64,000 nucleotides of DNA, from the NCBI GenBank assembly GCA_045578495.1, contig JAZNKI010000031.1, forward strand, positions 233-64,232, in the 5' to 3' direction. The stretch is from Faecalimonas sp. GTDB lineage: Bacteria; Bacillota; Clostridia; Lachnospirales; Lachnospiraceae. The notes under the pieces are model-generated. The model was not told the DNA's origin. It worked only from the letters and a program-made list of their open reading frames with translations, and made no database searches. Below are positions 1 to 64,000 of this stretch, in pieces (position 1 is the stretch's first letter; each line of letters starts with the position of its first letter). The position numbers were made by a program, and so were the translations under genes.

Positions 1-1293
1 CGCAAATGCTGCGCAGCGGAGGCTGCTTTGAAGGCAGAAGGGTTGGATTTAGTTTCCGTATATCCAATTGCAGATGACTATGAAGAAAAGGATGTGGCAA
101 AAGCAGTTGCTGCATTAGAGAATGAAAATTTTGATGCAGTAGTAGTGTGCATCGCAGGTTGGATTCCAACACATGCAGTATTAAAAGTAACAGAGCACTA
201 CAGACATCTTCCAATGGTTCTGTGGGGACTCTGCGGATGGTATGAAGAGGACAGACTTGTTACAACTGCAGACCAAGCAGGAACAACAGGACTTCGTGCA
301 ACATTTGAGGGACTTGGATACAAATTTAAATATGTATACGACATCATCGGTAAAAAGACAAGAAGTGATGTTGTAGCAGATTACTGTCAGGCTGCAATTA
401 CAGCAAAACAATTACTTACTGATAAGGTAGGTATGGCAGGATACCGTGACATGAACCTCTACGGAACATTGTATGATGGATTGTCGCTCAAAAAAGAGAC
501 AGGTGTTGAAATCGAAACATTTGAAATGCTTGAAATCCAGCAGAGATATGAAAAACTTACAGAAGAAGAAAAGAGAGACGTTGTAAATAATAGAATCCTC
601 AAATGGAACTTCTTAAAGCCTGCTAACGATGATGCTATGATGATGGCAGCTGGATATTATTTGGCAGTAAAACAGATTGCAGAAGAGAGAAATTACAAAG
701 CAATTTCCCTCAAGGATGTTGACGGTATGAAGAAGCTTTGCGGATTCCCACCAGCACCAATTTTTATGCTTCTCTCAGAAGATGGATATACAACAGTGCC
801 TGAAAACGATTCTCTTGGAGCAGTTACACAGCTTATGATGAAAAACTTAACAGGACAACTTGCAGGATACTTAGAGTTCTATGAATTTTTCGATAACAGT
901 GTACTTGCAGGTGTTCCGGACTTTGTTGCAGCGGATATGGTAGATGGAGATACATACACAGTGATTCCAGCAGCATTTGGTGCACTTAACCAAGGTATTC
1001 TCAATGTATCAAAGGTTAAGACAGGTACAGTTACCATGAGCCGTCTGACATATATGAATGGTAAATATGTGATGCAAATGGTACTTGGTAATGGTAAGAC
1101 ACCACCGAAGTGGGAAGAGTGTGGCTGGGATCAGCCGGCACCACAACTTTCAGCACTTGAGATTGAACTTCCAAGCGTAGAGAGATTTGCAGATAACGTG
1201 GCTTGTCAGCATTATATCATTACATATGGTGATAACCGTGCGAAGATTAAGAATTTGTGTTCAATTTTAGGGATTGAAGTTTTTGAGATGTAA
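1..1293 (+). CDS. L-fucose/L-arabinose isomerase-family protein (5' end probably outside window)
   Basis: Frame open from base 1. Overall pattern resembles FucI/AraA-like isomerases (..PEND..GAVT, C-terminal ACQHYIITYG). Confidence 0.65.
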   Translation, partial: RKCCAAEAALKAEGLDLVSVYPIADDYEEKDVAKAVAALENENFDAVVVCIAGWIPTHAVLKVTEHYRHLPMVLWGLCGWYEEDRLVTTADQAGTTGLRATFEGLGYKFKYVYDIIGKKTRSDVVADYCQAAITAKQLLTDKVGMAGYRDMNLYGTLYDGLSLKKETGVEIETFEMLEIQQRYEKLTEEEKRDVVNNRILKWNFLKPANDDAMMMAAGYYLAVKQIAEERNYKAISLKDVDGMKKLCGFPPAPIFMLLSEDGYTTVPENDSLGAVTQLMMKNLTGQLAGYLEFYEFFDNSVLAGVPDFVAADMVDGDTYTVIPAAFGALNQGILNVSKVKTGTVTMSRLTYMNGKYVMQMVLGNGKTPPKWEECGWDQPAPQLSALEIELPSVERFADNVACQHYIITYGDNRAKIKNLCSILGIEVFEM

Positions 1294-1326
1294 ACCAAAT
1301 GCTTTAAAGAAAAATGAGATGCAACG

Positions 1327-1361
1327 GTGTGTCTTCGACAGTTGCAGCGTCGAAGACACAC
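1327..1361. repeat. Perfect 13-bp inverted repeat (hairpin)
   Basis: GTGTGTCTTCGAC-N9-GTCGAAGACACAC just after the isomerase stop; no U-tract. Confidence 0.75.
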
Positions 1362-1641
1362 GAAAGTAAAATTCTATATGTTTGTATTGTACAAACATAT
1401 CTACATTCAAGGCGTTTCGCTACAAAATTTCAACGGATTTATAACTGAATAGAGGGAAGGTGAGAGTATGATTGTGTAAAGAACAACGAGAAATTGTTGT
1501 TGTGATTGTTACTATAACTATGTTAAACTGAAGGAGAAAAATATGAATCAAAAGAAAAGATTGCAGCGGATTTTATGGAAGATATATCGGTTATAGAACA
1601 GATCGTAGAGGATTATTATACAAAAAGGTAAGAGGTATATT

Positions 1642-2517
1642 ATGGAAACACGATGGCTACACGTTACAAGTGAAGAATTCGAATCCTTAAGAGAGGCATC
1701 CAAGGATACTTGCCTGATTCCAATGGGATGTGTGGAAAAGCATGGACTACATTTGCCGTTGGGAACAGATATCTTACAAGCTAGCAAAATTGCTTATATG
1801 GCATCTCAGATGGAGACCGTTTGTGTATTTCCAGATTTTACATTCGGGGATATTTCTGAAAATACGAAAACTGCACCGCCAGGAAATGTGGTGATGCCAG
1901 TCGAATTGGAGATGCAACTTTTGGAAACGTTTTGCGAACAGATTGCCCGCAACGGATTTAAGAAAATTATGATTTATAATGGCCATGGAGGTAATGTTTC
2001 TTGGCTATCCACATTTCTTCGAAAAGTTGAAAATAAGCCGCATGATTATGTGTTAGTTAATGTGAATATTAAATGCGATATTATGGGACGAATGGCTCGG
2101 GAATTGGAAAAGCAAGGAAGTGGACATTTTCCGGAATTGATTCCAGAAGATGAAGAGCTCATTTTAGAGGTTGGAAACAAGAAGATAAAAGATGGACATT
2201 GTGGATATACAGAGACGGCTTATATTTATGGTTCGTATCCTGAATGTGTTCATATGGAAAAACTCGGACTTATCAGTGGGAAAAGTCGAAACCTAACAGG
2301 GGCTTATAAAGGAGCGGGCATTCAGATTCGAGACCATGGATGGGGCATAAATTTCCCAAACTGGATGGATAGCGACGACCCTGTTGGATGTAATGAAAGA
2401 ATTGGAAAGACCGCATTGCAGATAGAAGCTGAGAGACTTGCAAATGCGATTAAGATTATAAAAGAAGATAAGAATCTTATTAAGTGGCATAATGAGATGT
2501 GGGGCACAAAAATATAG
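1642..2517 (+). CDS. Creatininase / creatinine amidohydrolase family protein
   Basis: Family motifs PMGCVEKHGLHLPLGTD, NGHGGN, GHCGYTET. Confidence 0.85.
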   Translation: METRWLHVTSEEFESLREASKDTCLIPMGCVEKHGLHLPLGTDILQASKIAYMASQMETVCVFPDFTFGDISENTKTAPPGNVVMPVELEMQLLETFCEQIARNGFKKIMIYNGHGGNVSWLSTFLRKVENKPHDYVLVNVNIKCDIMGRMARELEKQGSGHFPELIPEDEELILEVGNKKIKDGHCGYTETAYIYGSYPECVHMEKLGLISGKSRNLTGAYKGAGIQIRDHGWGINFPNWMDSDDPVGCNERIGKTALQIEAERLANAIKIIKEDKNLIKWHNEMWGTKI

Positions 2518-2541
2518 AAGGATGCAAAAGCATCCTTCTAT
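2514..2541. terminator. Probable bidirectional terminator hairpin
   Basis: ATAGAAGGATGC-AAAA-GCATCCTTCTAT between convergent genes. Confidence 0.7.
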
Positions 2542-3041
2542 TATTTTACTTCGTATTCAAGAATGAAATCGTCCATAACAAAGCCATTTCCGATATCTGT
2601 TACTTCTTCGCGCACCTTTTTAAATCCTAAGCGTTCGTAGACAGCAAGAGAGCTGACGTTATTGCGATTACATGTAAGCCAAATCTTTTTAAGATTTCTC
2701 AACTTACAAATCTCCACAAATTTTTGGAACATGTATTTTCCAATGCCTTTTCCGCGAAACTCTTTATCTACATATAACTTGCTTAAGAATAGTTCTCCGT
2801 CTTTTTCTAAGATTGCAGCGAACCCTGCAAATGTATAGTCATATGAGAATAAGAAATATTCGTATCCAGAATTGATTTGCTCTACGATAGCATCTGGTGA
2901 CAAGAATTTTTCGACCATATATTCAACCTGCGCTGCACCGATAATCGGAGTATAGTGTTCTTCCCAAATCGCTTCGGCAACTGCGTATACAGAGTAAACC
3001 AGTTCCATATTTGTGACAGGCATAATTCTTAATTTTTTCAT
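2541..3041 (-). CDS. GNAT family N-acetyltransferase
   Basis: Acetyl-CoA motif LYVDKEFRGKGIG and N..SLAVYERLGF. Start moved to ATG at 3041 (GGAGG upstream). Confidence 0.85.
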   Translation of the reverse strand: MKKLRIMPVTNMELVYSVYAVAEAIWEEHYTPIIGAAQVEYMVEKFLSPDAIVEQINSGYEYFLFSYDYTFAGFAAILEKDGELFLSKLYVDKEFRGKGIGKYMFQKFVEICKLRNLKKIWLTCNRNNVSSLAVYERLGFKKVREEVTDIGNGFVMDDFILEYEVK

Positions 3042-3153
3042 AAGTAAAGTATCCTCCGTAAATTTATAATTGTTTAATAAATGTATTCTATCACGGAATG
3101 GAATCTTATGGTATAATAAAATGCAGAAAAAACAGCAAAAGGAGAAATAAGAC

Positions 3154-5106
3154 ATGACAGTAAAACACGGAAGTCTTTCCATTAACAGTGAAAATATTTT
3201 CCCAATTATAAAGAAATGGATGTATTCAGATCATGATATTTTTATAAGAGAGTTAATTTCAAATGGTTGTGATGCAATTACCAAATTGAAAAAGTTAGAT
3301 ATGATGGGTGAATACCAGATGCCAGACGACTACAAGGCAAGCATTCAAGTGGTGGTGAATCCAGAAGAGAAAACATTGAAATTTATAGATACAGGTTTGG
3401 GAATGACTGCAGAAGAGGTAGAAGAATATATCACCCAAATTGCATTTTCCGGAGCTACAGAATTTTTGGAAAAATATAAAGACAAGACGACAGAGGACGA
3501 TATGATTGGCCACTTTGGTCTTGGATTCTATTCCGCATTTATGGTGGCGGATGAGGTGCATATAGATACCTTGTCTTACAAAGAAGGAGCTACTCCGGTG
3601 CATTGGACCTGTGATGGTGGAACTGAATATGACATGGAAGAAGGAGAAAAAGAGATAGTTGGAACCTCCATCACACTCTTTTTAAATGAAGACAGTGTTG
3701 AATTTTCAAACGAGTACCGAGTGCGAGAAGTAATTGAAAAATATTGTTCCTTTATGCCAGTGCCAATCTACCTTTCAAAGGAGAATGCAGAGCAAGAATA
3801 TGAGACGATTCCAGCTGACGAATTGACGGAAGACGATGTAGTAGTAGAGCATATTCATGAAGAGGATGAAACAGAAGAAAAAGTAAAAATCAATAAACGT
3901 CCGGTTGCATTAAATGACACCACTCCACTTTGGGCGAAGCATCCAAACGAATGTGATAAGGATGATTATATTGGATTTTATCGCAAAGTATTTATGGATT
4001 ACAAAGAGCCTTTGTTCTGGATTCATTTGAATATGGACTATCCATTTAACTTAAAAGGTATTCTTTATTTTCCAAAAATCAATACAGAGTATGATTCAGT
4101 AGAAGGAAAGATTAAGTTATATAACAACCAAGTATTCATTGCAGATAATATCAAAGAAGTGATTCCAGAATTCTTGATGGTATTAAAAGGAGTTATTGAT
4201 TGCCCGGATTTGCCGCTCAATGTATCTCGTAGTGCATTGCAAAATGATGGATTTGTAAATAAGATTTCTGAGTATATTTCAAAGAAAGTGGCGGACAAAC
4301 TTTCTGGAATGTGCAAGACCGACAAAGAAACGTATGAAAGCTATTGGGATGATATTAGCCCATTCATCAAGTTTGGTTGTCTGAAAGACAATAAGTTCTG
4401 TGATAAGATGAGTGACTATATGCTATTCAAAAACTTGGAGCATAAGTACTTGACACTCAAAGAATGTGTAGAGAAAAATGGCAATGAAGAAGCCAAAGAA
4501 GTTACAATCTATTATGTGACAGATGAGCAACAACAAAGTCAATATATCAACATGTTCAAAGCAGAAGGAATGGATGCGGTGATTCTCACACACAATATTG
4601 ATACTCCATTTATCAGTCAATTGGAGCAGAGAAATGAAAATGTGAAGTTCCAACGTATTGACGCAGATTTGACAGAGACATTTAAGCAAGAAGTAGGAGA
4701 AGACGAAGAAGAAACTTTCAAGACAAATACAGAGACTTTGACAGAAATTTTCAAAAAAGCTTTGGAAAAAGAGAACTTAGATGTAAAAGTAGAAAAGTTA
4801 AAGAATGAAAATGTGGCATCTATGATGACTCTTTCAGAAGAATCCCGCCGTATGCAAGATATGATGAAGATGTATGGAATGATGGGGATGGACCCTAGTA
4901 TGTTTGGAACAGATGTGACATTGGTATTAAATGCAAATCATCCACTTGTAAAATATGTGTTGGAGCACAAAGATGGAGAACACACTGCATTGTTCTGCAA
5001 ACAATTATATGATTTGGCATTGCTTAGTAATAAACCATTAAGTCCAGAGGAAATGACAGAATTTATTAAGAGAAGCAATGAGATTATGCTATTACTTGCA
5101 AAATAA
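3154..5106 (+). CDS. htpG: Molecular chaperone HtpG (Hsp90)
   Basis: FIRELISNGCDA, DTGLGMT, IGHFGLGFYSAF, DLPLNVSR. Confidence 0.97.
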   Translation: MTVKHGSLSINSENIFPIIKKWMYSDHDIFIRELISNGCDAITKLKKLDMMGEYQMPDDYKASIQVVVNPEEKTLKFIDTGLGMTAEEVEEYITQIAFSGATEFLEKYKDKTTEDDMIGHFGLGFYSAFMVADEVHIDTLSYKEGATPVHWTCDGGTEYDMEEGEKEIVGTSITLFLNEDSVEFSNEYRVREVIEKYCSFMPVPIYLSKENAEQEYETIPADELTEDDVVVEHIHEEDETEEKVKINKRPVALNDTTPLWAKHPNECDKDDYIGFYRKVFMDYKEPLFWIHLNMDYPFNLKGILYFPKINTEYDSVEGKIKLYNNQVFIADNIKEVIPEFLMVLKGVIDCPDLPLNVSRSALQNDGFVNKISEYISKKVADKLSGMCKTDKETYESYWDDISPFIKFGCLKDNKFCDKMSDYMLFKNLEHKYLTLKECVEKNGNEEAKEVTIYYVTDEQQQSQYINMFKAEGMDAVILTHNIDTPFISQLEQRNENVKFQRIDADLTETFKQEVGEDEEETFKTNTETLTEIFKKALEKENLDVKVEKLKNENVASMMTLSEESRRMQDMMKMYGMMGMDPSMFGTDVTLVLNANHPLVKYVLEHKDGEHTALFCKQLYDLALLSNKPLSPEEMTEFIKRSNEIMLLLAK

Positions 5107-5120
5107 ATAAAAAGCAATCA

Positions 5121-5148
5121 AAAAGGGAATGCCGAAGCATTCCCTTTT
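5121..5148. terminator. Bidirectional intrinsic terminator
   Basis: AAAAGGGAATGC-CGAA-GCATTCCCTTTT between convergent genes. Confidence 0.85.
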
Positions 5149-5152
5149 GTCA

Positions 5153-6508
5153 TTAAATAAATAGTCCCCATACAAGTCCCAAAAGTAAGGAAGCGATTAC
5201 TGGGATGATACAAGATGTCACACAGATATCTAAGTAAGATTCTTTGTGTTTACAGTTAGAAACTGCGAGTAGTGTAAGTACTGCGCCATTGTGTGGCAAG
5301 GTATCAAGTCCTCCGGAAGCAAGTGAAGCAATACGGTGTAAGTATTCTGGACTTAAGCCAATTGCTGCAGCCTTTTCCAAGTACTGAGCACCTAACGTGT
5401 CTAATGCAATGGACATACCTCCGGAAGCAGAACCCGTGGCACCTGCCAGCACATTAACCGCAACTGCCTCTGAGAATAGAATAGAGCCAGGCATATTTAA
5501 CATGGCTGTTTTTAATAAAGCAAATCCAGGAACGATTTTTACTACGGAACCAAATCCTACAGCACAGGCAGTATTCATAATTGCGCTCAGGGAACCATTT
5601 GCTCCTTCGTTGATAGCTGGGAGCAATTGTTTTAATTGATGTGCGTTCATTAAGCAAACCACAAGAATTCCGGCAATTAAAGCGATAATAATGGATTCAC
5701 TAGATTCTAATTTGATATTTTTATATTTTTCCAGTAAACCCGGAAGAACATTGAGCATCAAAACAACTACAAGCAATGGAAGTAATCCGCATAACCAGTG
5801 CCATTTTGGTTGTTCTTTTCCTTCTGTAGATGCTTCTACGTGTTTTGGGTCTTCTATAAAATGCAGACCTTTCTTGCGTGCGTTTTTTGCGCGCCATTCC
5901 AAATATATGTATCCCGGAACACCAATCAAAATAGCAGCAATTAAGCCCATAAGCGGAGCAGCAGTAGCGGTTGTTCCATAATATGTAGTCGGAATCAAGT
6001 TTTGAATCTGTGGTGAACCAGGAAGCGCGGTCATTGTAATTCCAAAAGCACCGAAGGCGATTGCTCCAGGAAGCAATTGACGTGGCAAATCTGCTTCGCG
6101 ATAGATGGCATATCCCATTGGGTAGATTACAAATACTACTACAAAAAGTGAGATTCCTCCGTATGTCATAAGTAGACAAGGAAGAACGACTGCTAAAATT
6201 GCAAATTTGGAACCAATCAAAGAAACTAACTTGTTTGCCAAAGAACGGGCAGAACCTGTGCGGTCCATAATTTTTCCGTATACAGCTCCCAAGAAAAATG
6301 CTGGGAACCATGACACGATGTAACCGGCAGTTCCTTGCATATAGTCTCCCAAGTAGGAGTCTAGTAGGTTAGCACCGCCGAAAAGTGCGACGATTAGAGC
6401 ACATACTGGTGCAACCCAAATGATGGAATGTCCACGGTAAGCAAAAACAATCAGAGCGACCAAGCCCACGATAATGCCTACCAGTGAAATAATAGAAGTT
6501 GCTGACAT
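5153..6508 (-). CDS. GntP-family (organic acid:H+) permease
   Basis: Multi-TM protein with PGSPQIQN, GATGSASGG and DTLPHNG motifs. Start set at ATG 6508 (GGAG upstream). Confidence 0.8.
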   Translation of the reverse strand: MSATSIISLVGIIVGLVALIVFAYRGHSIIWVAPVCALIVALFGGANLLDSYLGDYMQGTAGYIVSWFPAFFLGAVYGKIMDRTGSARSLANKLVSLIGSKFAILAVVLPCLLMTYGGISLFVVVFVIYPMGYAIYREADLPRQLLPGAIAFGAFGITMTALPGSPQIQNLIPTTYYGTTATAAPLMGLIAAILIGVPGYIYLEWRAKNARKKGLHFIEDPKHVEASTEGKEQPKWHWLCGLLPLLVVVLMLNVLPGLLEKYKNIKLESSESIIIALIAGILVVCLMNAHQLKQLLPAINEGANGSLSAIMNTACAVGFGSVVKIVPGFALLKTAMLNMPGSILFSEAVAVNVLAGATGSASGGMSIALDTLGAQYLEKAAAIGLSPEYLHRIASLASGGLDTLPHNGAVLTLLAVSNCKHKESYLDICVTSCIIPVIASLLLGLVWGLFI

Positions 6509-6635
6509 ATTTTCATCCTCCAATATTTTCTTTTGTTTATATTGTAAAAAGAATAAACATATAAGACAAATTCATAAATGGTTGATTGTTTATGTCTTTT
6601 TGTTATAATTGAAATATAAAAACGGAGGTAATGTT

Positions 6636-7514
6636 ATGGATATTCAACATATAAAATATTTTTTGGAAGTTGCCAGATGTAAGAGCTTTTCCAAAGCAGC
6701 AGAGCATTTGTTTGTGACACAACCCATTTTAACCAGATGTATTAAAAACTTGGAAAAAGAATTAGACATGCCGTTAATTATTCGAAGTACGAAATCCTTT
6801 GCGCTCACGGATGCAGGAGAAGCATTGCTCGTATATGGAAGCCGATTGATAGAACAGCATGAAGATATTTATCGTCATATGCAAGATATAAAAGAATCTA
6901 AAGTAGGAGAAATTCATATATCCAGTCCAGGTGTAATATTAGATCTGTATTTTCCAAAATTGGTTACTGAATATCGAAAAATGTATCCGGGTATTAAAAT
7001 TACGATTAGTGAAAGAGGTTCTCGTTTGACTGCACAAGATGTGTTAGAGGGGAAAGCAGACATTGGATTAGTTATGCTTCCATTAGAGGAAACATGTCAT
7101 CTTAATATCACTCCGATTATACAGGATGAAGTTTGCGTTTTGGTGAGAAAAGATCACAGGTTTGCAAGGAAGGAAAATGTACATATTAAGCAGTTACAAG
7201 GAGTGGAGATTATTACCTATAACAAAAATAACACTCTTTATAATACATTTGTGCAGATGTGTCAGGAACAGGGATTTGTACCGGATATTAGTTATCAGAG
7301 TATGATGCCGAACTTTATTTTGGATGTCATTACGTATGGTAATTGTGTTGGGATTATGCCTGCGCCGATGCTAGAACAGTTTCAAACAGAAGATTTGGTA
7401 TCTATTCCGATTCGACCACATTTTCCGTGGAAGATTGCTATGATCACCAAGAAAGGGCGCTATCTGCCAAACGCGGCAAATAGCTTTTTGACATTTGTAC
7501 AAGAATATTTATAA
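6636..7514 (+). CDS. LysR-family transcriptional regulator
   Basis: N-terminal HTH SFSKAAEHLFVTQPILTRCIKNLEKEL; divergent from the permease; GGAGG RBS at 6624. Confidence 0.92.
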   Translation: MDIQHIKYFLEVARCKSFSKAAEHLFVTQPILTRCIKNLEKELDMPLIIRSTKSFALTDAGEALLVYGSRLIEQHEDIYRHMQDIKESKVGEIHISSPGVILDLYFPKLVTEYRKMYPGIKITISERGSRLTAQDVLEGKADIGLVMLPLEETCHLNITPIIQDEVCVLVRKDHRFARKENVHIKQLQGVEIITYNKNNTLYNTFVQMCQEQGFVPDISYQSMMPNFILDVITYGNCVGIMPAPMLEQFQTEDLVSIPIRPHFPWKIAMITKKGRYLPNAANSFLTFVQEYL

Positions 7515-7997
7515 TAATTCAAATGCAATTTCTTTCTGTTTGAAGAATTTCTGAACCATGATATCCCAAGCTTGTTCTAAGGTTTTGTCCATTGTGAAAA
7601 TTGTCATGGCTGTGCCAGTCACACATTGTAATTTTTGACCGTCAAATTTGAGATTTATGTATAATCCACGAACATCTTCCAACTCGAAATCCAGACCCTG
7701 TTGCTGAATTAGTTTCTCGATATTTGATTCGGATAAACCGAGGACAAATTTGAAATTGAGTGGTGTCTTTTTCCCTTTGATAAGAGAAAAGAAATGTTCG
7801 CGCATATCTTTCCAAAGAGAATAATCTAACTTGGGGATTTCATTTTCGGCATAGAATTCTTTGTGTAGATAGCCGTCTATATGAAAGGTATTAAAAGTGG
7901 TGACTTCACCCTCCACAAACAGAAACGAATCAAATGTTTCTGATAATAATAATTTTGACATGCATTCTTTGACTTCTGTCAGTGATAAAGCAATCAT
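7509..7997 (-). CDS. Conserved hypothetical protein (resembles DUF5721)
   Basis: GGAGG RBS; recalled resemblance to a Lachnospiraceae family, not verified. Confidence 0.6.
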   Translation of the reverse strand: MIALSLTEVKECMSKLLLSETFDSFLFVEGEVTTFNTFHIDGYLHKEFYAENEIPKLDYSLWKDMREHFFSLIKGKKTPLNFKFVLGLSESNIEKLIQQQGLDFELEDVRGLYINLKFDGQKLQCVTGTAMTIFTMDKTLEQAWDIMVQKFFKQKEIAFELL

Positions 7998-8102
7998 GCA
8001 TGGACCTCCTTTGTATAAAATACTTCTAATATTGAAATTATATTACCATATTTTATAGTATAACAGATACTTGGAAAAAATACATTCTGTTTTTGCGAAA
8101 CG

Positions 8103-8131
8103 TTGACTTTTGCGTGGCAAAACAGTATGAT
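8103..8131 (+). promoter_or_regulatory. Sigma-A-type promoter
   Basis: TTGACT-N17-TATGAT upstream of the aminopeptidase operon. Confidence 0.65.
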
Positions 8132-8160
8132 GAAAAGTGTAATAACAGGGAGAAAATAGC

Positions 8161-9444
8161 ATGAAAAAGATAGAAAAATTATTTCAATTTATAGAGAACG
8201 CAACTTCACAGTTTCATACAATAGAAGCGACAAAAAAACAACTGGAAGCGAATGGATTTCAAGAACTTTCGTTGAAAGAAAGTTGGACACTCGAAAAAGG
8301 TGGGAACTATTTTTTGACACATCATGGTTCCACCATTTTTGCATTTACTGTAGGATCAGATTTTCAACCAGAAGAAGGATTTCGAATTGCAGCTGCGCAT
8401 GGTGATTTTCCAGGATTTCGTATCAAACCAAATGCGGAAATGAAACAGGGAGGATACTTGCAATTAAATACGGAAACTTATGGAGGAGCGATTCTTTCGA
8501 CTTGGATGGACCGACCATTATCTGTGGCTGGACGTGTGGTTTTGAAATCAGATGATGTATTTCATCCAGACGTTCGTTTAGTCGATTTCAAAAAGCCGAT
8601 ATTAATGATTCCAAATTTGGCGATTCATTTCAATCGTGAAGTCAACAAAGGGGTGGAATTGAAAAAACAGGTAGACATGGTGCCAATCTATGGAGTGGAT
8701 TCTGAGCAGATGGAAACACAAACATTTATGAGCTACTTGGCAAAGGAACTAGATGTAAATGTTGATGAAATTTTAGATTATGAATTAACTATTTACAATA
8801 CAGACAAAGCAACTTTAGTGGGGATGGAAGATGCATTTATTTCAGCGCCAAGATTGGATAACTTGAGTTCATCCCAAGCGTTGATTGAAGGGATTACGAA
8901 AGGAACTAGAAGTCAAGGTTTGAATATGATGATTATCTTTGACCACGAGGAGATTGGAAGCAGAAGTAAACAAGGTGCGGCATCTATTTTGTTGAATGTC
9001 ATTTTAGAAAAAATATATGATTCACTTCATTTCACCAGAATGGATTTTGCAAATGCATTGGAAGAGAGTTTGATGATTTCAGCAGACGTTAGTCATGCAT
9101 TTCACCCAAACTATGCGTCAAAATATGATCTGACAAACCGAAATGTAATCAATCGTGGTTTCTCGATTAAAGAAGCATCATCGCAAAGTTATGCTACGGA
9201 TAGCGAAGCGATAGGTGTTGTGCAACAGATTTGTGAAAAAGAGGGAATTCCATATCAGAAATTTGTCAACCATTCGGATATGGCAGGCGGGGGAACCTTG
9301 GGGGCAATCGCTTCGGCAATGCTTCCGATTCGTACAGTAGACATTGGCATTCCGCTATTGGCAATGCACTCGAGCAGAGAGACAATGGGTGTGGAGGATT
9401 ATAAGGGATTCGTTGCCTTTATGACAGCATATTTTAAACAATAG
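8161..9444 (+). CDS. M18 family (aspartyl) aminopeptidase
   Basis: AHGDFP, RLDNL, DHEEIGS, SADVSHAFHPN, LAMHSSRE. Confidence 0.93.
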   Translation: MKKIEKLFQFIENATSQFHTIEATKKQLEANGFQELSLKESWTLEKGGNYFLTHHGSTIFAFTVGSDFQPEEGFRIAAAHGDFPGFRIKPNAEMKQGGYLQLNTETYGGAILSTWMDRPLSVAGRVVLKSDDVFHPDVRLVDFKKPILMIPNLAIHFNREVNKGVELKKQVDMVPIYGVDSEQMETQTFMSYLAKELDVNVDEILDYELTIYNTDKATLVGMEDAFISAPRLDNLSSSQALIEGITKGTRSQGLNMMIIFDHEEIGSRSKQGAASILLNVILEKIYDSLHFTRMDFANALEESLMISADVSHAFHPNYASKYDLTNRNVINRGFSIKEASSQSYATDSEAIGVVQQICEKEGIPYQKFVNHSDMAGGGTLGAIASAMLPIRTVDIGIPLLAMHSSRETMGVEDYKGFVAFMTAYFKQ

Positions 9445-9452
9445 GAGCAGGT

Positions 9453-10226
9453 ATGGAAATACGTTTGAATAAATATTTAAGCGAAGCAGGGGTTTGTTCT
9501 CGGAGAGAAGCTGATCGACTGATTGAAAGCGGAAAAGTGACGGTAGATGGAAAGCGTGCCGAGATGGGCATGAAAATTTCGGAGTCACAAATCGTGCGAG
9601 TAGGGAAGAAAGAGATTCAGCCGAAAAATGAAATGGTGCTTTTGGTAGTGAATAAACCAGTAGGGATTGTTTGTACAGAAGAGAAAAAAGAGAAGAATAA
9701 TATTATTCGTTTTTTGGATTATCCAACCAGAATTACTTATATTGGGCGATTGGATAAGGATTCGGAAGGATTACTTTTGATGACCAATAATGGAGACATC
9801 ATTAATAAAATGATGCGTTCCGGAAATCAGCATGAAAAAGAATATAAGGTAACGGTAAATAAGCCGATTACATCGGAGTTTATTGAGAAAATGGCAAATG
9901 GAATCCCGATTTTAGATACAGTCACAAGAAAATGTGAAGTTGAAATGATTGGGAAATATAAGTTTCGCATTGTGTTGACACAGGGATTGAATCGACAAAT
10001 CCGACGGATGTGTGAATACTTGGGTTACAAGGTGACTCGATTAGAACGAATTCGTGTGATGAATATTGAGTTGGGGAATTTGAAACCGGGTGAGATGCGA
10101 AAGGTAACAGAAGAAGAGATTGCGAGGCTCTATGAATTGATTAAAGATTCTTCAAATGAGACAGTGAGGATAGAAGATGGAACAGAACAAACAGCGCATG
10201 CAAGAATTGGTAGAGATTTTAAATAA
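9453..10226 (+). CDS. rluF: 23S rRNA pseudouridine synthase (RsuA family, RluF-like)
   Basis: S4 domain RLNKYLSEAGVCSRREAD; catalytic GRLDKDSEG; QGLNRQIRRM. Confidence 0.85.
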   Translation: MEIRLNKYLSEAGVCSRREADRLIESGKVTVDGKRAEMGMKISESQIVRVGKKEIQPKNEMVLLVVNKPVGIVCTEEKKEKNNIIRFLDYPTRITYIGRLDKDSEGLLLMTNNGDIINKMMRSGNQHEKEYKVTVNKPITSEFIEKMANGIPILDTVTRKCEVEMIGKYKFRIVLTQGLNRQIRRMCEYLGYKVTRLERIRVMNIELGNLKPGEMRKVTEEEIARLYELIKDSSNETVRIEDGTEQTAHARIGRDFK

Positions 10227-12129
10227 AGCATCGAAAGCATATTACCAAGAAGCGACGGAAATTATGAGTAACTTCGAATATGATAAGCTTTACGATGAGC
10301 TGCTTGCATTAGAAGACGAGCTGGGAATTGTGATGACAAACAGTCCAACGGCCAATGTGGGATACGAAGTGTTAAGTGAACTTCCAAAGGAACGTCATGA
10401 AAAACCAATGTTATCATTAGATAAGACAAAGGAAATTTCACGATTGAAGGAGTTCTTAGGTGAGCAAACAGCATTTCTTTCTTGGAAGTTAGATGGTCTT
10501 ACCATTGTGTTGACTTATCGCAATGGAGTATTAGAGAAAGCAGTAACCAGAGGAAATGGAGAAGTTGGAGAGGTTATTACAAACAATGCGAAGACCTTCA
10601 AAAATCTACCGCTTCGAATCGCTTATCAGGGAGAACTGATTTTACGAGGAGAGGCAGTCATTGGTTATTCGGATTTTGAAAAAATCAACGAAGAAATCGA
10701 AGATGTGGATGCAAAATATAAAAATCCAAGAAATCTTTGCAGCGGATCAGTACGTCAATTAAACAATGAAATTACAGCGAAGCGAAATGTACAGTTTTTT
10801 GCATTTTCTTTGGTGAAAGCAGAAAATGTAGAATTTCACAATTCAAGAATATTCCAAATGCAGTGGTTGAAAGAGCAAGGGTTTGATGTCGTAGAAGGGT
10901 ATGAAGTTACTGCAGATACGATTGAAGAAAAAGTAGCGTATTTTGCAAAACAGATTGAACATAATGATTTTCCGTCAGATGGTTTGGTGCTAGTATATGA
11001 TGATATTGCATATGGACAATCGCTGGGAAGAACGTCAAAGTTTCCAAGAGATTCTTTTGCTTTTAAATGGGCGGATGAAATTCGAGAGACCACACTTCTA
11101 GAAATTGAGTGGAGTCCTTCCAGAACAGGACTTATTAATCCGGTTGCGATTTTTGAACCGGTAGAATTGGAAGGAACAACTGTAAGCAGGGCCAGCGTTC
11201 ATAATATTAGTATTATGGAGGAATTGGAACTCGGAATTGGTGATAAGATAGAAGTATACAAAGCAAATATGATCATTCCGCAGATTGCTTCCAATTTGAC
11301 AAGAAGTGGTGTGAAAGATATTCCTACCGAATGTCCTGTGTGTCATGGAAAGACAGAGATTCGACAAGTTAGTGATGCAAAAGCACTTTACTGTACCAAT
11401 GAGGAATGTGGTGCAAAACATTTGAAATCATTTGCATTATTTGTCAGCCGAGACGCATTGAACATCGATGGACTTTCAGAGGCAACATTAGAAAAGTTTA
11501 TTGCAAAAGGTTTTATAAATGTATATTCAGATATCTTCCATTTGGAACAATATGAAGAAGAAATTAAGAGCATGGAAGGTTTTGGAGAAAAGTCTTATAT
11601 CAATTTGCAAAAGAGTGTGGAAAAATCAAGGGTAACAACATTACCGCGTTTGATTTACGGATTAGGTATTGCAAACATTGGTCTTGCAAATGCAAAGGTG
11701 ATTTGCAAAGAATTTCATTATGACGTTGAGAAGATGATACACTTAACAGAAGAGGAACTGAGCAATGTGTCTGGAATCGGTCCAGTCATCGCAAAAGCTT
11801 ATGTGGAATATTTTGCGGAAGAAAAGCATGTGGAAGAGTTGGAAAGACTTTTGAGTGAATTGATTATTCCACAGGAAACAAATAAAGAAGAGCAGATTTT
11901 TGAAAATATGACCTTTGTTATCACAGGAAGTGTAGAGCATTTTGCAAATCGAAATGAAGTGAAAGAGGTCATTGAGAGTAAAGGTGGGAAAGTGACAGGC
12001 TCTGTTACGGCAAAGACGAATTATTTGATTAATAATGATGTGAATTCCACCTCATCAAAGAATAAAAAAGCAAAGGAACTTGGAATTCCGATTATTACAG
12101 AAGAAGAGTTTTTAACGATGTTAGAGTAA
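10177..12129 (+). CDS. ligA: NAD-dependent DNA ligase
   Basis: KLDG adenylation motif, TRGNG, Zn finger CPVC..C..C, HhH repeats, C-terminal BRCT. Confidence 0.97.
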   Translation: MEQNKQRMQELVEILNKASKAYYQEATEIMSNFEYDKLYDELLALEDELGIVMTNSPTANVGYEVLSELPKERHEKPMLSLDKTKEISRLKEFLGEQTAFLSWKLDGLTIVLTYRNGVLEKAVTRGNGEVGEVITNNAKTFKNLPLRIAYQGELILRGEAVIGYSDFEKINEEIEDVDAKYKNPRNLCSGSVRQLNNEITAKRNVQFFAFSLVKAENVEFHNSRIFQMQWLKEQGFDVVEGYEVTADTIEEKVAYFAKQIEHNDFPSDGLVLVYDDIAYGQSLGRTSKFPRDSFAFKWADEIRETTLLEIEWSPSRTGLINPVAIFEPVELEGTTVSRASVHNISIMEELELGIGDKIEVYKANMIIPQIASNLTRSGVKDIPTECPVCHGKTEIRQVSDAKALYCTNEECGAKHLKSFALFVSRDALNIDGLSEATLEKFIAKGFINVYSDIFHLEQYEEEIKSMEGFGEKSYINLQKSVEKSRVTTLPRLIYGLGIANIGLANAKVICKEFHYDVEKMIHLTEEELSNVSGIGPVIAKAYVEYFAEEKHVEELERLLSELIIPQETNKEEQIFENMTFVITGSVEHFANRNEVKEVIESKGGKVTGSVTAKTNYLINNDVNSTSSKNKKAKELGIPIITEEEFLTMLE

Positions 12130-12148
12130 AGAAAAGGAGTGGAAAGAT

Positions 12149-12472
12149 ATGTTAAAAATTACAGGACAAAATTTTGAACAAGAGGTATTACAAGCGGAGT
12201 TGCCAGTATTGGTAGATTTCTATGCAGATTGGTGTATGCCATGCAAAATGTTCGCCCCAACATTGGAAGGATTAGCAGAAGAATGGGAAGGCAAGTTGAA
12301 AGTAGTAAAAGTAAATGTGGACGAGGCAACGCCATTGGCACAAAAATATCGCGTAATGAGTATCCCGACATTGAAATTGTTTGCTGGAGATGAAGAGCCA
12401 AGAGCAACATTTGTAGGGGCAATGTCAATGGAAGAGTTGGAAGAATGGCTCAGTGAAAACGGAGTAGAATAG
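12149..12472 (+). CDS. trxA: Thioredoxin
   Basis: DFYADWCMPC, VMSIPT. Confidence 0.92.
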   Translation: MLKITGQNFEQEVLQAELPVLVDFYADWCMPCKMFAPTLEGLAEEWEGKLKVVKVNVDEATPLAQKYRVMSIPTLKLFAGDEEPRATFVGAMSMEELEEWLSENGVE

Positions 12473-12481
12473 GAGAATACC

Positions 12482-13402
12482 ATGGAAAATAATTGTTATG
12501 ATGTAGTTATAATCGGAGGAGGTCCGGGTGGATATTGTGCAGCGCTCTATGCGGCAAGAGCAAATCTCAGCACGCTGGTAATCGAGAAATTCGCACCTGG
12601 CGGACAGATGGCTACAACAGAAATTGTAGAAAATTACCCGGGATTTGTGGATGGCATCAATGGTTTTGAACTTGGTATGCAGATGAAAAAGGGTGCAGAA
12701 CGTTTTGGCGTAAAAACAAAGTTGGCAGAAGTGAAAAGTGTAGAATTGGATAAAAACCCCAAATTGATTCATACTGCAAAGGACACTTTTGAAGCAAAAA
12801 CGGTCATTCTTGCATTGGGAGCATTTCCAAGGGAGTTGGGATTGGAAAATGAAAGAAATTTGCGTGGACGAGGAATCTCTTATTGCGCAACTTGCGATGG
12901 AATGTTCTATCGCGATAAGACGGTCGTGATCGTAGGTGGAGGAAATACGGCTGTTGCAGATGCGATTTTCCTTGCGAAGATCTGTAAGAAAGTATACTTA
13001 GTACATCGTAGAGACGAGTTGCGTGCATCGAAAACATATATGGAATCACTCGAAAGAACAGAGAATATTGAATTTTTATGGAGCAGTGAAGTAATTGAGG
13101 TTCTAGAAGATGAATTTGTGACAGGTGTTAAGGTGAAGAGTCGAAAAGATGATACGGTTCAAGTAGTAGCTTGTGATGGCGTGTTTGTTGCCATTGGAAA
13201 TATTCCAAACACAGATTTAATCAAAGGGCAGGTTGCATTGGATGACGCAGGCTATGTTGTGGCAGATGAAACGACAAGAACGAATATCCCAGGTGTGTTT
13301 GCAGTAGGGGATATGCGTCAAAAACCACTTCGTCAGATTGTAACAGCAGTAGCTGACGGTGCAGTTGCATCAAAATATGCAGAGGAATTTATTGATTTAT
13401 AG
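12482..13402 (+). CDS. trxB: Thioredoxin-disulfide reductase
   Basis: GGGPGG, SYCATCDG, GGGNTA, HRR, FAVGD. Confidence 0.95.
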   Translation: MENNCYDVVIIGGGPGGYCAALYAARANLSTLVIEKFAPGGQMATTEIVENYPGFVDGINGFELGMQMKKGAERFGVKTKLAEVKSVELDKNPKLIHTAKDTFEAKTVILALGAFPRELGLENERNLRGRGISYCATCDGMFYRDKTVVIVGGGNTAVADAIFLAKICKKVYLVHRRDELRASKTYMESLERTENIEFLWSSEVIEVLEDEFVTGVKVKSRKDDTVQVVACDGVFVAIGNIPNTDLIKGQVALDDAGYVVADETTRTNIPGVFAVGDMRQKPLRQIVTAVADGAVASKYAEEFIDL

Positions 13403-13406
13403 AGCC

Positions 13407-13435
13407 TTGACAAGGGTGAGTCCATCAGATATAAT
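13407..13435 (+). promoter_or_regulatory. Consensus sigma-A promoter of ssrA
   Basis: TTGACA-N17-TATAAT. Confidence 0.9.
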
Positions 13436-13466
13436 TCAACTACGTTTGCGGACCAGATAGTCATTG

Positions 13467-13810
13467 GGGCTTGTACTGGTTTCGACGGGGGTTTTGAAGT
13501 TGAGGAAGCCATCTGCGGGGCGGGACCGCGTAACAATCCGTATTTTAAAATTAAACGCAAACAAAAATTTAGCGTACGCTGCCTAGTGGTAGCAGTCGGT
13601 CTTAGGTCGCTCACTGCCTAAGGTGCCGGCTTCAACGAGGTGAGGCACTTCGTTTCCAAAGCTTTGAGGAAATGGAAGAATTTATGAAGCTACTAAAGTC
13701 TATAGCCTGTCATTAGGCGATGGATAGAGGGAATGTTAAAATAATGACTGTGATGGGAGATGCCTTGATGGATGGGCTTTCGGACAGGGGTTCGATTCCC
13801 CTCAGGTCCA
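13467..13810 (+). ncRNA. ssrA: tmRNA; tag peptide ANKNLAYAA* (13557-13586)
   Basis: 5' GGGCTTG pairs with 3' CAGGTCC including the G3:U alanyl determinant; T-arm GGGGTTCGATTCCCC; tag ORF ends YAA-stop; CCA not encoded. Confidence 0.96.
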
Positions 13811-13826
13811 TTGGGAAAGTAAAAAG

Positions 13827-13869
13827 AAAAGTAATCGAAATGGGAGAACCTGCTTTGATTACTTTTTTT
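13827..13869 (+). terminator. Terminator downstream of ssrA
   Basis: AAAAGTAATCGAA...TTTGATTACTTTT followed by T-tract. Confidence 0.6.
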
Positions 13870-13996
13870 ATTTATTAAATTCATAACTTCATAAAAGAAC
13901 TAGGTTTGTCAAAGAAAAGATAGTATAATAAAGACACAAAATTAACATAAATGTTTGTTAGAGTGAGAAAAAATGAAAATAAACGAGGTGGGTTAC

Positions 13997-14677
13997 GTGG
14001 AAAAAACAAAGATTCTAATCGTAGATGATGAGAGCAGAATGCGAAAATTAATCCGTGATTTCTTAGAGAGAGAAGGATATCAAATATTAGAAGCAGCAGA
14101 TGGCGTAGAAGCAATGGATTTGTTTTATGAAGATAAGAACATCGACCTCATTATCCTGGATGTGATGATGCCACGAATGGACGGATGGCAGGTCTGCAAA
14201 GAAATTCGAGAAGAATCAAAGGTTCCGATTGTGATGTTGACTGCCAGAGCGGAAGAGTGGAATGAATTGAAAGGTTTTCACCTTGGTGTAGACGAATATA
14301 TTACAAAGCCGTTTAGCCCTAAAATTTTAGTGGCGAGAGTAGCGGCACTTTTGAAGCGTACAAAGAGTGGAACGGATGAGGAAGTCATAGATGCCGGTGG
14401 AATTGTGATTAACAAGACAGCTCACATGGTAACCATTGATGGACAAAGTATCGAGTTGAGTATTAAGGAATTTGAACTTCTAATCTATTTTATAGAAAAT
14501 CAGAGAATTGCGTTATCAAGAGAAAAAATATTAAATCATGTTTGGAATTATGATTATTTCGGAGATGCGCGAACCATCGATACGCATGTGAAGAAATTGC
14601 GTAGCAAACTGGGGGAGAAAGGAAATTATATTAAGACCATCTGGGGAATGGGATATAAATTTGAGGTGGAAGAATGA
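13997..14677 (+). CDS. OmpR/PhoB-family response regulator
   Basis: ILIVDDE, LDVMMPRMDG, KPF, winged helix RTIDTHVKKLRSKL. GTG start after GAGGTG. Confidence 0.93.
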   Translation: MEKTKILIVDDESRMRKLIRDFLEREGYQILEAADGVEAMDLFYEDKNIDLIILDVMMPRMDGWQVCKEIREESKVPIVMLTARAEEWNELKGFHLGVDEYITKPFSPKILVARVAALLKRTKSGTDEEVIDAGGIVINKTAHMVTIDGQSIELSIKEFELLIYFIENQRIALSREKILNHVWNYDYFGDARTIDTHVKKLRSKLGEKGNYIKTIWGMGYKFEVEE

Positions 14678-16155
14678 AAAAATCAATCCGAAGACAAATT
14701 GCAACGATCTTTATCGTAATCGTCAGTTCGGTATTAGTTATTTCAATTATCATAAATAGTTGGTTTTTGGATGATTTCTATGTGCGTAATAAACAGAACA
14801 ATTTGGTTCGTGTTTACAACCAATTGAATCGGGCAAACAAGAGAGGAACTTTGACAAAACAAAGTACGATTGACCGGTTAAACAAAGAAGTGGAAATCGG
14901 AAACTTATCATTGGTAGTCATGACAAACGATGGACATGAAGTCATGAGCACCACACAGAATCCGAAAAAAGTACAAGAACTGTATGGGCAATTAATGGGT
15001 TATCTTTTAAATAAGAACCAAACGAAAGGAAAACTGCTAAAAAGTAGTGATGAATATGAAATTCATAGTGCTGCAGACGTTTTGGGTGGTGGAGAATATA
15101 TTGAAATGTGGGGAAGTTTAGGAGATGACAAATTGTTTCTTCTTCGAAGCCCGATAGAAAGTATTCGAGAAAGCGTGGCGATTTCGAATGAATTTTTGAT
15201 TTATACGACGTTGGTAGCAATTGGAATTGGAACTCTTTTTGTGTGGTATTTTTCGAAGAGAATTACCAATCCGATTTTAGAATTAACCCGTTTGTCAAAG
15301 CGTATGGCGAACTTGGAATTTGATGCTAAATATACAAGTGGTGGAAACGATGAAATAGGTATATTGGGCGAAAACTTTAATCAAATGTCAGAACAACTTG
15401 AGCAGGCAGTTTCAGAGTTAAAGAATGCCAATTATGAGTTGCAAAAAGATATTGAAAAGAGAGAAAAGATGGAACTTATGAGAACCGAATTTATCGGAAA
15501 TGTTTCTCATGAATTAAAGACGCCAATTGCATTGATTCAAGGATATGCGGAAGGCTTGAAAGAAGGGATTTCGGAAGATCCACAGAGCAGAGAGTATTAT
15601 TGCGACGTAATTTTGGATGAGGCAAATAAGATGAATCAGATGGTTCGAAATTTGCTCGCCTTAAATGAATTGGAATTTGGGGAAGAAGAAGTTATGTTTG
15701 AGCGATTTGATATTGTGGAATTGATTCAAGGAATTATACAGAGTAACCAGATTCTCATTCAGCAAAAAGAAGTGGATGTAAGGCTGCAAACAGAGGAGCC
15801 AATCTATGTTTGGGGAGATGAGTATAAGGTTGAACAAGTTTTGCGCAATTATTTGAGTAATGCATTAAATCATGTGAAGGATGAAAATAGAATTGAAATA
15901 AAAGTAGAACGAGACACAGTGAGAGAAAAAGCTCGCATTACAGTGTTTAACACAGGAAGCCCTATTCCAGAAGAAGACATCGAGCATATTTGGAACAAGT
16001 TCTATAAGGTGGATAAGGCGCGGACAAGAGAATATGGCGGACATGGAATCGGGCTATCTATTGTAAAAGCGATTATGAAGTCTTTTCAACAAGAGTATGG
16101 TGTGGTAAACTATGACAATGGAGTCGCTTTTTGGTTTGAGTTGGACTTAAAATAG
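14674..16155 (+). CDS. Membrane sensor histidine kinase (HAMP-HisKA-HATPase)
   Basis: Two TM segments, HAMP, H-box SHELKTPI, NYLSNA, GHGIGL. Confidence 0.93.
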   Translation: MKKSIRRQIATIFIVIVSSVLVISIIINSWFLDDFYVRNKQNNLVRVYNQLNRANKRGTLTKQSTIDRLNKEVEIGNLSLVVMTNDGHEVMSTTQNPKKVQELYGQLMGYLLNKNQTKGKLLKSSDEYEIHSAADVLGGGEYIEMWGSLGDDKLFLLRSPIESIRESVAISNEFLIYTTLVAIGIGTLFVWYFSKRITNPILELTRLSKRMANLEFDAKYTSGGNDEIGILGENFNQMSEQLEQAVSELKNANYELQKDIEKREKMELMRTEFIGNVSHELKTPIALIQGYAEGLKEGISEDPQSREYYCDVILDEANKMNQMVRNLLALNELEFGEEEVMFERFDIVELIQGIIQSNQILIQQKEVDVRLQTEEPIYVWGDEYKVEQVLRNYLSNALNHVKDENRIEIKVERDTVREKARITVFNTGSPIPEEDIEHIWNKFYKVDKARTREYGGHGIGLSIVKAIMKSFQQEYGVVNYDNGVAFWFELDLK

Positions 16156-16165
16156 GAGGCAAAAC

Positions 16166-16774
16166 GTGATTGCAATTATAGATTATGATGCAGGAAATAT
16201 TAAGAGTGTAGAGAAAGCATTGCAAAAATTAGGGGCAGAAGTAGTGATTACAAAAGACCCACAAGAAATACTAAATGCGGACAAGGTTATTTTACCAGGT
16301 GTTGGCGCATTTGGTGATGCAATGGCAAATCTTAAGAAATATAAGTTGGATGAAATCATTCATCGAGTTGTAGAAAAGGGAACCCCGTTTTTGGGGATTT
16401 GCTTAGGGCTACAATTGCTGTTTGAAAGAAGTGACGAGACTCCGGGTGTAGAGGGGCTTGGCATTTTGAAAGGAGAGATTCTTCGAATTCCAGAAAAGGA
16501 TGATTTGAAAATTCCGCATATGGGATGGAATTCTTTGCATTTACAAAATGGTGGCAGATTGTTTAAAGGACTGAAAGAACAGTCTTATGTATATTTTGTT
16601 CATTCCTATTATTTGAAAGCTGAGGAAGAAGAAATTGTAAAGGCGACTACAGATTATAGTGTGAATATTCACGCATCTGTAGAAAAAGACAATGTGTTCG
16701 CGTGCCAATTTCATCCGGAAAAGAGCAGCGAGGTAGGTCTGGAAATTTTGAAAAACTTTGTGGAACTTAGCTAG
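16166..16774 (+). CDS. hisH: Imidazole glycerol phosphate synthase, glutaminase subunit
   Basis: LPGVG, GICLG, PHMGWN, QFHPEKS. Confidence 0.96.
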
Positions 16775-16785
16775 GAGGAACAGAC

Positions 16786-17547
16786 ATGTTTACCAAGAGA
16801 ATTATTCCTTGTTTGGACGTGCATGGAGGTCGTGTTGTTAAAGGGGTCAATTTTGTGAACCTTGTGGATGCAGGAGACCCAGTTGCTATCGCGAAGGCGT
16901 ATGACGAAGCAGGTGCAGACGAAATTGTGTTTTTAGATATTACAGCATCGTCAGATGCGAGACAAACTGTAATTGATATGGTGCGAGAAGTCGCAAAGAA
17001 TGTATTTATTCCATTTACGGTAGGCGGAGGAATTCGAACAGTCGATGATTTCAAAGCATTGTTGCGAGAAGGTGCAGATAAAATCTCTGTGAATTCAGCA
17101 GCTATTAATCGCCCGGAATTGATTCGCGAGGCGGCAGAAAAATTTGGAAGCCAATGTGTTGTAGTTGCCATTGATGCAAAAAGAAGAGCAGATGGAAGTG
17201 GCTGGAATATTTATAAGAATGGTGGTCGCATTGATATGGGAATCGATGCGGTTGAATGGGCAAAAAAGGTAGAAGCGCTTGGAGCAGGAGAAATTCTGCT
17301 GACGAGTATGGATTGTGATGGAACCAAAGCGGGATATGATTTGGAACTTACGAGAACTATTTCAGAGAGCGTGTCTATTCCGGTAATTGCTTCTGGAGGA
17401 GCAGGAACCTTGGAACATTTTTACGATGCCTTTACAGAAGGGAAAGCGGATGCGGCATTGGTAGCATCTCTATTCCATTTTAAAGAATTAGAAATTAAAG
17501 AAGTGAAGCAATACTTACGAGAAAAAGGTGTTTCTGTAAGAATGTAA
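16786..17547 (+). CDS. hisF: Imidazole glycerol phosphate synthase, cyclase subunit
   Basis: [27 protein letters not shown]. Confidence 0.97.
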
Positions 17548-17556
17548 GGAGGAACC

Positions 17557-18231
17557 ATGCCGGCAATAAGTGGTGAATGGCTGAATGCCTTAAAAGGAGA
17601 ATTTGGAAAACCTTATTATAAAAAACTTTTTGAGACTGTAAATCTGGAATATCAGACGAGACAGATTTTTCCACCTGCAGATGATGTGTTTAATGCATTT
17701 CATTTTGCACCGTTAGACAAAGTGAAAGTAGTGATTTTGGGACAGGATCCGTATCACGGAGAGCATCAGGCGCATGGTCTTTGCTTTTCGGTGAAACCCG
17801 AGGTGGAAATCCCGCCATCGCTTGTGAACATTTATAAAGAGTTACAAGATGATTTGGGGTGTAAGATTCCGAGCCATGGATATTTAGAAAAATGGGCGAA
17901 GCAAGGAGTCCTCTTGTTGAATACGGTATTGACTGTGCGTGCGCATCAAGCCAACTCTCATCGAGGAATCGGTTGGGAAGAGTTTACAGATGCTGCGATT
18001 CGTGCATTAAACGAGCAAGAACGGCCAATCGTATTTATTCTTTGGGGAAAACCTGCGCAAATGAAAAAGAAGATGCTTAACAATCCAAAACATTTGGTGT
18101 TAGAGGCACCACATCCAAGTCCGTTATCTTCCTATCGAGGATTTTTTGGAAGCAAGCCATTTAGTCAGACAAATCGATTTTTAGAATCCCATGGGGTGGA
18201 GCCGATTGATTGGCAGATTGAAGAATTGTAA
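17557..18231 (+). CDS. ung: Uracil-DNA glycosylase (family 1)
   Basis: GQDPYH, HPSPLS. Confidence 0.97.
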   Translation: MPAISGEWLNALKGEFGKPYYKKLFETVNLEYQTRQIFPPADDVFNAFHFAPLDKVKVVILGQDPYHGEHQAHGLCFSVKPEVEIPPSLVNIYKELQDDLGCKIPSHGYLEKWAKQGVLLLNTVLTVRAHQANSHRGIGWEEFTDAAIRALNEQERPIVFILWGKPAQMKKKMLNNPKHLVLEAPHPSPLSSYRGFFGSKPFSQTNRFLESHGVEPIDWQIEEL

Positions 18232-18234
18232 AAT

Positions 18235-18265
18235 AAAAAATCGTTAGAGAACTAACGATTTTTTT
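18235..18265. terminator. Bidirectional terminator
   Basis: AAAAAATCGTTAG-AGAA-CTAACGATTTTTT. Confidence 0.8.
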
Positions 18266-18272
18266 GTTTCCA

Positions 18273-19130
18273 TTATTTTGTATCTTCTACTTTCTTTTCT
18301 AATGGTTTTTCTAAAACGGATGGGTTTCTCATAATCTTACGCAAATCGCGCAAGGCCATCGCAAAATACAAGCCATCGCAAAAACGTTCATCGGATACTA
18401 AACTAAAGCCCATATGTTTTTGTTGAATGATTTCGCCTTTGTGAACGACCGGAATCATTTTTTCTTTTCCCATAGAGAAGAAGAGTCCGGTGGTTCCGAA
18501 ATCATATGTATGATGATGGACAAAATTAATTCCCAACGATTTTAGGTTTGTTACGAAGAAGGATGTATGGAAAGGACTCAGCTCAATGATTTTCTTCGGT
18601 AAGAGGTTGTGTCTGTCCATCCACATCAACGTATTTACTACAAAGGATAAGATTGGACCTGGGATGGAAGTTAATAAACGGGCCAATTTGTCCGTACCGT
18701 TTTCAGCGACTCTATTTGTAGTCTCTTTTTCAATGGCAGCATTGAGGATTTCTGCGATTTCGAGAATCGTTTCGGTTCCTTCGAAGCAAAGCTTAATAGT
18801 AGTACCACAGCTGTCTTCATGCAATTCAGGATGTACAACGAAACTCACCCAAATTTTAGGTCTTGCATAGATGTGACCGTTCATGACAAAGCGATTCAAT
18901 CTTGGCTTGAGTGCCAACATGCGGACTACACCAGCGATTAAAATGTGCATGTAGCTCATTTTAATACCTTCAGCTTCTTTTTCTTTTATATATTCATCCC
19001 ACACTTCACATGCAAATGTATCTTCATACATATTCATCGCATCATAGCGGTGCTTCATAATGTAAGATGTGATTAGCTGTAAGGGATCAACGTTCTTCAC
19101 CCTACGTCCATCCGGTCTATTGCGAAACAT
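18273..19130 (-). CDS. Stand-alone 2-oxoacid dehydrogenase E2-like acyltransferase catalytic domain
   Basis: P.LN, FFVTNLKSLG and DERFCDG match the E2 core pattern; no lipoyl domain. Confidence 0.75.
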   Translation of the reverse strand: MFRNRPDGRRVKNVDPLQLITSYIMKHRYDAMNMYEDTFACEVWDEYIKEKEAEGIKMSYMHILIAGVVRMLALKPRLNRFVMNGHIYARPKIWVSFVVHPELHEDSCGTTIKLCFEGTETILEIAEILNAAIEKETTNRVAENGTDKLARLLTSIPGPILSFVVNTLMWMDRHNLLPKKIIELSPFHTSFFVTNLKSLGINFVHHHTYDFGTTGLFFSMGKEKMIPVVHKGEIIQQKHMGFSLVSDERFCDGLYFAMALRDLRKIMRNPSVLEKPLEKKVEDTK

Positions 19131-19293
19131 GAAAATCCTCCTAGACTACAAAAAGTTTATAATTTTTTAATAATTTACTCCATTATACACAATTCAACAT
19201 TTATTGACAAGTTGAAAAAAACAGGTATTTGTGAAAGAAAAATCTTATGATATAATATGCACATATGGGAAAATTATCACAGAGGTTCAATGT

Positions 19294-19839
19294 ATGAGTT
19301 GCGATAGGAGAAAAGAGGAAGAGTTCGAAAAACTATATCAACAATACCGAAATGATGTGTATAAAATCAGTTTGTATTACACGAAAAACGAACAAGAAGC
19401 ACAGGATATTACACAGAAGGTATTCTTTGCATTGTATCTTCGCATGGATAAAATTCAGACAGAATATGTGAAGGCTTATTTGATAACCGCAGCGAAAAAT
19501 TTGTCCTATAATTGGTTGCGAGATACGAAGAAAGAACGAGAAGGAGAAAGTGTTGATACGCTAACTGATACGAGTATTTTGGTAGAAAGCGCAGAGGAGT
19601 CATATCTGCTTGATGAGAATGAAAGTGAGAAAAAGGCATTTTGGGCAGAATTGATGCAACAATTATATGTCGAAAATGAAATGTGGTATCATATTTTAAA
19701 GTCGATTTATTGTTTGGGGATGTCTCATGAAGATACAGCTGAGGTGCTTGGGATATCAAAAGGAGTTCTGTATAGTAAGTTATACAGAGCGAAAAAATGG
19801 ATTGCCAAACATTATAAAGAAAAGTATAAGGAGCTCTAA
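19294..19839 (+). CDS. ECF-type sigma-70 factor
   Basis: Region 2 AQDITQKVF..AKNLSYNWLR; region 4 HTH SHEDTAEVLGISKGVLYSKLYRAKK. Confidence 0.85.
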   Translation: MSCDRRKEEEFEKLYQQYRNDVYKISLYYTKNEQEAQDITQKVFFALYLRMDKIQTEYVKAYLITAAKNLSYNWLRDTKKEREGESVDTLTDTSILVESAEESYLLDENESEKKAFWAELMQQLYVENEMWYHILKSIYCLGMSHEDTAEVLGISKGVLYSKLYRAKKWIAKHYKEKYKEL

Positions 19840-19841
19840 TT

Positions 19842-20360
19842 ATGAAGAAACTAAGAATAATTACAGTGATAGCAATTGCGATTGTGTTATGCGGATGTGC
19901 AGGAAATGTAAAAGAAGGAAAGGCATTTCTTGAAGAAGAAAAATACGAGGAAGCAAGAGCGTGCTTTGAAAAAGATATTGAAAAAGGAAAAAATTTGGAT
20001 AAAGCCTATTATGGAAAAGGGATTGCATGTTTTGAATTAGAAGAATATGAGACTGCAATGGAATGTTTGAAAGAAGCGGCAAAAGAAGGAACAAAAGAAG
20101 ATTCCGTGTTTTGTGATTTCTTAGGAGCGTGTTACATAGAGACAGAGCAATATAAAGAAGCAATTGAGGTATACAAGAAGGCCTTAGAGGATGAGAAAAT
20201 CTCAGAAGAGTTAAAACAAGAAACGAGATACAACTTGATTGTTGCCTATGAAAAATCCGGAGATTGGGATGCTGCAAAAAAAGAAATGAAGAACTATGAG
20301 AAAGACTATCCAGAGGATACACGATTAAAACGAGAATCGGATTTTTTGGAAACAAGGTAG
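19842..20360 (+). CDS. TPR-repeat lipoprotein
   Basis: Signal peptide with lipobox LCGC; TPR-like helices (AYYGKGIACFELEEY, FLGACYIETEQY). Confidence 0.8.
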   Translation: MKKLRIITVIAIAIVLCGCAGNVKEGKAFLEEEKYEEARACFEKDIEKGKNLDKAYYGKGIACFELEEYETAMECLKEAAKEGTKEDSVFCDFLGACYIETEQYKEAIEVYKKALEDEKISEELKQETRYNLIVAYEKSGDWDAAKKEMKNYEKDYPEDTRLKRESDFLETR

Positions 20361-20368
20361 GAAGATAT

Positions 20369-21616
20369 ATGGCAGAAATGATTGATACAAGAGAGACAAA
20401 AGAAAAAGTAATCCTAGTTGGCGTCAGTACAAGTGATCACGATGATACGGAAAAATCATTGGATGAATTAGAAGAGTTAGTGGCAACAGCAGGTGCCGTG
20501 ACGGTAGGAAGAGTGATTCAAAATTTGGATCAGATTCATCCAGGTACCTATGTAGGAAAAGGGAAATTAGAGGAAATCAAAGATCTTTTATGGGAAACAG
20601 AAGCAACGGGTATTATTTGTGATGATGAACTCTCGCCGATTCAATTGGGAAATATGGAAGATGCATTAGATACGAAAGTAATGGATCGTACTTTGATTAT
20701 TCTAGATATTTTTGCGGGAAGAGCATCTACCAATGAAGGAAAGATTCAAGTAGAGCTTGCTCAACTAAAATACCGACAATCCAGATTGACTGGCTTAGGA
20801 AAATCACTTTCGCGACTTGGTGGTGGTATAGGAACAAGAGGTCCAGGTGAAAAGAAATTGGAAATGGACCGAAGATTGATTCGAGACCGAATTGCTCAAT
20901 TAAATCGCGAATTAAAAGATGTGAAGAGACACAGAGAAGTGACAAGGGAGCAGAGAAGTCGAAATAAGATTCCGGTTGTTGCAATTGTGGGATATACCAA
21001 TGCAGGAAAATCCACGTTGTTAAACACATTGACAGGAGCGGGCGTTTTAGAGGAGGATAAGTTGTTTGCAACCCTTGATCCGACGACTCGAAATTTGAAA
21101 CTTCCGAGCAAGCAAGAAGTGTTACTTACTGATACAGTTGGATTTATTCGTAAATTGCCACATCATTTGATTGAGGCATTTCGAAGCACTTTAGAAGAAG
21201 CAAAATATGCGGATATGATTTTACATGTGGTGGATGCATCCAATCCACAAGTAGATGAGCAAATGCATATTGTGTATGAGACACTTACAAACTTGGAAGT
21301 GAAGAACAAACCGATTATTACGGCTTTTAATAAGCAAGATAAAATAACAGGTGAAATTATTTTGCGTGATTTTCATGCAGACCATATCGTGAGAATTTCA
21401 GCGAAACACGGAGATGGTCTTGATGAATTACAAGAAGTGATTGAAGAGGTTCTCCGAGGACAAAAAGTATTGATTGAAAAAGTATATGATTATGCAGAAG
21501 CTGGAAAGATACAGATGATTCGTAAGTATGGAGAATTGTTGCAGGAAGAATATCGTGAAGACGGTATTTTTGTACAAGGTTATGTGCCGGCAGAAATTTA
21601 CGAGAAAGTGAAGTAG
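20369..21616 (+). CDS. hflX: Ribosome-splitting GTPase HflX
   Basis: RGPGEKKLE, GYTNAGKST, LFATLD, DTVGF, NKQD. Confidence 0.97.
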   Translation: MAEMIDTRETKEKVILVGVSTSDHDDTEKSLDELEELVATAGAVTVGRVIQNLDQIHPGTYVGKGKLEEIKDLLWETEATGIICDDELSPIQLGNMEDALDTKVMDRTLIILDIFAGRASTNEGKIQVELAQLKYRQSRLTGLGKSLSRLGGGIGTRGPGEKKLEMDRRLIRDRIAQLNRELKDVKRHREVTREQRSRNKIPVVAIVGYTNAGKSTLLNTLTGAGVLEEDKLFATLDPTTRNLKLPSKQEVLLTDTVGFIRKLPHHLIEAFRSTLEEAKYADMILHVVDASNPQVDEQMHIVYETLTNLEVKNKPIITAFNKQDKITGEIILRDFHADHIVRISAKHGDGLDELQEVIEEVLRGQKVLIEKVYDYAEAGKIQMIRKYGELLQEEYREDGIFVQGYVPAEIYEKVK

Positions 21617-21621
21617 AAAGT

Positions 21622-22185
21622 ATGAAGCGTTATCAGATTACAGAGTGGTGTCATCATTTTATCCGTGAACATGTGAAGGAGGGGGACTTGTGTATTGATG
21701 CAACAGCAGGAAATGGAAATGATACGTTGTTATTGTGTGAACTCGTAGGTGACACTGGAACGGTCCTTGCTTTTGATATTCAAGAAGAGGCAATTGCACA
21801 TACAAAAGAGCGGTTGGAAAAAGCAGGTGTTGCAAAACGTGCTCAAGTACATTTGGAAAGTCATGTGAAGATGGGAGCATATGTACAGGAGGCGAGCGTT
21901 AGCTGTATTGTCTTTAATTTTGGGTATCTCCCAGGTGGAGACCACAGCTTGGCAACAAAGAAAGAAACTAGTGTGAAGGCGGTACGAGAAGGACTCAAAC
22001 TTCTCAAAAAAGGTGGAATGATGAGTCTTTGCATTTACAGTGGAGGAGACAGCGGTTTTGAAGAGCGAGATGCTCTTTTAGAAGCAGTGAAAAACCTAGA
22101 TGGAAAACAGTATTTGGTGATTGCGAGTGCTTATTATAATCGGCCAAACAATCCACCAATACCAGTCATGATTTTCAAATTGTAA
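21622..22185 (+). CDS. Class I SAM-dependent methyltransferase (YtqB/MnmM-like)
   Basis: IDATAGNGNDT, FDIQ, FNFGYLPGGD. Confidence 0.85.
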   Translation: MKRYQITEWCHHFIREHVKEGDLCIDATAGNGNDTLLLCELVGDTGTVLAFDIQEEAIAHTKERLEKAGVAKRAQVHLESHVKMGAYVQEASVSCIVFNFGYLPGGDHSLATKKETSVKAVREGLKLLKKGGMMSLCIYSGGDSGFEERDALLEAVKNLDGKQYLVIASAYYNRPNNPPIPVMIFKL

Positions 22186-22209
22186 CTTGGAACAATCAGG
22201 AGGAATAAG

Positions 22210-25200
22210 ATGAGTTTACAATTTATCATGGGACCTTCCGGAGCAGGAAAGTCCCATTATTTATATCAGTGGGTAACGAAAGAATCTTTGGAACATCCAA
22301 ATAAAAAATATATTGTATTGGTGCCGGAGCAGTTTACCATGCAGACACAGAAGGACCTTGTTATGGCAAGTCCTAGAAAGGGGATTTTGAATGTAGAAGT
22401 TTTAAGTTTCCATAGACTTGCACAGCGCGTGTTTGACGAGGTTGGTGAGAATCATCGCACAATTCTAGATGATGTTGGAAAGAATTTTGTGATTCGAAGA
22501 ATTGCAGGAGAACAAGACGAAGAACTGAAGGTAATAGGAAGTAATCTGCGAAAAGTAGGTTATATAAGTGAGGTTAAATCCATCATTTCCGAATTTACTC
22601 AATACAATATACAACCAGAGCACTTGGATGAAATGATGGAACATGTGAAAAAGAATCCAAATCTATGTTACAAACTAAGTGATCTTAAGGTTATTTATGA
22701 AAGTTTTCGAGAATATTTAAAAGAAAAGTACATTACAGGGGAAGAAGTCCTAGATGTGCTTTCTTCGGTTGCGCATAAATCTATATTGTTGAAGGATAGT
22801 GTGATTGTTTTGGATGGATTTACCGGATTTACCCCAGTACAAAACCAACTATTAAACACACTCATGTGTCTTTGTGAAGATGTGTTAGTGACCGTTACCA
22901 TGGATAAATCAGAAGATCCGTTTGTTTATCAAAATCCGTATCAATTGTTTGCTTTGAGTAAGCAGATGGTTGATACGTTAATGCATATGGCCAAAGAGAG
23001 CAAAGTGGACGTAAAAAGACCGGTTTGTCTGTTTGAAGAACCAGTTTATCGTTTTCGAGAAAATAGACCACTGGCTTTTATGGAGTCGTACTTGTTTCGC
23101 TATTCAAATAAAAGTTTTGATGATAAACAAGATGCTATTCAGATTTGGTGCGCTAAAAATCCACGTGAAGAGATGGATTTTGTGGCACAAAAAATTCGAT
23201 ATTTGGTACGGACCGGACAATGCAGATATCAGGATATTGCAATCCTTACAAGTGCATTAGATGGATATGCAAATCATATTGAACGAATTTTTGAGAGGTA
23301 CGAAATTCCTGTTTTCATGGATCACAAGAGAAGCATCTTGCTAAATTCCTGTGTGGAGTACATACGAAGTTTGTTAGCAATGGCGGAACAAAATTTTACT
23401 TATGCAAGTGTATTTCGTTATCTTCGCACGGGGCTTGCGGGAATTAGCCGAGATGAAGTGGATGTGTTGGAAAACTATGTTTTGGCACTCGGTATACGCG
23501 GGTATAAGAAATGGCAGGAAAAATGGGTTCGTAGAGCGAGAAAAATGTCAGTGGAAGAATTGAATGAAATCAATCTTATTCGAGAGACAATCATGAATCG
23601 ATTGGAAACGATTATGTCCGTTCTTAAGAGTCGAGATAAGACCGTTCTAGACGTAACACGTGCGCTACATAGTTTCTTTATGGAAAATGAGTTGCAATTG
23701 CGTGTGAAAGAATATCAATTAAAATTCGAAGCAGAGGGTGAACTTGCGTTGGCAAAGGAGTATGCACAAGTTTACCGTATAGTTATGGAATTGTTTGATC
23801 AGTTCGTGGAGTTGTTAGGAGAAGAAAAAATTTCGCTAAAAGAATACTGCGAACTACTTGATGCAGGACTGGAAGAAGCAAAAGTAGGTGTGATACCACC
23901 AAGCCTAGACCAAGTTATGGTAGGGGATGTAGAAAGAAGCCGTATCAAAGATGTGAAAGTGGTGTTTTTAGTAGGTGTGAGTGACAAGAATCTTCCAGGA
24001 AACATGTCCGGAGGAGGATTCTTAACAGAGTATGATCGCCAAATGATTACTGCAACGGGAAGAGTACTAGCTCCTGGGATGAAAGAAAAAATATATATCC
24101 AAAAATTTTATTTGTACTTAATTCTAACAAAACCAACCGATCAGGTATATTTGACGTATAGTGCGAGTGATTCGGATGGGAATTCATCTAGACCATCTTA
24201 TTTGGTAACAGAGATTGCAAAATTATTTCCTGAGCTGTGTGTTCAAAATGTATCTTCTGAGATTAAGAAAAAAGAGTTTACGCCACAAAGCGGAGTATCT
24301 TCTTTGATTGAGGGATTGCAACAACGAGAGAATGGTTTGAGCATAGAATGGCAAGAACTGTATGCTTGGTACAAGAAGCAAGAAGAGTGGAATGGAACGA
24401 TTGAACGCATTTTAGAAGCAGCGTTTTATGAGAAACCGGAACACACATTGACGACAGAAACTGCAAAACAGTTGTACGGTGATGTTTTGGATAATAGTGT
24501 GAGTCGATTAGAAGCATTTTCGAACTGTGCATATTCTCATTTTCTTGAGTATGGTTTACGTTTGAAAGAACGTGAAGAATATCAATTCAAAGGAGCTGAT
24601 TTTGGAACACTGTTTCATTCATCAATAGAAAAATTTTCGCGTAAGGTCGAAAAAAGTGAGTGGTCATGGAATGATTTGCCAGAACAATCTCAAGAAGAAT
24701 TTATACAACAAAGCGTCGATGAAAGTGTTGTAGATTACGGGAATTCTATTTTGTACAGTTCTGCTCGAAATGAGTACATGATTTTGCGATTAAAGAGATT
24801 ACTCAGACGAACTGTGTGGGCAATGAGACAGCAACTGCAAAAAGGAGATTTTATACCAGATGGTTACGAGGTGATCTTCAATTACTTGAAAGGTCTTCGC
24901 ATGTCAAATGTAGATTTGGGAGAGCTTGGAAAACTCCGCCTGAACGGAAAAATCGATCGCGTGGATATCTGCGAAGACGAAGAGAATGTATACGTTAAAA
25001 TTGTCGATTATAAAACGAGTGCCACAGCGTTTGATTGGAGCAAGCTTTGTCATGGTCTTCAAATTCAATTGTTTGTATATATGAAAGCGGCCATGGAGTT
25101 ACAGGAAATGAAATCCTCTGGAAAGAAGATTGTACCGGCAGGTGCTCTTTACTATGGTGCGGTTGACCCAATTGTCTCAGCTCGGGACGATTTGGAAAAG

Positions 25201-25641
25201 GTGGAAATAGAGATTTTGAAGAGTCTAAAACCACAGGGGTTGGTACAGAATGACGAAACGATTATTGGTCATTTGGATAGAGATTTTACAAAGGGTTCAC
25301 AAGTTATACCTGTGACAAGAGATAAAGATGGAATTATAAAAGCTACGGATACGGTTGTAACTGCAGAAGAATTTGAGCTTGTAGAAAATTATATTGAACA
25401 TCAAGTTCAAAAGATTGGGAAACAGATTCTAGAGGGAGAAGCAGAAATTGCGCCGTATAAACTGGAGGACAACACGGGATGTAAGTATTGTCGGTATCAA
25501 TCTGTTTGTGGCTTCGAGGAAAAAGTGCCGGGATATCAGTATCGAGAATTAGAAAAGATGGATAAACAGAAAGCGTTAGAGAAAATGCGTGAGGAGGTGG
25601 ATACATGGGAGATAAATTCACAAAAGAACAACAGCAAGTAA
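22210..25641 (+). CDS. addB: ATP-dependent helicase/nuclease subunit B
   Basis: GPSGAGKS, VPEQFT, nuclease GKIDRVD..VDYK, Fe-S cysteines CKYCRYQSVC. Confidence 0.96.
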   Translation: MSLQFIMGPSGAGKSHYLYQWVTKESLEHPNKKYIVLVPEQFTMQTQKDLVMASPRKGILNVEVLSFHRLAQRVFDEVGENHRTILDDVGKNFVIRRIAGEQDEELKVIGSNLRKVGYISEVKSIISEFTQYNIQPEHLDEMMEHVKKNPNLCYKLSDLKVIYESFREYLKEKYITGEEVLDVLSSVAHKSILLKDSVIVLDGFTGFTPVQNQLLNTLMCLCEDVLVTVTMDKSEDPFVYQNPYQLFALSKQMVDTLMHMAKESKVDVKRPVCLFEEPVYRFRENRPLAFMESYLFRYSNKSFDDKQDAIQIWCAKNPREEMDFVAQKIRYLVRTGQCRYQDIAILTSALDGYANHIERIFERYEIPVFMDHKRSILLNSCVEYIRSLLAMAEQNFTYASVFRYLRTGLAGISRDEVDVLENYVLALGIRGYKKWQEKWVRRARKMSVEELNEINLIRETIMNRLETIMSVLKSRDKTVLDVTRALHSFFMENELQLRVKEYQLKFEAEGELALAKEYAQVYRIVMELFDQFVELLGEEKISLKEYCELLDAGLEEAKVGVIPPSLDQVMVGDVERSRIKDVKVVFLVGVSDKNLPGNMSGGGFLTEYDRQMITATGRVLAPGMKEKIYIQKFYLYLILTKPTDQVYLTYSASDSDGNSSRPSYLVTEIAKLFPELCVQNVSSEIKKKEFTPQSGVSSLIEGLQQRENGLSIEWQELYAWYKKQEEWNGTIERILEAAFYEKPEHTLTTETAKQLYGDVLDNSVSRLEAFSNCAYSHFLEYGLRLKEREEYQFKGADFGTLFHSSIEKFSRKVEKSEWSWNDLPEQSQEEFIQQSVDESVVDYGNSILYSSARNEYMILRLKRLLRRTVWAMRQQLQKGDFIPDGYEVIFNYLKGLRMSNVDLGELGKLRLNGKIDRVDICEDEENVYVKIVDYKTSATAFDWSKLCHGLQIQLFVYMKAAMELQEMKSSGKKIVPAGALYYGAVDPIVSARDDLEKVEIEILKSLKPQGLVQNDETIIGHLDRDFTKGSQVIPVTRDKDGIIKATDTVVTAEEFELVENYIEHQVQKIGKQILEGEAEIAPYKLEDNTGCKYCRYQSVCGFEEKVPGYQYRELEKMDKQKALEKMREEVDTWEINSQKNNSK

Positions 25642-28600
25642 TTGAACTTCGTAATTGCAATCTCTTAGTATCCGCAGCAGCGGGTTCTGGAAAAACTACT
25701 GTCTTGGTAGGACGTATTATTGAGCGCCTTACAAATGATAAACCACCCATCAATGTAGATGAACTTTTGGTTGTGACATATACAGATGCAGCAGCTGCTG
25801 AAATGAAAGAACGTATCCACGCAGCGATAGAAAAAGCATTGCAAGAACAACCAAACAATGAACATCTTCAACGCCAAGCGGCATTGATTCATCAAGCAAA
25901 TATTTCTACCATGCACACATTCTGCATGTCTGTTATTCGAGAAAATTTCCATCGAATCGGTCTGGATTCGGGTGTCCGGGTAGGAGAAAGCGGAGAGATT
26001 GAATTGCTGAAACAGGATGTGTTGAAGCTGGTATTAGAGGAAGCGTATCAAAATGCGACGCCAGAATTTCTCTTCTTTGTAGAATGTTATTCTCCGAAGA
26101 AAAGTGACAGTGAGTTGGAAACATTAATTTTAAATTTGCATAAGGCGTCAGAAAGTCATCCGAATCCATCGAGATGGCTGGATGAATGTGTAAAACAGTA
26201 CGAACTTTTAGACGAAAAAGAATTAAATGAAAAGGAATTTGTGAAAAATCTTGTAGCCGATTTGCAAAAAGAATTTTTGGATTGGAAGAGGCGGATAGAA
26301 TTTTGCATTGAAATTTGTGAATTTGGCGATGGACCATTGAGTTACAAGGAAAAATTCGAGTCGGATATTTCTCATTTGGAACGATTTGCACAAGCAGATT
26401 CCTTTACAAAAATGCAGACAGAATTGCAAGATTATAAGTGGAAAACGTTGACGTTAAACAAAGCGGATGTATTTTCAGAAGAAAAGCAGAAACAAGTACG
26501 AGATTTGCGAGATTCTATGAAAGAAAGAGTGAAGGAAATTAAAGAGGAGTACTTCAAAACATCTTTTGAGGAAATTCAAGCAAGCATGAAAGCAGCAGGG
26601 CAAAATGTGGAAGTGCTTGTGAGTTTGGTAAAAAGATTCTCTGAGGAGTTTAAAAAGGAAAAGCAAAAGAAAAATATCATTGATTTCAATGATATGGAGC
26701 ATTTTGCAATCAATATACTAACCAAAGAGGTGGATGGCAAACTTGTACCAAGTGAAGTGGCAGAAGGATATCAAGAAAAATTTGCAGAAATTATGATTGA
26801 TGAATATCAAGATATCAACTTGTTGCAAGAGGAAATCATGAAAAGCATCTCGGGAATCTCAAAGGGAGATTACAACCTCTTTATGGTGGGGGATGTAAAA
26901 CAAAGTATTTATCGATTCCGTTTGGCACGACCAGAATTGTTCCTGAAAAAATATCAGGAGTATGATTTTGAGAAGGGAAAAGAACGACGTGTCGATTTAA
27001 GCAAGAACTTTCGAAGCAGGAGAGAAGTACTTGATAGCACCAATTTTGTGTTTGAGCAAATTATGACGGCAGGCCTAGGTGGCATAGAATATGATGACAA
27101 AGCGGCTCTTTATGTTGGCGCAAATTATGAGGAAAAACCAGATAATGAGACGGAACTTCTTTTGCTTGATTTGCCGGGGTATAAAGCGGATCAAAGAATG
27201 GAGTTAGAAGGGAATGTCATTGCAAAAAGAATCAAGGAACTGAAAGGGAAGCATCAAGTTTTAGATAAGAAGACAGGAACCTATAGAGCAGCTCGTTATA
27301 GTGATATCGTGATTTTGACCAGAAGTCCAAAACATTGGAATAAACCATTGGCAAAGGCTCTAAATCAAGCAGGCATCCCGACATATATGAATTCGAAAGA
27401 AGGGTATTTTCAGACGTATGAAATACAGTTGGTCTTAAACTACTTGAGGATTTTGGACAACCCAAGGCAGGACATTCCGTTGACTGCAGTAATGACTTCT
27501 GCATTTGGAAATTTCACAACGGAAGAGTTGGCATTAATCCAAAGTCATACAAACGGAAAAACGATGTATGAAAACGTGCTTGGGTATTTGGAAAGTGGTG
27601 AAGATGACAAATTAAAACGACATTTGGAGACATTTGTAGCATTGTTTGAACGATTCCGCGATATGGTTCCTTACACTGCCATTCACGTATTGTTATGGCG
27701 ACTTATGGAAGAGAGTGGTTACCTGGATTATATGAGTGCGTTTCCGAATGGTGAGCAACGTGTTGCCAATCTAGAAATGTTGATTGAAAAGGCAATTGCA
27801 TTTGAAGGAACCAGTTACAAAGGTCTGTTCAATTTTGTTCGCTATATGGAACAAATTGAAAAATATGAAATTGATTTCGGAGAGGCAAATCTTATGGATG
27901 ATCAGATGGATGTTGTAACCCTGATGAGTATGCATAAGAGTAAGGGGTTAGAATTTCCGATTGTGTTCGTTGCAGGGCTAGGAAAACAAATCAGCAGAAG
28001 GGACATTTCGAACAATATTTTGTACCATTCTGATTGGGGAATTGGAATGGAAGAAATCAATCCTATAACCAGAACGAAAAGGACGACGTTGTTAAAAGAA
28101 GCAATTGCGCAAAAACTTCATTCAGAATTAGATGCCGAAGAAATGCGTGTATTATATGTGGCTATGACTCGTGCCAAGGAAAAAATGATTCTCACAGGTG
28201 GAGTTTCGAATTTGGAAAAGCGATTGCAAAATGTTGAAATGTTACAAAACTATTTTGACACAACGCTTCCTTATCGAAACTTGTCGAAAGTGAGCGATGC
28301 AATGGATTGGTTGTTGGCATCGTTGTATCGAAATCAATGTTTTGACTCTGTGCGAGAGGATTATGGCATTCCAGCACCATTTCGAAATCCAATGTTTTTC
28401 CGCGAAATTCCAATGAGAGTGAAACGAATTTCGATGGAGGATATTGTTGAACAAGAGATGGAAGACACAAATAGAAACAGACTTACCAAAGAAATTCTGA
28501 AACGGATGGATACGGAAGAGCTTTATGATGCGGATGTGAAGGCTCAATTAGAAGAGCAATTTTCTTACGTTTACCCATACCAACAAGAAGAAAAAATCAA

Positions 28601-29237
28601 ACAAAAAATTTCTGTATCAGAATTGAAGAAACAGATGTACGAAGAAGATGACGGGGAACATGCATATCGCGAGGAAGAAGTGATACCGTTGTTACCGAAA
28701 TTTATTCAAGAAGATGAAATGTTAACCGGTGCTTCCCGTGGAACGGCATACCATAAACTGATGGAAATTTTGGATTTTACGAAGGAGTACGATGCGACTC
28801 TTTTACAAAAGGAAATGATTGCTATACAGGAAAAAGGAATTATGACTGAGAAGATGATTTCCTGTATTCGGAAGAAAGATATTTTGGCCTTTTTGCAATC
28901 AAATATTGGAGTGCGTATGAGACAGGCTAGTCTGAATGGCAATTATTATACAGAACAGCCATTTGTGATGGGAATGCCAGCCAACGTAGTGTATCCGAAG
29001 ATCGAATCGGACGAGATTGTGTTGGTACAGGGAATTATTGATGCATATTTTGAAGAAGAGGGAGAATTGGTCCTAGTAGATTACAAGACGGATCGTGTCG
29101 AATCTGTAAATGAATTGAAGACGAAATATCTTTCTCAATTGGAGTATTATTCCGAAGCCCTTGAACGATTGACTGGAAAACGCGTAAAAGAGAGAAGAAT
29201 TTATTCGTTTGCACTGCATGCAGAGATTGAATTATAG
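25605..29237 (+). CDS. addA: ATP-dependent helicase/nuclease subunit A
   Basis: AAAGSGKT, IDEYQD, VGDVKQSIYRFR, HKSKGLEF, YVAMTRA, GIID..VDYKT. Confidence 0.97.
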   Translation: MGDKFTKEQQQVIELRNCNLLVSAAAGSGKTTVLVGRIIERLTNDKPPINVDELLVVTYTDAAAAEMKERIHAAIEKALQEQPNNEHLQRQAALIHQANISTMHTFCMSVIRENFHRIGLDSGVRVGESGEIELLKQDVLKLVLEEAYQNATPEFLFFVECYSPKKSDSELETLILNLHKASESHPNPSRWLDECVKQYELLDEKELNEKEFVKNLVADLQKEFLDWKRRIEFCIEICEFGDGPLSYKEKFESDISHLERFAQADSFTKMQTELQDYKWKTLTLNKADVFSEEKQKQVRDLRDSMKERVKEIKEEYFKTSFEEIQASMKAAGQNVEVLVSLVKRFSEEFKKEKQKKNIIDFNDMEHFAINILTKEVDGKLVPSEVAEGYQEKFAEIMIDEYQDINLLQEEIMKSISGISKGDYNLFMVGDVKQSIYRFRLARPELFLKKYQEYDFEKGKERRVDLSKNFRSRREVLDSTNFVFEQIMTAGLGGIEYDDKAALYVGANYEEKPDNETELLLLDLPGYKADQRMELEGNVIAKRIKELKGKHQVLDKKTGTYRAARYSDIVILTRSPKHWNKPLAKALNQAGIPTYMNSKEGYFQTYEIQLVLNYLRILDNPRQDIPLTAVMTSAFGNFTTEELALIQSHTNGKTMYENVLGYLESGEDDKLKRHLETFVALFERFRDMVPYTAIHVLLWRLMEESGYLDYMSAFPNGEQRVANLEMLIEKAIAFEGTSYKGLFNFVRYMEQIEKYEIDFGEANLMDDQMDVVTLMSMHKSKGLEFPIVFVAGLGKQISRRDISNNILYHSDWGIGMEEINPITRTKRTTLLKEAIAQKLHSELDAEEMRVLYVAMTRAKEKMILTGGVSNLEKRLQNVEMLQNYFDTTLPYRNLSKVSDAMDWLLASLYRNQCFDSVREDYGIPAPFRNPMFFREIPMRVKRISMEDIVEQEMEDTNRNRLTKEILKRMDTEELYDADVKAQLEEQFSYVYPYQQEEKIKQKISVSELKKQMYEEDDGEHAYREEEVIPLLPKFIQEDEMLTGASRGTAYHKLMEILDFTKEYDATLLQKEMIAIQEKGIMTEKMISCIRKKDILAFLQSNIGVRMRQASLNGNYYTEQPFVMGMPANVVYPKIESDEIVLVQGIIDAYFEEEGELVLVDYKTDRVESVNELKTKYLSQLEYYSEALERLTGKRVKERRIYSFALHAEIEL

Positions 29238-29293
29238 TAGAGACAAAATCAATGGTGTTGTGTGAGTGAATCGAATAAAATCATGAAAATAGG

Positions 29294-29325
29294 AAATCCT
29301 CTTCCAAAAAGGAAGGGGATTTTTT
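29294..29325 (+). terminator. Hairpin plus T-tract covering the ssp RBS (addA terminator and/or translational control)
   Basis: AAATCCTCTTCC-AAAAA-GGAAGGGGATTT then TTT immediately before ATG 29326. Confidence 0.6.
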
Positions 29326-29523
29326 ATGTCTAAGAAAAAGAAGATTTGTTTAGAAGAACTTACGGAAGAAGAAAAAATGAAATATGAAATCGCAAAAGAA
29401 TTGGGTCTGTTAGACCGAGTAATGGAGGAGGGGTGGCGTTCCTTGTCTTCCAAGGAAACCGGAAAAATCGGAGGTCTTGTTACAAAGAGACGTAGAGAAA
29501 TGAAAGTGTACAAAGAGACGTAG
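29326..29523 (+). CDS. Small acid-soluble spore protein, alpha/beta type (SspF-like)
   Basis: MKYEIAKELGL and LSSKETGKIGG motifs. Confidence 0.88.
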   Translation: MSKKKKICLEELTEEEKMKYEIAKELGLLDRVMEEGWRSLSSKETGKIGGLVTKRRREMKVYKET

Positions 29524-29535
29524 AGAAATGAAAGT
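29481..29535. repeat. Tandem duplication, 28-bp period
   Basis: TACAAAGAGACGTAGAGAAATGAAAGT at 29481 and 29509. Confidence 0.95.
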
Positions 29536-29593
29536 TGCGAAATAAAGAAAAATCTGTTATAATCACGAAGTTGGGGATTATACAGGTGAGATT

Positions 29594-30268
29594 ATGAATG
29601 AGAAAATAGAAGTATTAGGATTACAAATGAATAATCTAAATGCCAAAGAGGCATTGAAAACTGTCATGTCTTATATGGAAACAGAACCGGCAAATGTCAT
29701 TGAGATGGTTACGATGAACACGATTGCAAAGTTTCAAGGAATGGAGAGTTCTGATGAAGTGTTTGGGTCAATCGATTTGGCATTGGCTAGTGACAAGGGA
29801 ATTTTACAAGCGGCGGGAATTACAGAAGAACGTCAATTAAAAGAAGTGGATGACCTGTTGTTTATTAAGATGGCTTTACGCTATTTTCATAAGAATAGTG
29901 TGAGAGTATTTCTTTTAGCGGAAACGGCGGAAGATTTGCAAAAATTAGAAGTATACATGGAAGAAGATTATGCAAATATTCAAGTTGTAGAGAAGGCTAC
30001 AATGGAAGAACAAGGAACCTCAGATGATATGCTGCTGAATTTGATTAACGGAGCTGAAGCGGTGTGCGTATTGTCGGCCTTGCCGTCTCCGATGGAGGAA
30101 CAATTTATTTCCCGAAATAAATTATTGGTAAATGCGAGAGTATGGTTGGGTCTTGGAAATTTATTGGATGAAATGAAAAAAGAGAAAACCGCATTTCAAA
30201 AAGTAAAGGAATTTGTTCTTAGACAACTCTTAAAGAAAGAAATGGCAAAAAAAGGGGAAAATGCATAA
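29594..30268 (+). CDS. WecB/TagA/CpsF glycosyltransferase-family protein (divergent)
   Basis: N-terminus and overall layout resemble TagA/WecG but the motifs are degenerate. Confidence 0.65.
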   Translation: MNEKIEVLGLQMNNLNAKEALKTVMSYMETEPANVIEMVTMNTIAKFQGMESSDEVFGSIDLALASDKGILQAAGITEERQLKEVDDLLFIKMALRYFHKNSVRVFLLAETAEDLQKLEVYMEEDYANIQVVEKATMEEQGTSDDMLLNLINGAEAVCVLSALPSPMEEQFISRNKLLVNARVWLGLGNLLDEMKKEKTAFQKVKEFVLRQLLKKEMAKKGENA

Positions 30269-30297
30269 AAAAATGCATTTTTCCCCTTTATTTTTTT
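30251..30297 (+). terminator. Terminator hairpin
   Basis: AAAGGGGAAAATGCAT-A6-ATGCATTTTTCCCCTTT then T-tract. Confidence 0.7.
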
Positions 30298-30347
30298 GTG
30301 ATTTTGCATTAATATGTAGGAAGGTTAGTAGTTATGGAGGAATACAA

Positions 30348-31436
30348 ATGATATCAAATCAAATACTTCAAAATACAATTGAGGGATTGCAGGAAATTAC
30401 AAAATTTGATTTGTGCGTGATGGACGTAGACGGAAAATATTTGGCAGGTACTCGCGGAAAAGTAGACGCGCTAAAAAAATACGCATTTGACTTTATGCAA
30501 TCGGTAGATGATGAAGATTGCAAAGCTGGATATTGGCTGTTTAAGGTGTATGACGAATATCAACCAGAGTACATATTGGCTGTACTGGGAGAGAGTGAAC
30601 AAGCAAGAAAAATCGGAGAAGTTACAGTATTTCAAATTCAAAGCTTGTTGACTGCTTATCGCGAACGTTTTGACAATGATAACTTTTTCAAGAGTTTGAT
30701 TCTTGATAATTTATTGTTGGTAGATATATACAATCGTGCAAAAAAGTTGCATATTGACACAGAGGCGAAACGTGTTATCTTTATTGTGGAAATGCCAGCA
30801 GGAAAAGAATCTGTATTGTTAGAAAAAGTAAGGACGATTCTTTCGAATAAGAGCAAAGATTTCATTACTGCGGTGGATGAAAAGAATGTAATTGTGATAC
30901 GAGAAGTCGGATCACAGGTTGGATATCAAGTGATTGAAGATTATGCAGAAGGAATTTTAAAGACGTTAGAGAAAACGGAAGAACAAGGATTTCATATTGC
31001 ATATGGAACCATCGCCAGTGATATTAAAGAGGTTTCGAAATCATATAAGGAAGCACGACTGGCTCTTGATGTGGGAAAGATCTTCTTTAATGGAAAGAGT
31101 GTAATTGCATATAACACTTTGGGGATTGGACGTTTGATTTATCAATTGCCGATTCCACTTTGTAAAATGTTTATCCGAGAAATTTTTGAGGGGAAATCAC
31201 CGGATGATTTTGATGAAGAAACATTGCTGACCATTGATAAGTTTTTTGAAAACAGTTTGAATGTATCAGAGACGTCCAGACAGTTGTTTATCCACAGAAA
31301 TACATTGGTTTATCGATTGGATAAAATCCAGAAGATGACAGGATTGGATTTGCGAGTATTCGAGGATGCCATTACATTTAAAATTGCGTTGATGGTTGTA
31401 AAATATATGAATTACATGGAAACATTGGAGTATTAA
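30348..31436 (+). CDS. CdaR/PucR-family transcriptional regulator
   Basis: C-terminal HTH NVSETSRQLFIHRNTLVYRLDKI; GGAGG RBS before ATG 30348. Confidence 0.9.
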   Translation: MISNQILQNTIEGLQEITKFDLCVMDVDGKYLAGTRGKVDALKKYAFDFMQSVDDEDCKAGYWLFKVYDEYQPEYILAVLGESEQARKIGEVTVFQIQSLLTAYRERFDNDNFFKSLILDNLLLVDIYNRAKKLHIDTEAKRVIFIVEMPAGKESVLLEKVRTILSNKSKDFITAVDEKNVIVIREVGSQVGYQVIEDYAEGILKTLEKTEEQGFHIAYGTIASDIKEVSKSYKEARLALDVGKIFFNGKSVIAYNTLGIGRLIYQLPIPLCKMFIREIFEGKSPDDFDEETLLTIDKFFENSLNVSETSRQLFIHRNTLVYRLDKIQKMTGLDLRVFEDAITFKIALMVVKYMNYMETLEY

Positions 31437-31453
31437 TAATTAAGGAGGAGCGT

Positions 31454-32128
31454 ATGATTGAATTAAAAGAAGTTACAAAAGAATATTCAAAAGGAATTGC
31501 GGCACTCAATGGTGTTAGCTTAAAAATTGAGCAAGGCGAATTTGTATTTATAGTAGGAGACAGTGGCTCTGGAAAATCAACCTTGATTCGTTTACTTATG
31601 AAAGAATTGGAGCCGACATCAGGTACCATTACGGTAATGAAACATAATTTAGGAAGAATGAAGCACAAAGCCATTCCATATTACCGTAGAAAAATAGGAG
31701 TAGTTTTCCAGGATTTCCGTCTGTTAAAAGATAGAAATGTATATGAAAATATTGCATTTACACTCCGTGTTACGGAAACGCCAACCCGTGTGTTAAAAAA
31801 GAAAGTACCTGCAGCACTTTCTTTGGTAGGTTTGGCTCAAAAATATAAATCATATCCAAAAGAGTTGTCCGGTGGTGAGCAACAGAGAGTTGCGATTGCG
31901 AGAGCAATCATCAATGAACCTTCAATTTTGCTTGCGGATGAACCTACAGGAAACTTGGACCCAGCGAACTCATGGGAAATCATGAAGCTATTGGATGAGG
32001 CAAATAAGAGAGGAACAACAGTCATCGTTGTTACGCATAATCTCGAGATTGTCAATGCAATGAAAAAAAGAGTCATCACAATGAAGAAAGGTAGCATTGT
32101 GAGCGATACAAAAAGGGTGGGTGTGTAA
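31454..32128 (+). CDS. ftsE: Cell division ATP-binding protein FtsE
   Basis: GDSGSGKST, VVFQDFRLL, LSGGEQQR, ADEPTGNLD; adjacent to ftsX. Confidence 0.95.
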   Translation: MIELKEVTKEYSKGIAALNGVSLKIEQGEFVFIVGDSGSGKSTLIRLLMKELEPTSGTITVMKHNLGRMKHKAIPYYRRKIGVVFQDFRLLKDRNVYENIAFTLRVTETPTRVLKKKVPAALSLVGLAQKYKSYPKELSGGEQQRVAIARAIINEPSILLADEPTGNLDPANSWEIMKLLDEANKRGTTVIVVTHNLEIVNAMKKRVITMKKGSIVSDTKRVGV

Positions 32129-33034
32129 ATGAGAATCAGTACTATAAAATATACAGTTCAGCAAGGACTTAGAAATATTGCAAAAAACAAGATGTTTTCG
32201 ATTGCATCCGTTGCAACGATGGTAGCATGTATTTTTCTTTTTGGAGTGTTTTATGCATTGATTGCAAACGTGCAGGAAGTAATGCGAAATGTAGAAGAAA
32301 GTTTGCCGATTGTTGTGTATTTTGAGAAAGAGGCAACACAAAAAGAGAAAGATAATATCGAGCGAAATCTTTCACAGAGAGACGATGTTTTAGAAGTGAA
32401 ATACGTTTCTTCTGAAGAAGGATGGGAAGAGTTTAAAAAAGTTTATTTCGGTGAAGATACAGAAGCTTTGACAGGATTTGAAGAAAATCCATTAGCAGAT
32501 TCTGATAACTTTGAGGTTTATTTGAAATCTGTGGAGAACCAAGAAGATGTAGTGAAATTTGCAGAGGAATTGAAAGGCGTACGCAAAGTGCGTGCATCTG
32601 CCAGCGCAGCAGAAACTCTTAAGACAATCAGTGTGTTGTTGGCGACGATTTCTGGTGTAATCGTAGCATTGCTCTTGATTGTTGCAATCTTCTTAATTAG
32701 TAACACAGTTTCGATGGGTATCACTATCCGAAGAGAAGAAATCGCAATTATGAAATATATTGGAGCAAAAGATTCTTTCGTAAGAGCACCATTTATTTTA
32801 GAGGGTGTTTTAATCGGATTGGTTGGAGCAGCATTGCCATTAACTTTGTTATACTTTGTATACAAAGGTGCAATTGAATATGTTACAACTGAATTTGCTC
32901 TGATTGTTGGAACAATTGATTTCCTTTCTGTTGGAAAACTATATTTGACACTTTTGCCTGTTGGATTGGCACTTGGCGTAGGAATTGGTTTCGTAGGAAG
33001 TTACTTTACGATCAAACGACATTTGAAGGCATAA
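32129..33034 (+). CDS. ftsX: Permease-like cell division protein FtsX
   Basis: ISNT..RREEIAIMKYIGA..FVRAPFILEG. Confidence 0.93.
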   Translation: MRISTIKYTVQQGLRNIAKNKMFSIASVATMVACIFLFGVFYALIANVQEVMRNVEESLPIVVYFEKEATQKEKDNIERNLSQRDDVLEVKYVSSEEGWEEFKKVYFGEDTEALTGFEENPLADSDNFEVYLKSVENQEDVVKFAEELKGVRKVRASASAAETLKTISVLLATISGVIVALLLIVAIFLISNTVSMGITIRREEIAIMKYIGAKDSFVRAPFILEGVLIGLVGAALPLTLLYFVYKGAIEYVTTEFALIVGTIDFLSVGKLYLTLLPVGLALGVGIGFVGSYFTIKRHLKA

Positions 33035-33058
33035 TAAAAAGGTGAGGTAGCATAAATT

Positions 33059-34285
33059 ATGGGAAACAAAAGAAATTTCATAAAAGGTCTTTTGATAGGT
33101 GCCTTGTCTATGTTTGTGATTATGCTATTTATGGGTGGCATTGGAGTAGGCGCACTGTACATTACTGGAAATTTGAAAGGTAATGATAATAGTGAAAGCA
33201 CAACGAGTAATCAATTGATTACAGAAGAGACTCTAAAGAAGTTGGAAGAAATTCAGGCATTGATTGATGAATACTATTTGTATGCGGATGACATAGACAA
33301 AGAGGCGATTCAAGATGCGATTATTCATGGCTATGTAGCTGGCTTGAAAGAACCGTATTCTGTGTACTATAGTAAAAAGGAAGCAAAGGAGCTTTTTGAA
33401 TCGACAAGTGGAACGTTTGGTGGAATCGGTGTGGGGATTCAGCAGGATCGAACTACAGGATTGATTACATTTACAACGATTTACAAAGGAAATCCTGGAG
33501 ATGTGGCGGGATTTAAATCAGGAGATATTGTATATAAGATTAATGGTGAAGACGTGAGTAGCCAAGACTTGGATACAGTAGTTTCTAAGATTCGAGGAGA
33601 AATCGGAACATCTGTGGAAATCACTGTGTTACGCGGTGATTCCCGAAAAGAATATACAGCGAAGGCAGTGCGTGCCTTGATTGAAAATACGACAGTTAAT
33701 TACGAAATGAAAGAAAATCAAATCGGTTATCTTCAGATTACGGGATTTGAAGAAGTCACATATAAGCAATTTGAAGAGGCCTTAAATGATTTGAATCAAC
33801 AAGGAATGAAGGGATTGGTAGTAGACCTTCGAAACAATCCGGGAGGAAACTTGAATACAGTATGTGAGATGCTGGATTTAATTCTTCCAAGTGGAAATGT
33901 CGTATCTATTAAAGATCGAAATGGAAATACACAATCTTATACTTCGGATGCCGATACGGTTTTGAATGTTCCAATGGTTGTGTTGATTAATGGATTTAGT
34001 GCAAGTGCGTCAGAAATTTTTGCAGGGGCAGTCCAAGATTACGAAATTGGTACTATTGTAGGAACTACCACGTATGGTAAAGGAATTGTTCAAAATGTAT
34101 TTTCATTAAGTGATGGAACAGCGCTCAAGATTACTAGCTCTGAATATTTTACTGCAAAGGGAAGAAATATTCATGGTAAAGGAATTAAGCCAGATGTGAA
34201 GATTGAATATGAATACAATGAAGCAAATCCAAATGCAGATAATCAACTAGAAAAAGCATTAGAAATATTAAAAAAAGGAATGTAA
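33059..34285 (+). CDS. S41 family carboxy-terminal processing protease (CtpA-like)
   Basis: N-terminal TM, PDZ (FGGIGV), DLRNNPGG, SASASEI, TYGKG. Confidence 0.93.
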   Translation: MGNKRNFIKGLLIGALSMFVIMLFMGGIGVGALYITGNLKGNDNSESTTSNQLITEETLKKLEEIQALIDEYYLYADDIDKEAIQDAIIHGYVAGLKEPYSVYYSKKEAKELFESTSGTFGGIGVGIQQDRTTGLITFTTIYKGNPGDVAGFKSGDIVYKINGEDVSSQDLDTVVSKIRGEIGTSVEITVLRGDSRKEYTAKAVRALIENTTVNYEMKENQIGYLQITGFEEVTYKQFEEALNDLNQQGMKGLVVDLRNNPGGNLNTVCEMLDLILPSGNVVSIKDRNGNTQSYTSDADTVLNVPMVVLINGFSASASEIFAGAVQDYEIGTIVGTTTYGKGIVQNVFSLSDGTALKITSSEYFTAKGRNIHGKGIKPDVKIEYEYNEANPNADNQLEKALEILKKGM

Positions 34286-34303
34286 TTTTACATTCCTTTT
34301 TTT
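34271..34303 (+). terminator. Intrinsic terminator
   Basis: AAAAAAGGAATGTA-ATTT-TACATTCCTTTTTT. Confidence 0.8.
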
Positions 34304-34373
34304 GTTGCATTATGGTAGAATAATCATAGTATGTAGTTTTATGCTTAATTTTAGAAGAAGGGATACAACTTGC

Positions 34374-35654
34374 ATGAAAATTTTAATTCAAAATGGATAC
34401 GTACTAGACCCGGAAAGTAAACGAGAAGGAACGTACGATGTGTTAATTGAGGGAAATAAGATTGTAAAAGTGGCAGAAAAAATTGACGAAACAGTAGATC
34501 GTGTGATTGACGCTACGGACTGTTATGTAATGCCAGGATTTATTGACCTGCACGTACATCTTCGTGACCCGGGACTAGAATATAAAGAGACCCTAGAAAC
34601 CGGAGGAAAAGCGGGTGCAAGAGGTGGAGTTACAACCCTCTGTGCGATGCCAAATACAAAACCGGTGGTGGATAGTGCAGAAAAAGTGACAGATGTTCAT
34701 GAAAGAGCGAAAAATGATTCGCCAGTGCACGTGATTCAAATTGGTGCCATTACAGTGGGACAGCAGGGCGAAGAACTTGCAGATATTGAAGGTATGGCAA
34801 AAGCGGGGTGCTATGCGATTAGTGAAGATGGAAAATCTGTAATGAACGCGTCTTTGTATCGCAAAGCTATGAAAATCGCAAAAGAAAATGGTCTTTCCAT
34901 TTTTGCACACTGTGAAGATATCACCATGGTAGAAGGCGGAGTTATGCACGCGGATGAAAAAGCGACAGCCCTCGGACTGAAAGGAATTACGAATGCTGTA
35001 GAAGATGTTATCGTAGCGAGAGATATTTTGTTGGCAAAAGAAACAGGAGTTAGACTTCATCTTTGCCACTGTTCAACAGCAGATAGCGTGAAACTAGTAG
35101 AAGCAGCTAAAAAAGAAGGTCTTCCAGTAACTGCAGAAGTTTGTCCGCATCATTTTGCAATGTGTACAGATGATATTACTGAAGATGATGGGAACTTTAA
35201 AATGAATCCGCCGCTCAGAGGAAAATCAGATGTGGAAGCGTTAAAGGCAGGATTGAAAGCAGATATTATGGATGTGATTGCTACGGATCACGCACCGCAT
35301 TCCGCAGAAGAGAAAAAATGTTCAATGACAAAAGCAGCCTTTGGAATTGTAGGATTGGAAACAATGGCTTCTTTGACTTATACAGAACTTGTAGAACCTG
35401 GAATTTTGACGCCAATGCAAATGGCTGAAAAGACTAGCTATAATCCAGCACAAATTTTAGGGCTTAAAGAAAAGGGTGCAATTGCAGAAGGAAAGATTGC
35501 AGATATTGTGGTCTTTGATCCAAATATCGAATATAAAATTGATAAAAACACGTTTTTCTCAAAAGGAAAGAATACTCCATTCCATGGACGAAAAGTCAAA
35601 GGGGATGTGAAATATACACTTGTAGACGGAAACGTTGTATACGAAAGAAATTAA
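34374..35654 (+). CDS. pyrC: Dihydroorotase
   Basis: PGFIDLHVHLRDPG, MPNT, KMNPPLR, ATDHAPH. Confidence 0.95.
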   Translation: MKILIQNGYVLDPESKREGTYDVLIEGNKIVKVAEKIDETVDRVIDATDCYVMPGFIDLHVHLRDPGLEYKETLETGGKAGARGGVTTLCAMPNTKPVVDSAEKVTDVHERAKNDSPVHVIQIGAITVGQQGEELADIEGMAKAGCYAISEDGKSVMNASLYRKAMKIAKENGLSIFAHCEDITMVEGGVMHADEKATALGLKGITNAVEDVIVARDILLAKETGVRLHLCHCSTADSVKLVEAAKKEGLPVTAEVCPHHFAMCTDDITEDDGNFKMNPPLRGKSDVEALKAGLKADIMDVIATDHAPHSAEEKKCSMTKAAFGIVGLETMASLTYTELVEPGILTPMQMAEKTSYNPAQILGLKEKGAIAEGKIADIVVFDPNIEYKIDKNTFFSKGKNTPFHGRKVKGDVKYTLVDGNVVYERN

Positions 35655-35671
35655 TTTTGGAGGATAAAAAG

Positions 35672-36598
35672 ATGATTAACAAATTGGTACAGAACATTAA
35701 GAAAACAAATGCGCCAATCGTAGTGGGATTAGATCCAATGCTCAACTACATTCCAGAACATGTGCAAAAGAAAGCATTTGCAGAGTATGGAGAAACATTG
35801 GAAGGTGCTGCAGAAGCGATTTGGCAGTTTAACAAAGAAATCGTGGACAAGACTTATGATTTGATTCCAGCAGTAAAACCTCAAATTGCAATGTATGAAC
35901 AATTTGGTATTCCAGGACTTGTAGCATTTAAGAAAACAGTAGACTACTGTAAAGAAAAAGGTTTGGTAGTCATCGGAGATATCAAACGTGGCGATATTGG
36001 TTCTACATCTGCAGCATATGCGGTAGGTCACGTAGGTCGCGTGCAAGTGGGAAGCAAAACATACGTACCATTTGATGAAGATTTCGTAACAGTAAATCCA
36101 TACCTTGGTTCAGATGGAATCGAACCATTTATTAAAGTGTGTAAAGAAGAAAATAAAGGTATGTTCGTATTAGTAAAAACATCAAATCCATCAAGTGGAG
36201 AATTCCAAGATCAATTAATTGATGGAAAACCACTTTACGAATTGGTTGGAGAAAAAGTAGCAGCTTGGGGAGAACAACACATGGGCGATGAGTACAGCTA
36301 TGTAGGAGCAGTTGTTGGTGCAACATATCCAGAAATGGGTAAAGTTCTTCGTAAGGTAATGCCAAAAACATATATCTTAGTGCCAGGTTACGGTGCACAA
36401 GGTGGAAAAGGGAAAGACTTAGTACACTTCTTTAATGAAGATGGACTTGGTGCAATCGTAAACTCTTCTCGTGGAATTATTGCAGCATACAAGCAAGAAG
36501 CATATGCAAAATTTGGAGCAGAAAACTTTGGAGAAGCTTCTAGAGCAGCTGTGGAAGATATGGTTGCTGACATCGCAGGAGCATTGAACAATCGCTAA
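35672..36598 (+). CDS. pyrF: Orotidine-5'-phosphate decarboxylase (type 2)
   Basis: VGLDP, DIKRGDIGST, KTSNP, VGAT, PGYGAQGG. Confidence 0.95.
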   Translation: MINKLVQNIKKTNAPIVVGLDPMLNYIPEHVQKKAFAEYGETLEGAAEAIWQFNKEIVDKTYDLIPAVKPQIAMYEQFGIPGLVAFKKTVDYCKEKGLVVIGDIKRGDIGSTSAAYAVGHVGRVQVGSKTYVPFDEDFVTVNPYLGSDGIEPFIKVCKEENKGMFVLVKTSNPSSGEFQDQLIDGKPLYELVGEKVAAWGEQHMGDEYSYVGAVVGATYPEMGKVLRKVMPKTYILVPGYGAQGGKGKDLVHFFNEDGLGAIVNSSRGIIAAYKQEAYAKFGAENFGEASRAAVEDMVADIAGALNNR

Positions 36599-36617
36599 TT
36601 GAAAGGAATTAAGAGAG

Positions 36618-37400
36618 ATGGCAGACAGAAGAAAAGAGTCAGCAGTTGTTGTGTCACAAGAACAAGTTGCAGATCATATTTTCAGTATGTGGATTCAGAC
36701 AGAAGCGGCTGCATCTGCAAAACCGGGACAATTTATTTCGATGTATACGAATGATGGAACAAAATTACTTCCTAGACCAATCAGTATCTGTGAAATTGAT
36801 AAGGAACAAGGACGTTTGCGAGTGGTGTACCGTGTGACGAGCGAGAAGGCAGGGACTAAGCAATTCTCAGAAATGAAAGCAGGAGATGTGATTCCTGTAG
36901 TAGGTCCACTTGGAAATGGATTCCCATTAGAAAAAGCAGAAGGAAAGAAAGCTTTCTTGATGGGTGGAGGAATCGGTGTTCCGCCAATCTTAGAACTTGC
37001 AAAGCAATTGAACTGTGAAAAGCAGATTGTAGTTGGATATCGCGATTCACATACATTTTTGAAAGAACAGTTTGAACAAAATGGTTCTCTTTATATCTCC
37101 ACAGAAGATGGTAGTGTAGGAACTAAAGGAAATGTTATGAATGCCATTGCAGAAAATGGACTTACTGCAGATATTATTTATGCATGTGGACCAACTCCAA
37201 TGCTTCGTGCAATTAAAAATTATGCCGAGGAAAATGGTATCGAGTGTTATATTTCTTTAGAAGAAAAGATGGCTTGCGGAATTGGTGCATGTTTGGCATG
37301 TACTTGTAAGTCAAAAGAAAAAGATCACCATACAAATGTACACAATAAGCGTATTTGTAAGGATGGCCCAGTATTCTTGTCAACGGAGGTGGAAATCTAA
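36618..37400 (+). CDS. pyrK: Dihydroorotate dehydrogenase electron transfer subunit
   Basis: RPIS, GGGIG, CGP, MACGIGACLAC..CKDGPV. Confidence 0.95.
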   Translation: MADRRKESAVVVSQEQVADHIFSMWIQTEAAASAKPGQFISMYTNDGTKLLPRPISICEIDKEQGRLRVVYRVTSEKAGTKQFSEMKAGDVIPVVGPLGNGFPLEKAEGKKAFLMGGGIGVPPILELAKQLNCEKQIVVGYRDSHTFLKEQFEQNGSLYISTEDGSVGTKGNVMNAIAENGLTADIIYACGPTPMLRAIKNYAEENGIECYISLEEKMACGIGACLACTCKSKEKDHHTNVHNKRICKDGPVFLSTEVEI

Positions 37401-38302
37401 TGGATATGCGTGTGAATATAGCAGGAGTGGAATGGAAAAATCCCGTAACAGTAGCTTCTGGAACGTTTGGTTCTGGAGCAGAATTTACAGAGTTTGTGGA
37501 TTTGAATCGTTTGGGTGCAGTGACAACAAAGGGGGTTGCAAATGTACCTTGGTCAGGGAATCCAACACCACGTGTGGCAGAAACTTATGGCGGAATGATG
37601 AACGCAATTGGACTTCAAAATCCTGGAATTGATGTGTTTTGTGAGAGAGATATTCCGTTTTTGAAGCAATTTGATACAAAGGTAATTGTGAATGTGTGTG
37701 GGCATGCACCGGAAGAGTATTTTGCAGTAGTGGAAAGACTTGCAGAAGAGCCAATTGATATGATGGAAATCAATATCTCTTGTCCAAACGTAAATGCAGG
37801 ATTCCTTGCATTTGGACAAGATCCAAAGCAAGTAGAAAAATTAACTGCTGAGATTAAAAAACTTGCAAAACAACCAGTGATTATGAAACTCACACCAAAT
37901 GTAACGGATATTACAGAGATCGCAAAAGCAGCAGAAGCAGGTGGCGCAGACGCAGTTTCGTTGATTAATACGTTGACAGGTATGAAAATTGATATCAATC
38001 GTAAAACATTTGCGATTGCAAATAAAACAGGTGGTGTATCTGGTCCAGCAATTCATCCAATTGCTGTGCGTATGGTATATCAAGTAGCAAATGCCGTAAA
38101 TATTCCAATTATCGGAATGGGAGGAATTGCAACAGCAGAAGATGCCATTGAAATGATTCTTGCAGGGGCAAGTGCCGTAGCGGTAGGAACTGCAAACTTC
38201 CACAATCCAGGAGTAACGATGGAAATTGTGGATGGCATTGAAGCGTATATGAAACAACACGGATTCAATACCGTACAAGAGATGGTTGGATTGGTGAAAT
38301 AA
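37400..38302 (+). CDS. pyrD: Dihydroorotate dehydrogenase B catalytic subunit
   Basis: ASGTF, NAIGLQNPG, NISCPN, KLTPN. Confidence 0.96.
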   Translation: MDMRVNIAGVEWKNPVTVASGTFGSGAEFTEFVDLNRLGAVTTKGVANVPWSGNPTPRVAETYGGMMNAIGLQNPGIDVFCERDIPFLKQFDTKVIVNVCGHAPEEYFAVVERLAEEPIDMMEINISCPNVNAGFLAFGQDPKQVEKLTAEIKKLAKQPVIMKLTPNVTDITEIAKAAEAGGADAVSLINTLTGMKIDINRKTFAIANKTGGVSGPAIHPIAVRMVYQVANAVNIPIIGMGGIATAEDAIEMILAGASAVAVGTANFHNPGVTMEIVDGIEAYMKQHGFNTVQEMVGLVK

Positions 38303-38314
38303 GGAGGACATAAG

Positions 38315-39769
38315 ATGCAACGTACAGATAAATATTCAAGCCCTTTGTCAGAACGTTATGCAAGTAAAGAAATGCAATATATTTTCTCTCAGGATATGAA
38401 ATTCCGTACTTGGAGAAAACTTTGGATTGCACTTGCAGAGACAGAAAAGGAATTAGGACTTTGTCAAAATGGTGTTCCGGTAATTACAGATGAACAAATC
38501 GAAGAATTGAAAGCACATGCAGAAGATATCAATTATGAAGTAGCAAGAGAACGCGAAAAAGTTGTTCGTCACGATGTAATGAGTCATGTGTATGCTTATG
38601 GGCAACAGTGTCCAAAGGCAGCAGGAATTATCCATCTAGGAGCAACATCTTGTTATGTGGGTGATAATACAGATATTATCGTAATGACAGAAGCTCTGAA
38701 ATTAGTAAAGAAAAAATTGGTAAATGTCATTCAATTGCTTGCGAAATTTGCAGAAGAGTATAAAGCGCTTCCAACACTTGGATTTACGCATTTTCAAGCA
38801 GCGCAACCAACTACAGTTGGAAAACGTGCTTGTTTGTGGCTTCAAGAGTTCTTGCTTGACATGGAAGATTTAGAACATGTGATTTCTACAATGAAGTTGC
38901 TTGGCTCGAAAGGAACCACAGGAACTCAGGCATCTTTCTTGGAATTGTTCGATGGGGATCATGAGACCATCGATAAAATCGATCCAATGATTGCAGCGAA
39001 AATGGGATTTGAAGCATGCTATCCAGTATCGGGTCAAACATATTCAAGAAAGACAGATACAAGAGTTCTCAATGCATTGGCTGGAATTGCAGCAAGTGCA
39101 CATAAAATGAGTAACGATATTCGTTTGTTACAGCATTTAAAAGAAATTGAAGAACCATTTGGAAAGAATCAAATCGGTTCATCCGCAATGGCTTATAAGA
39201 GAAATCCAATGCGCAGTGAACGTATCGCAGCACTTTCTCGTTTTGTAATGGTGGATGCGCTAAATCCAGCAATTACTTCTGCGACACAGTGGTTTGAAAG
39301 AACATTGGACGATTCGGCAAACAAGAGATTGTCTGTTCCAGAAGCTTTCTTGGCAGTAGATGGCATCTTGGATCTTTGCATGAATGTGGTAGATGGACTT
39401 GTAGTTTATCCAAAGGTTATTGAAAAGCATTTGATGAGCGAACTTCCATTTATGGCGACAGAAAATATTATGATGGATGCTGTGAAGAAGGGCGGAAATC
39501 GTCAAGATTTACACGAGCGTATTCGTGAACTTTCTATGGAAGCAGGACGAACTGTGAAGGTGGAAGGTAAGGATAATAACCTACTTGAACTCATTGCGGC
39601 TGATCCGGAATTCAATATGACATTGGAAGAACTTCAAGAAACAATGGATCCAAGTAAGTATGTGGGTCGCGCAAAAGAGCAGGTAGATGCATTTATTGCA
39701 AACCATGTGAATCCAATTTTGGAAGCAAATGCGAGCTTGCTCGGTGTAAATGTTGAGATTAATGTATAA
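38315..39769 (+). CDS. purB: Adenylosuccinate lyase
   Basis: [29 protein letters not shown]. Confidence 0.96.
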
Positions 39770-39868
39770 AAAATAAAAAATAATTGGCCTTATACAAGAC
39801 TTTGTGATATTATAGGAATGCGGTCTTGAGATGGGACCAACACTAATGAATAAAGAGAGGTAATAGAA

Positions 39869-41143
39869 ATGGTAAAAGCAGTAGTCGGCGCTAACTGGGG
39901 TGACGAGGGTAAAGGTAAGATCACGGATATGCTTGCTGAAAAAGCGGATTACGTTGTTCGTTTTCAAGGTGGAGCAAATGCAGGTCATACAATCGTAAAT
40001 AAATACGGGAAATTCGCACTTCACACATTGCCATCTGGTATCTTTTATGATCATACAACAAGTATTATTGGAAATGGTGTAGCACTTGATATTCCAGTAT
40101 TTTGCAAGGAAATTCAAACGGTGGTAGACCAAGGTGCTCCAATGCCAAAGATTTTGGTTTCAAATAGAGCACAAATCGTAATGCCATATCACGTATTGTT
40201 TGATCAATATGAAGAAGAACGTTTAGGAAAGAAATCTTTCGGTTCAACAAAATCAGGAATTGCACCATTTTACTCAGATAAATATGCAAAAATTGGTTTC
40301 CAAGTAAGTGAATTGTTTGATGATGAAAGATTGCTTGAAAAAGTTGAAAGTGTAGTAGAAAAGAAAAACATCTTGCTTGAGCATATGTATCACAAACCAC
40401 TTTTGAGTGTAGATGAACTTATGACAACACTTCGCGAATACCGCGATATGATTGCACCATATGTAGCAGATACATCGGTTGTGTTACATAACGCAATTAA
40501 GGAAGATAAAGTGATTTTATTAGAAGGTCAATTGGGAACATTAAAAGATCCAGACCACGGTATTTATCCAATGGTAACATCTTCTTCGACTTTAGCAGCT
40601 TACGGTGCAATCGGAGCAGGTATCCCACCATACGAAATCAAAGAAGTAATCACTGTGTGTAAAGCATACTCATCAGCAGTTGGTGCAGGTGCATTTGTAA
40701 GTGAAATCTTTGGTGACGAAGCGGATGAACTTAGAAGACGCGGTGGAGACGGCGGAGAATACGGTGCAACAACAGGACGTCCACGTAGAATGGGATGGTT
40801 CGACTGTGTAGCTTCTAAATACGGATGCCGTATGCAAGGAACAACAGGCGTTGCATTCACAGTGTTAGATGTACTTGGATACTTAGATGAACTTCCAGTA
40901 TGTGTTGGTTATGAAATCGACGGTGAAATCACAACTGACTTCCCTGTAACAGCGTTACTTGAAAAGGCAAAACCAGTATATGAAGTATTGCCAGGATGGA
41001 AATGCGAAATCAGAGGAATCAAGAAATACGAAGATCTTCCAGAAAACTGTAGAAATTACATTGAGTTCATTGAAAAACAAATCGGATATCCGATTACAAT
41101 GGTTTCTAATGGACCAGGAAGAGATGATATTATTTATCGTTAA
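39869..41143 (+). CDS. purA: Adenylosuccinate synthetase
   Basis: WGDEGKGK, GGANAGHT, GATTGRPRR. Confidence 0.98.
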   Translation: MVKAVVGANWGDEGKGKITDMLAEKADYVVRFQGGANAGHTIVNKYGKFALHTLPSGIFYDHTTSIIGNGVALDIPVFCKEIQTVVDQGAPMPKILVSNRAQIVMPYHVLFDQYEEERLGKKSFGSTKSGIAPFYSDKYAKIGFQVSELFDDERLLEKVESVVEKKNILLEHMYHKPLLSVDELMTTLREYRDMIAPYVADTSVVLHNAIKEDKVILLEGQLGTLKDPDHGIYPMVTSSSTLAAYGAIGAGIPPYEIKEVITVCKAYSSAVGAGAFVSEIFGDEADELRRRGGDGGEYGATTGRPRRMGWFDCVASKYGCRMQGTTGVAFTVLDVLGYLDELPVCVGYEIDGEITTDFPVTALLEKAKPVYEVLPGWKCEIRGIKKYEDLPENCRNYIEFIEKQIGYPITMVSNGPGRDDIIYR

Positions 41144-41159
41144 TAAGAAAAATAAAAGT

Positions 41160-41194
41160 AGAGCGTTAAGGACGAGTGCCTTGACGCTCTTTTT
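41160..41194 (+). terminator. purA terminator
   Basis: AGAGCGTTAAGG-N7-CCTTGACGCTCT-TTTT. Confidence 0.8.
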
Positions 41195-41224
41195 GTTGGG
41201 CGTATGGGGGAGTTTGGGGCGCTG

Positions 41225-41508
41225 TGGCATATAGAATTGCGTTTTTGGCACAATTTATATGCCAAAATCTAGTGGTTTGAGTTGTGTTTTTTGTGATTTG
41301 GCATATAGATGAATGAAAAATTGCGAATCTATATGCCAGAAACAAGTGAAATGCTAATGAATTGTTGATTTTGAGGCGTATTTTGGCATATAGAAATATG
41401 ATTTTGGGGCTATCTATATGCCGGAAGGCATTGTAATAGCTATCGGATGTATATAAATCAGAGATTTTCGGCATATATATGATGGGAATTATGCGTTTCT
41501 ATATGTTG
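41225..41508. repeat. Array of four 40-bp inverted-repeat units (YGGCATATAG-N20-CTATATGCCR)
   Basis: Units at 41225-41264, 41299-41338, 41384-41423, 41469-41508; linkers 34, 45, 45 bp. Confidence 0.9.
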
Positions 41509-41607
41509 GAATAATTGTGGATGCAGAATTGTTTCGCGAAATTTACATATGCCCTTATGATTGTGAAGATAAAAATCACAAGAGATTCTTAATTAAAGAA
41601 AGGAGAG

Positions 41608-41726
41608 CAGATTGTATTACGGAAGAGGAATTAGCAGTACTTGCCATAGAACTTACTACATTGGGCGATATGTTGTCTGTGATTGCTACAAAGCAGGCTG
41701 TTTGTCAAAAAGAAAAGGAAGTATAA
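41608..41726 (+). pseudogene. Probable 5'-truncated small protein (DUF6774-like C-terminal half)
   Basis: ADCITEEELAVLAIELTTLGDMLSVIA follows an AAGGAG RBS with no in-frame start codon between them; family assignment from memory. Confidence 0.45.
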
Positions 41727-41786
41727 GAATAAGAGCGATTGCACCTTTTGCAAGAAATTGAATATATTACACTGGAGGTGCTTTTT

Positions 41787-42221
41787 ATGTTTTTGATGAA
41801 TTCATCTATGCCATATGCAAAGGCGGAAATAAAAGGAAGTGACATGTATCCAAAGATTCGAGGAGAAGTTTTGCTTTACGAAGTATATGGTGGCACATTT
41901 GTGATGGCTAGTGTGAAAAACTTGCTCGGTTCAGATGGCTTCCATGGCTTTCACATTCATAATGGAGAAAGCTGCATGCCTAAGATGGAAGGTGGACACT
42001 ATAACCCGACAGGCCAATCGCATCCGAAACATGCAGGAGATTTTCCACCGCTGTTAGCGAATCAAGGAACGGCATTTAGTGCATTTTACACGAGCAGATT
42101 TTACCCAGAAGATGTTGTCGGAAAAGTTGTGGTTATTCATGCTATGCCAGATGATTTTAAAAGTCAGCCTTCAGGAAATCCAGGTAGTATCATTGCTTGT
42201 GGTGTGATTGAAGAACTTTAA
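41787..42221 (+). CDS. Cu/Zn superoxide dismutase-family protein, no signal peptide
   Basis: HGFHIH, GHYNP..HPKHAGD, VIHAMPDD, ACG; GGAGGTG RBS before ATG 41787. Confidence 0.9.
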   Translation: MFLMNSSMPYAKAEIKGSDMYPKIRGEVLLYEVYGGTFVMASVKNLLGSDGFHGFHIHNGESCMPKMEGGHYNPTGQSHPKHAGDFPPLLANQGTAFSAFYTSRFYPEDVVGKVVVIHAMPDDFKSQPSGNPGSIIACGVIEEL

Positions 42222-42345
42222 AAGGCCTATTTAATAGAATGTTTTAAGTTAGAGTATTTAGTGAAAGTCTAGTAAATCAATTCTTGTTTATGGTATAATA
42301 GGTGCATATTTAGAACTTCAAACATTCTAGAAAGTAGGGATTTAG

Positions 42346-43449
42346 ATGCCATTTAAAATTATAAGAAACGACATTACTCGCATGAAAGTGGATGCGATTG
42401 TAAATACAGCAAACGAAGAACCAATGTATTCCACGGGAGTAGATTTTGCAGTATACAAAGCGGCGGGGGAAAAGGAACTTCTTGCTGAGCGAAAGAAAAT
42501 AGGTTTTATGAATGAGGGTGAAGTGGCGATTACATCGGGATTTAAATTGCCGGCAAAGTATATTATCCACGCCGTAAGCCCTTGTTACATAGATGGAACC
42601 TTTGATGAAGAAAAGAAACTTCGTTCCTGCTATAAAAAGAGTTTGCAATTGGCCTATGAGAACCATTGTGAGAGTATTGCGTTTCCGCTGATATCAACGG
42701 GGAATTTTGGGTATCCGAAGGAGGAAGCAATGCGTGTGGCAGTGGATGAGATTCATTCCTTTCTCTTAAATCATGATATGTTGATTTATCTAGTAGTGTT
42801 TGACACCAAGTCGACCGAGCTTGGATTGAAACTCAGTCCGAAACTAGAAGCATATATTGATCATAACTATGTGTGTGACAAACGACAAGAAGAGTATGGA
42901 AATCGGTACTTTGGTTCAGTTCCAAAGGACGCGTTGGAGTATAGCGAATATTTAGGACGTCGAGAAAAGGTAGAAAAACAACTGTTTCCAATGGAAAGCC
43001 GTTCTGTTGTAGAAACACCTATACTTGCGGAAAAGAATTGGGATGAGGATGAACTTTATGATTTCCTAGAAGAACACGAGACGGAGTTACATGAGAGAAT
43101 GAAGCATTTGTCAGATACGTTCCAACAGTATCTCTTTTATCTTATCGCAATAAAAGGACTTGTTCCGACAGAAGTCTATAAGCGAGCAATCATTACCAAG
43201 CAACTTTTTTCGAAGATTAAATTAAATCCACAGTATCATCCAGATAAAGGAACGGCCATGCGTTTGTGCGTAGGAGCGAAACTTAGTTTGGATGAAACAA
43301 AAGATTTGCTAGCAAGAGCAGGATATGCTTTGTCTCCTTGCGATAAAAGAGATATTATTTTCTCTTTCTTTATCGAGAACGGAATTCACGATATGATAGA
43401 AATTGATATTGCATTAGAAGAACATGGTCTTCCGTGTTTTATAGAATAA
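42346..43449 (+). CDS. Macro-domain protein fused to a C-terminal XRE-like HTH domain
   Basis: Macro: DIT..VDAIVNTAN, IIHAVSP, SIAFPLISTGNFGYP. C-terminal helical region TEVYKRAIITKQLFSKIK..LSLDETKDLLARAGY. Confidence 0.85.
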   Translation: MPFKIIRNDITRMKVDAIVNTANEEPMYSTGVDFAVYKAAGEKELLAERKKIGFMNEGEVAITSGFKLPAKYIIHAVSPCYIDGTFDEEKKLRSCYKKSLQLAYENHCESIAFPLISTGNFGYPKEEAMRVAVDEIHSFLLNHDMLIYLVVFDTKSTELGLKLSPKLEAYIDHNYVCDKRQEEYGNRYFGSVPKDALEYSEYLGRREKVEKQLFPMESRSVVETPILAEKNWDEDELYDFLEEHETELHERMKHLSDTFQQYLFYLIAIKGLVPTEVYKRAIITKQLFSKIKLNPQYHPDKGTAMRLCVGAKLSLDETKDLLARAGYALSPCDKRDIIFSFFIENGIHDMIEIDIALEEHGLPCFIE

Positions 43450-43453
43450 AAAG

Positions 43454-43484
43454 CAGGTCGCTTCTACGGCGACCTGATTTTTTT
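43454..43484 (+). promoter_or_regulatory. Palindrome CAGGTCGC-N7-GCGACCTG (terminator and/or operator)
   Basis: Followed by a T-tract; also overlaps the -35 position of an extended -10 TG-A-TATAGT (43492-43500) upstream of the vWA gene. Confidence 0.6.
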
Positions 43485-43542
43485 ATTCTTGTGATATAGT
43501 TGCCTCAGAAACAAGAAAAACAATTTTATGGAGGTAACAATT

Positions 43543-44214
43543 ATGAAAAAAGGATGTACAGAAATCGTATTTATTTTAGACAGAAGCGGGTCAATGCGAG
43601 GGCTAGAAAAAGATACTATCGGAGGTTATAATTCTCTTCTTGAGAAACAGCAAAAGGAAGAAGGCGACGTAATCGTCTCAACAGTGTTGTTTGATGATTG
43701 GACGGAAGTAATACACGATCGTGCAAAATTAGAAGAAATAAAACCGATGACAGAACGAGAATATTATGTGAGAGGTTGTACTGCACTTTTGGATGCAGTC
43801 GGTGGAGCAATTCACCATATTGGAAATGTTCACAAGTACGCGAGAGAAGAAGATGTTCCGGAAAAAACATTGTTTATTATTACAACAGATGGAATGGAAA
43901 ATTCAAGCAAACGTTATTCTTATGGAAAAGTAAAACAGATGATTGAAAGACAAAAAGAAAAATATGGTTGGGAATTTTTGTTCCTGGGAGCAAATATTGA
44001 TGCAATAGAAGTGGCAGGGAGATTCGGGATTGCACCAGAACGAGCTGTTAATTATGAGTGTGATAGTAAAGGAACCGAACTCAATTATCAAACACTAAGC
44101 CATGTAGTAAGCAAAGTGAGAAAGTGTACAGTTACTGAGATGAATCTGGCATTGAATGAAAATTGGAAAGAAGACATTGAAGCGGATTATAAAAAGAGAC
44201 ATGTAAAACGATAG
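43543..44214 (+). CDS. von Willebrand factor A (vWA) domain protein
   Basis: MIDAS DRSGS, G.TALLDA, IITTDGMENSS, FLGANID; GGAGG RBS. Confidence 0.9.
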   Translation: MKKGCTEIVFILDRSGSMRGLEKDTIGGYNSLLEKQQKEEGDVIVSTVLFDDWTEVIHDRAKLEEIKPMTEREYYVRGCTALLDAVGGAIHHIGNVHKYAREEDVPEKTLFIITTDGMENSSKRYSYGKVKQMIERQKEKYGWEFLFLGANIDAIEVAGRFGIAPERAVNYECDSKGTELNYQTLSHVVSKVRKCTVTEMNLALNENWKEDIEADYKKRHVKR

Positions 44215-44225
44215 GAGAAAAAGGA

Positions 44226-45197
44226 ATGAAAAATATTTGGTTAGATGGAATTATGGGTGTTGTTGTGGGAGATGCGTTGGGATTGCCAGTGCAATTTTTG
44301 AGCAGAGAAGAAGTTCGCAAAAACCCAATTACGGATATGCGTGGGTATGGGACTTTTAATAAACCTGAAGGGACATGGTCGGATGATGGAAGTTTAACAA
44401 TTGCTACGATGCAGAGCATTTATGATAAAGGTGGAATCGATTGTGAAGATATCATGGAAAACTTTGCTGATTGGTTGTTGGAGGGTAGATTCACACCGTT
44501 TGGGGAATCCTTTGATGAGGGGAATACTTGTGTGAAAGCAATTACACATTATGTGAAAAATCAAAATACGGAGACTTGTGGTGTCACAGGAGAATGGGCG
44601 AATGGAAATGGTGCGTTAATGCGAATTCTTCCGGTATGCCTGTATGGGTATGAAAAGGTACAAGAAGCAACTTTGAAAGAGGAAGACGTTTTAGCACTTG
44701 TACATCGAGTATCTGCGTTAACACACAATCACTTGCGTTCTCAGATGGCGTGTGGGATTTACTACTTTTTAGTAAAATCTATTTTGATAAGAAAATATGG
44801 TGCAAAAGAAGCGGTTCAAGTGGGGCTGAATGAAGCAAAGGCGTATTATCAGAAGGATATTAAGAATTATACAGAATTCTCTTATTACGGAAGGATGCTG
44901 GATGTGGAATCCTTTTCAGAATTGGCGGAACAAGAGATTAAAAGCACAGGTTATGTTGTGGATAGTTTAGAAGCTGCAGTATGGAGCTTCTTGAAAGGAA
45001 CAACTTTTGAAGAAGTAGCACTTGTAGCAGTTAACCTTGGAAAAGACACAGATACAGTCGGTGCTATTGCATGTGGACTCGCTGGGGTGTATTATGGTTA
45101 TGAAGGAATTCCGAAAAAATGGTTAGAAAAGATTCAGCAGAGAAATAAAATCGAAGAAAAGTGTGAAAGATTCGGAAACTGTCAAAAAGAGAACTAG
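44226..45197 (+). CDS. ADP-ribosylglycohydrolase (DraG/ARH family)
   Basis: VGDALG, WSDDG, GNGALMR, LTH, GKDTDTVGAI. Confidence 0.93.
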   Translation: MKNIWLDGIMGVVVGDALGLPVQFLSREEVRKNPITDMRGYGTFNKPEGTWSDDGSLTIATMQSIYDKGGIDCEDIMENFADWLLEGRFTPFGESFDEGNTCVKAITHYVKNQNTETCGVTGEWANGNGALMRILPVCLYGYEKVQEATLKEEDVLALVHRVSALTHNHLRSQMACGIYYFLVKSILIRKYGAKEAVQVGLNEAKAYYQKDIKNYTEFSYYGRMLDVESFSELAEQEIKSTGYVVDSLEAAVWSFLKGTTFEEVALVAVNLGKDTDTVGAIACGLAGVYYGYEGIPKKWLEKIQQRNKIEEKCERFGNCQKEN

Positions 45198-45206
45198 GAG
45201 GCAATT

Positions 45207-45359
45207 ATGAAGGGCGGAATATTTGGAAATATGTTTGATTTGAATCGTGACGGTAAGTTGGATGCGATGGAACAAGCGATGGATTTTATGCTTTTTGATG
45301 AACTGACAAGGCAAGAGCAAGAAGACAATGAAGAAGAATCTGACAATGATGAATTTTAG
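45207..45359 (+). CDS. 50-aa acidic small protein with an EF-hand-like loop (below ORF-track cutoff)
   Basis: GGAGG RBS; MKGGIFGNMFDLNRDGKLDAMEQAMDFMLFDELTRQEQEDNEEESDNDEF*; fills the gap between two + strand genes. Confidence 0.8.
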   Translation: MKGGIFGNMFDLNRDGKLDAMEQAMDFMLFDELTRQEQEDNEEESDNDEF

Positions 45360-45376
45360 ATAAAAGGAGAAACGAT

Positions 45377-46105
45377 TTGGAAATTATTATTGTAAGACAT
45401 TGTGAACCGAATTATGAAATTGATTCACTTACTCCGAAAGGATGGAGGGAGGCAGAATTATTATCCGATAAACTTTCGAAAATGGAGATAGATGAATGGT
45501 ATTGTTCGCCACATGGAAGGGCAAAAGACACGGCTTCTCGTACAATGGAAAAAGTGGGGAAGGAAGCAATTATCTATGACTGGCTTCGAGAATTTAAAGG
45601 GTTTGTTCAGTATGATTTCTTGGATAGTCCTACTCGCTGTTGGGATATGCTTCCGTCTTGTTGGACAAAGGAAGATGCGTATTATTCGAGAGATGATTGG
45701 TACAAGACAGAGTTGATACGAACAGGTAATTCGGAGGCAGAATACAAGTGGGTTACCGAGGAACTAGATGAATTTCTTGCTGCTAGAGGATATGTCCATG
45801 AAGGAAGACTGTTCCGCGTAGAGAAAGAGAATCACAAGAGGATTGTATTTTTCTGTCACTTCGGAGTAAGCTGTGTGCTATTGGCTCATTTACTGGGGGT
45901 GTCTCCATATATGTTTTTTCAAGGATTTGTTATGCAGCCAAGTTCTGTAACTAGTATTGTGACAGAAGAGAGAGAACAGGGTATCGCTTCGTTCCGCATT
46001 CGAAGTTATGGAGATATCAGTCATCTTTATGTGGCGAATGAGGAACCATCCTTTATGGCCCGCTTTTGCGAATGCTTTAGCGATGATACCACGCACGATT
46101 TTTAA
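45377..46105 (+). CDS. Histidine phosphatase family protein
   Basis: IVRHCEP (RHG-like), SPHGRAKDTA, LREF, CHFG; TTG start after AAGGAG. Confidence 0.88.
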   Translation: MEIIIVRHCEPNYEIDSLTPKGWREAELLSDKLSKMEIDEWYCSPHGRAKDTASRTMEKVGKEAIIYDWLREFKGFVQYDFLDSPTRCWDMLPSCWTKEDAYYSRDDWYKTELIRTGNSEAEYKWVTEELDEFLAARGYVHEGRLFRVEKENHKRIVFFCHFGVSCVLLAHLLGVSPYMFFQGFVMQPSSVTSIVTEEREQGIASFRIRSYGDISHLYVANEEPSFMARFCECFSDDTTHDF

Positions 46106-46140
46106 TAGTATGTTCGAACAAAAAATCATGATTGAAATCA

Positions 46141-46170
46141 AAAAGAGACTCGTTGCTGAGTCTCTTTTTT
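46141..46170. terminator. Bidirectional terminator
   Basis: AAAAGAGACTCG-TTGC-TGAGTCTCTTTT. Confidence 0.85.
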
Positions 46171-46172
46171 GG

Positions 46173-46931
46173 TTATTTTCCTTGTTGCTTGCACCAGATT
46201 CCCATAATCCATTTTACCGGTAAGAGTTTCACCATTCTTACTTGCATGCGTACGGGGAAACCGAGTATCGATACCATTTTTTTCTTTTTTAAATCTTTCA
46301 TTGTTTTGTCTACAACCTGTTTGGCGGTGTAGAAACGATCATAGTATGTGATCGTATCGTCTTTGACAGCATGGTCAAAAAATTCTGTTTTAATCCAGCC
46401 TGGAGCAACCGCCATTACATGAATCTTTTTCTGCTTTAATTCTACGTTCAAGGCTCTCGAAAAATTTAGAACATATGCCTTAGTAGAACCATAAACATTG
46501 ATGTATGGAACTGGTTGCCAAGAGGAGTTGGAAGCGATGTTGATTAAGGAGCTTCCCTCCGGCATGAAAGGAATACTTAAATACGTGATGGCAGTTAACG
46601 CTTTTGCATTTAAGTCAATCATGTTCAATTGTTCATCTAGTCCAATGTCTGTAAAAGAACCGAAGACCCCAAAACCGGCACCGTTTACGAGTACTTGGAT
46701 TTCTGGAGTTTCTGTCTGTAATAATTCTTGAAAAATGTTAAAGTTCTTTTTCTCAGATAAATCCAAGGCTATGGCTCTTATTTTTGTTTCACATTGTTCC
46801 TGTAGTTGGACAAGTCGTTCTTCACGTCTTGCAATCACCCAAATTTCATTTAAGTCAAAGTGCTTGTCTAAGGCATAGACAAACTCCCGTCCAATTCCGC
46901 TGGAAGCACCAGTGACAATTCCAATCTTCAT
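46173..46931 (-). CDS. SDR family oxidoreductase (DltE-like)
   Basis: TGASSGIG, NGAG, YGSTK, PGWIKT. Confidence 0.9.
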   Translation of the reverse strand: MKIGIVTGASSGIGREFVYALDKHFDLNEIWVIARREERLVQLQEQCETKIRAIALDLSEKKNFNIFQELLQTETPEIQVLVNGAGFGVFGSFTDIGLDEQLNMIDLNAKALTAITYLSIPFMPEGSSLINIASNSSWQPVPYINVYGSTKAYVLNFSRALNVELKQKKIHVMAVAPGWIKTEFFDHAVKDDTITYYDRFYTAKQVVDKTMKDLKKKKMVSILGFPVRMQVRMVKLLPVKWIMGIWCKQQGK

Positions 46932-46983
46932 AGTTGTTCCTCCTGATAAAAAGAGCGCTTGCTAAGCAAACGCTCCGAAGTTT

Positions 46984-47745
46984 TTATAAAGTTGCACCAA
47001 AATCTGATACAATGACTTGACCTGTGATTGCTCTCGACTCATCACTTGCAAGGAAGAGTAAGATGTTTGCGATATCTTCTGGCATAGACACAGGAACAGA
47101 CAAATTCATATGTTTTCTCATTTGACTAAACATATCTTGATTCAATGTAGCTGGATCTGTTTTAGCCATCGGAGTAGCGATTGTACTTGGGTTTACAGAG
47201 TTACAGCGAATACCTGTGCCTGCAAAACGAACTGCGGTATGTTTTGTAAGACCAATGATCGCAGCTTTGCTTGTAACGTAGGAAGCTCCACCAGTGCCAA
47301 ATTGACCTGCAACAGAATCTAAATTGATGATAGACCCTTTGTTGTTCTTCATCATCTCCTGTAGCACAGCTCGTGTACAGTAAAGAGTTCCTTTTGTGTT
47401 AATACTAAGTACTTTTTCTAAATCTTCATCATCGTAACATTCGATTGGCTTTAAACCTGCTTCAAGTACACCGGCATTATTTACTAATACGTCAACAGTC
47501 CCAAATGTTTCTACTGTTTTTGCGACAAGATTTTCCACATCTTCAACCTTCGATACATCTGTTTGTACAATTAAAACTTCGCCACCTGCTTCGCGAATCT
47601 CAGCGGCCACTTCTTCCAGTTGTGGAATACGACGAGCGCTAATTACTACTTTGGCACCTTCTTTTGCAAACAGTTTTGCAGTAGCAGCTCCAACACCAGA
47701 GTTACTTCCTGTAATAATAGCAACTTTTCCATCTAGACGTCCCAT
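46984..47745 (-). CDS. SDR family oxidoreductase (FabG-like)
   Basis: TGSNSGVG, NNAG, YVTSK. Confidence 0.9.
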   Translation of the reverse strand: MGRLDGKVAIITGSNSGVGAATAKLFAKEGAKVVISARRIPQLEEVAAEIREAGGEVLIVQTDVSKVEDVENLVAKTVETFGTVDVLVNNAGVLEAGLKPIECYDDEDLEKVLSINTKGTLYCTRAVLQEMMKNNKGSIINLDSVAGQFGTGGASYVTSKAAIIGLTKHTAVRFAGTGIRCNSVNPSTIATPMAKTDPATLNQDMFSQMRKHMNLSVPVSMPEDIANILLFLASDESRAITGQVIVSDFGATL

Positions 47746-47807
47746 AGAAAAGCCCTCCTTTCGGGTTGTTATATATATTTGTATTATAGAGTGAAAAAGG
47801 CCTTTGC

Positions 47808-47851
47808 GTCAACAAAAATGAGTTTCATGTCAACAAAAATGAGTTTCATGT
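47808..47851. repeat. Perfect 21-bp tandem repeat in a divergent promoter region
   Basis: GTCAACAAAAATGAGTTTCAT x2 (47808-47828, 47829-47849). Confidence 0.95.
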
Positions 47852-47856
47852 TTCAT

Positions 47857-47885
47857 TTGAAAACAGGTGTTTTTTATGCTACTAT
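47857..47885 (+). promoter_or_regulatory. Sigma-A-type promoter of pyrE
   Basis: TTGAAA-N17-TACTAT with TG extension. Confidence 0.55.
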
Positions 47886-47924
47886 AAGAGGAGTGAAAAG
47901 CATAAAATTACGGAGGGTATACAC

Positions 47925-48605
47925 ATGGAACAATATAAGAGTGAATTTATCCAGTTCATGGTAGATAGTAAAGTATTAAAGTTTGGTGATTTCACATTGA
48001 AGAGTGGAAGAAAATCTCCATTTTTCATGAATGCAGGTGGATATGTAACAGGATCACAATTAATGAAATTAGGTGAATACTATGCGAAAGCAATTCACAA
48101 TACATATGGAGACGATTTCGATGTATTGTTTGGACCTGCTTATAAAGGAATTCCAATTGCAGTTGTAACAGCTATCGCATATAGCAACTTGTACGGAAAA
48201 GAAGTACGTTATTGCTCAGATAGAAAAGAGGAGAAAGACCACGGTGCAGACAAAGGAAGTTTTCTTGGTAGCAAGTTGCAGGATGGAGACCGTGTTATCA
48301 TGATTGAAGATGTTACGACATCTGGAAAATCTATGGAAGAGACTGTTCCAAAAGTAAAAGGTGCAGCAAATGTAGAAATCGTTGGATTGATGGTTTCTTT
48401 AAATCGTATGGAAGTCGGAAAAGGTGGAGAAAAATGTGCCTTGGATGAAGTGAAAGATTTGTACGGATTTGATACGGCAGCAATCGTGACAATGGAAGAA
48501 GTAGTAGAATGTTTGTACAACAAAGAAGTAAATGGAGAAGTTGTGATTGACGATACATTGAAAGCAGCGATTGACGCATACTATGAGCAGTACGGTGTAA
48601 AATAA
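47925..48605 (+). CDS. pyrE: Orotate phosphoribosyltransferase
   Basis: FTLKSGRKSPFF, GPAYKGIP, RKEEKDHG, IEDVTTSG. Confidence 0.96.
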   Translation: MEQYKSEFIQFMVDSKVLKFGDFTLKSGRKSPFFMNAGGYVTGSQLMKLGEYYAKAIHNTYGDDFDVLFGPAYKGIPIAVVTAIAYSNLYGKEVRYCSDRKEEKDHGADKGSFLGSKLQDGDRVIMIEDVTTSGKSMEETVPKVKGAANVEIVGLMVSLNRMEVGKGGEKCALDEVKDLYGFDTAAIVTMEEVVECLYNKEVNGEVVIDDTLKAAIDAYYEQYGVK

Positions 48606-48618
48606 ATTTGAAAGGGAA

Positions 48619-49095
48619 ATGATTTTGAATACAAGAAAAGCAAAACGGATTCGTACATTAGGGAAAATGCTATTTGTAGTGTACATTTTATTCCTGCTTT
48701 ATTTCTTAATCTTTTCAGATTGGTATGGTAGAAGCGGAGTCATGGAAAATTATCATTATAACCTGACTCCGTTTTGTGAAATAAAACGTTTTTGGAACTA
48801 TCGGGAAAAACTAGGTATTTGGTCGATTATAAATCTAATTGGAAATATACTTGTGTTTGTCCCAGTTGGTTTTTTTAAGCCGGTGGCGAGCAAAAAGAGA
48901 AGCTTTTTCGGAACGGTATTAGATGGTGCGTTTTTGAGTCTGGCTGTTGAAGTTTTCCAACTGCTCTCCAAGGTGGGACGTTTTGATGTAGATGATTTGA
49001 TTTTGAATACATCCGGGACAATTCTCGGATACTTTATTTTTGTTGTATGTAATGCAATGAGGAGAATGTATGGCACAAAGAGAAAAAGAACGTAA
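48619..49095 (+). CDS. VanZ family membrane protein
   Basis: NLTPF, GNILVFVPVG, E..Q...GRFDVDDLILNT.G. Confidence 0.88.
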   Translation: MILNTRKAKRIRTLGKMLFVVYILFLLYFLIFSDWYGRSGVMENYHYNLTPFCEIKRFWNYREKLGIWSIINLIGNILVFVPVGFFKPVASKKRSFFGTVLDGAFLSLAVEVFQLLSKVGRFDVDDLILNTSGTILGYFIFVVCNAMRRMYGTKRKRT

Positions 49096-49414
49096 AAGAA
49101 GAGGAACACGAAAATACGGGCAAGCAAAATTAAAACATGCGAAGAAAGGAATTATTTCATGCGGTCTTTCCGCAGGAGTTCTTTTGATGCTTGTCGTTTT
49201 GATTGCAATCGCATATTTTACAAGAGGAACTGCGGCACCAATCATAGGCGCTTTGGGCCTTATGAGTATGGGCCTTGCGGGCGGTGCAATGTATATGGGG
49301 ATTAAAGGTTTTCGCGAGAGAGAAAAGGATTATCTGACTTGTAAAATCGGAATTGGATGTAGCGCGACATTTATTCTCAGCTTTATTATTATTTTCTGCA
49401 GAGGTTTATTTTAA
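49070..49414 (+). CDS. Small membrane protein (resembles DUF6142)
   Basis: Basic N-terminus plus three hydrophobic segments; family name from memory. Confidence 0.55.
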   Translation: MAQREKERKRRGTRKYGQAKLKHAKKGIISCGLSAGVLLMLVVLIAIAYFTRGTAAPIIGALGLMSMGLAGGAMYMGIKGFREREKDYLTCKIGIGCSATFILSFIIIFCRGLF

Positions 49415-51453
49415 TGAATGAAAGATATGAACTTGCGTTGGAACGCATTCGTTCCATTGTGAAGGAAGAAACGGTGGCACCAGCCTATCGTGAATATTTT
49501 CAAAGTGTAGCAAAATTTATTTTGGAAATTGACGCAATTAAGAATCGACTTGAGAAAACACCAAATGAATGCTGTACGTTGGAAGAGTTGAAGAAAGAAA
49601 ATGAACAAATTTATAGAGATATTGTAGGTGAGGCGTACGAGGTTAGCTATGCAAATCCCACTTATGCAGTAGCAAAAATGGGTGAAAGTGTAGGTCGTAT
49701 GTTAAGTTTCCTCTATGCGGAAATTCGAAGCGAAATACCGCATGTTTACGAAGGGCGCTTAGACTATATTACCATCTGTAATGAGTTGTTTATAGAGATT
49801 TATAATTGTTTTGAAGGGGTAGAAGCTCCAGATGAAAAAGAGATAAAAAGCATTATTTATTGGTATGCAAGTGATTACTGTGATGTGTTCGTAACGGAAC
49901 GCGTAGCAGAGCAGTTAAATCCAGACTATGCATTTGCGACAAATATTATCATGGAAAGTGATTTAACAGATTTGCGTTACTTGTATTTCTTTGGAGAATA
50001 TATTTCCGAAAATGAAAGAAAAACGGCGGAGCATTTGAACACTTTGTCACAAGAAGTGATTGATTGTATGGCAGATGTTTATACGGAAGGCTACCGTAAA
50101 GGCTTCGAGGTTGCTGGTATTGATTTGTCAAAGAAGGCTGTGGTAAATATTCGATATCAATTGGGATTTGAGCGTGTGATTCGAAAAGCAATTGAGAATT
50201 TTTCATGTATGGGTCTTTGCCCAACCATTTATCGAGCTGCGTCTAATGTGGTGACGAAGAAAGGCCAGCATAAGATTGGCTTTACCGGAGGCACACCAAA
50301 TAAGCAATATGACTATGATCACAGAGCGGATAATGGTTTGTTCTTAGATAAGAAATTTGTGGAACGCAAATTAGATGTCATGAAAAATGCGTATGAAGAA
50401 TACAAAGACTTGGCAGGAAAATTTGCGGGTCCGGCAGTGATGGAAGTTTTTGGAGAGGAACCATTTGCACCGGAACAAAAAACAGCGGCGATTCGATTGA
50501 CGGAAAAGCAAGAACAACTGGCTGTTCTTTCGGATAGTAAGGCAGGGCAACTAGTAAATCAATATATCAAAGGCGATGAGCGTAGTTTTACAATTGTTGC
50601 GTATCCAATTCCAGAAATCGGAGAGAACTATACGGAGATTTTTAATGAGGTTATTCGCCTGAACACCTTGGATGCAGACCTTTATGAAAGAGTACAGCAG
50701 ACTTTGATTGATGCATTGGATCAAGGGGAGTATGTGCATGTTCTTGGAAAAGGAGAAAATCAAACGGATTTAAAGATTCAGTTGTACCGCTTGTCAAATC
50801 CGGAGAAGGAAACTATTTTTGAAAATTGCGTAGCAGATGTCAATATTCCAGTTGGTGAAGTGTTTACATCTCCGGTGTTAGAGGGGACAGAAGGAATCTT
50901 ACATGTAAGTAAAGTGTATTTGCATGAATTGCAATACCAAGATTTAAAAGTGATATTTAAAGATGGGATGATTGCAGAGTACAGTTGTGGTAACTTTGAT
51001 GATGAAGAGGAAGGAAAGAAATTTATTAAGAACAACCTTCTTCATAATCACGACACTCTTCCAATGGGTGAGTTTGCAATTGGAACAAACACAACTGCTT
51101 ATGTAGTTGGGAAGAAATATCAAATTGAAGATAAGATGCCGATTCTAATCGCAGAAAAGACTGGTCCACATTTTGCGGTGGGTGATACTTGTTATTCATG
51201 GAGTGAAGAGAATAAGGTTTATAATCGAAATGGAAAAGAAATTGTTGCGAAAGACAATTCTATTTCCGCGTTGCGAAAAGAGGATCTATCAAAAGCATAT
51301 TTTAATTGCCATACAGACATCACTCTTCCATATGATGAGTTGCAAGAAATCAGTGTGGTGAAAAAGAATGGAGAGCGACTCTTACTACTACAAAACGGAA
51401 GATTTGTTCTGGAAGGGACAGAAGTTTTGAATGAGCCGTTAGATGAGAGATAG
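49414..51453 (+). CDS. Aminopeptidase (M29-like C-terminal domain, long N-terminal extension)
   Basis: NIPVGEVFTSP, GEFAIGTN, EKTGPHFAVG, HTDI. Confidence 0.8.
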   Translation: MNERYELALERIRSIVKEETVAPAYREYFQSVAKFILEIDAIKNRLEKTPNECCTLEELKKENEQIYRDIVGEAYEVSYANPTYAVAKMGESVGRMLSFLYAEIRSEIPHVYEGRLDYITICNELFIEIYNCFEGVEAPDEKEIKSIIYWYASDYCDVFVTERVAEQLNPDYAFATNIIMESDLTDLRYLYFFGEYISENERKTAEHLNTLSQEVIDCMADVYTEGYRKGFEVAGIDLSKKAVVNIRYQLGFERVIRKAIENFSCMGLCPTIYRAASNVVTKKGQHKIGFTGGTPNKQYDYDHRADNGLFLDKKFVERKLDVMKNAYEEYKDLAGKFAGPAVMEVFGEEPFAPEQKTAAIRLTEKQEQLAVLSDSKAGQLVNQYIKGDERSFTIVAYPIPEIGENYTEIFNEVIRLNTLDADLYERVQQTLIDALDQGEYVHVLGKGENQTDLKIQLYRLSNPEKETIFENCVADVNIPVGEVFTSPVLEGTEGILHVSKVYLHELQYQDLKVIFKDGMIAEYSCGNFDDEEEGKKFIKNNLLHNHDTLPMGEFAIGTNTTAYVVGKKYQIEDKMPILIAEKTGPHFAVGDTCYSWSEENKVYNRNGKEIVAKDNSISALRKEDLSKAYFNCHTDITLPYDELQEISVVKKNGERLLLLQNGRFVLEGTEVLNEPLDER

Positions 51454-51491
51454 TTATAAGTATTTATAAGGATTTATAACTCGGATATCAG

Positions 51492-51520
51492 TTGACATTC
51501 TATAGTGGTGAAAGTAAAAT
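51492..51520 (+). promoter_or_regulatory. Sigma-A promoter of purE-purM-purN-purD
   Basis: TTGACA-N17-TAAAAT. Confidence 0.75.
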
Positions 51521-51555
51521 AAAAGGTAGTGACAAACGAAAAAAGGAGAAGAAAA

Positions 51556-52068
51556 ATGCCAAAAGTAGGAATTGTAATGGGGAGCGACTCAGACTTAAAA
51601 GTAATGGGGAAAGCAGCAGACATGCTAGAGAAGTTTGGAATTGATTATGAAATGACGATTATTTCAGCACATCGTATGCCAGACATCTTTTTTGACTATG
51701 CAAAATCAGCAGAATCAAAAGACTACAAAGTAATAATTGCGGGAGCAGGTATGGCAGCACATCTTCCAGGAATGTGTGCGGCGATATTCCCAATGCCAGT
51801 TATCGGTGTACCGATTTCAGGAAAGAATTTAGATGGGATGGATGCAGTGTTCTCAATTATGCAGATGCCACCAGGAATTCCAGTGGCGACCGTGGCAATT
51901 GACGGTGGTGCAAATGCAGCGATTTTAGCGGCGAAGATTCTTGCAACATCAAACCCAGAATTGCTTGAAAAATTGAAAGCGTACTCAGTAGAAATGAGAG
52001 AGACTGTTCAAGGAAAAGCAAACAAGTTGGATGAAATTGGCTATAAAGAATATATTAAACAATTATAA
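51556..52068 (+). CDS. purE: N5-CAIR mutase
   Basis: [30 protein letters not shown]. Confidence 0.97.
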
Positions 52069-52087
52069 TACAGCGGAGGAAGAGAAA

Positions 52088-53113
52088 ATGGATTATAAGA
52101 AAGCAGGCGTAGATATTGAAGCGGGTTACAGATCAGTAGAACTTATGAAAAAACACGTACAGGCAACAATGAGACCAGAAGTACTTACAAATATCGGGGG
52201 ATTCTCTGGTGCATTTGCAATGGACAAGTTTAAAAATATGGAGAAACCAACATTGGTATCTGGAACAGATGGTGTTGGAACAAAGTTAAAACTGGCATTT
52301 ATTTTGGATAAGCATGACACAATCGGTATTGACTGCGTGGCAATGTGTGTAAACGATATTGCATGTGCAGGTGGAGAACCATTATTCTTCCTTGACTACA
52401 TTGCTTGTGGAAAGAATGAACCTGAAAAAATTGCTACAATCGTAAGTGGTGTAGCAGAAGGATGTATTCAATCAGGAGCCGCATTGATTGGTGGAGAAAC
52501 AGCGGAAATGCCAGGATTCTATCCAATTGATGAGTATGACCTTGCAGGTTTTGCAGTTGGTATCGTAGATGAAAAAGATTTGATTACAGGAAAAGATTTG
52601 AAAGCAGGAGATGTGTTAATTGGTATGGCATCTTCTGGTGTACATAGTAACGGATTTTCATTGGTACGTAAGGTATTCTCTATGACAGAAGAGTCTTTGA
52701 AAAGAGAGTATGAAGCTTTGGGATGCTCATTAGGAGAAGCGTTACTTGCTCCTACAAAGATTTATGTAAAAGCTCTTCGTACAATCAAAGAAGCAGGTGT
52801 TACAATCAAAGCATGTAGCCATATTACTGGTGGTGGGTTCTATGAAAACATCCCACGTATGTTGAAAGAAGATACACATGCTGTTGTGAAGAAAGATAGT
52901 TATCCAGTACCACCAATCTTCAAAATGTTGGCAGTAGATGGAGATATTGAAGAACAAATGATGTACAATACATTCAACATGGGTCTTGGTATGGTTCTTG
53001 CAGTAGATGAAAAAGATGTAGATGCTACACTTGCTGCAATTAAAGAGGCTGGTGAAGAAGGATATGTTGTAGGTCACATTGAAGCAGGTGACAAAGGAGT
53101 TACTTTATGCTAA
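52088..53113 (+). CDS. purM: Phosphoribosylformylglycinamidine cyclo-ligase
   Basis: [35 protein letters not shown]. Confidence 0.97.
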
Positions 53114-53739
53114 GAGTTGTTGTATTAGTTTCCGGAGGGGGAACCAATTTACAGGCTATCATAGATGCTGTAGAAGATGGAACAATCACAAATACAGAAC
53201 TCGTTGGTGTTATTAGCAACAATAAAAATGCATATGCGTTAGAAAGAGCAAAGGCGAAGGGAATCCCTAGCCTTTGTGTTTCTCCAAAAGACTTTGAGAC
53301 TAGAGCGGAATTCAATGACGCTTTGCTTGCGGCAGTTGATGAAATGAAAGCGGATTTAGTTGTATTAGCTGGATTCTTGGTGGTTATTCCTGAGAAGATG
53401 ATTGCGCAGTATCGAAACCGTATCATTAATATTCATCCATCCTTGATTCCATCTTTTTGTGGAACAGGGTATTATGGATTGAAAGTGCATGAAGCTGCAT
53501 TGGAAAAAGGTGTTAAGGTTGTAGGTGCGACGGTTCATTTCGTGGATGAAGGAACTGACACAGGAGCCATTATTATGCAGCAACCAGTTGCGGTAGAAAA
53601 AGGTGACACTCCTGAGTTGCTGCAACGTAGAGTTATGGAACAGGCAGAATGGAAGATTATGCCAAAGGCAATTGATTTGATTGCAAATGATAAATTGGAA
53701 ATCATTAACGGAAATGTGTGGATAAAGACGGAGGATTAA
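53107..53739 (+). CDS. purN: Phosphoribosylglycinamide formyltransferase
   Basis: [24 protein letters not shown]. Confidence 0.96.
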
Positions 53740-53740
53740 G

Positions 53741-55012
53741 ATGAAAGTATTAATCGTTGGAAGTGGCGGAAGAGAACATGCAATTGCATGGAAAGTTGCT
53801 CAAAGCCCAAAAGTAGATAAGATATATTGTGCGCCAGGAAATGCGGGAATTGAAGAGTACGCAGAATGTGTTGCAATTGGAGCAATGGAGTTTGATAAAC
53901 TTGTTGCATTTGCAAAAGAAAAAGAGATTGACTTGACAGTTATCGGTATGGATGATCCTCTTGTTGGAGGTGTAGTCGACGCATTTGAAGAAGCGGGACT
54001 TCGTGTTTTTGGACCACGTAAGAATGCGGCCATCTTAGAGGGATCAAAAGCGTTCTCAAAAGACTTGATGAAAAAGTACAATATACCAACTGCGGCATAT
54101 GAGAATTTTGATGATGCAGAGGCGGCTCTTGCATATTTGGAAACAGCCAAATTTCCAATCGTATTAAAGGCAGATGGCTTGGCTCTTGGAAAAGGTGTAT
54201 TGATTTGTAATACCCTAGAAGAAGCAAAAGATGGTGTGCAATCCATCATGTTGGACAAGCAATTTGGAACTGCTGGAAACCGCATGGTAATAGAAGAGTT
54301 TATGACAGGACGTGAAGTATCTGTACTTTCTTTTGTGGATGGAAATACGATTAAGACGATGACTTCAGCACAAGACCATAAGCGTGCGAAAGATGGAGAT
54401 CAGGGATTAAATACTGGCGGAATGGGAACTTTTAGTCCGAGTCCATTTTATACAGAGGAAGTTGATGAATTTTGTAAAAAATATATCTATCAACCGACGG
54501 TAGATGCCATGAAATCCGAAGGCAGAGAATTTAAAGGAATTATCTTCTTTGGTTTGATGCTTACTGCAGATGGACCAAGAGTGTTAGAATACAATGCACG
54601 TTTCGGAGATCCAGAAACACAGGTTGTTCTTCCACGTATGAAAAGTGATATCGTAGAAGTGTTTGAAGCTTGTATCGATGGTACTTTGGATCAAGTGAAT
54701 TTGGAATTTGAAGACAATGCAGCTGTATGTGTTGTATTGGCTTCGGATGGATATCCATTGAAATATGAAAAAGGATTCCCAATCGACGGTTTAGATGAGT
54801 TTGGTAAGCACGACGGATACTATTGCTTCCATGCAGGAACCAAATTCTCAGATGGTAAAATCGTGACAAATGGTGGCCGTGTACTTGGAGTAACCGCCAA
54901 GGGAAGTGATTTGAAAGAGGCAAGAGCAAATGCATATGCAGCAACAGAATGGGTGTCATTCGATAATAAATATAAGAGAAATGATATCGGAAAAGCGATT
55001 GATGAAGCATAG
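53741..55012 (+). CDS. purD: Phosphoribosylamine-glycine ligase
   Basis: GSGGREHA, EGSK, QDHKR, NTGGMG, EYNARFGDPE. Confidence 0.97.
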   Translation: MKVLIVGSGGREHAIAWKVAQSPKVDKIYCAPGNAGIEEYAECVAIGAMEFDKLVAFAKEKEIDLTVIGMDDPLVGGVVDAFEEAGLRVFGPRKNAAILEGSKAFSKDLMKKYNIPTAAYENFDDAEAALAYLETAKFPIVLKADGLALGKGVLICNTLEEAKDGVQSIMLDKQFGTAGNRMVIEEFMTGREVSVLSFVDGNTIKTMTSAQDHKRAKDGDQGLNTGGMGTFSPSPFYTEEVDEFCKKYIYQPTVDAMKSEGREFKGIIFFGLMLTADGPRVLEYNARFGDPETQVVLPRMKSDIVEVFEACIDGTLDQVNLEFEDNAAVCVVLASDGYPLKYEKGFPIDGLDEFGKHDGYYCFHAGTKFSDGKIVTNGGRVLGVTAKGSDLKEARANAYAATEWVSFDNKYKRNDIGKAIDEA

Positions 55013-55050
55013 AAGAAAAAAGGAACAGGTTTGCCTGTTCCTTTTTTCTT
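55013..55050. terminator. Bidirectional terminator
   Basis: AAGAAAAAAGGAACAGG-TTTG-CCTGTTCCTTTTTTCTT. Confidence 0.88.
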
Positions 55051-55060
55051 ATCGTAGAGT

Positions 55061-55891
55061 CTATTTTCGTATACGTAATTGAGAAGGCGGAATGCCAAAG
55101 TGAGATTTGAAACAACGGGTAAAGTAATTGGAATCAGTATATCCGCACTTCATTGCAATTTCGTTGATGTTGTGTTCGCCCTTTTTGAGAAGCTTATATG
55201 CTTCTTCCATGCGTCGGATCTTTAAGTAGGTCATAGGAGTAAGACCGATTTCTTCTTTGAATTTTCGACAGAAATGTGCAGACGTATAACCAAAGTGTGC
55301 ACAGAGGGAAGCGGTTGTCAATTCTTGTACGAAGTTTTCTTCCATGTACTCTACAATATCTCTCACAATATCACTTTGGTTTGAAGCTGATTGCAAATCA
55401 GTTAAGTTATGTTTAAAAAGTAAAAATAGAAAGTAATAAATAAGCGATATGATTTCCAAAGAGTTGTGGTCCGTATTTTGGATAATGCGGTCAAAGCAAG
55501 CGATGGTGTCTGGGTTTGTTACAAGCGCATCGAATTTTGCCCGTCCGTTGAAAATGCAAGGAAAGTACTCTTTGCAAATATCACTATCATTGTAAAATGA
55601 ACGAATGTCGAACATCAGTACATCGTATTCTAAGTGGGAATCTCCTGAAAAGGCATGGTGAGGTTGTTTGGGAGGAAAGAGTATCATTTCTCCTGTAGAT
55701 ACTCTTGTTACATTTGCGCCGTGCGTAACGGTCATCTCTCCTTTGTGCACACGCAAAAACTCCATACGATCATGCCAATGTATACGAAAACATTCTTGGT
55801 TTGCAGGAACAGAATAAGGCAGTATCTTAATCGCTGCTGAACTATATGTAATTGGTGTAAGTTCTTGATTGTTTTTACTAAAATCAAACAT
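55061..55891 (-). CDS. AraC-family transcriptional regulator with cupin sensor domain
   Basis: HWH..E cupin; C-terminal double HTH (INEIAMKCGYTDSNYFTRCFK). Confidence 0.93.
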   Translation of the reverse strand: MFDFSKNNQELTPITYSSAAIKILPYSVPANQECFRIHWHDRMEFLRVHKGEMTVTHGANVTRVSTGEMILFPPKQPHHAFSGDSHLEYDVLMFDIRSFYNDSDICKEYFPCIFNGRAKFDALVTNPDTIACFDRIIQNTDHNSLEIISLIYYFLFLLFKHNLTDLQSASNQSDIVRDIVEYMEENFVQELTTASLCAHFGYTSAHFCRKFKEEIGLTPMTYLKIRRMEEAYKLLKKGEHNINEIAMKCGYTDSNYFTRCFKSHFGIPPSQLRIRK

Positions 55892-56026
55892 ATTTTGTCC
55901 TCTTATATCAAAAAAATGCTATATTACGTCGTATTTTCACTATACTTATCTTACGAATTATGCTAACATAAAGTTGTTGTAAAAGCAATGGAATGAAAAA
56001 ATAAGTAAATAAAGGAGTAAGGAACA

Positions 56027-57679
56027 TTGAAGTGTGAATTGAAATTACTTAGTAGTTTAGAAAAGATTTTCTTTGACAATTTTTCAGACCGGCCAGAATA
56101 TACTTCGGGCACGATGTTGAAAAACGAGATTTTTTCTTTCCAATTAGCAACATGGGGAGAAGGAGAAATTGTTACACGACATAAATGTAAAATTCAGATT
56201 GAATCAGAGTTATTACCTTATATTCAAATAAAAAAAATAGATTATGTACCGTCGATGCTTCCGTTGGTTGAAGCGAAAGCGGATGATGATTATTTGGTAA
56301 AAAGACCTGGTGTGATGTTTCCAGATCCATTACATACAATCAAAAATGGTGAAATTGAGATTTTCCTACATCAAGCAAGGGCACTTTGGATTTCGATTGA
56401 GCCAAATGGTGAAAAGGTAGGAACTTATCCGATCACATTTAAAATATTCAATCCGAAAGAAGAATTGATTGGAGAAACTTGCTTTACAATCGAAATTTTG
56501 GATGTGGAACTTCCAGAATTGGATATTTATAATACCTGTTGGTTCCATGGAGATTGTTTAGCAGCTCTTCACAATGTAGAAATTTTGAGTGATGAATATT
56601 ATGAAGTGGTAAAGAAGTATCTTGCAACATTTGTGAAATTTGGTCACAATATGATTTTGACTCCGATTTTCACACCACCACTTGATACTGTGGTAGGTGG
56701 AGAAAGACCGACCAATCAATTGATTGATGTTGTCATAACGGGCGGAAAGTATTCGTTTGGATTTGACAAGCTGAAATATTGGATTGATTTGTGTCATGGT
56801 TTTGGAATTAAATATTTTGAAATGGCACATTTCTTTACACAGTGGGGTGCATATCATGCACCAAAAGTTATGGCTACTGTGAATGGTGAGTATAAAAAGA
56901 TTTTTGGATGGGAAACAGACGCCCTATCTGATGAGTATAAAGAGTTTTTAAATGCATTGTTACCAGAATTGATTGCATTTTTGAAAACAGAAGGTATCAT
57001 GGAAAATTGTTTCTTCCATGTATCGGATGAACCACGTGAAGTTCACGAAACACAATATCGTAATGTAAAAGATATCTTGTTAAAACATCTGGATAGTGCA
57101 CAATTGATCGATGCATTATCTGATTATAGTTTCTTTGAAAAAGGAATTGTAACAAGACCAGTTGTAAGTACAAAGTACATCCAGGACTTCATTGCACATG
57201 ACGTGAAGAGAATGTGGGCATATTATTGTACTTCGGAAGGAAAAGATGTGGCAAATCGTTTTATGGCGATGCCATCATATAGAAACAGAATTTTGGGATA
57301 TCAATTGTACAAGTACCAAATCGAAGGATTCTTGCAATGGGGTTACAATTTCTGGTTCAAAGAATTATCGGTTGGTGTGTTAAATCCGTATGAAGATACC
57401 ACGGCTGGTGGTGCCTTCCAATCAGGCGATGCGTTTGTCGTTTATCCATTAGACGAAGACGGAGAAGTGGTATGTTCACTTAGATTGTATGTGTTCCATG
57501 AAACATTACAGGATTTGCGCGCGTTGAAATTACTAGAATCTTTGACGGACCGAGAGACGGTAGTCAATATGTTGGGTGAGATTGATAAGTTCGCTTCTTA
57601 TCCAAGAAACAATGAATATATTCTCAATTTAAGAGAAGAGATTAATCGCAAAATTAAATCATTCATATCTTTGAAATAG
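56027..57679 (+). CDS. DUF4091 / GH123-like glycoside hydrolase (putative beta-N-acetylgalactosaminidase)
   Basis: HFFTQWGA, SDEP acid pair, WAYYC, GFLQWGYN, SGD..VYP..SLR; no signal peptide. Confidence 0.7.
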   Translation: MKCELKLLSSLEKIFFDNFSDRPEYTSGTMLKNEIFSFQLATWGEGEIVTRHKCKIQIESELLPYIQIKKIDYVPSMLPLVEAKADDDYLVKRPGVMFPDPLHTIKNGEIEIFLHQARALWISIEPNGEKVGTYPITFKIFNPKEELIGETCFTIEILDVELPELDIYNTCWFHGDCLAALHNVEILSDEYYEVVKKYLATFVKFGHNMILTPIFTPPLDTVVGGERPTNQLIDVVITGGKYSFGFDKLKYWIDLCHGFGIKYFEMAHFFTQWGAYHAPKVMATVNGEYKKIFGWETDALSDEYKEFLNALLPELIAFLKTEGIMENCFFHVSDEPREVHETQYRNVKDILLKHLDSAQLIDALSDYSFFEKGIVTRPVVSTKYIQDFIAHDVKRMWAYYCTSEGKDVANRFMAMPSYRNRILGYQLYKYQIEGFLQWGYNFWFKELSVGVLNPYEDTTAGGAFQSGDAFVVYPLDEDGEVVCSLRLYVFHETLQDLRALKLLESLTDRETVVNMLGEIDKFASYPRNNEYILNLREEINRKIKSFISLK

Positions 57680-57695
57680 GAAAGTAGGTAAGCAT

Positions 57696-58802
57696 ATGGA
57701 AAAACAAAAATTAGCAAAACAAGTATCTATTATGGAAAACTTTGATTTGAAAGGACCAATCGTTAGCATGGGTGAATACGGAAGCGGTCACATCAATGCT
57801 ACATATTTAGTGGAAGTCAATGAAAATGGAAGTCTTGAGAAATATATCTTCCAACAAGTAAACACAGATATTTTTGTAGACATTGAAAGATTGATGGAAA
57901 ACATTCAAGGTGTAACTTCCTATTTAACAAAGCAGATTGAAGAAAGAAATGGAGATCCAAAGCGAGAAACATTACAAGTAATCAAGACGAAAAATGGTGA
58001 AAATTTTTATCGTGATACAGATGGTCTTTGCTATCGTGTATACCGATTTATTACAGATGCAACAAGCTATGACGTGGTAGAAAGCCCAAAAGATTTCTAT
58101 GAGAGTGCAGTTTCTTTTGGTAACTTCCAATATTTGTTGGCTGACTATCCAGCAGAAACATTATATGAGACGATTCCTAATTTCCATCACACAGCAAAAC
58201 GTTTTGAAACATTCTGTCAAGCAGTAAAAGAAGATGTTTGCAAAAGAGCGGCAAGTGTTCAAGCGGAAATTGATTTTGTTATGGCTCGTGCAAAAGAAAC
58301 CTCTGCATTGACAAGTCTTTTGGAAAGTAAAGAATTGCCACTTCGTGTGACACACAATGACACAAAGTTAAACAATATTATGATTGATAATGAGACAGGA
58401 AAAGGAATCTGTGTCATCGATTTGGACACAGTAATGCCTGGTTCTGCATTGTATGATTTTGGTGATTCTATCCGCTTTGGTGCTAATACAGCTGTGGAAG
58501 ATGAAATTGATTTATCGAAGGTTTCATTAGATTTAGAACTATATGAAATCTATGTAAAAGGATATTTGGAAGGATGTAAAGGAAGTTTAACAGAACTTGA
58601 AGTCTCTTTATTGCCAATGGGTGCAAAAATGATGACCTTTGAATGTGGCATGAGATTCTTGACAGATTATCTTCAAGGTGATCATTACTTTAGAATTCAT
58701 CGTGAGCACCACAATCTTGACCGTTGTAGAACACAGTTTGCATTGGTTGCAGATATGGAAAAGAAATGGGATGAGATGCAAGCGATTGTAAAAAAATACT
58801 AG
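57696..58802 (+). CDS. APH-fold sugar kinase, N-acetylhexosamine 1-kinase-like
   Basis: GHINAT, THNDTKLNN, IDLDT, RFLTDYL.GD.YF. Confidence 0.8.
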   Translation: MEKQKLAKQVSIMENFDLKGPIVSMGEYGSGHINATYLVEVNENGSLEKYIFQQVNTDIFVDIERLMENIQGVTSYLTKQIEERNGDPKRETLQVIKTKNGENFYRDTDGLCYRVYRFITDATSYDVVESPKDFYESAVSFGNFQYLLADYPAETLYETIPNFHHTAKRFETFCQAVKEDVCKRAASVQAEIDFVMARAKETSALTSLLESKELPLRVTHNDTKLNNIMIDNETGKGICVIDLDTVMPGSALYDFGDSIRFGANTAVEDEIDLSKVSLDLELYEIYVKGYLEGCKGSLTELEVSLLPMGAKMMTFECGMRFLTDYLQGDHYFRIHREHHNLDRCRTQFALVADMEKKWDEMQAIVKKY

Positions 58803-58855
58803 AATAGTTTTAGCGGAAAAAGGAAAGGCTCTTAGGTAAAAAAGGAGCCAAAACG

Positions 58856-59686
58856 ATGAGATTAAAGGACAAGAAAAAATGCTGGGAAACATGGACAATA
58901 TCATTGTTGATGCTCTCAGCTTTTTTATGCTTGTTGGTGTATTTTTTGCAACATACCTGGGTGCATAAAGAGGGGAATTATGTTTCGGGAGAAGAGAAAG
59001 TCATATTGACAAAAGAAACGGATTACGAGACGTTTTTCTTGCAAACAGGCTTAGGAAAAGAAGCGATAGATAAATTGCTGAAGGAAGATAAATGGAAAGA
59101 AATTCAATCTGTACAACAAGCCTTTTTGGAGGAGGATCAAGTAGAGTGTATTTCGGTGCTAGGTTGGTTTACAAGAAGTGACCGCGTTGATTATTCTCAA
59201 AGTGCTCCGCTTGTAGATTTGCAACCAGGAGATGTATTGGTGAGCTTTTCTACACATAGCATAGGGTGGAGACATGGTCATGCGGGATTAGTGCTTGATG
59301 ACGAACGGGTATTAGAATGTACCAGTTGGGGAAAAGATTCTCGTATTGTAAAAAGTAAACATTGGCGCAAGTATTCGAACTATGCTGTTTTGCGAGTGAA
59401 AAATAGTTCGAAGAAGGAGCGAGAACAAGTGGCTTCCTATGCGGAGAAAACGTTACAAGGGATTCCATATCATCTGTCTTCGGGATTCGTGGGAGACAAA
59501 GCACCTAGTCCGGAACAGGTCTATTTTGGTCTGCAATGTGCATATTTGGTATGGTATGCTTGGCAAGAGTATGGGTATGATTTGGATTCGGATGGAGGGC
59601 GATTGGTTACAGCAAAAGATCTCTTTTGTTCGGAACTTTTGGAAGTAGTACAGATATATGGTATGAATCCAAAGGAGTTGGAGTGA
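58856..59686 (+). CDS. Membrane-anchored permuted NlpC/P60 (YiiX/YaeF-like) cysteine hydrolase
   Basis: N-terminal TM; LQPGD..HGHAGL precedes CAYLVWYAW (His before Cys). Confidence 0.75.
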   Translation: MRLKDKKKCWETWTISLLMLSAFLCLLVYFLQHTWVHKEGNYVSGEEKVILTKETDYETFFLQTGLGKEAIDKLLKEDKWKEIQSVQQAFLEEDQVECISVLGWFTRSDRVDYSQSAPLVDLQPGDVLVSFSTHSIGWRHGHAGLVLDDERVLECTSWGKDSRIVKSKHWRKYSNYAVLRVKNSSKKEREQVASYAEKTLQGIPYHLSSGFVGDKAPSPEQVYFGLQCAYLVWYAWQEYGYDLDSDGGRLVTAKDLFCSELLEVVQIYGMNPKELE

Positions 59687-59727
59687 CAATTATATATGGT
59701 TTGTTGTAATTTGGATTTCGATTAATC

Positions 59728-59760
59728 AGGTGTGTCCGTTTTGGACACACCTTTTTCTTT
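59728..59760 (+). terminator. Intrinsic terminator
   Basis: AGGTGTGTCC-GTTTT-GGACACACCT then T-tract. Confidence 0.85.
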
Positions 59761-59821
59761 ACTTTGAAAGAAGTTGTGTTATAATCTTTGTATAACAAAG
59801 ACATAAGAAAAGGTGAAGGAT

Positions 59822-60190
59822 ATGTTGATTAAAATAGACTTTAACAGTGAAGAAGCGATTTATATGCAGGTGAGGAATCAAATTATTATGGGGATTGCGA
59901 CATCTCAAATTCACGAAGGGGATTCCCTTCCTTCGGTTCGTCAAATGGCGGATATAATCGGCATTAACATGCATACTGTTAATAAAGCGTATGCAGTGCT
60001 CCGTGAGGAAGGAATTATTCAATTAGATAGAAGGCGTGGAGCAATCGTTGCTATTGATATGAATCGATTACAAGCGTTAGAAGATATGAAGCAACAATTG
60101 AGAGTAGTTCTTGCAAAAGGAAGATGCAAGAATATCACAAAAAAAGACATCTATGATTTGGTAGATGAGATTATGAATGAATATCGTTAG
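59822..60190 (+). CDS. GntR-family regulator (YtrA-like, short)
   Basis: LPSVRQMA..IN.HTVNKAY..L..EG. Confidence 0.9.
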   Translation: MLIKIDFNSEEAIYMQVRNQIIMGIATSQIHEGDSLPSVRQMADIIGINMHTVNKAYAVLREEGIIQLDRRRGAIVAIDMNRLQALEDMKQQLRVVLAKGRCKNITKKDIYDLVDEIMNEYR

Positions 60191-60207
60191 TTGGGAGGTC
60201 GGCAGAC

Positions 60208-62634
60208 ATGCAGAAAGAGTTTACAGTACAGGCCGAGAAAGCATTAGTGACAGCGAAAAAATTGGCAAAGAAGTGGAATCATCTATATGTTGGCACAGAG
60301 CATCTTTTGTTGGCACTTCGACAAGAATACGTTGGAGTGGCAGGGCAAGTACTTGCAATGAATCATGTAGAAGAAGATGAAATCAAAAGAATTATAGAAG
60401 AATTAGTTGCCCCTGCAGAGGGTGTAAAGAAAAATAAAATTGAATTCAGTCCGAGACTAGAGTTTCTTTTGGATAATGCGTTAATGGAAGCGGTTCGTCA
60501 GAATTCGGAGCGAATTGGTACGGAGCACATGCTACTTGCAATGATGAAAGATGGAGATAGTGTGGCTACACGTATTTTAGTTACCCTCAATGCGGATTTG
60601 GGTAAAATGCAGGAAGATATTTTAGAAGCAGTAGGCATAAACCCAAAGGAATATATGGACGATGTGTTGGAAGGTGGGCGTGTACCAGGTGGTTCGTTAG
60701 AGCAATTTGCAACAGATTTGACAGCGAAAGCAGCAGAAGGAAAGCTAGATCCTGTTATTGGACGAAAAGAGGAAATTGAACGTCTTATGCAGGTTCTTAC
60801 CAGACGTGCCAAGAACAATCCATGTTTGATTGGTGAACCCGGGGTAGGTAAAACGGCTATCATAGAAGGGCTTGCAAGTCGAATTGCAGAAGGGCTTGTT
60901 CCAGAAATTATCAAAGAAAAGAGAATTCTTACATTGGATTTGTCTTCTATGGTGGCTGGAACGAAATATAGGGGCGAGTTTGAAGAGCGAATGAAGAAAC
61001 TCTTGCAAGAAGTGAAGGCAGATAAAAATATCGTTTTGTTTTTGGATGAGATTCATACAATCATTGGCGCAGGTGGTTCGGAAGGCGCATTGGATGCGGC
61101 AAACATTTTGAAACCGGCAATGTCACGAGGAGAGATTCAACTAATCGGAGCTACAACGATTACGGAATATCGAAAACATATCGAAAAAGATGCGGCATTG
61201 GAACGAAGATTTCAGCCGATTATGATTGAAGAACCAAGTGAAAAACTATGTAAGGATATTTTGCTGGGATTAAAAGAAAAATATGAGACTCATCATAGAG
61301 TTCATATTTCAGAAGAAACAATTGTTGCGGCAATCGAGTTAGCGCAACGCTATATTCATGACAGATATTTGCCAGATAAGGCGCTTGACGTACTGGATGA
61401 AGCATGTTCAAAAGTGAGCTTGAAGGGATACAAAGTTCCGGAACAATTGGAACAATTAGAGAAGACTTTGAAAGATTTGTCTTCTAACAAAGAAGAAGAA
61501 ATTAAAAACGGGAATTTTGCAGAAGCCTCACTCATTCATCAAGAACAAGAGCAGATTGTTAAGAAAATAAATAATATCAAGAGAAATTTTCAGAAAGCAC
61601 AGGAAAAAGGAAAACTATTTGTTTTAGAAGAAGATGTTGCAGCTGTAGTATCTGCATGGACGAAGATACCAGTACAGAAGTTGACAGAGTCAGAAAGTTC
61701 TAGACTTAGAAAATTGGAGACAGTCATTCATAAGCGTGTGATAGGGCAGGAAGAAGCTGTGACAGCTGTTACCAAGGCTATCAAACGTGGACGAGTAGGA
61801 ATCAAGAGTCCGAATAGACCGATTGGGTCCTTTTTGTTCCTTGGTCCTACTGGTGTTGGAAAAACGGAACTTGCCAAAGCACTTGCAGAGGCTCTTTTTG
61901 GAAAAGAGGATGCCATGGTTCGCGTTGACATGTCTGAATACATGGAAAAACACAGTGTATCTAAAATGATTGGCTCACCACCGGGGTATGTGGGGCATGA
62001 TGACGGTGGACAATTGAGCGAAAAAGTAAGAAGGAATCCATATTCAGTGGTATTGTTTGATGAGATAGAAAAAGCTCATCCTGACGTGTTTAATATTTTG
62101 CTTCAAGTATTAGATGACGGACATATAACAGATTCGCAAGGAAGAAAAGTGGATTTCAGAAACACAGTCATTATCATGACATCAAATGCAGGAGCAAAAG
62201 CGATTGTGGAACCAAAGAAGTTAGGTTTTGGAGCAAAAGAAGATGCAGCAGAGGACTATAAGAAAATGAAATCAAATGTTATGGAAGAAGTGAAGAAGTT
62301 ATTCCGCCCAGAATTCTTGAATCGTATCGACGAAACCATTGTATTCCATTCATTAAATGAAGAACATATGAAGAAGATCGTAAGTCTTATGTGCAACGAG
62401 TTGGCTGAGCGCGTGAAGAATCAATTGGGCATTTATTTGACTATTCGCGATTCAGTAAAGAAATATATCGTAGAAAAAGGTACTGATAAGAAATATGGTG
62501 CGAGACCGCTGCGACGCGCATTGCAGACAGAACTAGAAGATCGATTGGCAGAAGCTATTTTGGATGGCGCGGTACAATCGAATAGCAAAGTAACGGTTGG
62601 CGTATCAAAAGGTGAAATCAAGTTTATTTGTTAG
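60208..62634 (+). CDS. clpC: ATP-dependent Clp protease ATP-binding subunit ClpC
   Basis: Clp N repeats, GEPGVGKT, GPTGVGKT, RVDMSEYMEKH, GARPLRR. Confidence 0.95.
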   Translation: MQKEFTVQAEKALVTAKKLAKKWNHLYVGTEHLLLALRQEYVGVAGQVLAMNHVEEDEIKRIIEELVAPAEGVKKNKIEFSPRLEFLLDNALMEAVRQNSERIGTEHMLLAMMKDGDSVATRILVTLNADLGKMQEDILEAVGINPKEYMDDVLEGGRVPGGSLEQFATDLTAKAAEGKLDPVIGRKEEIERLMQVLTRRAKNNPCLIGEPGVGKTAIIEGLASRIAEGLVPEIIKEKRILTLDLSSMVAGTKYRGEFEERMKKLLQEVKADKNIVLFLDEIHTIIGAGGSEGALDAANILKPAMSRGEIQLIGATTITEYRKHIEKDAALERRFQPIMIEEPSEKLCKDILLGLKEKYETHHRVHISEETIVAAIELAQRYIHDRYLPDKALDVLDEACSKVSLKGYKVPEQLEQLEKTLKDLSSNKEEEIKNGNFAEASLIHQEQEQIVKKINNIKRNFQKAQEKGKLFVLEEDVAAVVSAWTKIPVQKLTESESSRLRKLETVIHKRVIGQEEAVTAVTKAIKRGRVGIKSPNRPIGSFLFLGPTGVGKTELAKALAEALFGKEDAMVRVDMSEYMEKHSVSKMIGSPPGYVGHDDGGQLSEKVRRNPYSVVLFDEIEKAHPDVFNILLQVLDDGHITDSQGRKVDFRNTVIIMTSNAGAKAIVEPKKLGFGAKEDAAEDYKKMKSNVMEEVKKLFRPEFLNRIDETIVFHSLNEEHMKKIVSLMCNELAERVKNQLGIYLTIRDSVKKYIVEKGTDKKYGARPLRRALQTELEDRLAEAILDGAVQSNSKVTVGVSKGEIKFIC

Positions 62635-62650
62635 ATAAAAGGAGGCACAA

Positions 62651-64000
62651 ATGGCAAAAGTGAAGAAAAGCATATTTTTTTGTCAGAATTGTGGGCATGA
62701 AGAAACAAAGTGGTTGGGTCAATGCCCGATGTGCAAAGAATGGAATACGTTTGTGGAAGAAACGGTTTCTAAAACAACTGCAGGAAATGTGAAGCAGAGC
62801 AAAGATGCGGAAATTGTGGCGCTTCGCAGTGTGGAAACAGAAAATGAAGATCGTATTCACACAGGGATTGTTGAGTTGGACCGTGTACTAGGCGGAGGAA
62901 TCGTGCCTGGATCATTAGTGCTGGTCGGAGGAGATCCTGGAATAGGAAAGTCTACATTACTCTTGCAGGTTTGCCAAAAACTCTGTAAGGAGCAACGAGA
63001 AGTGTTATATATTTCGGGAGAGGAATCTTTGAAGCAAATCAAGCTTCGTGCCAATCGCATTGGTGAATTTGAAAATGAATTATATTTGTTGTGTGAGACT
63101 AATCTGGATATAATCCGCAGTGTGATTGAAAAAAGAAAACCGTCCTTTGTGGTGATCGATTCTATTCAAACAATGTACAATGAGGAAGTTGCATCTGCGC
63201 CTGGAAGTGTTTCTCAAGTAAGAGAGTCTACCCATGTGTTGATGCAATTGGCAAAAGGATTAGGGATACCAATCTTTATAGTAGGACATGTGACAAAAGA
63301 GGGCACTGTTGCTGGTCCAAGAGTTTTGGAACATATGGTGGATACGGTATTGTATTTCGAAGGAGATCGACATGCTTCCTATAGAGTTTTAAGAGGTGTG
63401 AAGAATCGTTTTGGGTCAACGAATGAAATCGGTGTGTTTGAAATGCGACAAAATGGATTGGAAGAAGTAGAAAATCCTTCGGAATTTATGTTAAATGGTA
63501 AGCCGGAACATGCTTCTGGTTCAGTAGTTGCTTGCTCAATGGAAGGAACTCGTCCTATATTAATAGAAATTCAAGCACTTGTATGTGCTAGTAACTTTGG
63601 AATGCCACGAAGAACTGCCGCTGGAACGGATTATAATCGAGTGAATCTTTTGATGGCTGTGTTGGAAAAACGGGCAGGGCTACAATTGTCAACTCAAGAT
63701 GCATATGTGAATATTGCAGGAGGAGTAAAGATGAATGAGCCTGCGATTGATTTGGGAATTGTTATGGCATTGGTATCCAGTTATAAAAACCGACCAATCG
63801 ATGAAAAAACAATGGTTTTTGGAGAGGTTGGGTTGAGTGGAGAAGTGCGGGCAATTAGCATGCCGGAACAACGCGTGGCAGAAGCGAAAAAGCTGGGATT
63901 TGAAACTTGTATTATACCAGAAGTTTGTAAAACAGCTTTAAATTCCATAGAAGGAATGAAGATTATTGGAGTGCGAAATATTAATGAGGCAATTCAATTG
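62651..64000 (+). CDS. radA: DNA repair protein RadA/Sms (runs off window end; absent from ORF track)
   Basis: ATG after GGAGG; CQNCG..WLGQCPMC zinc finger, GDPGIGKST, KNRFG. Confidence 0.96.
   Translation, partial: MAKVKKSIFFCQNCGHEETKWLGQCPMCKEWNTFVEETVSKTTAGNVKQSKDAEIVALRSVETENEDRIHTGIVELDRVLGGGIVPGSLVLVGGDPGIGKSTLLLQVCQKLCKEQREVLYISGEESLKQIKLRANRIGEFENELYLLCETNLDIIRSVIEKRKPSFVVIDSIQTMYNEEVASAPGSVSQVRESTHVLMQLAKGLGIPIFIVGHVTKEGTVAGPRVLEHMVDTVLYFEGDRHASYRVLRGVKNRFGSTNEIGVFEMRQNGLEEVENPSEFMLNGKPEHASGSVVACSMEGTRPILIEIQALVCASNFGMPRRTAAGTDYNRVNLLMAVLEKRAGLQLSTQDAYVNIAGGVKMNEPAIDLGIVMALVSSYKNRPIDEKTMVFGEVGLSGEVRAISMPEQRVAEAKKLGFETCIIPEVCKTALNSIEGMKIIGVRNINEAIQL

What the first reader, a model, noticed from the sequence alone, without database searches (positions are those of the whole stretch)
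41225..41508. Phased array of four inverted-repeat units with fixed 20-nt variable cores
Seen: directly after the purA terminator are four 40-bp units, arm-N20-arm. U1 TGGCATATAG/TTATATGCCA, U2 TGGCATATAG/CTATATGCCA, U3 TGGCATATAG/CTATATGCCG, U4 CGGCATATAT/CTATATGTTG, mostly extended by TTT...RAA. Core length is exactly 20 nt in all four although core sequence varies. Cores alternate A-B-A-B (hand counts: U1/U3 13/20, U2/U4 12/20, U1/U2 5/20; reverse complements of U2 and U4 match U1 at 10/20 and 11/20), suggesting flipped orientation. Linkers are 34, 45 and 45 bp, so periods are 74/85/85, about 7 and 8 helical turns. Inference: conserved geometry with free sequence fits (a) a phased array of sites for a dimeric DNA-binding protein, (b) a REP/BIME-like element spread by a transposase encoded elsewhere, or (c) a transcript processed into hairpin RNAs with 20-nt variable loops. 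No cognate nuclease or transposase gene is in the window.
Basis: partly seen in the sequence, partly recalled or inferred. Interest (0 to 1): 0.75.

Follow-up and report, generated by a model that had tools for sequence, protein, structure and literature searches.

The report
Gene-less palindrome array of nuclease family
The four phased inverted repeats behind purA are real and are a gene-less copy of a dispersed repeat array that, in related gut and rumen bacteria, sits next to an undescribed nuclease-like gene whose many versions each carry their own matching array.

Summary
In detail: four 38-bp units (GGCATATAGA-N18-TCTATATGCC) start at 41226, 41300, 41385 and 41470.

- **Copies.** This MAG (genus Faecalimonas by relatives' contig titles) holds a second, paralogous four-unit array. 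The same unit occurs in some Faecalimonas, Pseudobutyrivibrio, Butyrivibrio, another Clostridia MAG and Fibrobacter.
- **Geometry.** Periods are about 64, 74, 85 or 95 bp, in steps of one helical turn.
- **Arms.** Arm changes are not compensatory. This fits double-stranded half-sites, not hairpins.
- **Recent gain.** Both sites in this genome lack the array in the closest relatives searched.
- **Partner gene.** In Faecalimonas, Pseudobutyrivibrio xylanivorans and Fibrobacter the same array lies directly upstream of a ~265-aa protein. It has a helical N-terminal half and a Vsr/PD-(D/E)xK-like nuclease C-terminal half.
- **Family.** It has over 6,000 sequence clusters, all named "hypothetical", and is multi-copy. 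Most paralogs examined carry an array with arms of their own.
- **This genome.** No family member was found in this 80%-complete MAG, so the window's array is an orphan.

The system resembles REP/RAYT in logic but uses a different enzyme and phased duplex sites. I found no paper describing it. Binding, cleavage and the mode of spread are inferred, not shown. Another first-stage reader noted a similar 74-bp-period array elsewhere (e1-4068715).

The parts
41160..41196 (+). purA intrinsic terminator. The array starts about 30 bp after it.
   Evidence: 12-pair stem at 41160-41190 followed by TTTTTGTT. purA itself is 39869-41143 (Pfam Adenylsucc_synt, E 1.5e-164).
41225..41508 (.). The whole orphan array: four palindromic units and three linkers.
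   Evidence: It is homologous over its whole length to the second array, G000:C23:19601-19861. In that comparison arms are 90% identical, linkers 68%, cores 42% and flanks 36%.
41226..41263 (.). Unit 1: GGCATATAGA - 18-bp core (class A) - TTTATATGCC.
41264..41299 (.). Linker 1, 36 bp (period 74, about 7 helical turns).
   Evidence: The paralogous array has a linker 10 bp shorter here.
41300..41337 (.). Unit 2: GGCATATAGA - core (class B) - TCTATATGCC.
41338..41384 (.). Linker 2, 47 bp (period 85, about 8 turns). It ends in a degenerate extra arm copy, GGCGTATTTT.
   Evidence: It is mostly identical to the matching linker of the C23 array, which has GGCATATATT at that place.
41385..41422 (.). 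Unit 3: GGCATATAGA - core (class A) - TCTATATGCC.
   Evidence: Its core matches unit 3 of the C23 array at 15 of 18 bases.
41423..41469 (.). Linker 3, 47 bp (period 85).
   Evidence: The paralogous array is 11 bp shorter here (period 74).
41470..41507 (.). Unit 4, degenerate: GGCATATATA - core (class B) - TCTATATGTT.
   Evidence: one mismatch to the arm pattern.
41544..41553 (.). Lone right-arm-like half-site (TACATATGCC), 36 bp after unit 4. It may be the remnant of a fifth unit.
   Evidence: inverted repeats I13 and I19.

Best explanation
**What it is.** The element is an orphan (gene-less) copy of a dispersed family of phased palindrome arrays.
- Each 38-bp unit offers two inverted half-sites (consensus GCAKMTAKA) about 29 bp apart, centre to centre.
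- Successive units sit a whole number of helical turns apart.

**Partner gene.** In other genomes, arrays with the same arms lie directly upstream of a ~265-aa protein. It has a helical, probably dimer-forming N-terminal half and a Vsr/PD-(D/E)xK-type nuclease C-terminal half.

**Inferred mechanism.**
- Dimers of that protein recognise the two arms on duplex DNA.
- They line up cooperatively on one face of the helix.
- At its own gene, the array probably controls expression.
- The nuclease probably nicks or cuts in or near the variable core. Repair would then drive unit duplication, loss and copying to new intergenic sites.
- This would give gene-less arrays such as this one, much as RAYT transposases relate to REP sequences.

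**Shown versus inferred.**
- Shown: the geometry, the dispersal, the recent gain, the gene association and the nuclease fold.
- Inferred: binding, cleavage and the mode of spread.
- The array has no demonstrated role in purA or sodC expression.
For: **Family membership**
- The same 38-bp unit is found at a second locus in this genome.
- It is clearly present in about 10 of the 47 Faecalimonas genomes searched, in arrays of 2-6 units.
- It also occurs in Pseudobutyrivibrio, Butyrivibrio, Mageeibacillus, a Clostridiales MAG and Fibrobacter.

**Duplex-DNA recognition**
- Periods cluster at 62-65, 73-75, 84-86 and 95-96 bp; two pairs at 80 bp are the exception.
- The sister TACGGTG family clusters at 62, 73, 83 and 93 bp. 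Other members show 53-54 and 63-64 bp.
- The paralogous arrays of this genome differ by indels of 10 and 11 bp.
- At variable arm positions, base pairing is no commoner than independent variation predicts. Among GCATATA units there are 15 A/G, 11 C/T and 1 C/G combinations. In the TACGGTG family 52 pairs are observed against 48 expected.

**Selection on the arms**
- Arms are 90% identical between the paralogs, against 42% for cores and 68% for linkers.
- The AT-rich arms are kept in Fibrobacter, where cores are GC-richer.

**Recent gain**
- The array is absent behind purA in G001 and G066 (96% purA identity) and in G032.
- The C23 site is empty in G066.
- Near-identical 74-bp tandem copies exist in P. 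xylanivorans.

**Cognate gene**
- The array is followed by the gene in G030:C28 and G064:C180, and the G064:C19 copy has the same arrangement. The same holds in Fibrobacter L122 and in P. xylanivorans at C40:71669.
- These proteins are 32-37% identical across phyla.
- Most of the paralogs examined carry an array with arms of their own.
- Proteins that share an arm type form tight clades for four arm types.
- The TACGGTG type has 35-85 units per genome and arrays on both sides of its gene.

**Nuclease fold**
- The AlphaFold2 model has pLDDT 91.
- The C-terminal half matches I-Bth0305I (Z 8.9) and TnsA (Z 8.5), and Bax1, DrdV, MunI and Hjc by Foldseek.
- It matches the C-terminus of PADLOC PDC-S68 at E 7.6e-30.
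- R157, S158, K159, E161, P191, F193, E207, H208 and G210 are invariant; D192 and D213 are nearly so.
Against: - No family member was found in this genome (80% complete) or in G067 (62% complete, at least 7 arrays). Several other genomes with GCATATA arrays lack a gene next to such an array. Either orphans outlive their gene, or the gene is unassembled, or the link is looser than proposed.
- GCATATA arms occur next to proteins from three separate host-specific clades. Arm type and protein phylogeny therefore do not map one to one.
- No consistent target-site duplication flanks the arrays, so cut-and-paste transposition is not indicated.
- Ten of 37 proteins in the tree belong to a divergent clade in which I saw arrays for only two.
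- The step of about 10.5 bp could partly come from slippage of 10-bp arm copies. One such copy is seen at C23:19740.
- There are no binding, cleavage or expression data.
Confidence: 0.68

Rival explanations
1. Host regulatory operator array. The units are operators of a transcription factor (the same nuclease-fold protein or another). That factor would control the neighbouring genes, here the DUF6774 microprotein and sodC, as part of a regulon.
For: - Arrays often sit between a terminator and the next promoter or gene.
- At the family's own genes, the array lies just upstream of the start codon.
- Phasing is typical of cooperative regulators.
Against: - Several arrays lie between convergent genes, where there is no promoter: C23, L041 and L087.
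- Neighbouring genes are unrelated in function.
- The array is missing at the same loci in the closest relatives.
- Copy number ranges from 2 arrays to 85 units per genome.
Confidence: 0.15
2. Classical REP/BIME-type element. The units act as single-stranded DNA hairpins, and a HUH (RAYT or IS200-like) transposase mobilises them.
For: - The units are palindromic, clustered, intergenic and often sit behind terminators.
Against: - No Y1_Tnp match in this genome. Only 1 of 5 array-rich relatives has one.
- There is no GTAG/CGTC head.
- The 18-22-nt 'loops' are unlike REP hairpins.
- Arm changes are not compensated.
- Helical-turn spacing has no meaning for hairpins.
Confidence: 0.05
3. Non-coding RNA. 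The array is transcribed, for example as read-through from purA, and forms or is processed into hairpins with variable 20-nt loops.
For: The RNA fold of the array is more stable than shuffles, z = -5.4. That is expected for any set of inverted repeats.
Against: - The minimum-energy fold pairs arms of different units, not unit hairpins.
- There is no Rfam match.
- There is no covariation.
- The arrays sit behind a strong terminator and occur in either orientation relative to neighbouring genes.
- Transcription could not be tested.
Confidence: 0.05
4. Decaying local tandem duplication with no partner and no function.
For: Arrays do grow by tandem duplication of the 74-bp unit-plus-linker. Cores and linkers drift.
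Against: - Arms stay 90% identical while cores fall to 42%.
- The same arms and unit length recur in two phyla.
- Unit length is constant: 233 units with an inner gap of 22, against 17 or fewer for any other gap. This count is biased by how the loci were found.
Confidence: 0.04

Closest known systems
REP/BIME sequences with their RAYT (TnpA_REP) genes ('REPtrons'; REPINs). Sources: PMC2817692, PMC3116915, PMC3733652, PMC8266576.
   Same: - Short palindromic units clustered in intergenic regions.
- One or a few cognate nuclease genes per repeat family, themselves flanked by the repeats.
- Several gene and repeat families can share one genome.
- Many gene-less clusters, with gain and loss between relatives.
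   Different: - The enzyme is a Vsr/PD-(D/E)xK-fold protein, not a HUH Y1 transposase.
- There is no GTAG/CGTC head.
- Units have 8-10-bp arms around an 18-23-bp variable core, not a tight GC-rich hairpin.
- Arm changes are uncompensated, and unit spacing goes in whole helical turns. Both point to duplex DNA, not single-strand hairpins.
- Copy numbers are lower, from 2 arrays to 85 units per genome.
EDxHD/Vsr-like homing endonuclease I-Bth0305I (PDB 3r3p; PMC3239194).
   Same: - Best structural match of the C-terminal domain: Z 8.9, rmsd 2.7 Å, 90 residues.
- Similar size, and the same order of an N-terminal recognition region followed by a C-terminal Vsr-like nuclease.
- I-Bth0305I is a homodimer that footprints about 60 bp around a pseudopalindrome (PMC3239194).
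   Different: - The family here is free-standing and chromosomal, not inside an intron or intein.
- Its N-terminal half is a helical/beta-hairpin module. I-Bth0305I has NUMOD motifs there (PMC3239194). I did not test for NUMOD motifs.
- It is accompanied by arrays of sites, not by one disrupted target.
- Sequence similarity was not detected by phmmer against the PDB.
TnsA of Tn7 (PDB 1t0f).
   Same: Restriction-enzyme-like fold with a comparable match: Z 8.5 over 114 residues. TnsA is part of a mobile-element machinery. This last point is from my own knowledge.
   Different: - No TnsB/TnsC-like partner genes were noticed beside the family's genes; no targeted search for them was made.
- No element ends or target-site duplications were found.
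- Arrays lie mostly on one side of the gene.
Plasmid centromere and operator arrays bound cooperatively by small dimers, such as sopC/SopB, parC/ParR and hipBA operators. This comparison is from my own knowledge.
   Same: Tandem, helically phased copies of a short inverted or direct repeat next to the gene of the binding protein.
   Different: - Those repeats are near-identical throughout and belong to one locus.
- Here only the arms are kept, arrays are scattered through the chromosome, and the partner protein has a nuclease fold.
- The hipBST-like operator arrays found by my pattern scan in Bacteroidota are a separate system.

Membership tests
REP/BIME-RAYT | Associated RAYT / Y1 HUH transposase gene (Pfam PF01797). 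| tested here: not met
   No match in G000. Only 1 of 5 array-rich congeners has any Y1_Tnp match. Genome incompleteness is a caveat.
REP/BIME-RAYT | Conserved GTAG or CGTC tetranucleotide at the head of the palindrome (PMC3733652). | tested here: not met
   Unit consensus is TTtaGCATATAgAT...AATcTATATGCc.aAA. No GTAG or CGTC head.
REP/BIME-RAYT | Stem pairing is maintained (hairpin in single-stranded DNA). | tested here: not met
   Variable arm positions pair no more often than independent variation predicts.
REP/BIME-RAYT | Regularly spaced units in alternating orientation (BIME). | tested here: inconclusive
   Core classes read A-B-A-B in the window but B-A-A-B in the paralogous array. Class B matches the reverse complement of class A at only 7-9 of 18 bases.
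Phased palindrome arrays of the Vsr-like ~265-aa protein family (defined here) | Unit of 36-38 bp with inverted 8-10-bp arms and a variable core of fixed length. | tested here: met
   All four units fit GGCATATA-N22-TATATGCC, with one mismatch in U4.
Phased palindrome arrays of the Vsr-like ~265-aa protein family (defined here) | Unit periods in classes about 10.5 bp apart. | tested here: met
   Periods are 74/85/85 here and 64/85/74 in the paralog. Family-wide classes are 64, 74, 85 and 95 bp.
Phased palindrome arrays of the Vsr-like ~265-aa protein family (defined here) | Arms identical to those of arrays that adjoin a family gene. | tested here: met
   GCATATA-type arrays stand directly upstream of the gene in G030:C28, G064:C180, P. 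xylanivorans C40 and Fibrobacter L122.
Phased palindrome arrays of the Vsr-like ~265-aa protein family (defined here) | A family gene beside the array, or at least in the same genome. | tested here: not met
   No match to profiles A2 or A3 anywhere in G000. The assembly is 80% complete, so absence is not proven. The copy is filed as an orphan.
CRISPR array | Near-identical repeats separated by unique spacers, with cas genes or a leader. | tested here: not met
   Only the repeat ends are conserved. In P. xylanivorans the unit and its linker are duplicated together. Linker lengths jump by 10-11 bp. No targeted search for cas genes was run.
Any Rfam RNA family | Match reaching the family's gathering score. 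| tested here: not met
   Only sub-threshold miRNA-type hits over the array, E 1.4-9.
hipBST/hipBA operator arrays | Array directly upstream of an XRE-HipS-HipT or HipB-HipA operon. | tested here: not met
   This holds for the Bacteroidota and Dehalococcoidales hits of the pattern. It does not hold here. A HipS-like gene was not found in G000, G030, G221, G222 or G223. hipA loci carry no GCATATA arrays.
EDxHD homing endonucleases (applies to the partner protein) | Vsr-like catalytic domain with conserved acidic and histidine residues. | tested here: inconclusive
   Fold match to 3r3p at Z 8.9. D192, E207, H208 and D213 are conserved. There is no significant sequence match to PDB chains, and residue-by-residue equivalence was not checked.
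EDxHD homing endonucleases (applies to the partner protein) | Encoded inside a group I intron or an intein. | tested here: not met
   All copies seen are free-standing genes between housekeeping genes.

The most novel reading that the evidence does not exclude
The array belongs to an undescribed, widespread class of bacterial genetic element. In it, sequence-specific Vsr/PD-(D/E)xK-type nucleases come in up to about ten paralogs per genome, each with a private DNA specificity. Each binds phased arrays of long split palindromes on duplex DNA and propagates those arrays as gene-less copies through the chromosome. This would be a double-strand, helically phased counterpart of the REP/RAYT system.
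Probability: 0.5. Interest if true: 0.85.

Novelty: new variant of a known kind. Interest (0 to 1): 0.76.

Why it matters
- **An explanation for unexplained repeats.** If the inference holds, intergenic repeats in common gut and rumen bacteria (Lachnospiraceae, Fibrobacter) get a partner protein. A family of more than 6,000 'hypothetical' protein clusters gets a DNA target.
- **A natural series of specificities.** Closely related nuclease-fold proteins each come with a matched 8-10-bp half-site written next to the gene. That is a ready-made data set for learning a protein-DNA recognition code.
- **A second repeat/enzyme pair.** It could be compared with REP/RAYT to ask how such repeats persist in genomes.
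- **A practical point for assembly.** Many members lie on very short contigs, so these arrays and genes may break metagenome assemblies.
- **For this window.** The array should not be read as a purA or sodC regulator without evidence.

Tried and rejected
- **Rfam scan of the region.** Nothing near threshold.
- **RAYT/Y1 transposase link.** Not found.
- **hipBST link.**
  - My two-unit pattern also hit about 40 Bacteroidota loci and a Dehalococcoidales locus, with the same half-site at a 40-bp period upstream of XRE-HipS-HipT-like operons.
  - HipA/HipS genes are not linked to the Clostridia or Fibrobacter arrays.
  - I treat this as a separate system picked up by the pattern.
- **Sigma-54 promoter reading of U1 (TGGCAT-N-TTGC).** The spacing is off by one and it is not shared by other units. 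Rejected by eye.
- **Target-site duplications.** The longest shared words between left and right flanks match the null distribution. The two suggestive cases (C23 GGGGCTGG, Fibrobacter L060 CCCTCGG) do not generalise.
- **Expression.** The only RNA runs offered were bovine gut metatranscriptome contigs. They covered purA of relatives at under 95% identity and nothing beyond 41290. No conclusion can be drawn.
- **Earlier-note arms.** AAATACCTACTAAA...GGTAGGTA gave no hit in 151 family genomes.
- **Literature.**
  - Motif words, DUF7495 and RAYT-plus-restriction-endonuclease-like terms found nothing describing this system.
  - This is absence in the library searched, not proof of novelty.
- **Viral contigs.** One chance hit.
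- **Plasmid and phage collections.** Only the nuclease domain matches large ATPase/helicase genes, plus one full-length hit on an unannotated faecal contig.

Full report
**1. The observation**

The region 41225-41508 lies between the purA terminator (stem 41160-41190) and a small DUF6774 ORF followed by a Cu/Zn superoxide dismutase gene. purB and purA lie upstream.

It holds four units of the form GGCATATAGA-N18-TCTATATGCC, starting at 41226, 41300, 41385 and 41470. The periods are 74, 85 and 85 bp. The octamer GGCATATA occurs seven times in the 64-kb window, all of them here. The expectation is 1.4, and no shuffle reaches 7.

W1/W3 share 11 of 18 core bases, W2/W4 share 10 of 18, and W1/W2 share 3 of 18. 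The idea that one class is the other flipped is weak, at 8-9 of 18.

**2. It is one copy of a dispersed family**

- The genome is a 1.48-Mb, 80%-complete MAG. Contig titles of relatives place it in the genus Faecalimonas.
- It has exactly one more such array, C23:19601-19861, again with four units.
- The two arrays align from the first arm to the last arm and not beyond. Arms are 90% identical, linkers 68%, cores 42% and flanks 36%.
- Arrays of 2-6 units with the same arms and the same 38-bp unit are clearly present in about ten of the 47 Faecalimonas genomes searched, at up to seven or more loci per genome.
- A pattern scan of 185,579 species genomes also found them in other taxa:
  - Pseudobutyrivibrio xylanivorans DSM 14809, with about seven arrays and 31 units, one array being seven near-identical 74-bp tandem copies;
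  - Butyrivibrio, a Mageeibacillus MAG and a Clostridiales MAG;
  - several Fibrobacter succinogenes MAGs.

**3. The arrays come and go**

- The closest relatives (purA 96% identical) have no array behind purA. A relative at 89% identity has purA next to sodC with an unrelated 200-bp spacer.
- The C23 site is empty in G066, where the two convergent genes are separated only by a terminator.
- Arrays lie in all kinds of intergenic regions, including convergent ones, often just behind a terminator or a tRNA gene.
- There is no consistent target-site duplication.

**4. Duplex DNA, not hairpins**

Two independent lines point the same way.

*Spacing.*
- Start-to-start distances are not continuous. 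They cluster at 62-65, 73-75, 84-86 and 95-96 bp, with two pairs at 80 bp as the exception.
- A sister family with other arms clusters at 62, 73, 83 and 93 bp over 96 units.
- Further members show 53-54 and 63-64 bp.
- The two indels that separate this genome's paralogous arrays are 10 and 11 bp.
- These are steps of one helical turn. That matters only if something reads several units on one face of duplex DNA.

*Arm variation.*
- The arms vary independently. The half-site tolerates GCA[T/G][A/C]TA on either side.
- Double, pairing-preserving changes are no commoner than chance: 15 A/G, 11 C/T and 1 C/G at one position.
- In the sister family, 52 Watson-Crick pairs are observed against 48 expected.

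*RNA evidence.* An RNA fold of the array is stable only in the trivial way of any inverted-repeat set, and it pairs arms of different units. No Rfam family fits.

**5. The partner gene**

Arrays with GCATATA-type arms are immediately followed by a gene of about 265 codons in five places:
- Faecalimonas G030:C28, G064:C180 and G064:C19;
- a Fibrobacter MAG (four units, then the gene 115 bp later);
- P. xylanivorans, C40:71232-71573 followed by the gene at 71669.

These are documented. The proteins are 32-37% identical across the two phyla.

*Distribution of the family.*
- It is present in 28 of 47 Faecalimonas genomes, with up to eight copies.
- P. xylanivorans has about ten copies and each Fibrobacter MAG has two.
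- It is present in 28 of 201 genomes sampled from the order.

*Arms specific to each paralog.*
- Most of the paralogs examined have an array of the same build but with arms of their own. Examples are TACGGTGTG/CACACCGTA, TCATCGAGA/TCTCGATGA, CGCCTAG/CTAGGCG, GGTAAGA/TCTTACC, TACATACTAA/TTAGTATGTA, GGCAGACC/GGTCTGCC, ATGCATCC/GGATGCAT and TACTACCT/AGGTAGTA.
- Proteins sharing an arm type form tight clades for four arm types. GCATATA arms, however, turn up in three host-specific clades.
- The TACGGTG type has 35-85 units per genome at many loci, and arrays on both sides of its gene. This mirrors the layout of RAYT genes among REPs.

**6. What the protein is**

- It has no Pfam or NCBIfam family. 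More than 6,177 clusters at 90% identity match it, and every source name shown is 'hypothetical protein'.
- An AlphaFold2 model (pLDDT 91) shows a helix, a beta-hairpin and a 36-residue helix, followed by an alpha/beta domain.
- Structural matches of the alpha/beta domain are I-Bth0305I, the EDxHD/Vsr-like homing endonuclease (Z 8.9), and TnsA (Z 8.5). Foldseek also finds Bax1, DrdV, MunI, McrC and Hjc.
- By sequence, that domain equals the C-terminus of the PADLOC candidate PDC-S68 (E 7.6e-30) and of plasmid 'AAA ATPase/RecD-like helicase' genes.
- Conserved residues fit an intact active site. R157, S158, K159 and E161 are invariant, as are P191, F193, E207 and H208. D192 and D213 are nearly invariant.
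- I-Bth0305I is a homodimer with an N-terminal recognition part and a C-terminal Vsr-like nuclease, and it footprints about 60 bp (PMC3239194). The general plan is therefore similar.

**7. Reading**

*Shown.*
- The window's array belongs to a family of arrays tied to this protein family.
- It is a recent gain.
- It lacks a partner gene in the assembly.

*Inferred.*
- Dimers bind the two arms about 29 bp apart and stack along one face of the DNA.
- The array next to the gene acts in its control.
- Nuclease action plus repair explains tandem growth, the low identity of cores between the paralogs and the seeding of gene-less copies.

*Not established.*
- How copies reach new sites.
- Whether orphans do anything for the host.
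- Whether this genome truly lacks the gene.

**8. Comparison and novelty**

- The logic is that of REP/RAYT (PMC2817692, PMC3116915). Three defining features fail: HUH enzyme, GTAG/CGTC head and maintained hairpin. It is therefore not a member.
- It is not CRISPR, not a known RNA, and not a hip operator.
- I found no paper on it in the library searched.
- Two first-stage notes of this scan touched the same things on other genomes. One described a 74/73-bp-period hairpin array beside purA with other arms (e1-4068715). The other described a 262-aa 'SKSE...YPDF...LEHLG' nuclease-like ORF (e1-4195514).

**Verdict.** The element is an orphan member of what appears to be an undescribed repeat-plus-nuclease system.

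Noticed in passing
L070:3889-4130, L064:580-680, and about 40 further loci among L045-L124: In Bacteroidota, a Dehalococcoidales MAG and an Ignavibacteria MAG, the half-site TGCATATAA/TTATATGCA recurs at a strict 40-bp period. In seven of the loci where I listed ORFs it lies upstream of a three-gene operon: an XRE-type HTH, a ~110-aa HipS-like gene and a ~320-aa HipT-like kinase. It looks like a conserved operator array of hipBST-type toxin-antitoxin modules.
   Followed up: partly
window 41517-41726: The 69-codon ORF with a DUF6774 match (E 1.1e-6) starts at GTG, inside the lone half-site region. The good ribosome-binding site (AAAGGAGAG at 41598) is followed by no in-frame ATG/GTG/TTG, so the real start is unclear. 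A relative (G032) has purA directly followed by sodC, with neither this ORF nor the array.
   Followed up: partly
L039:6540-7336 (G064:C180): The family gene next to this array is split into 218- and 82-codon pieces at a run of T (CCATTTTTTTGAG). This is either a frameshifted pseudogene or a sequencing error at a homopolymer.
   Followed up: no
L026:3160-3212, L017:1450-1500, L030:3345-3385: In three Faecalimonas genomes, the first unit of one array is preceded by the same conserved perfect hairpin (CCGATACAGAAAGTTTCTGTATCGG) and the block AAAATTTTTGGAAAAATTCACATG. This may be a fixed end of the element or a terminator.
   Followed up: no
G027:C9:491, C55:175 and C61:188 (L019, L027): Three near-identical copies of one array, each lying within 500 bp of a contig end, with similar upstream flanks. 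The array is part of a longer repeat that breaks the assembly.
   Followed up: no
L254 (G267:C5), upstream of the family gene: This family member has units at a 53-bp period on both sides of the gene (5 upstream, 9 downstream). It also has a separate set of roughly 70-bp direct repeats just before the start codon.
   Followed up: no
window 42346-46105: A Macro-domain protein, a protein with no Pfam match and an ADP-ribosylglycohydrolase follow sodC. Another first-stage note on this window already covers this module.
   Followed up: no
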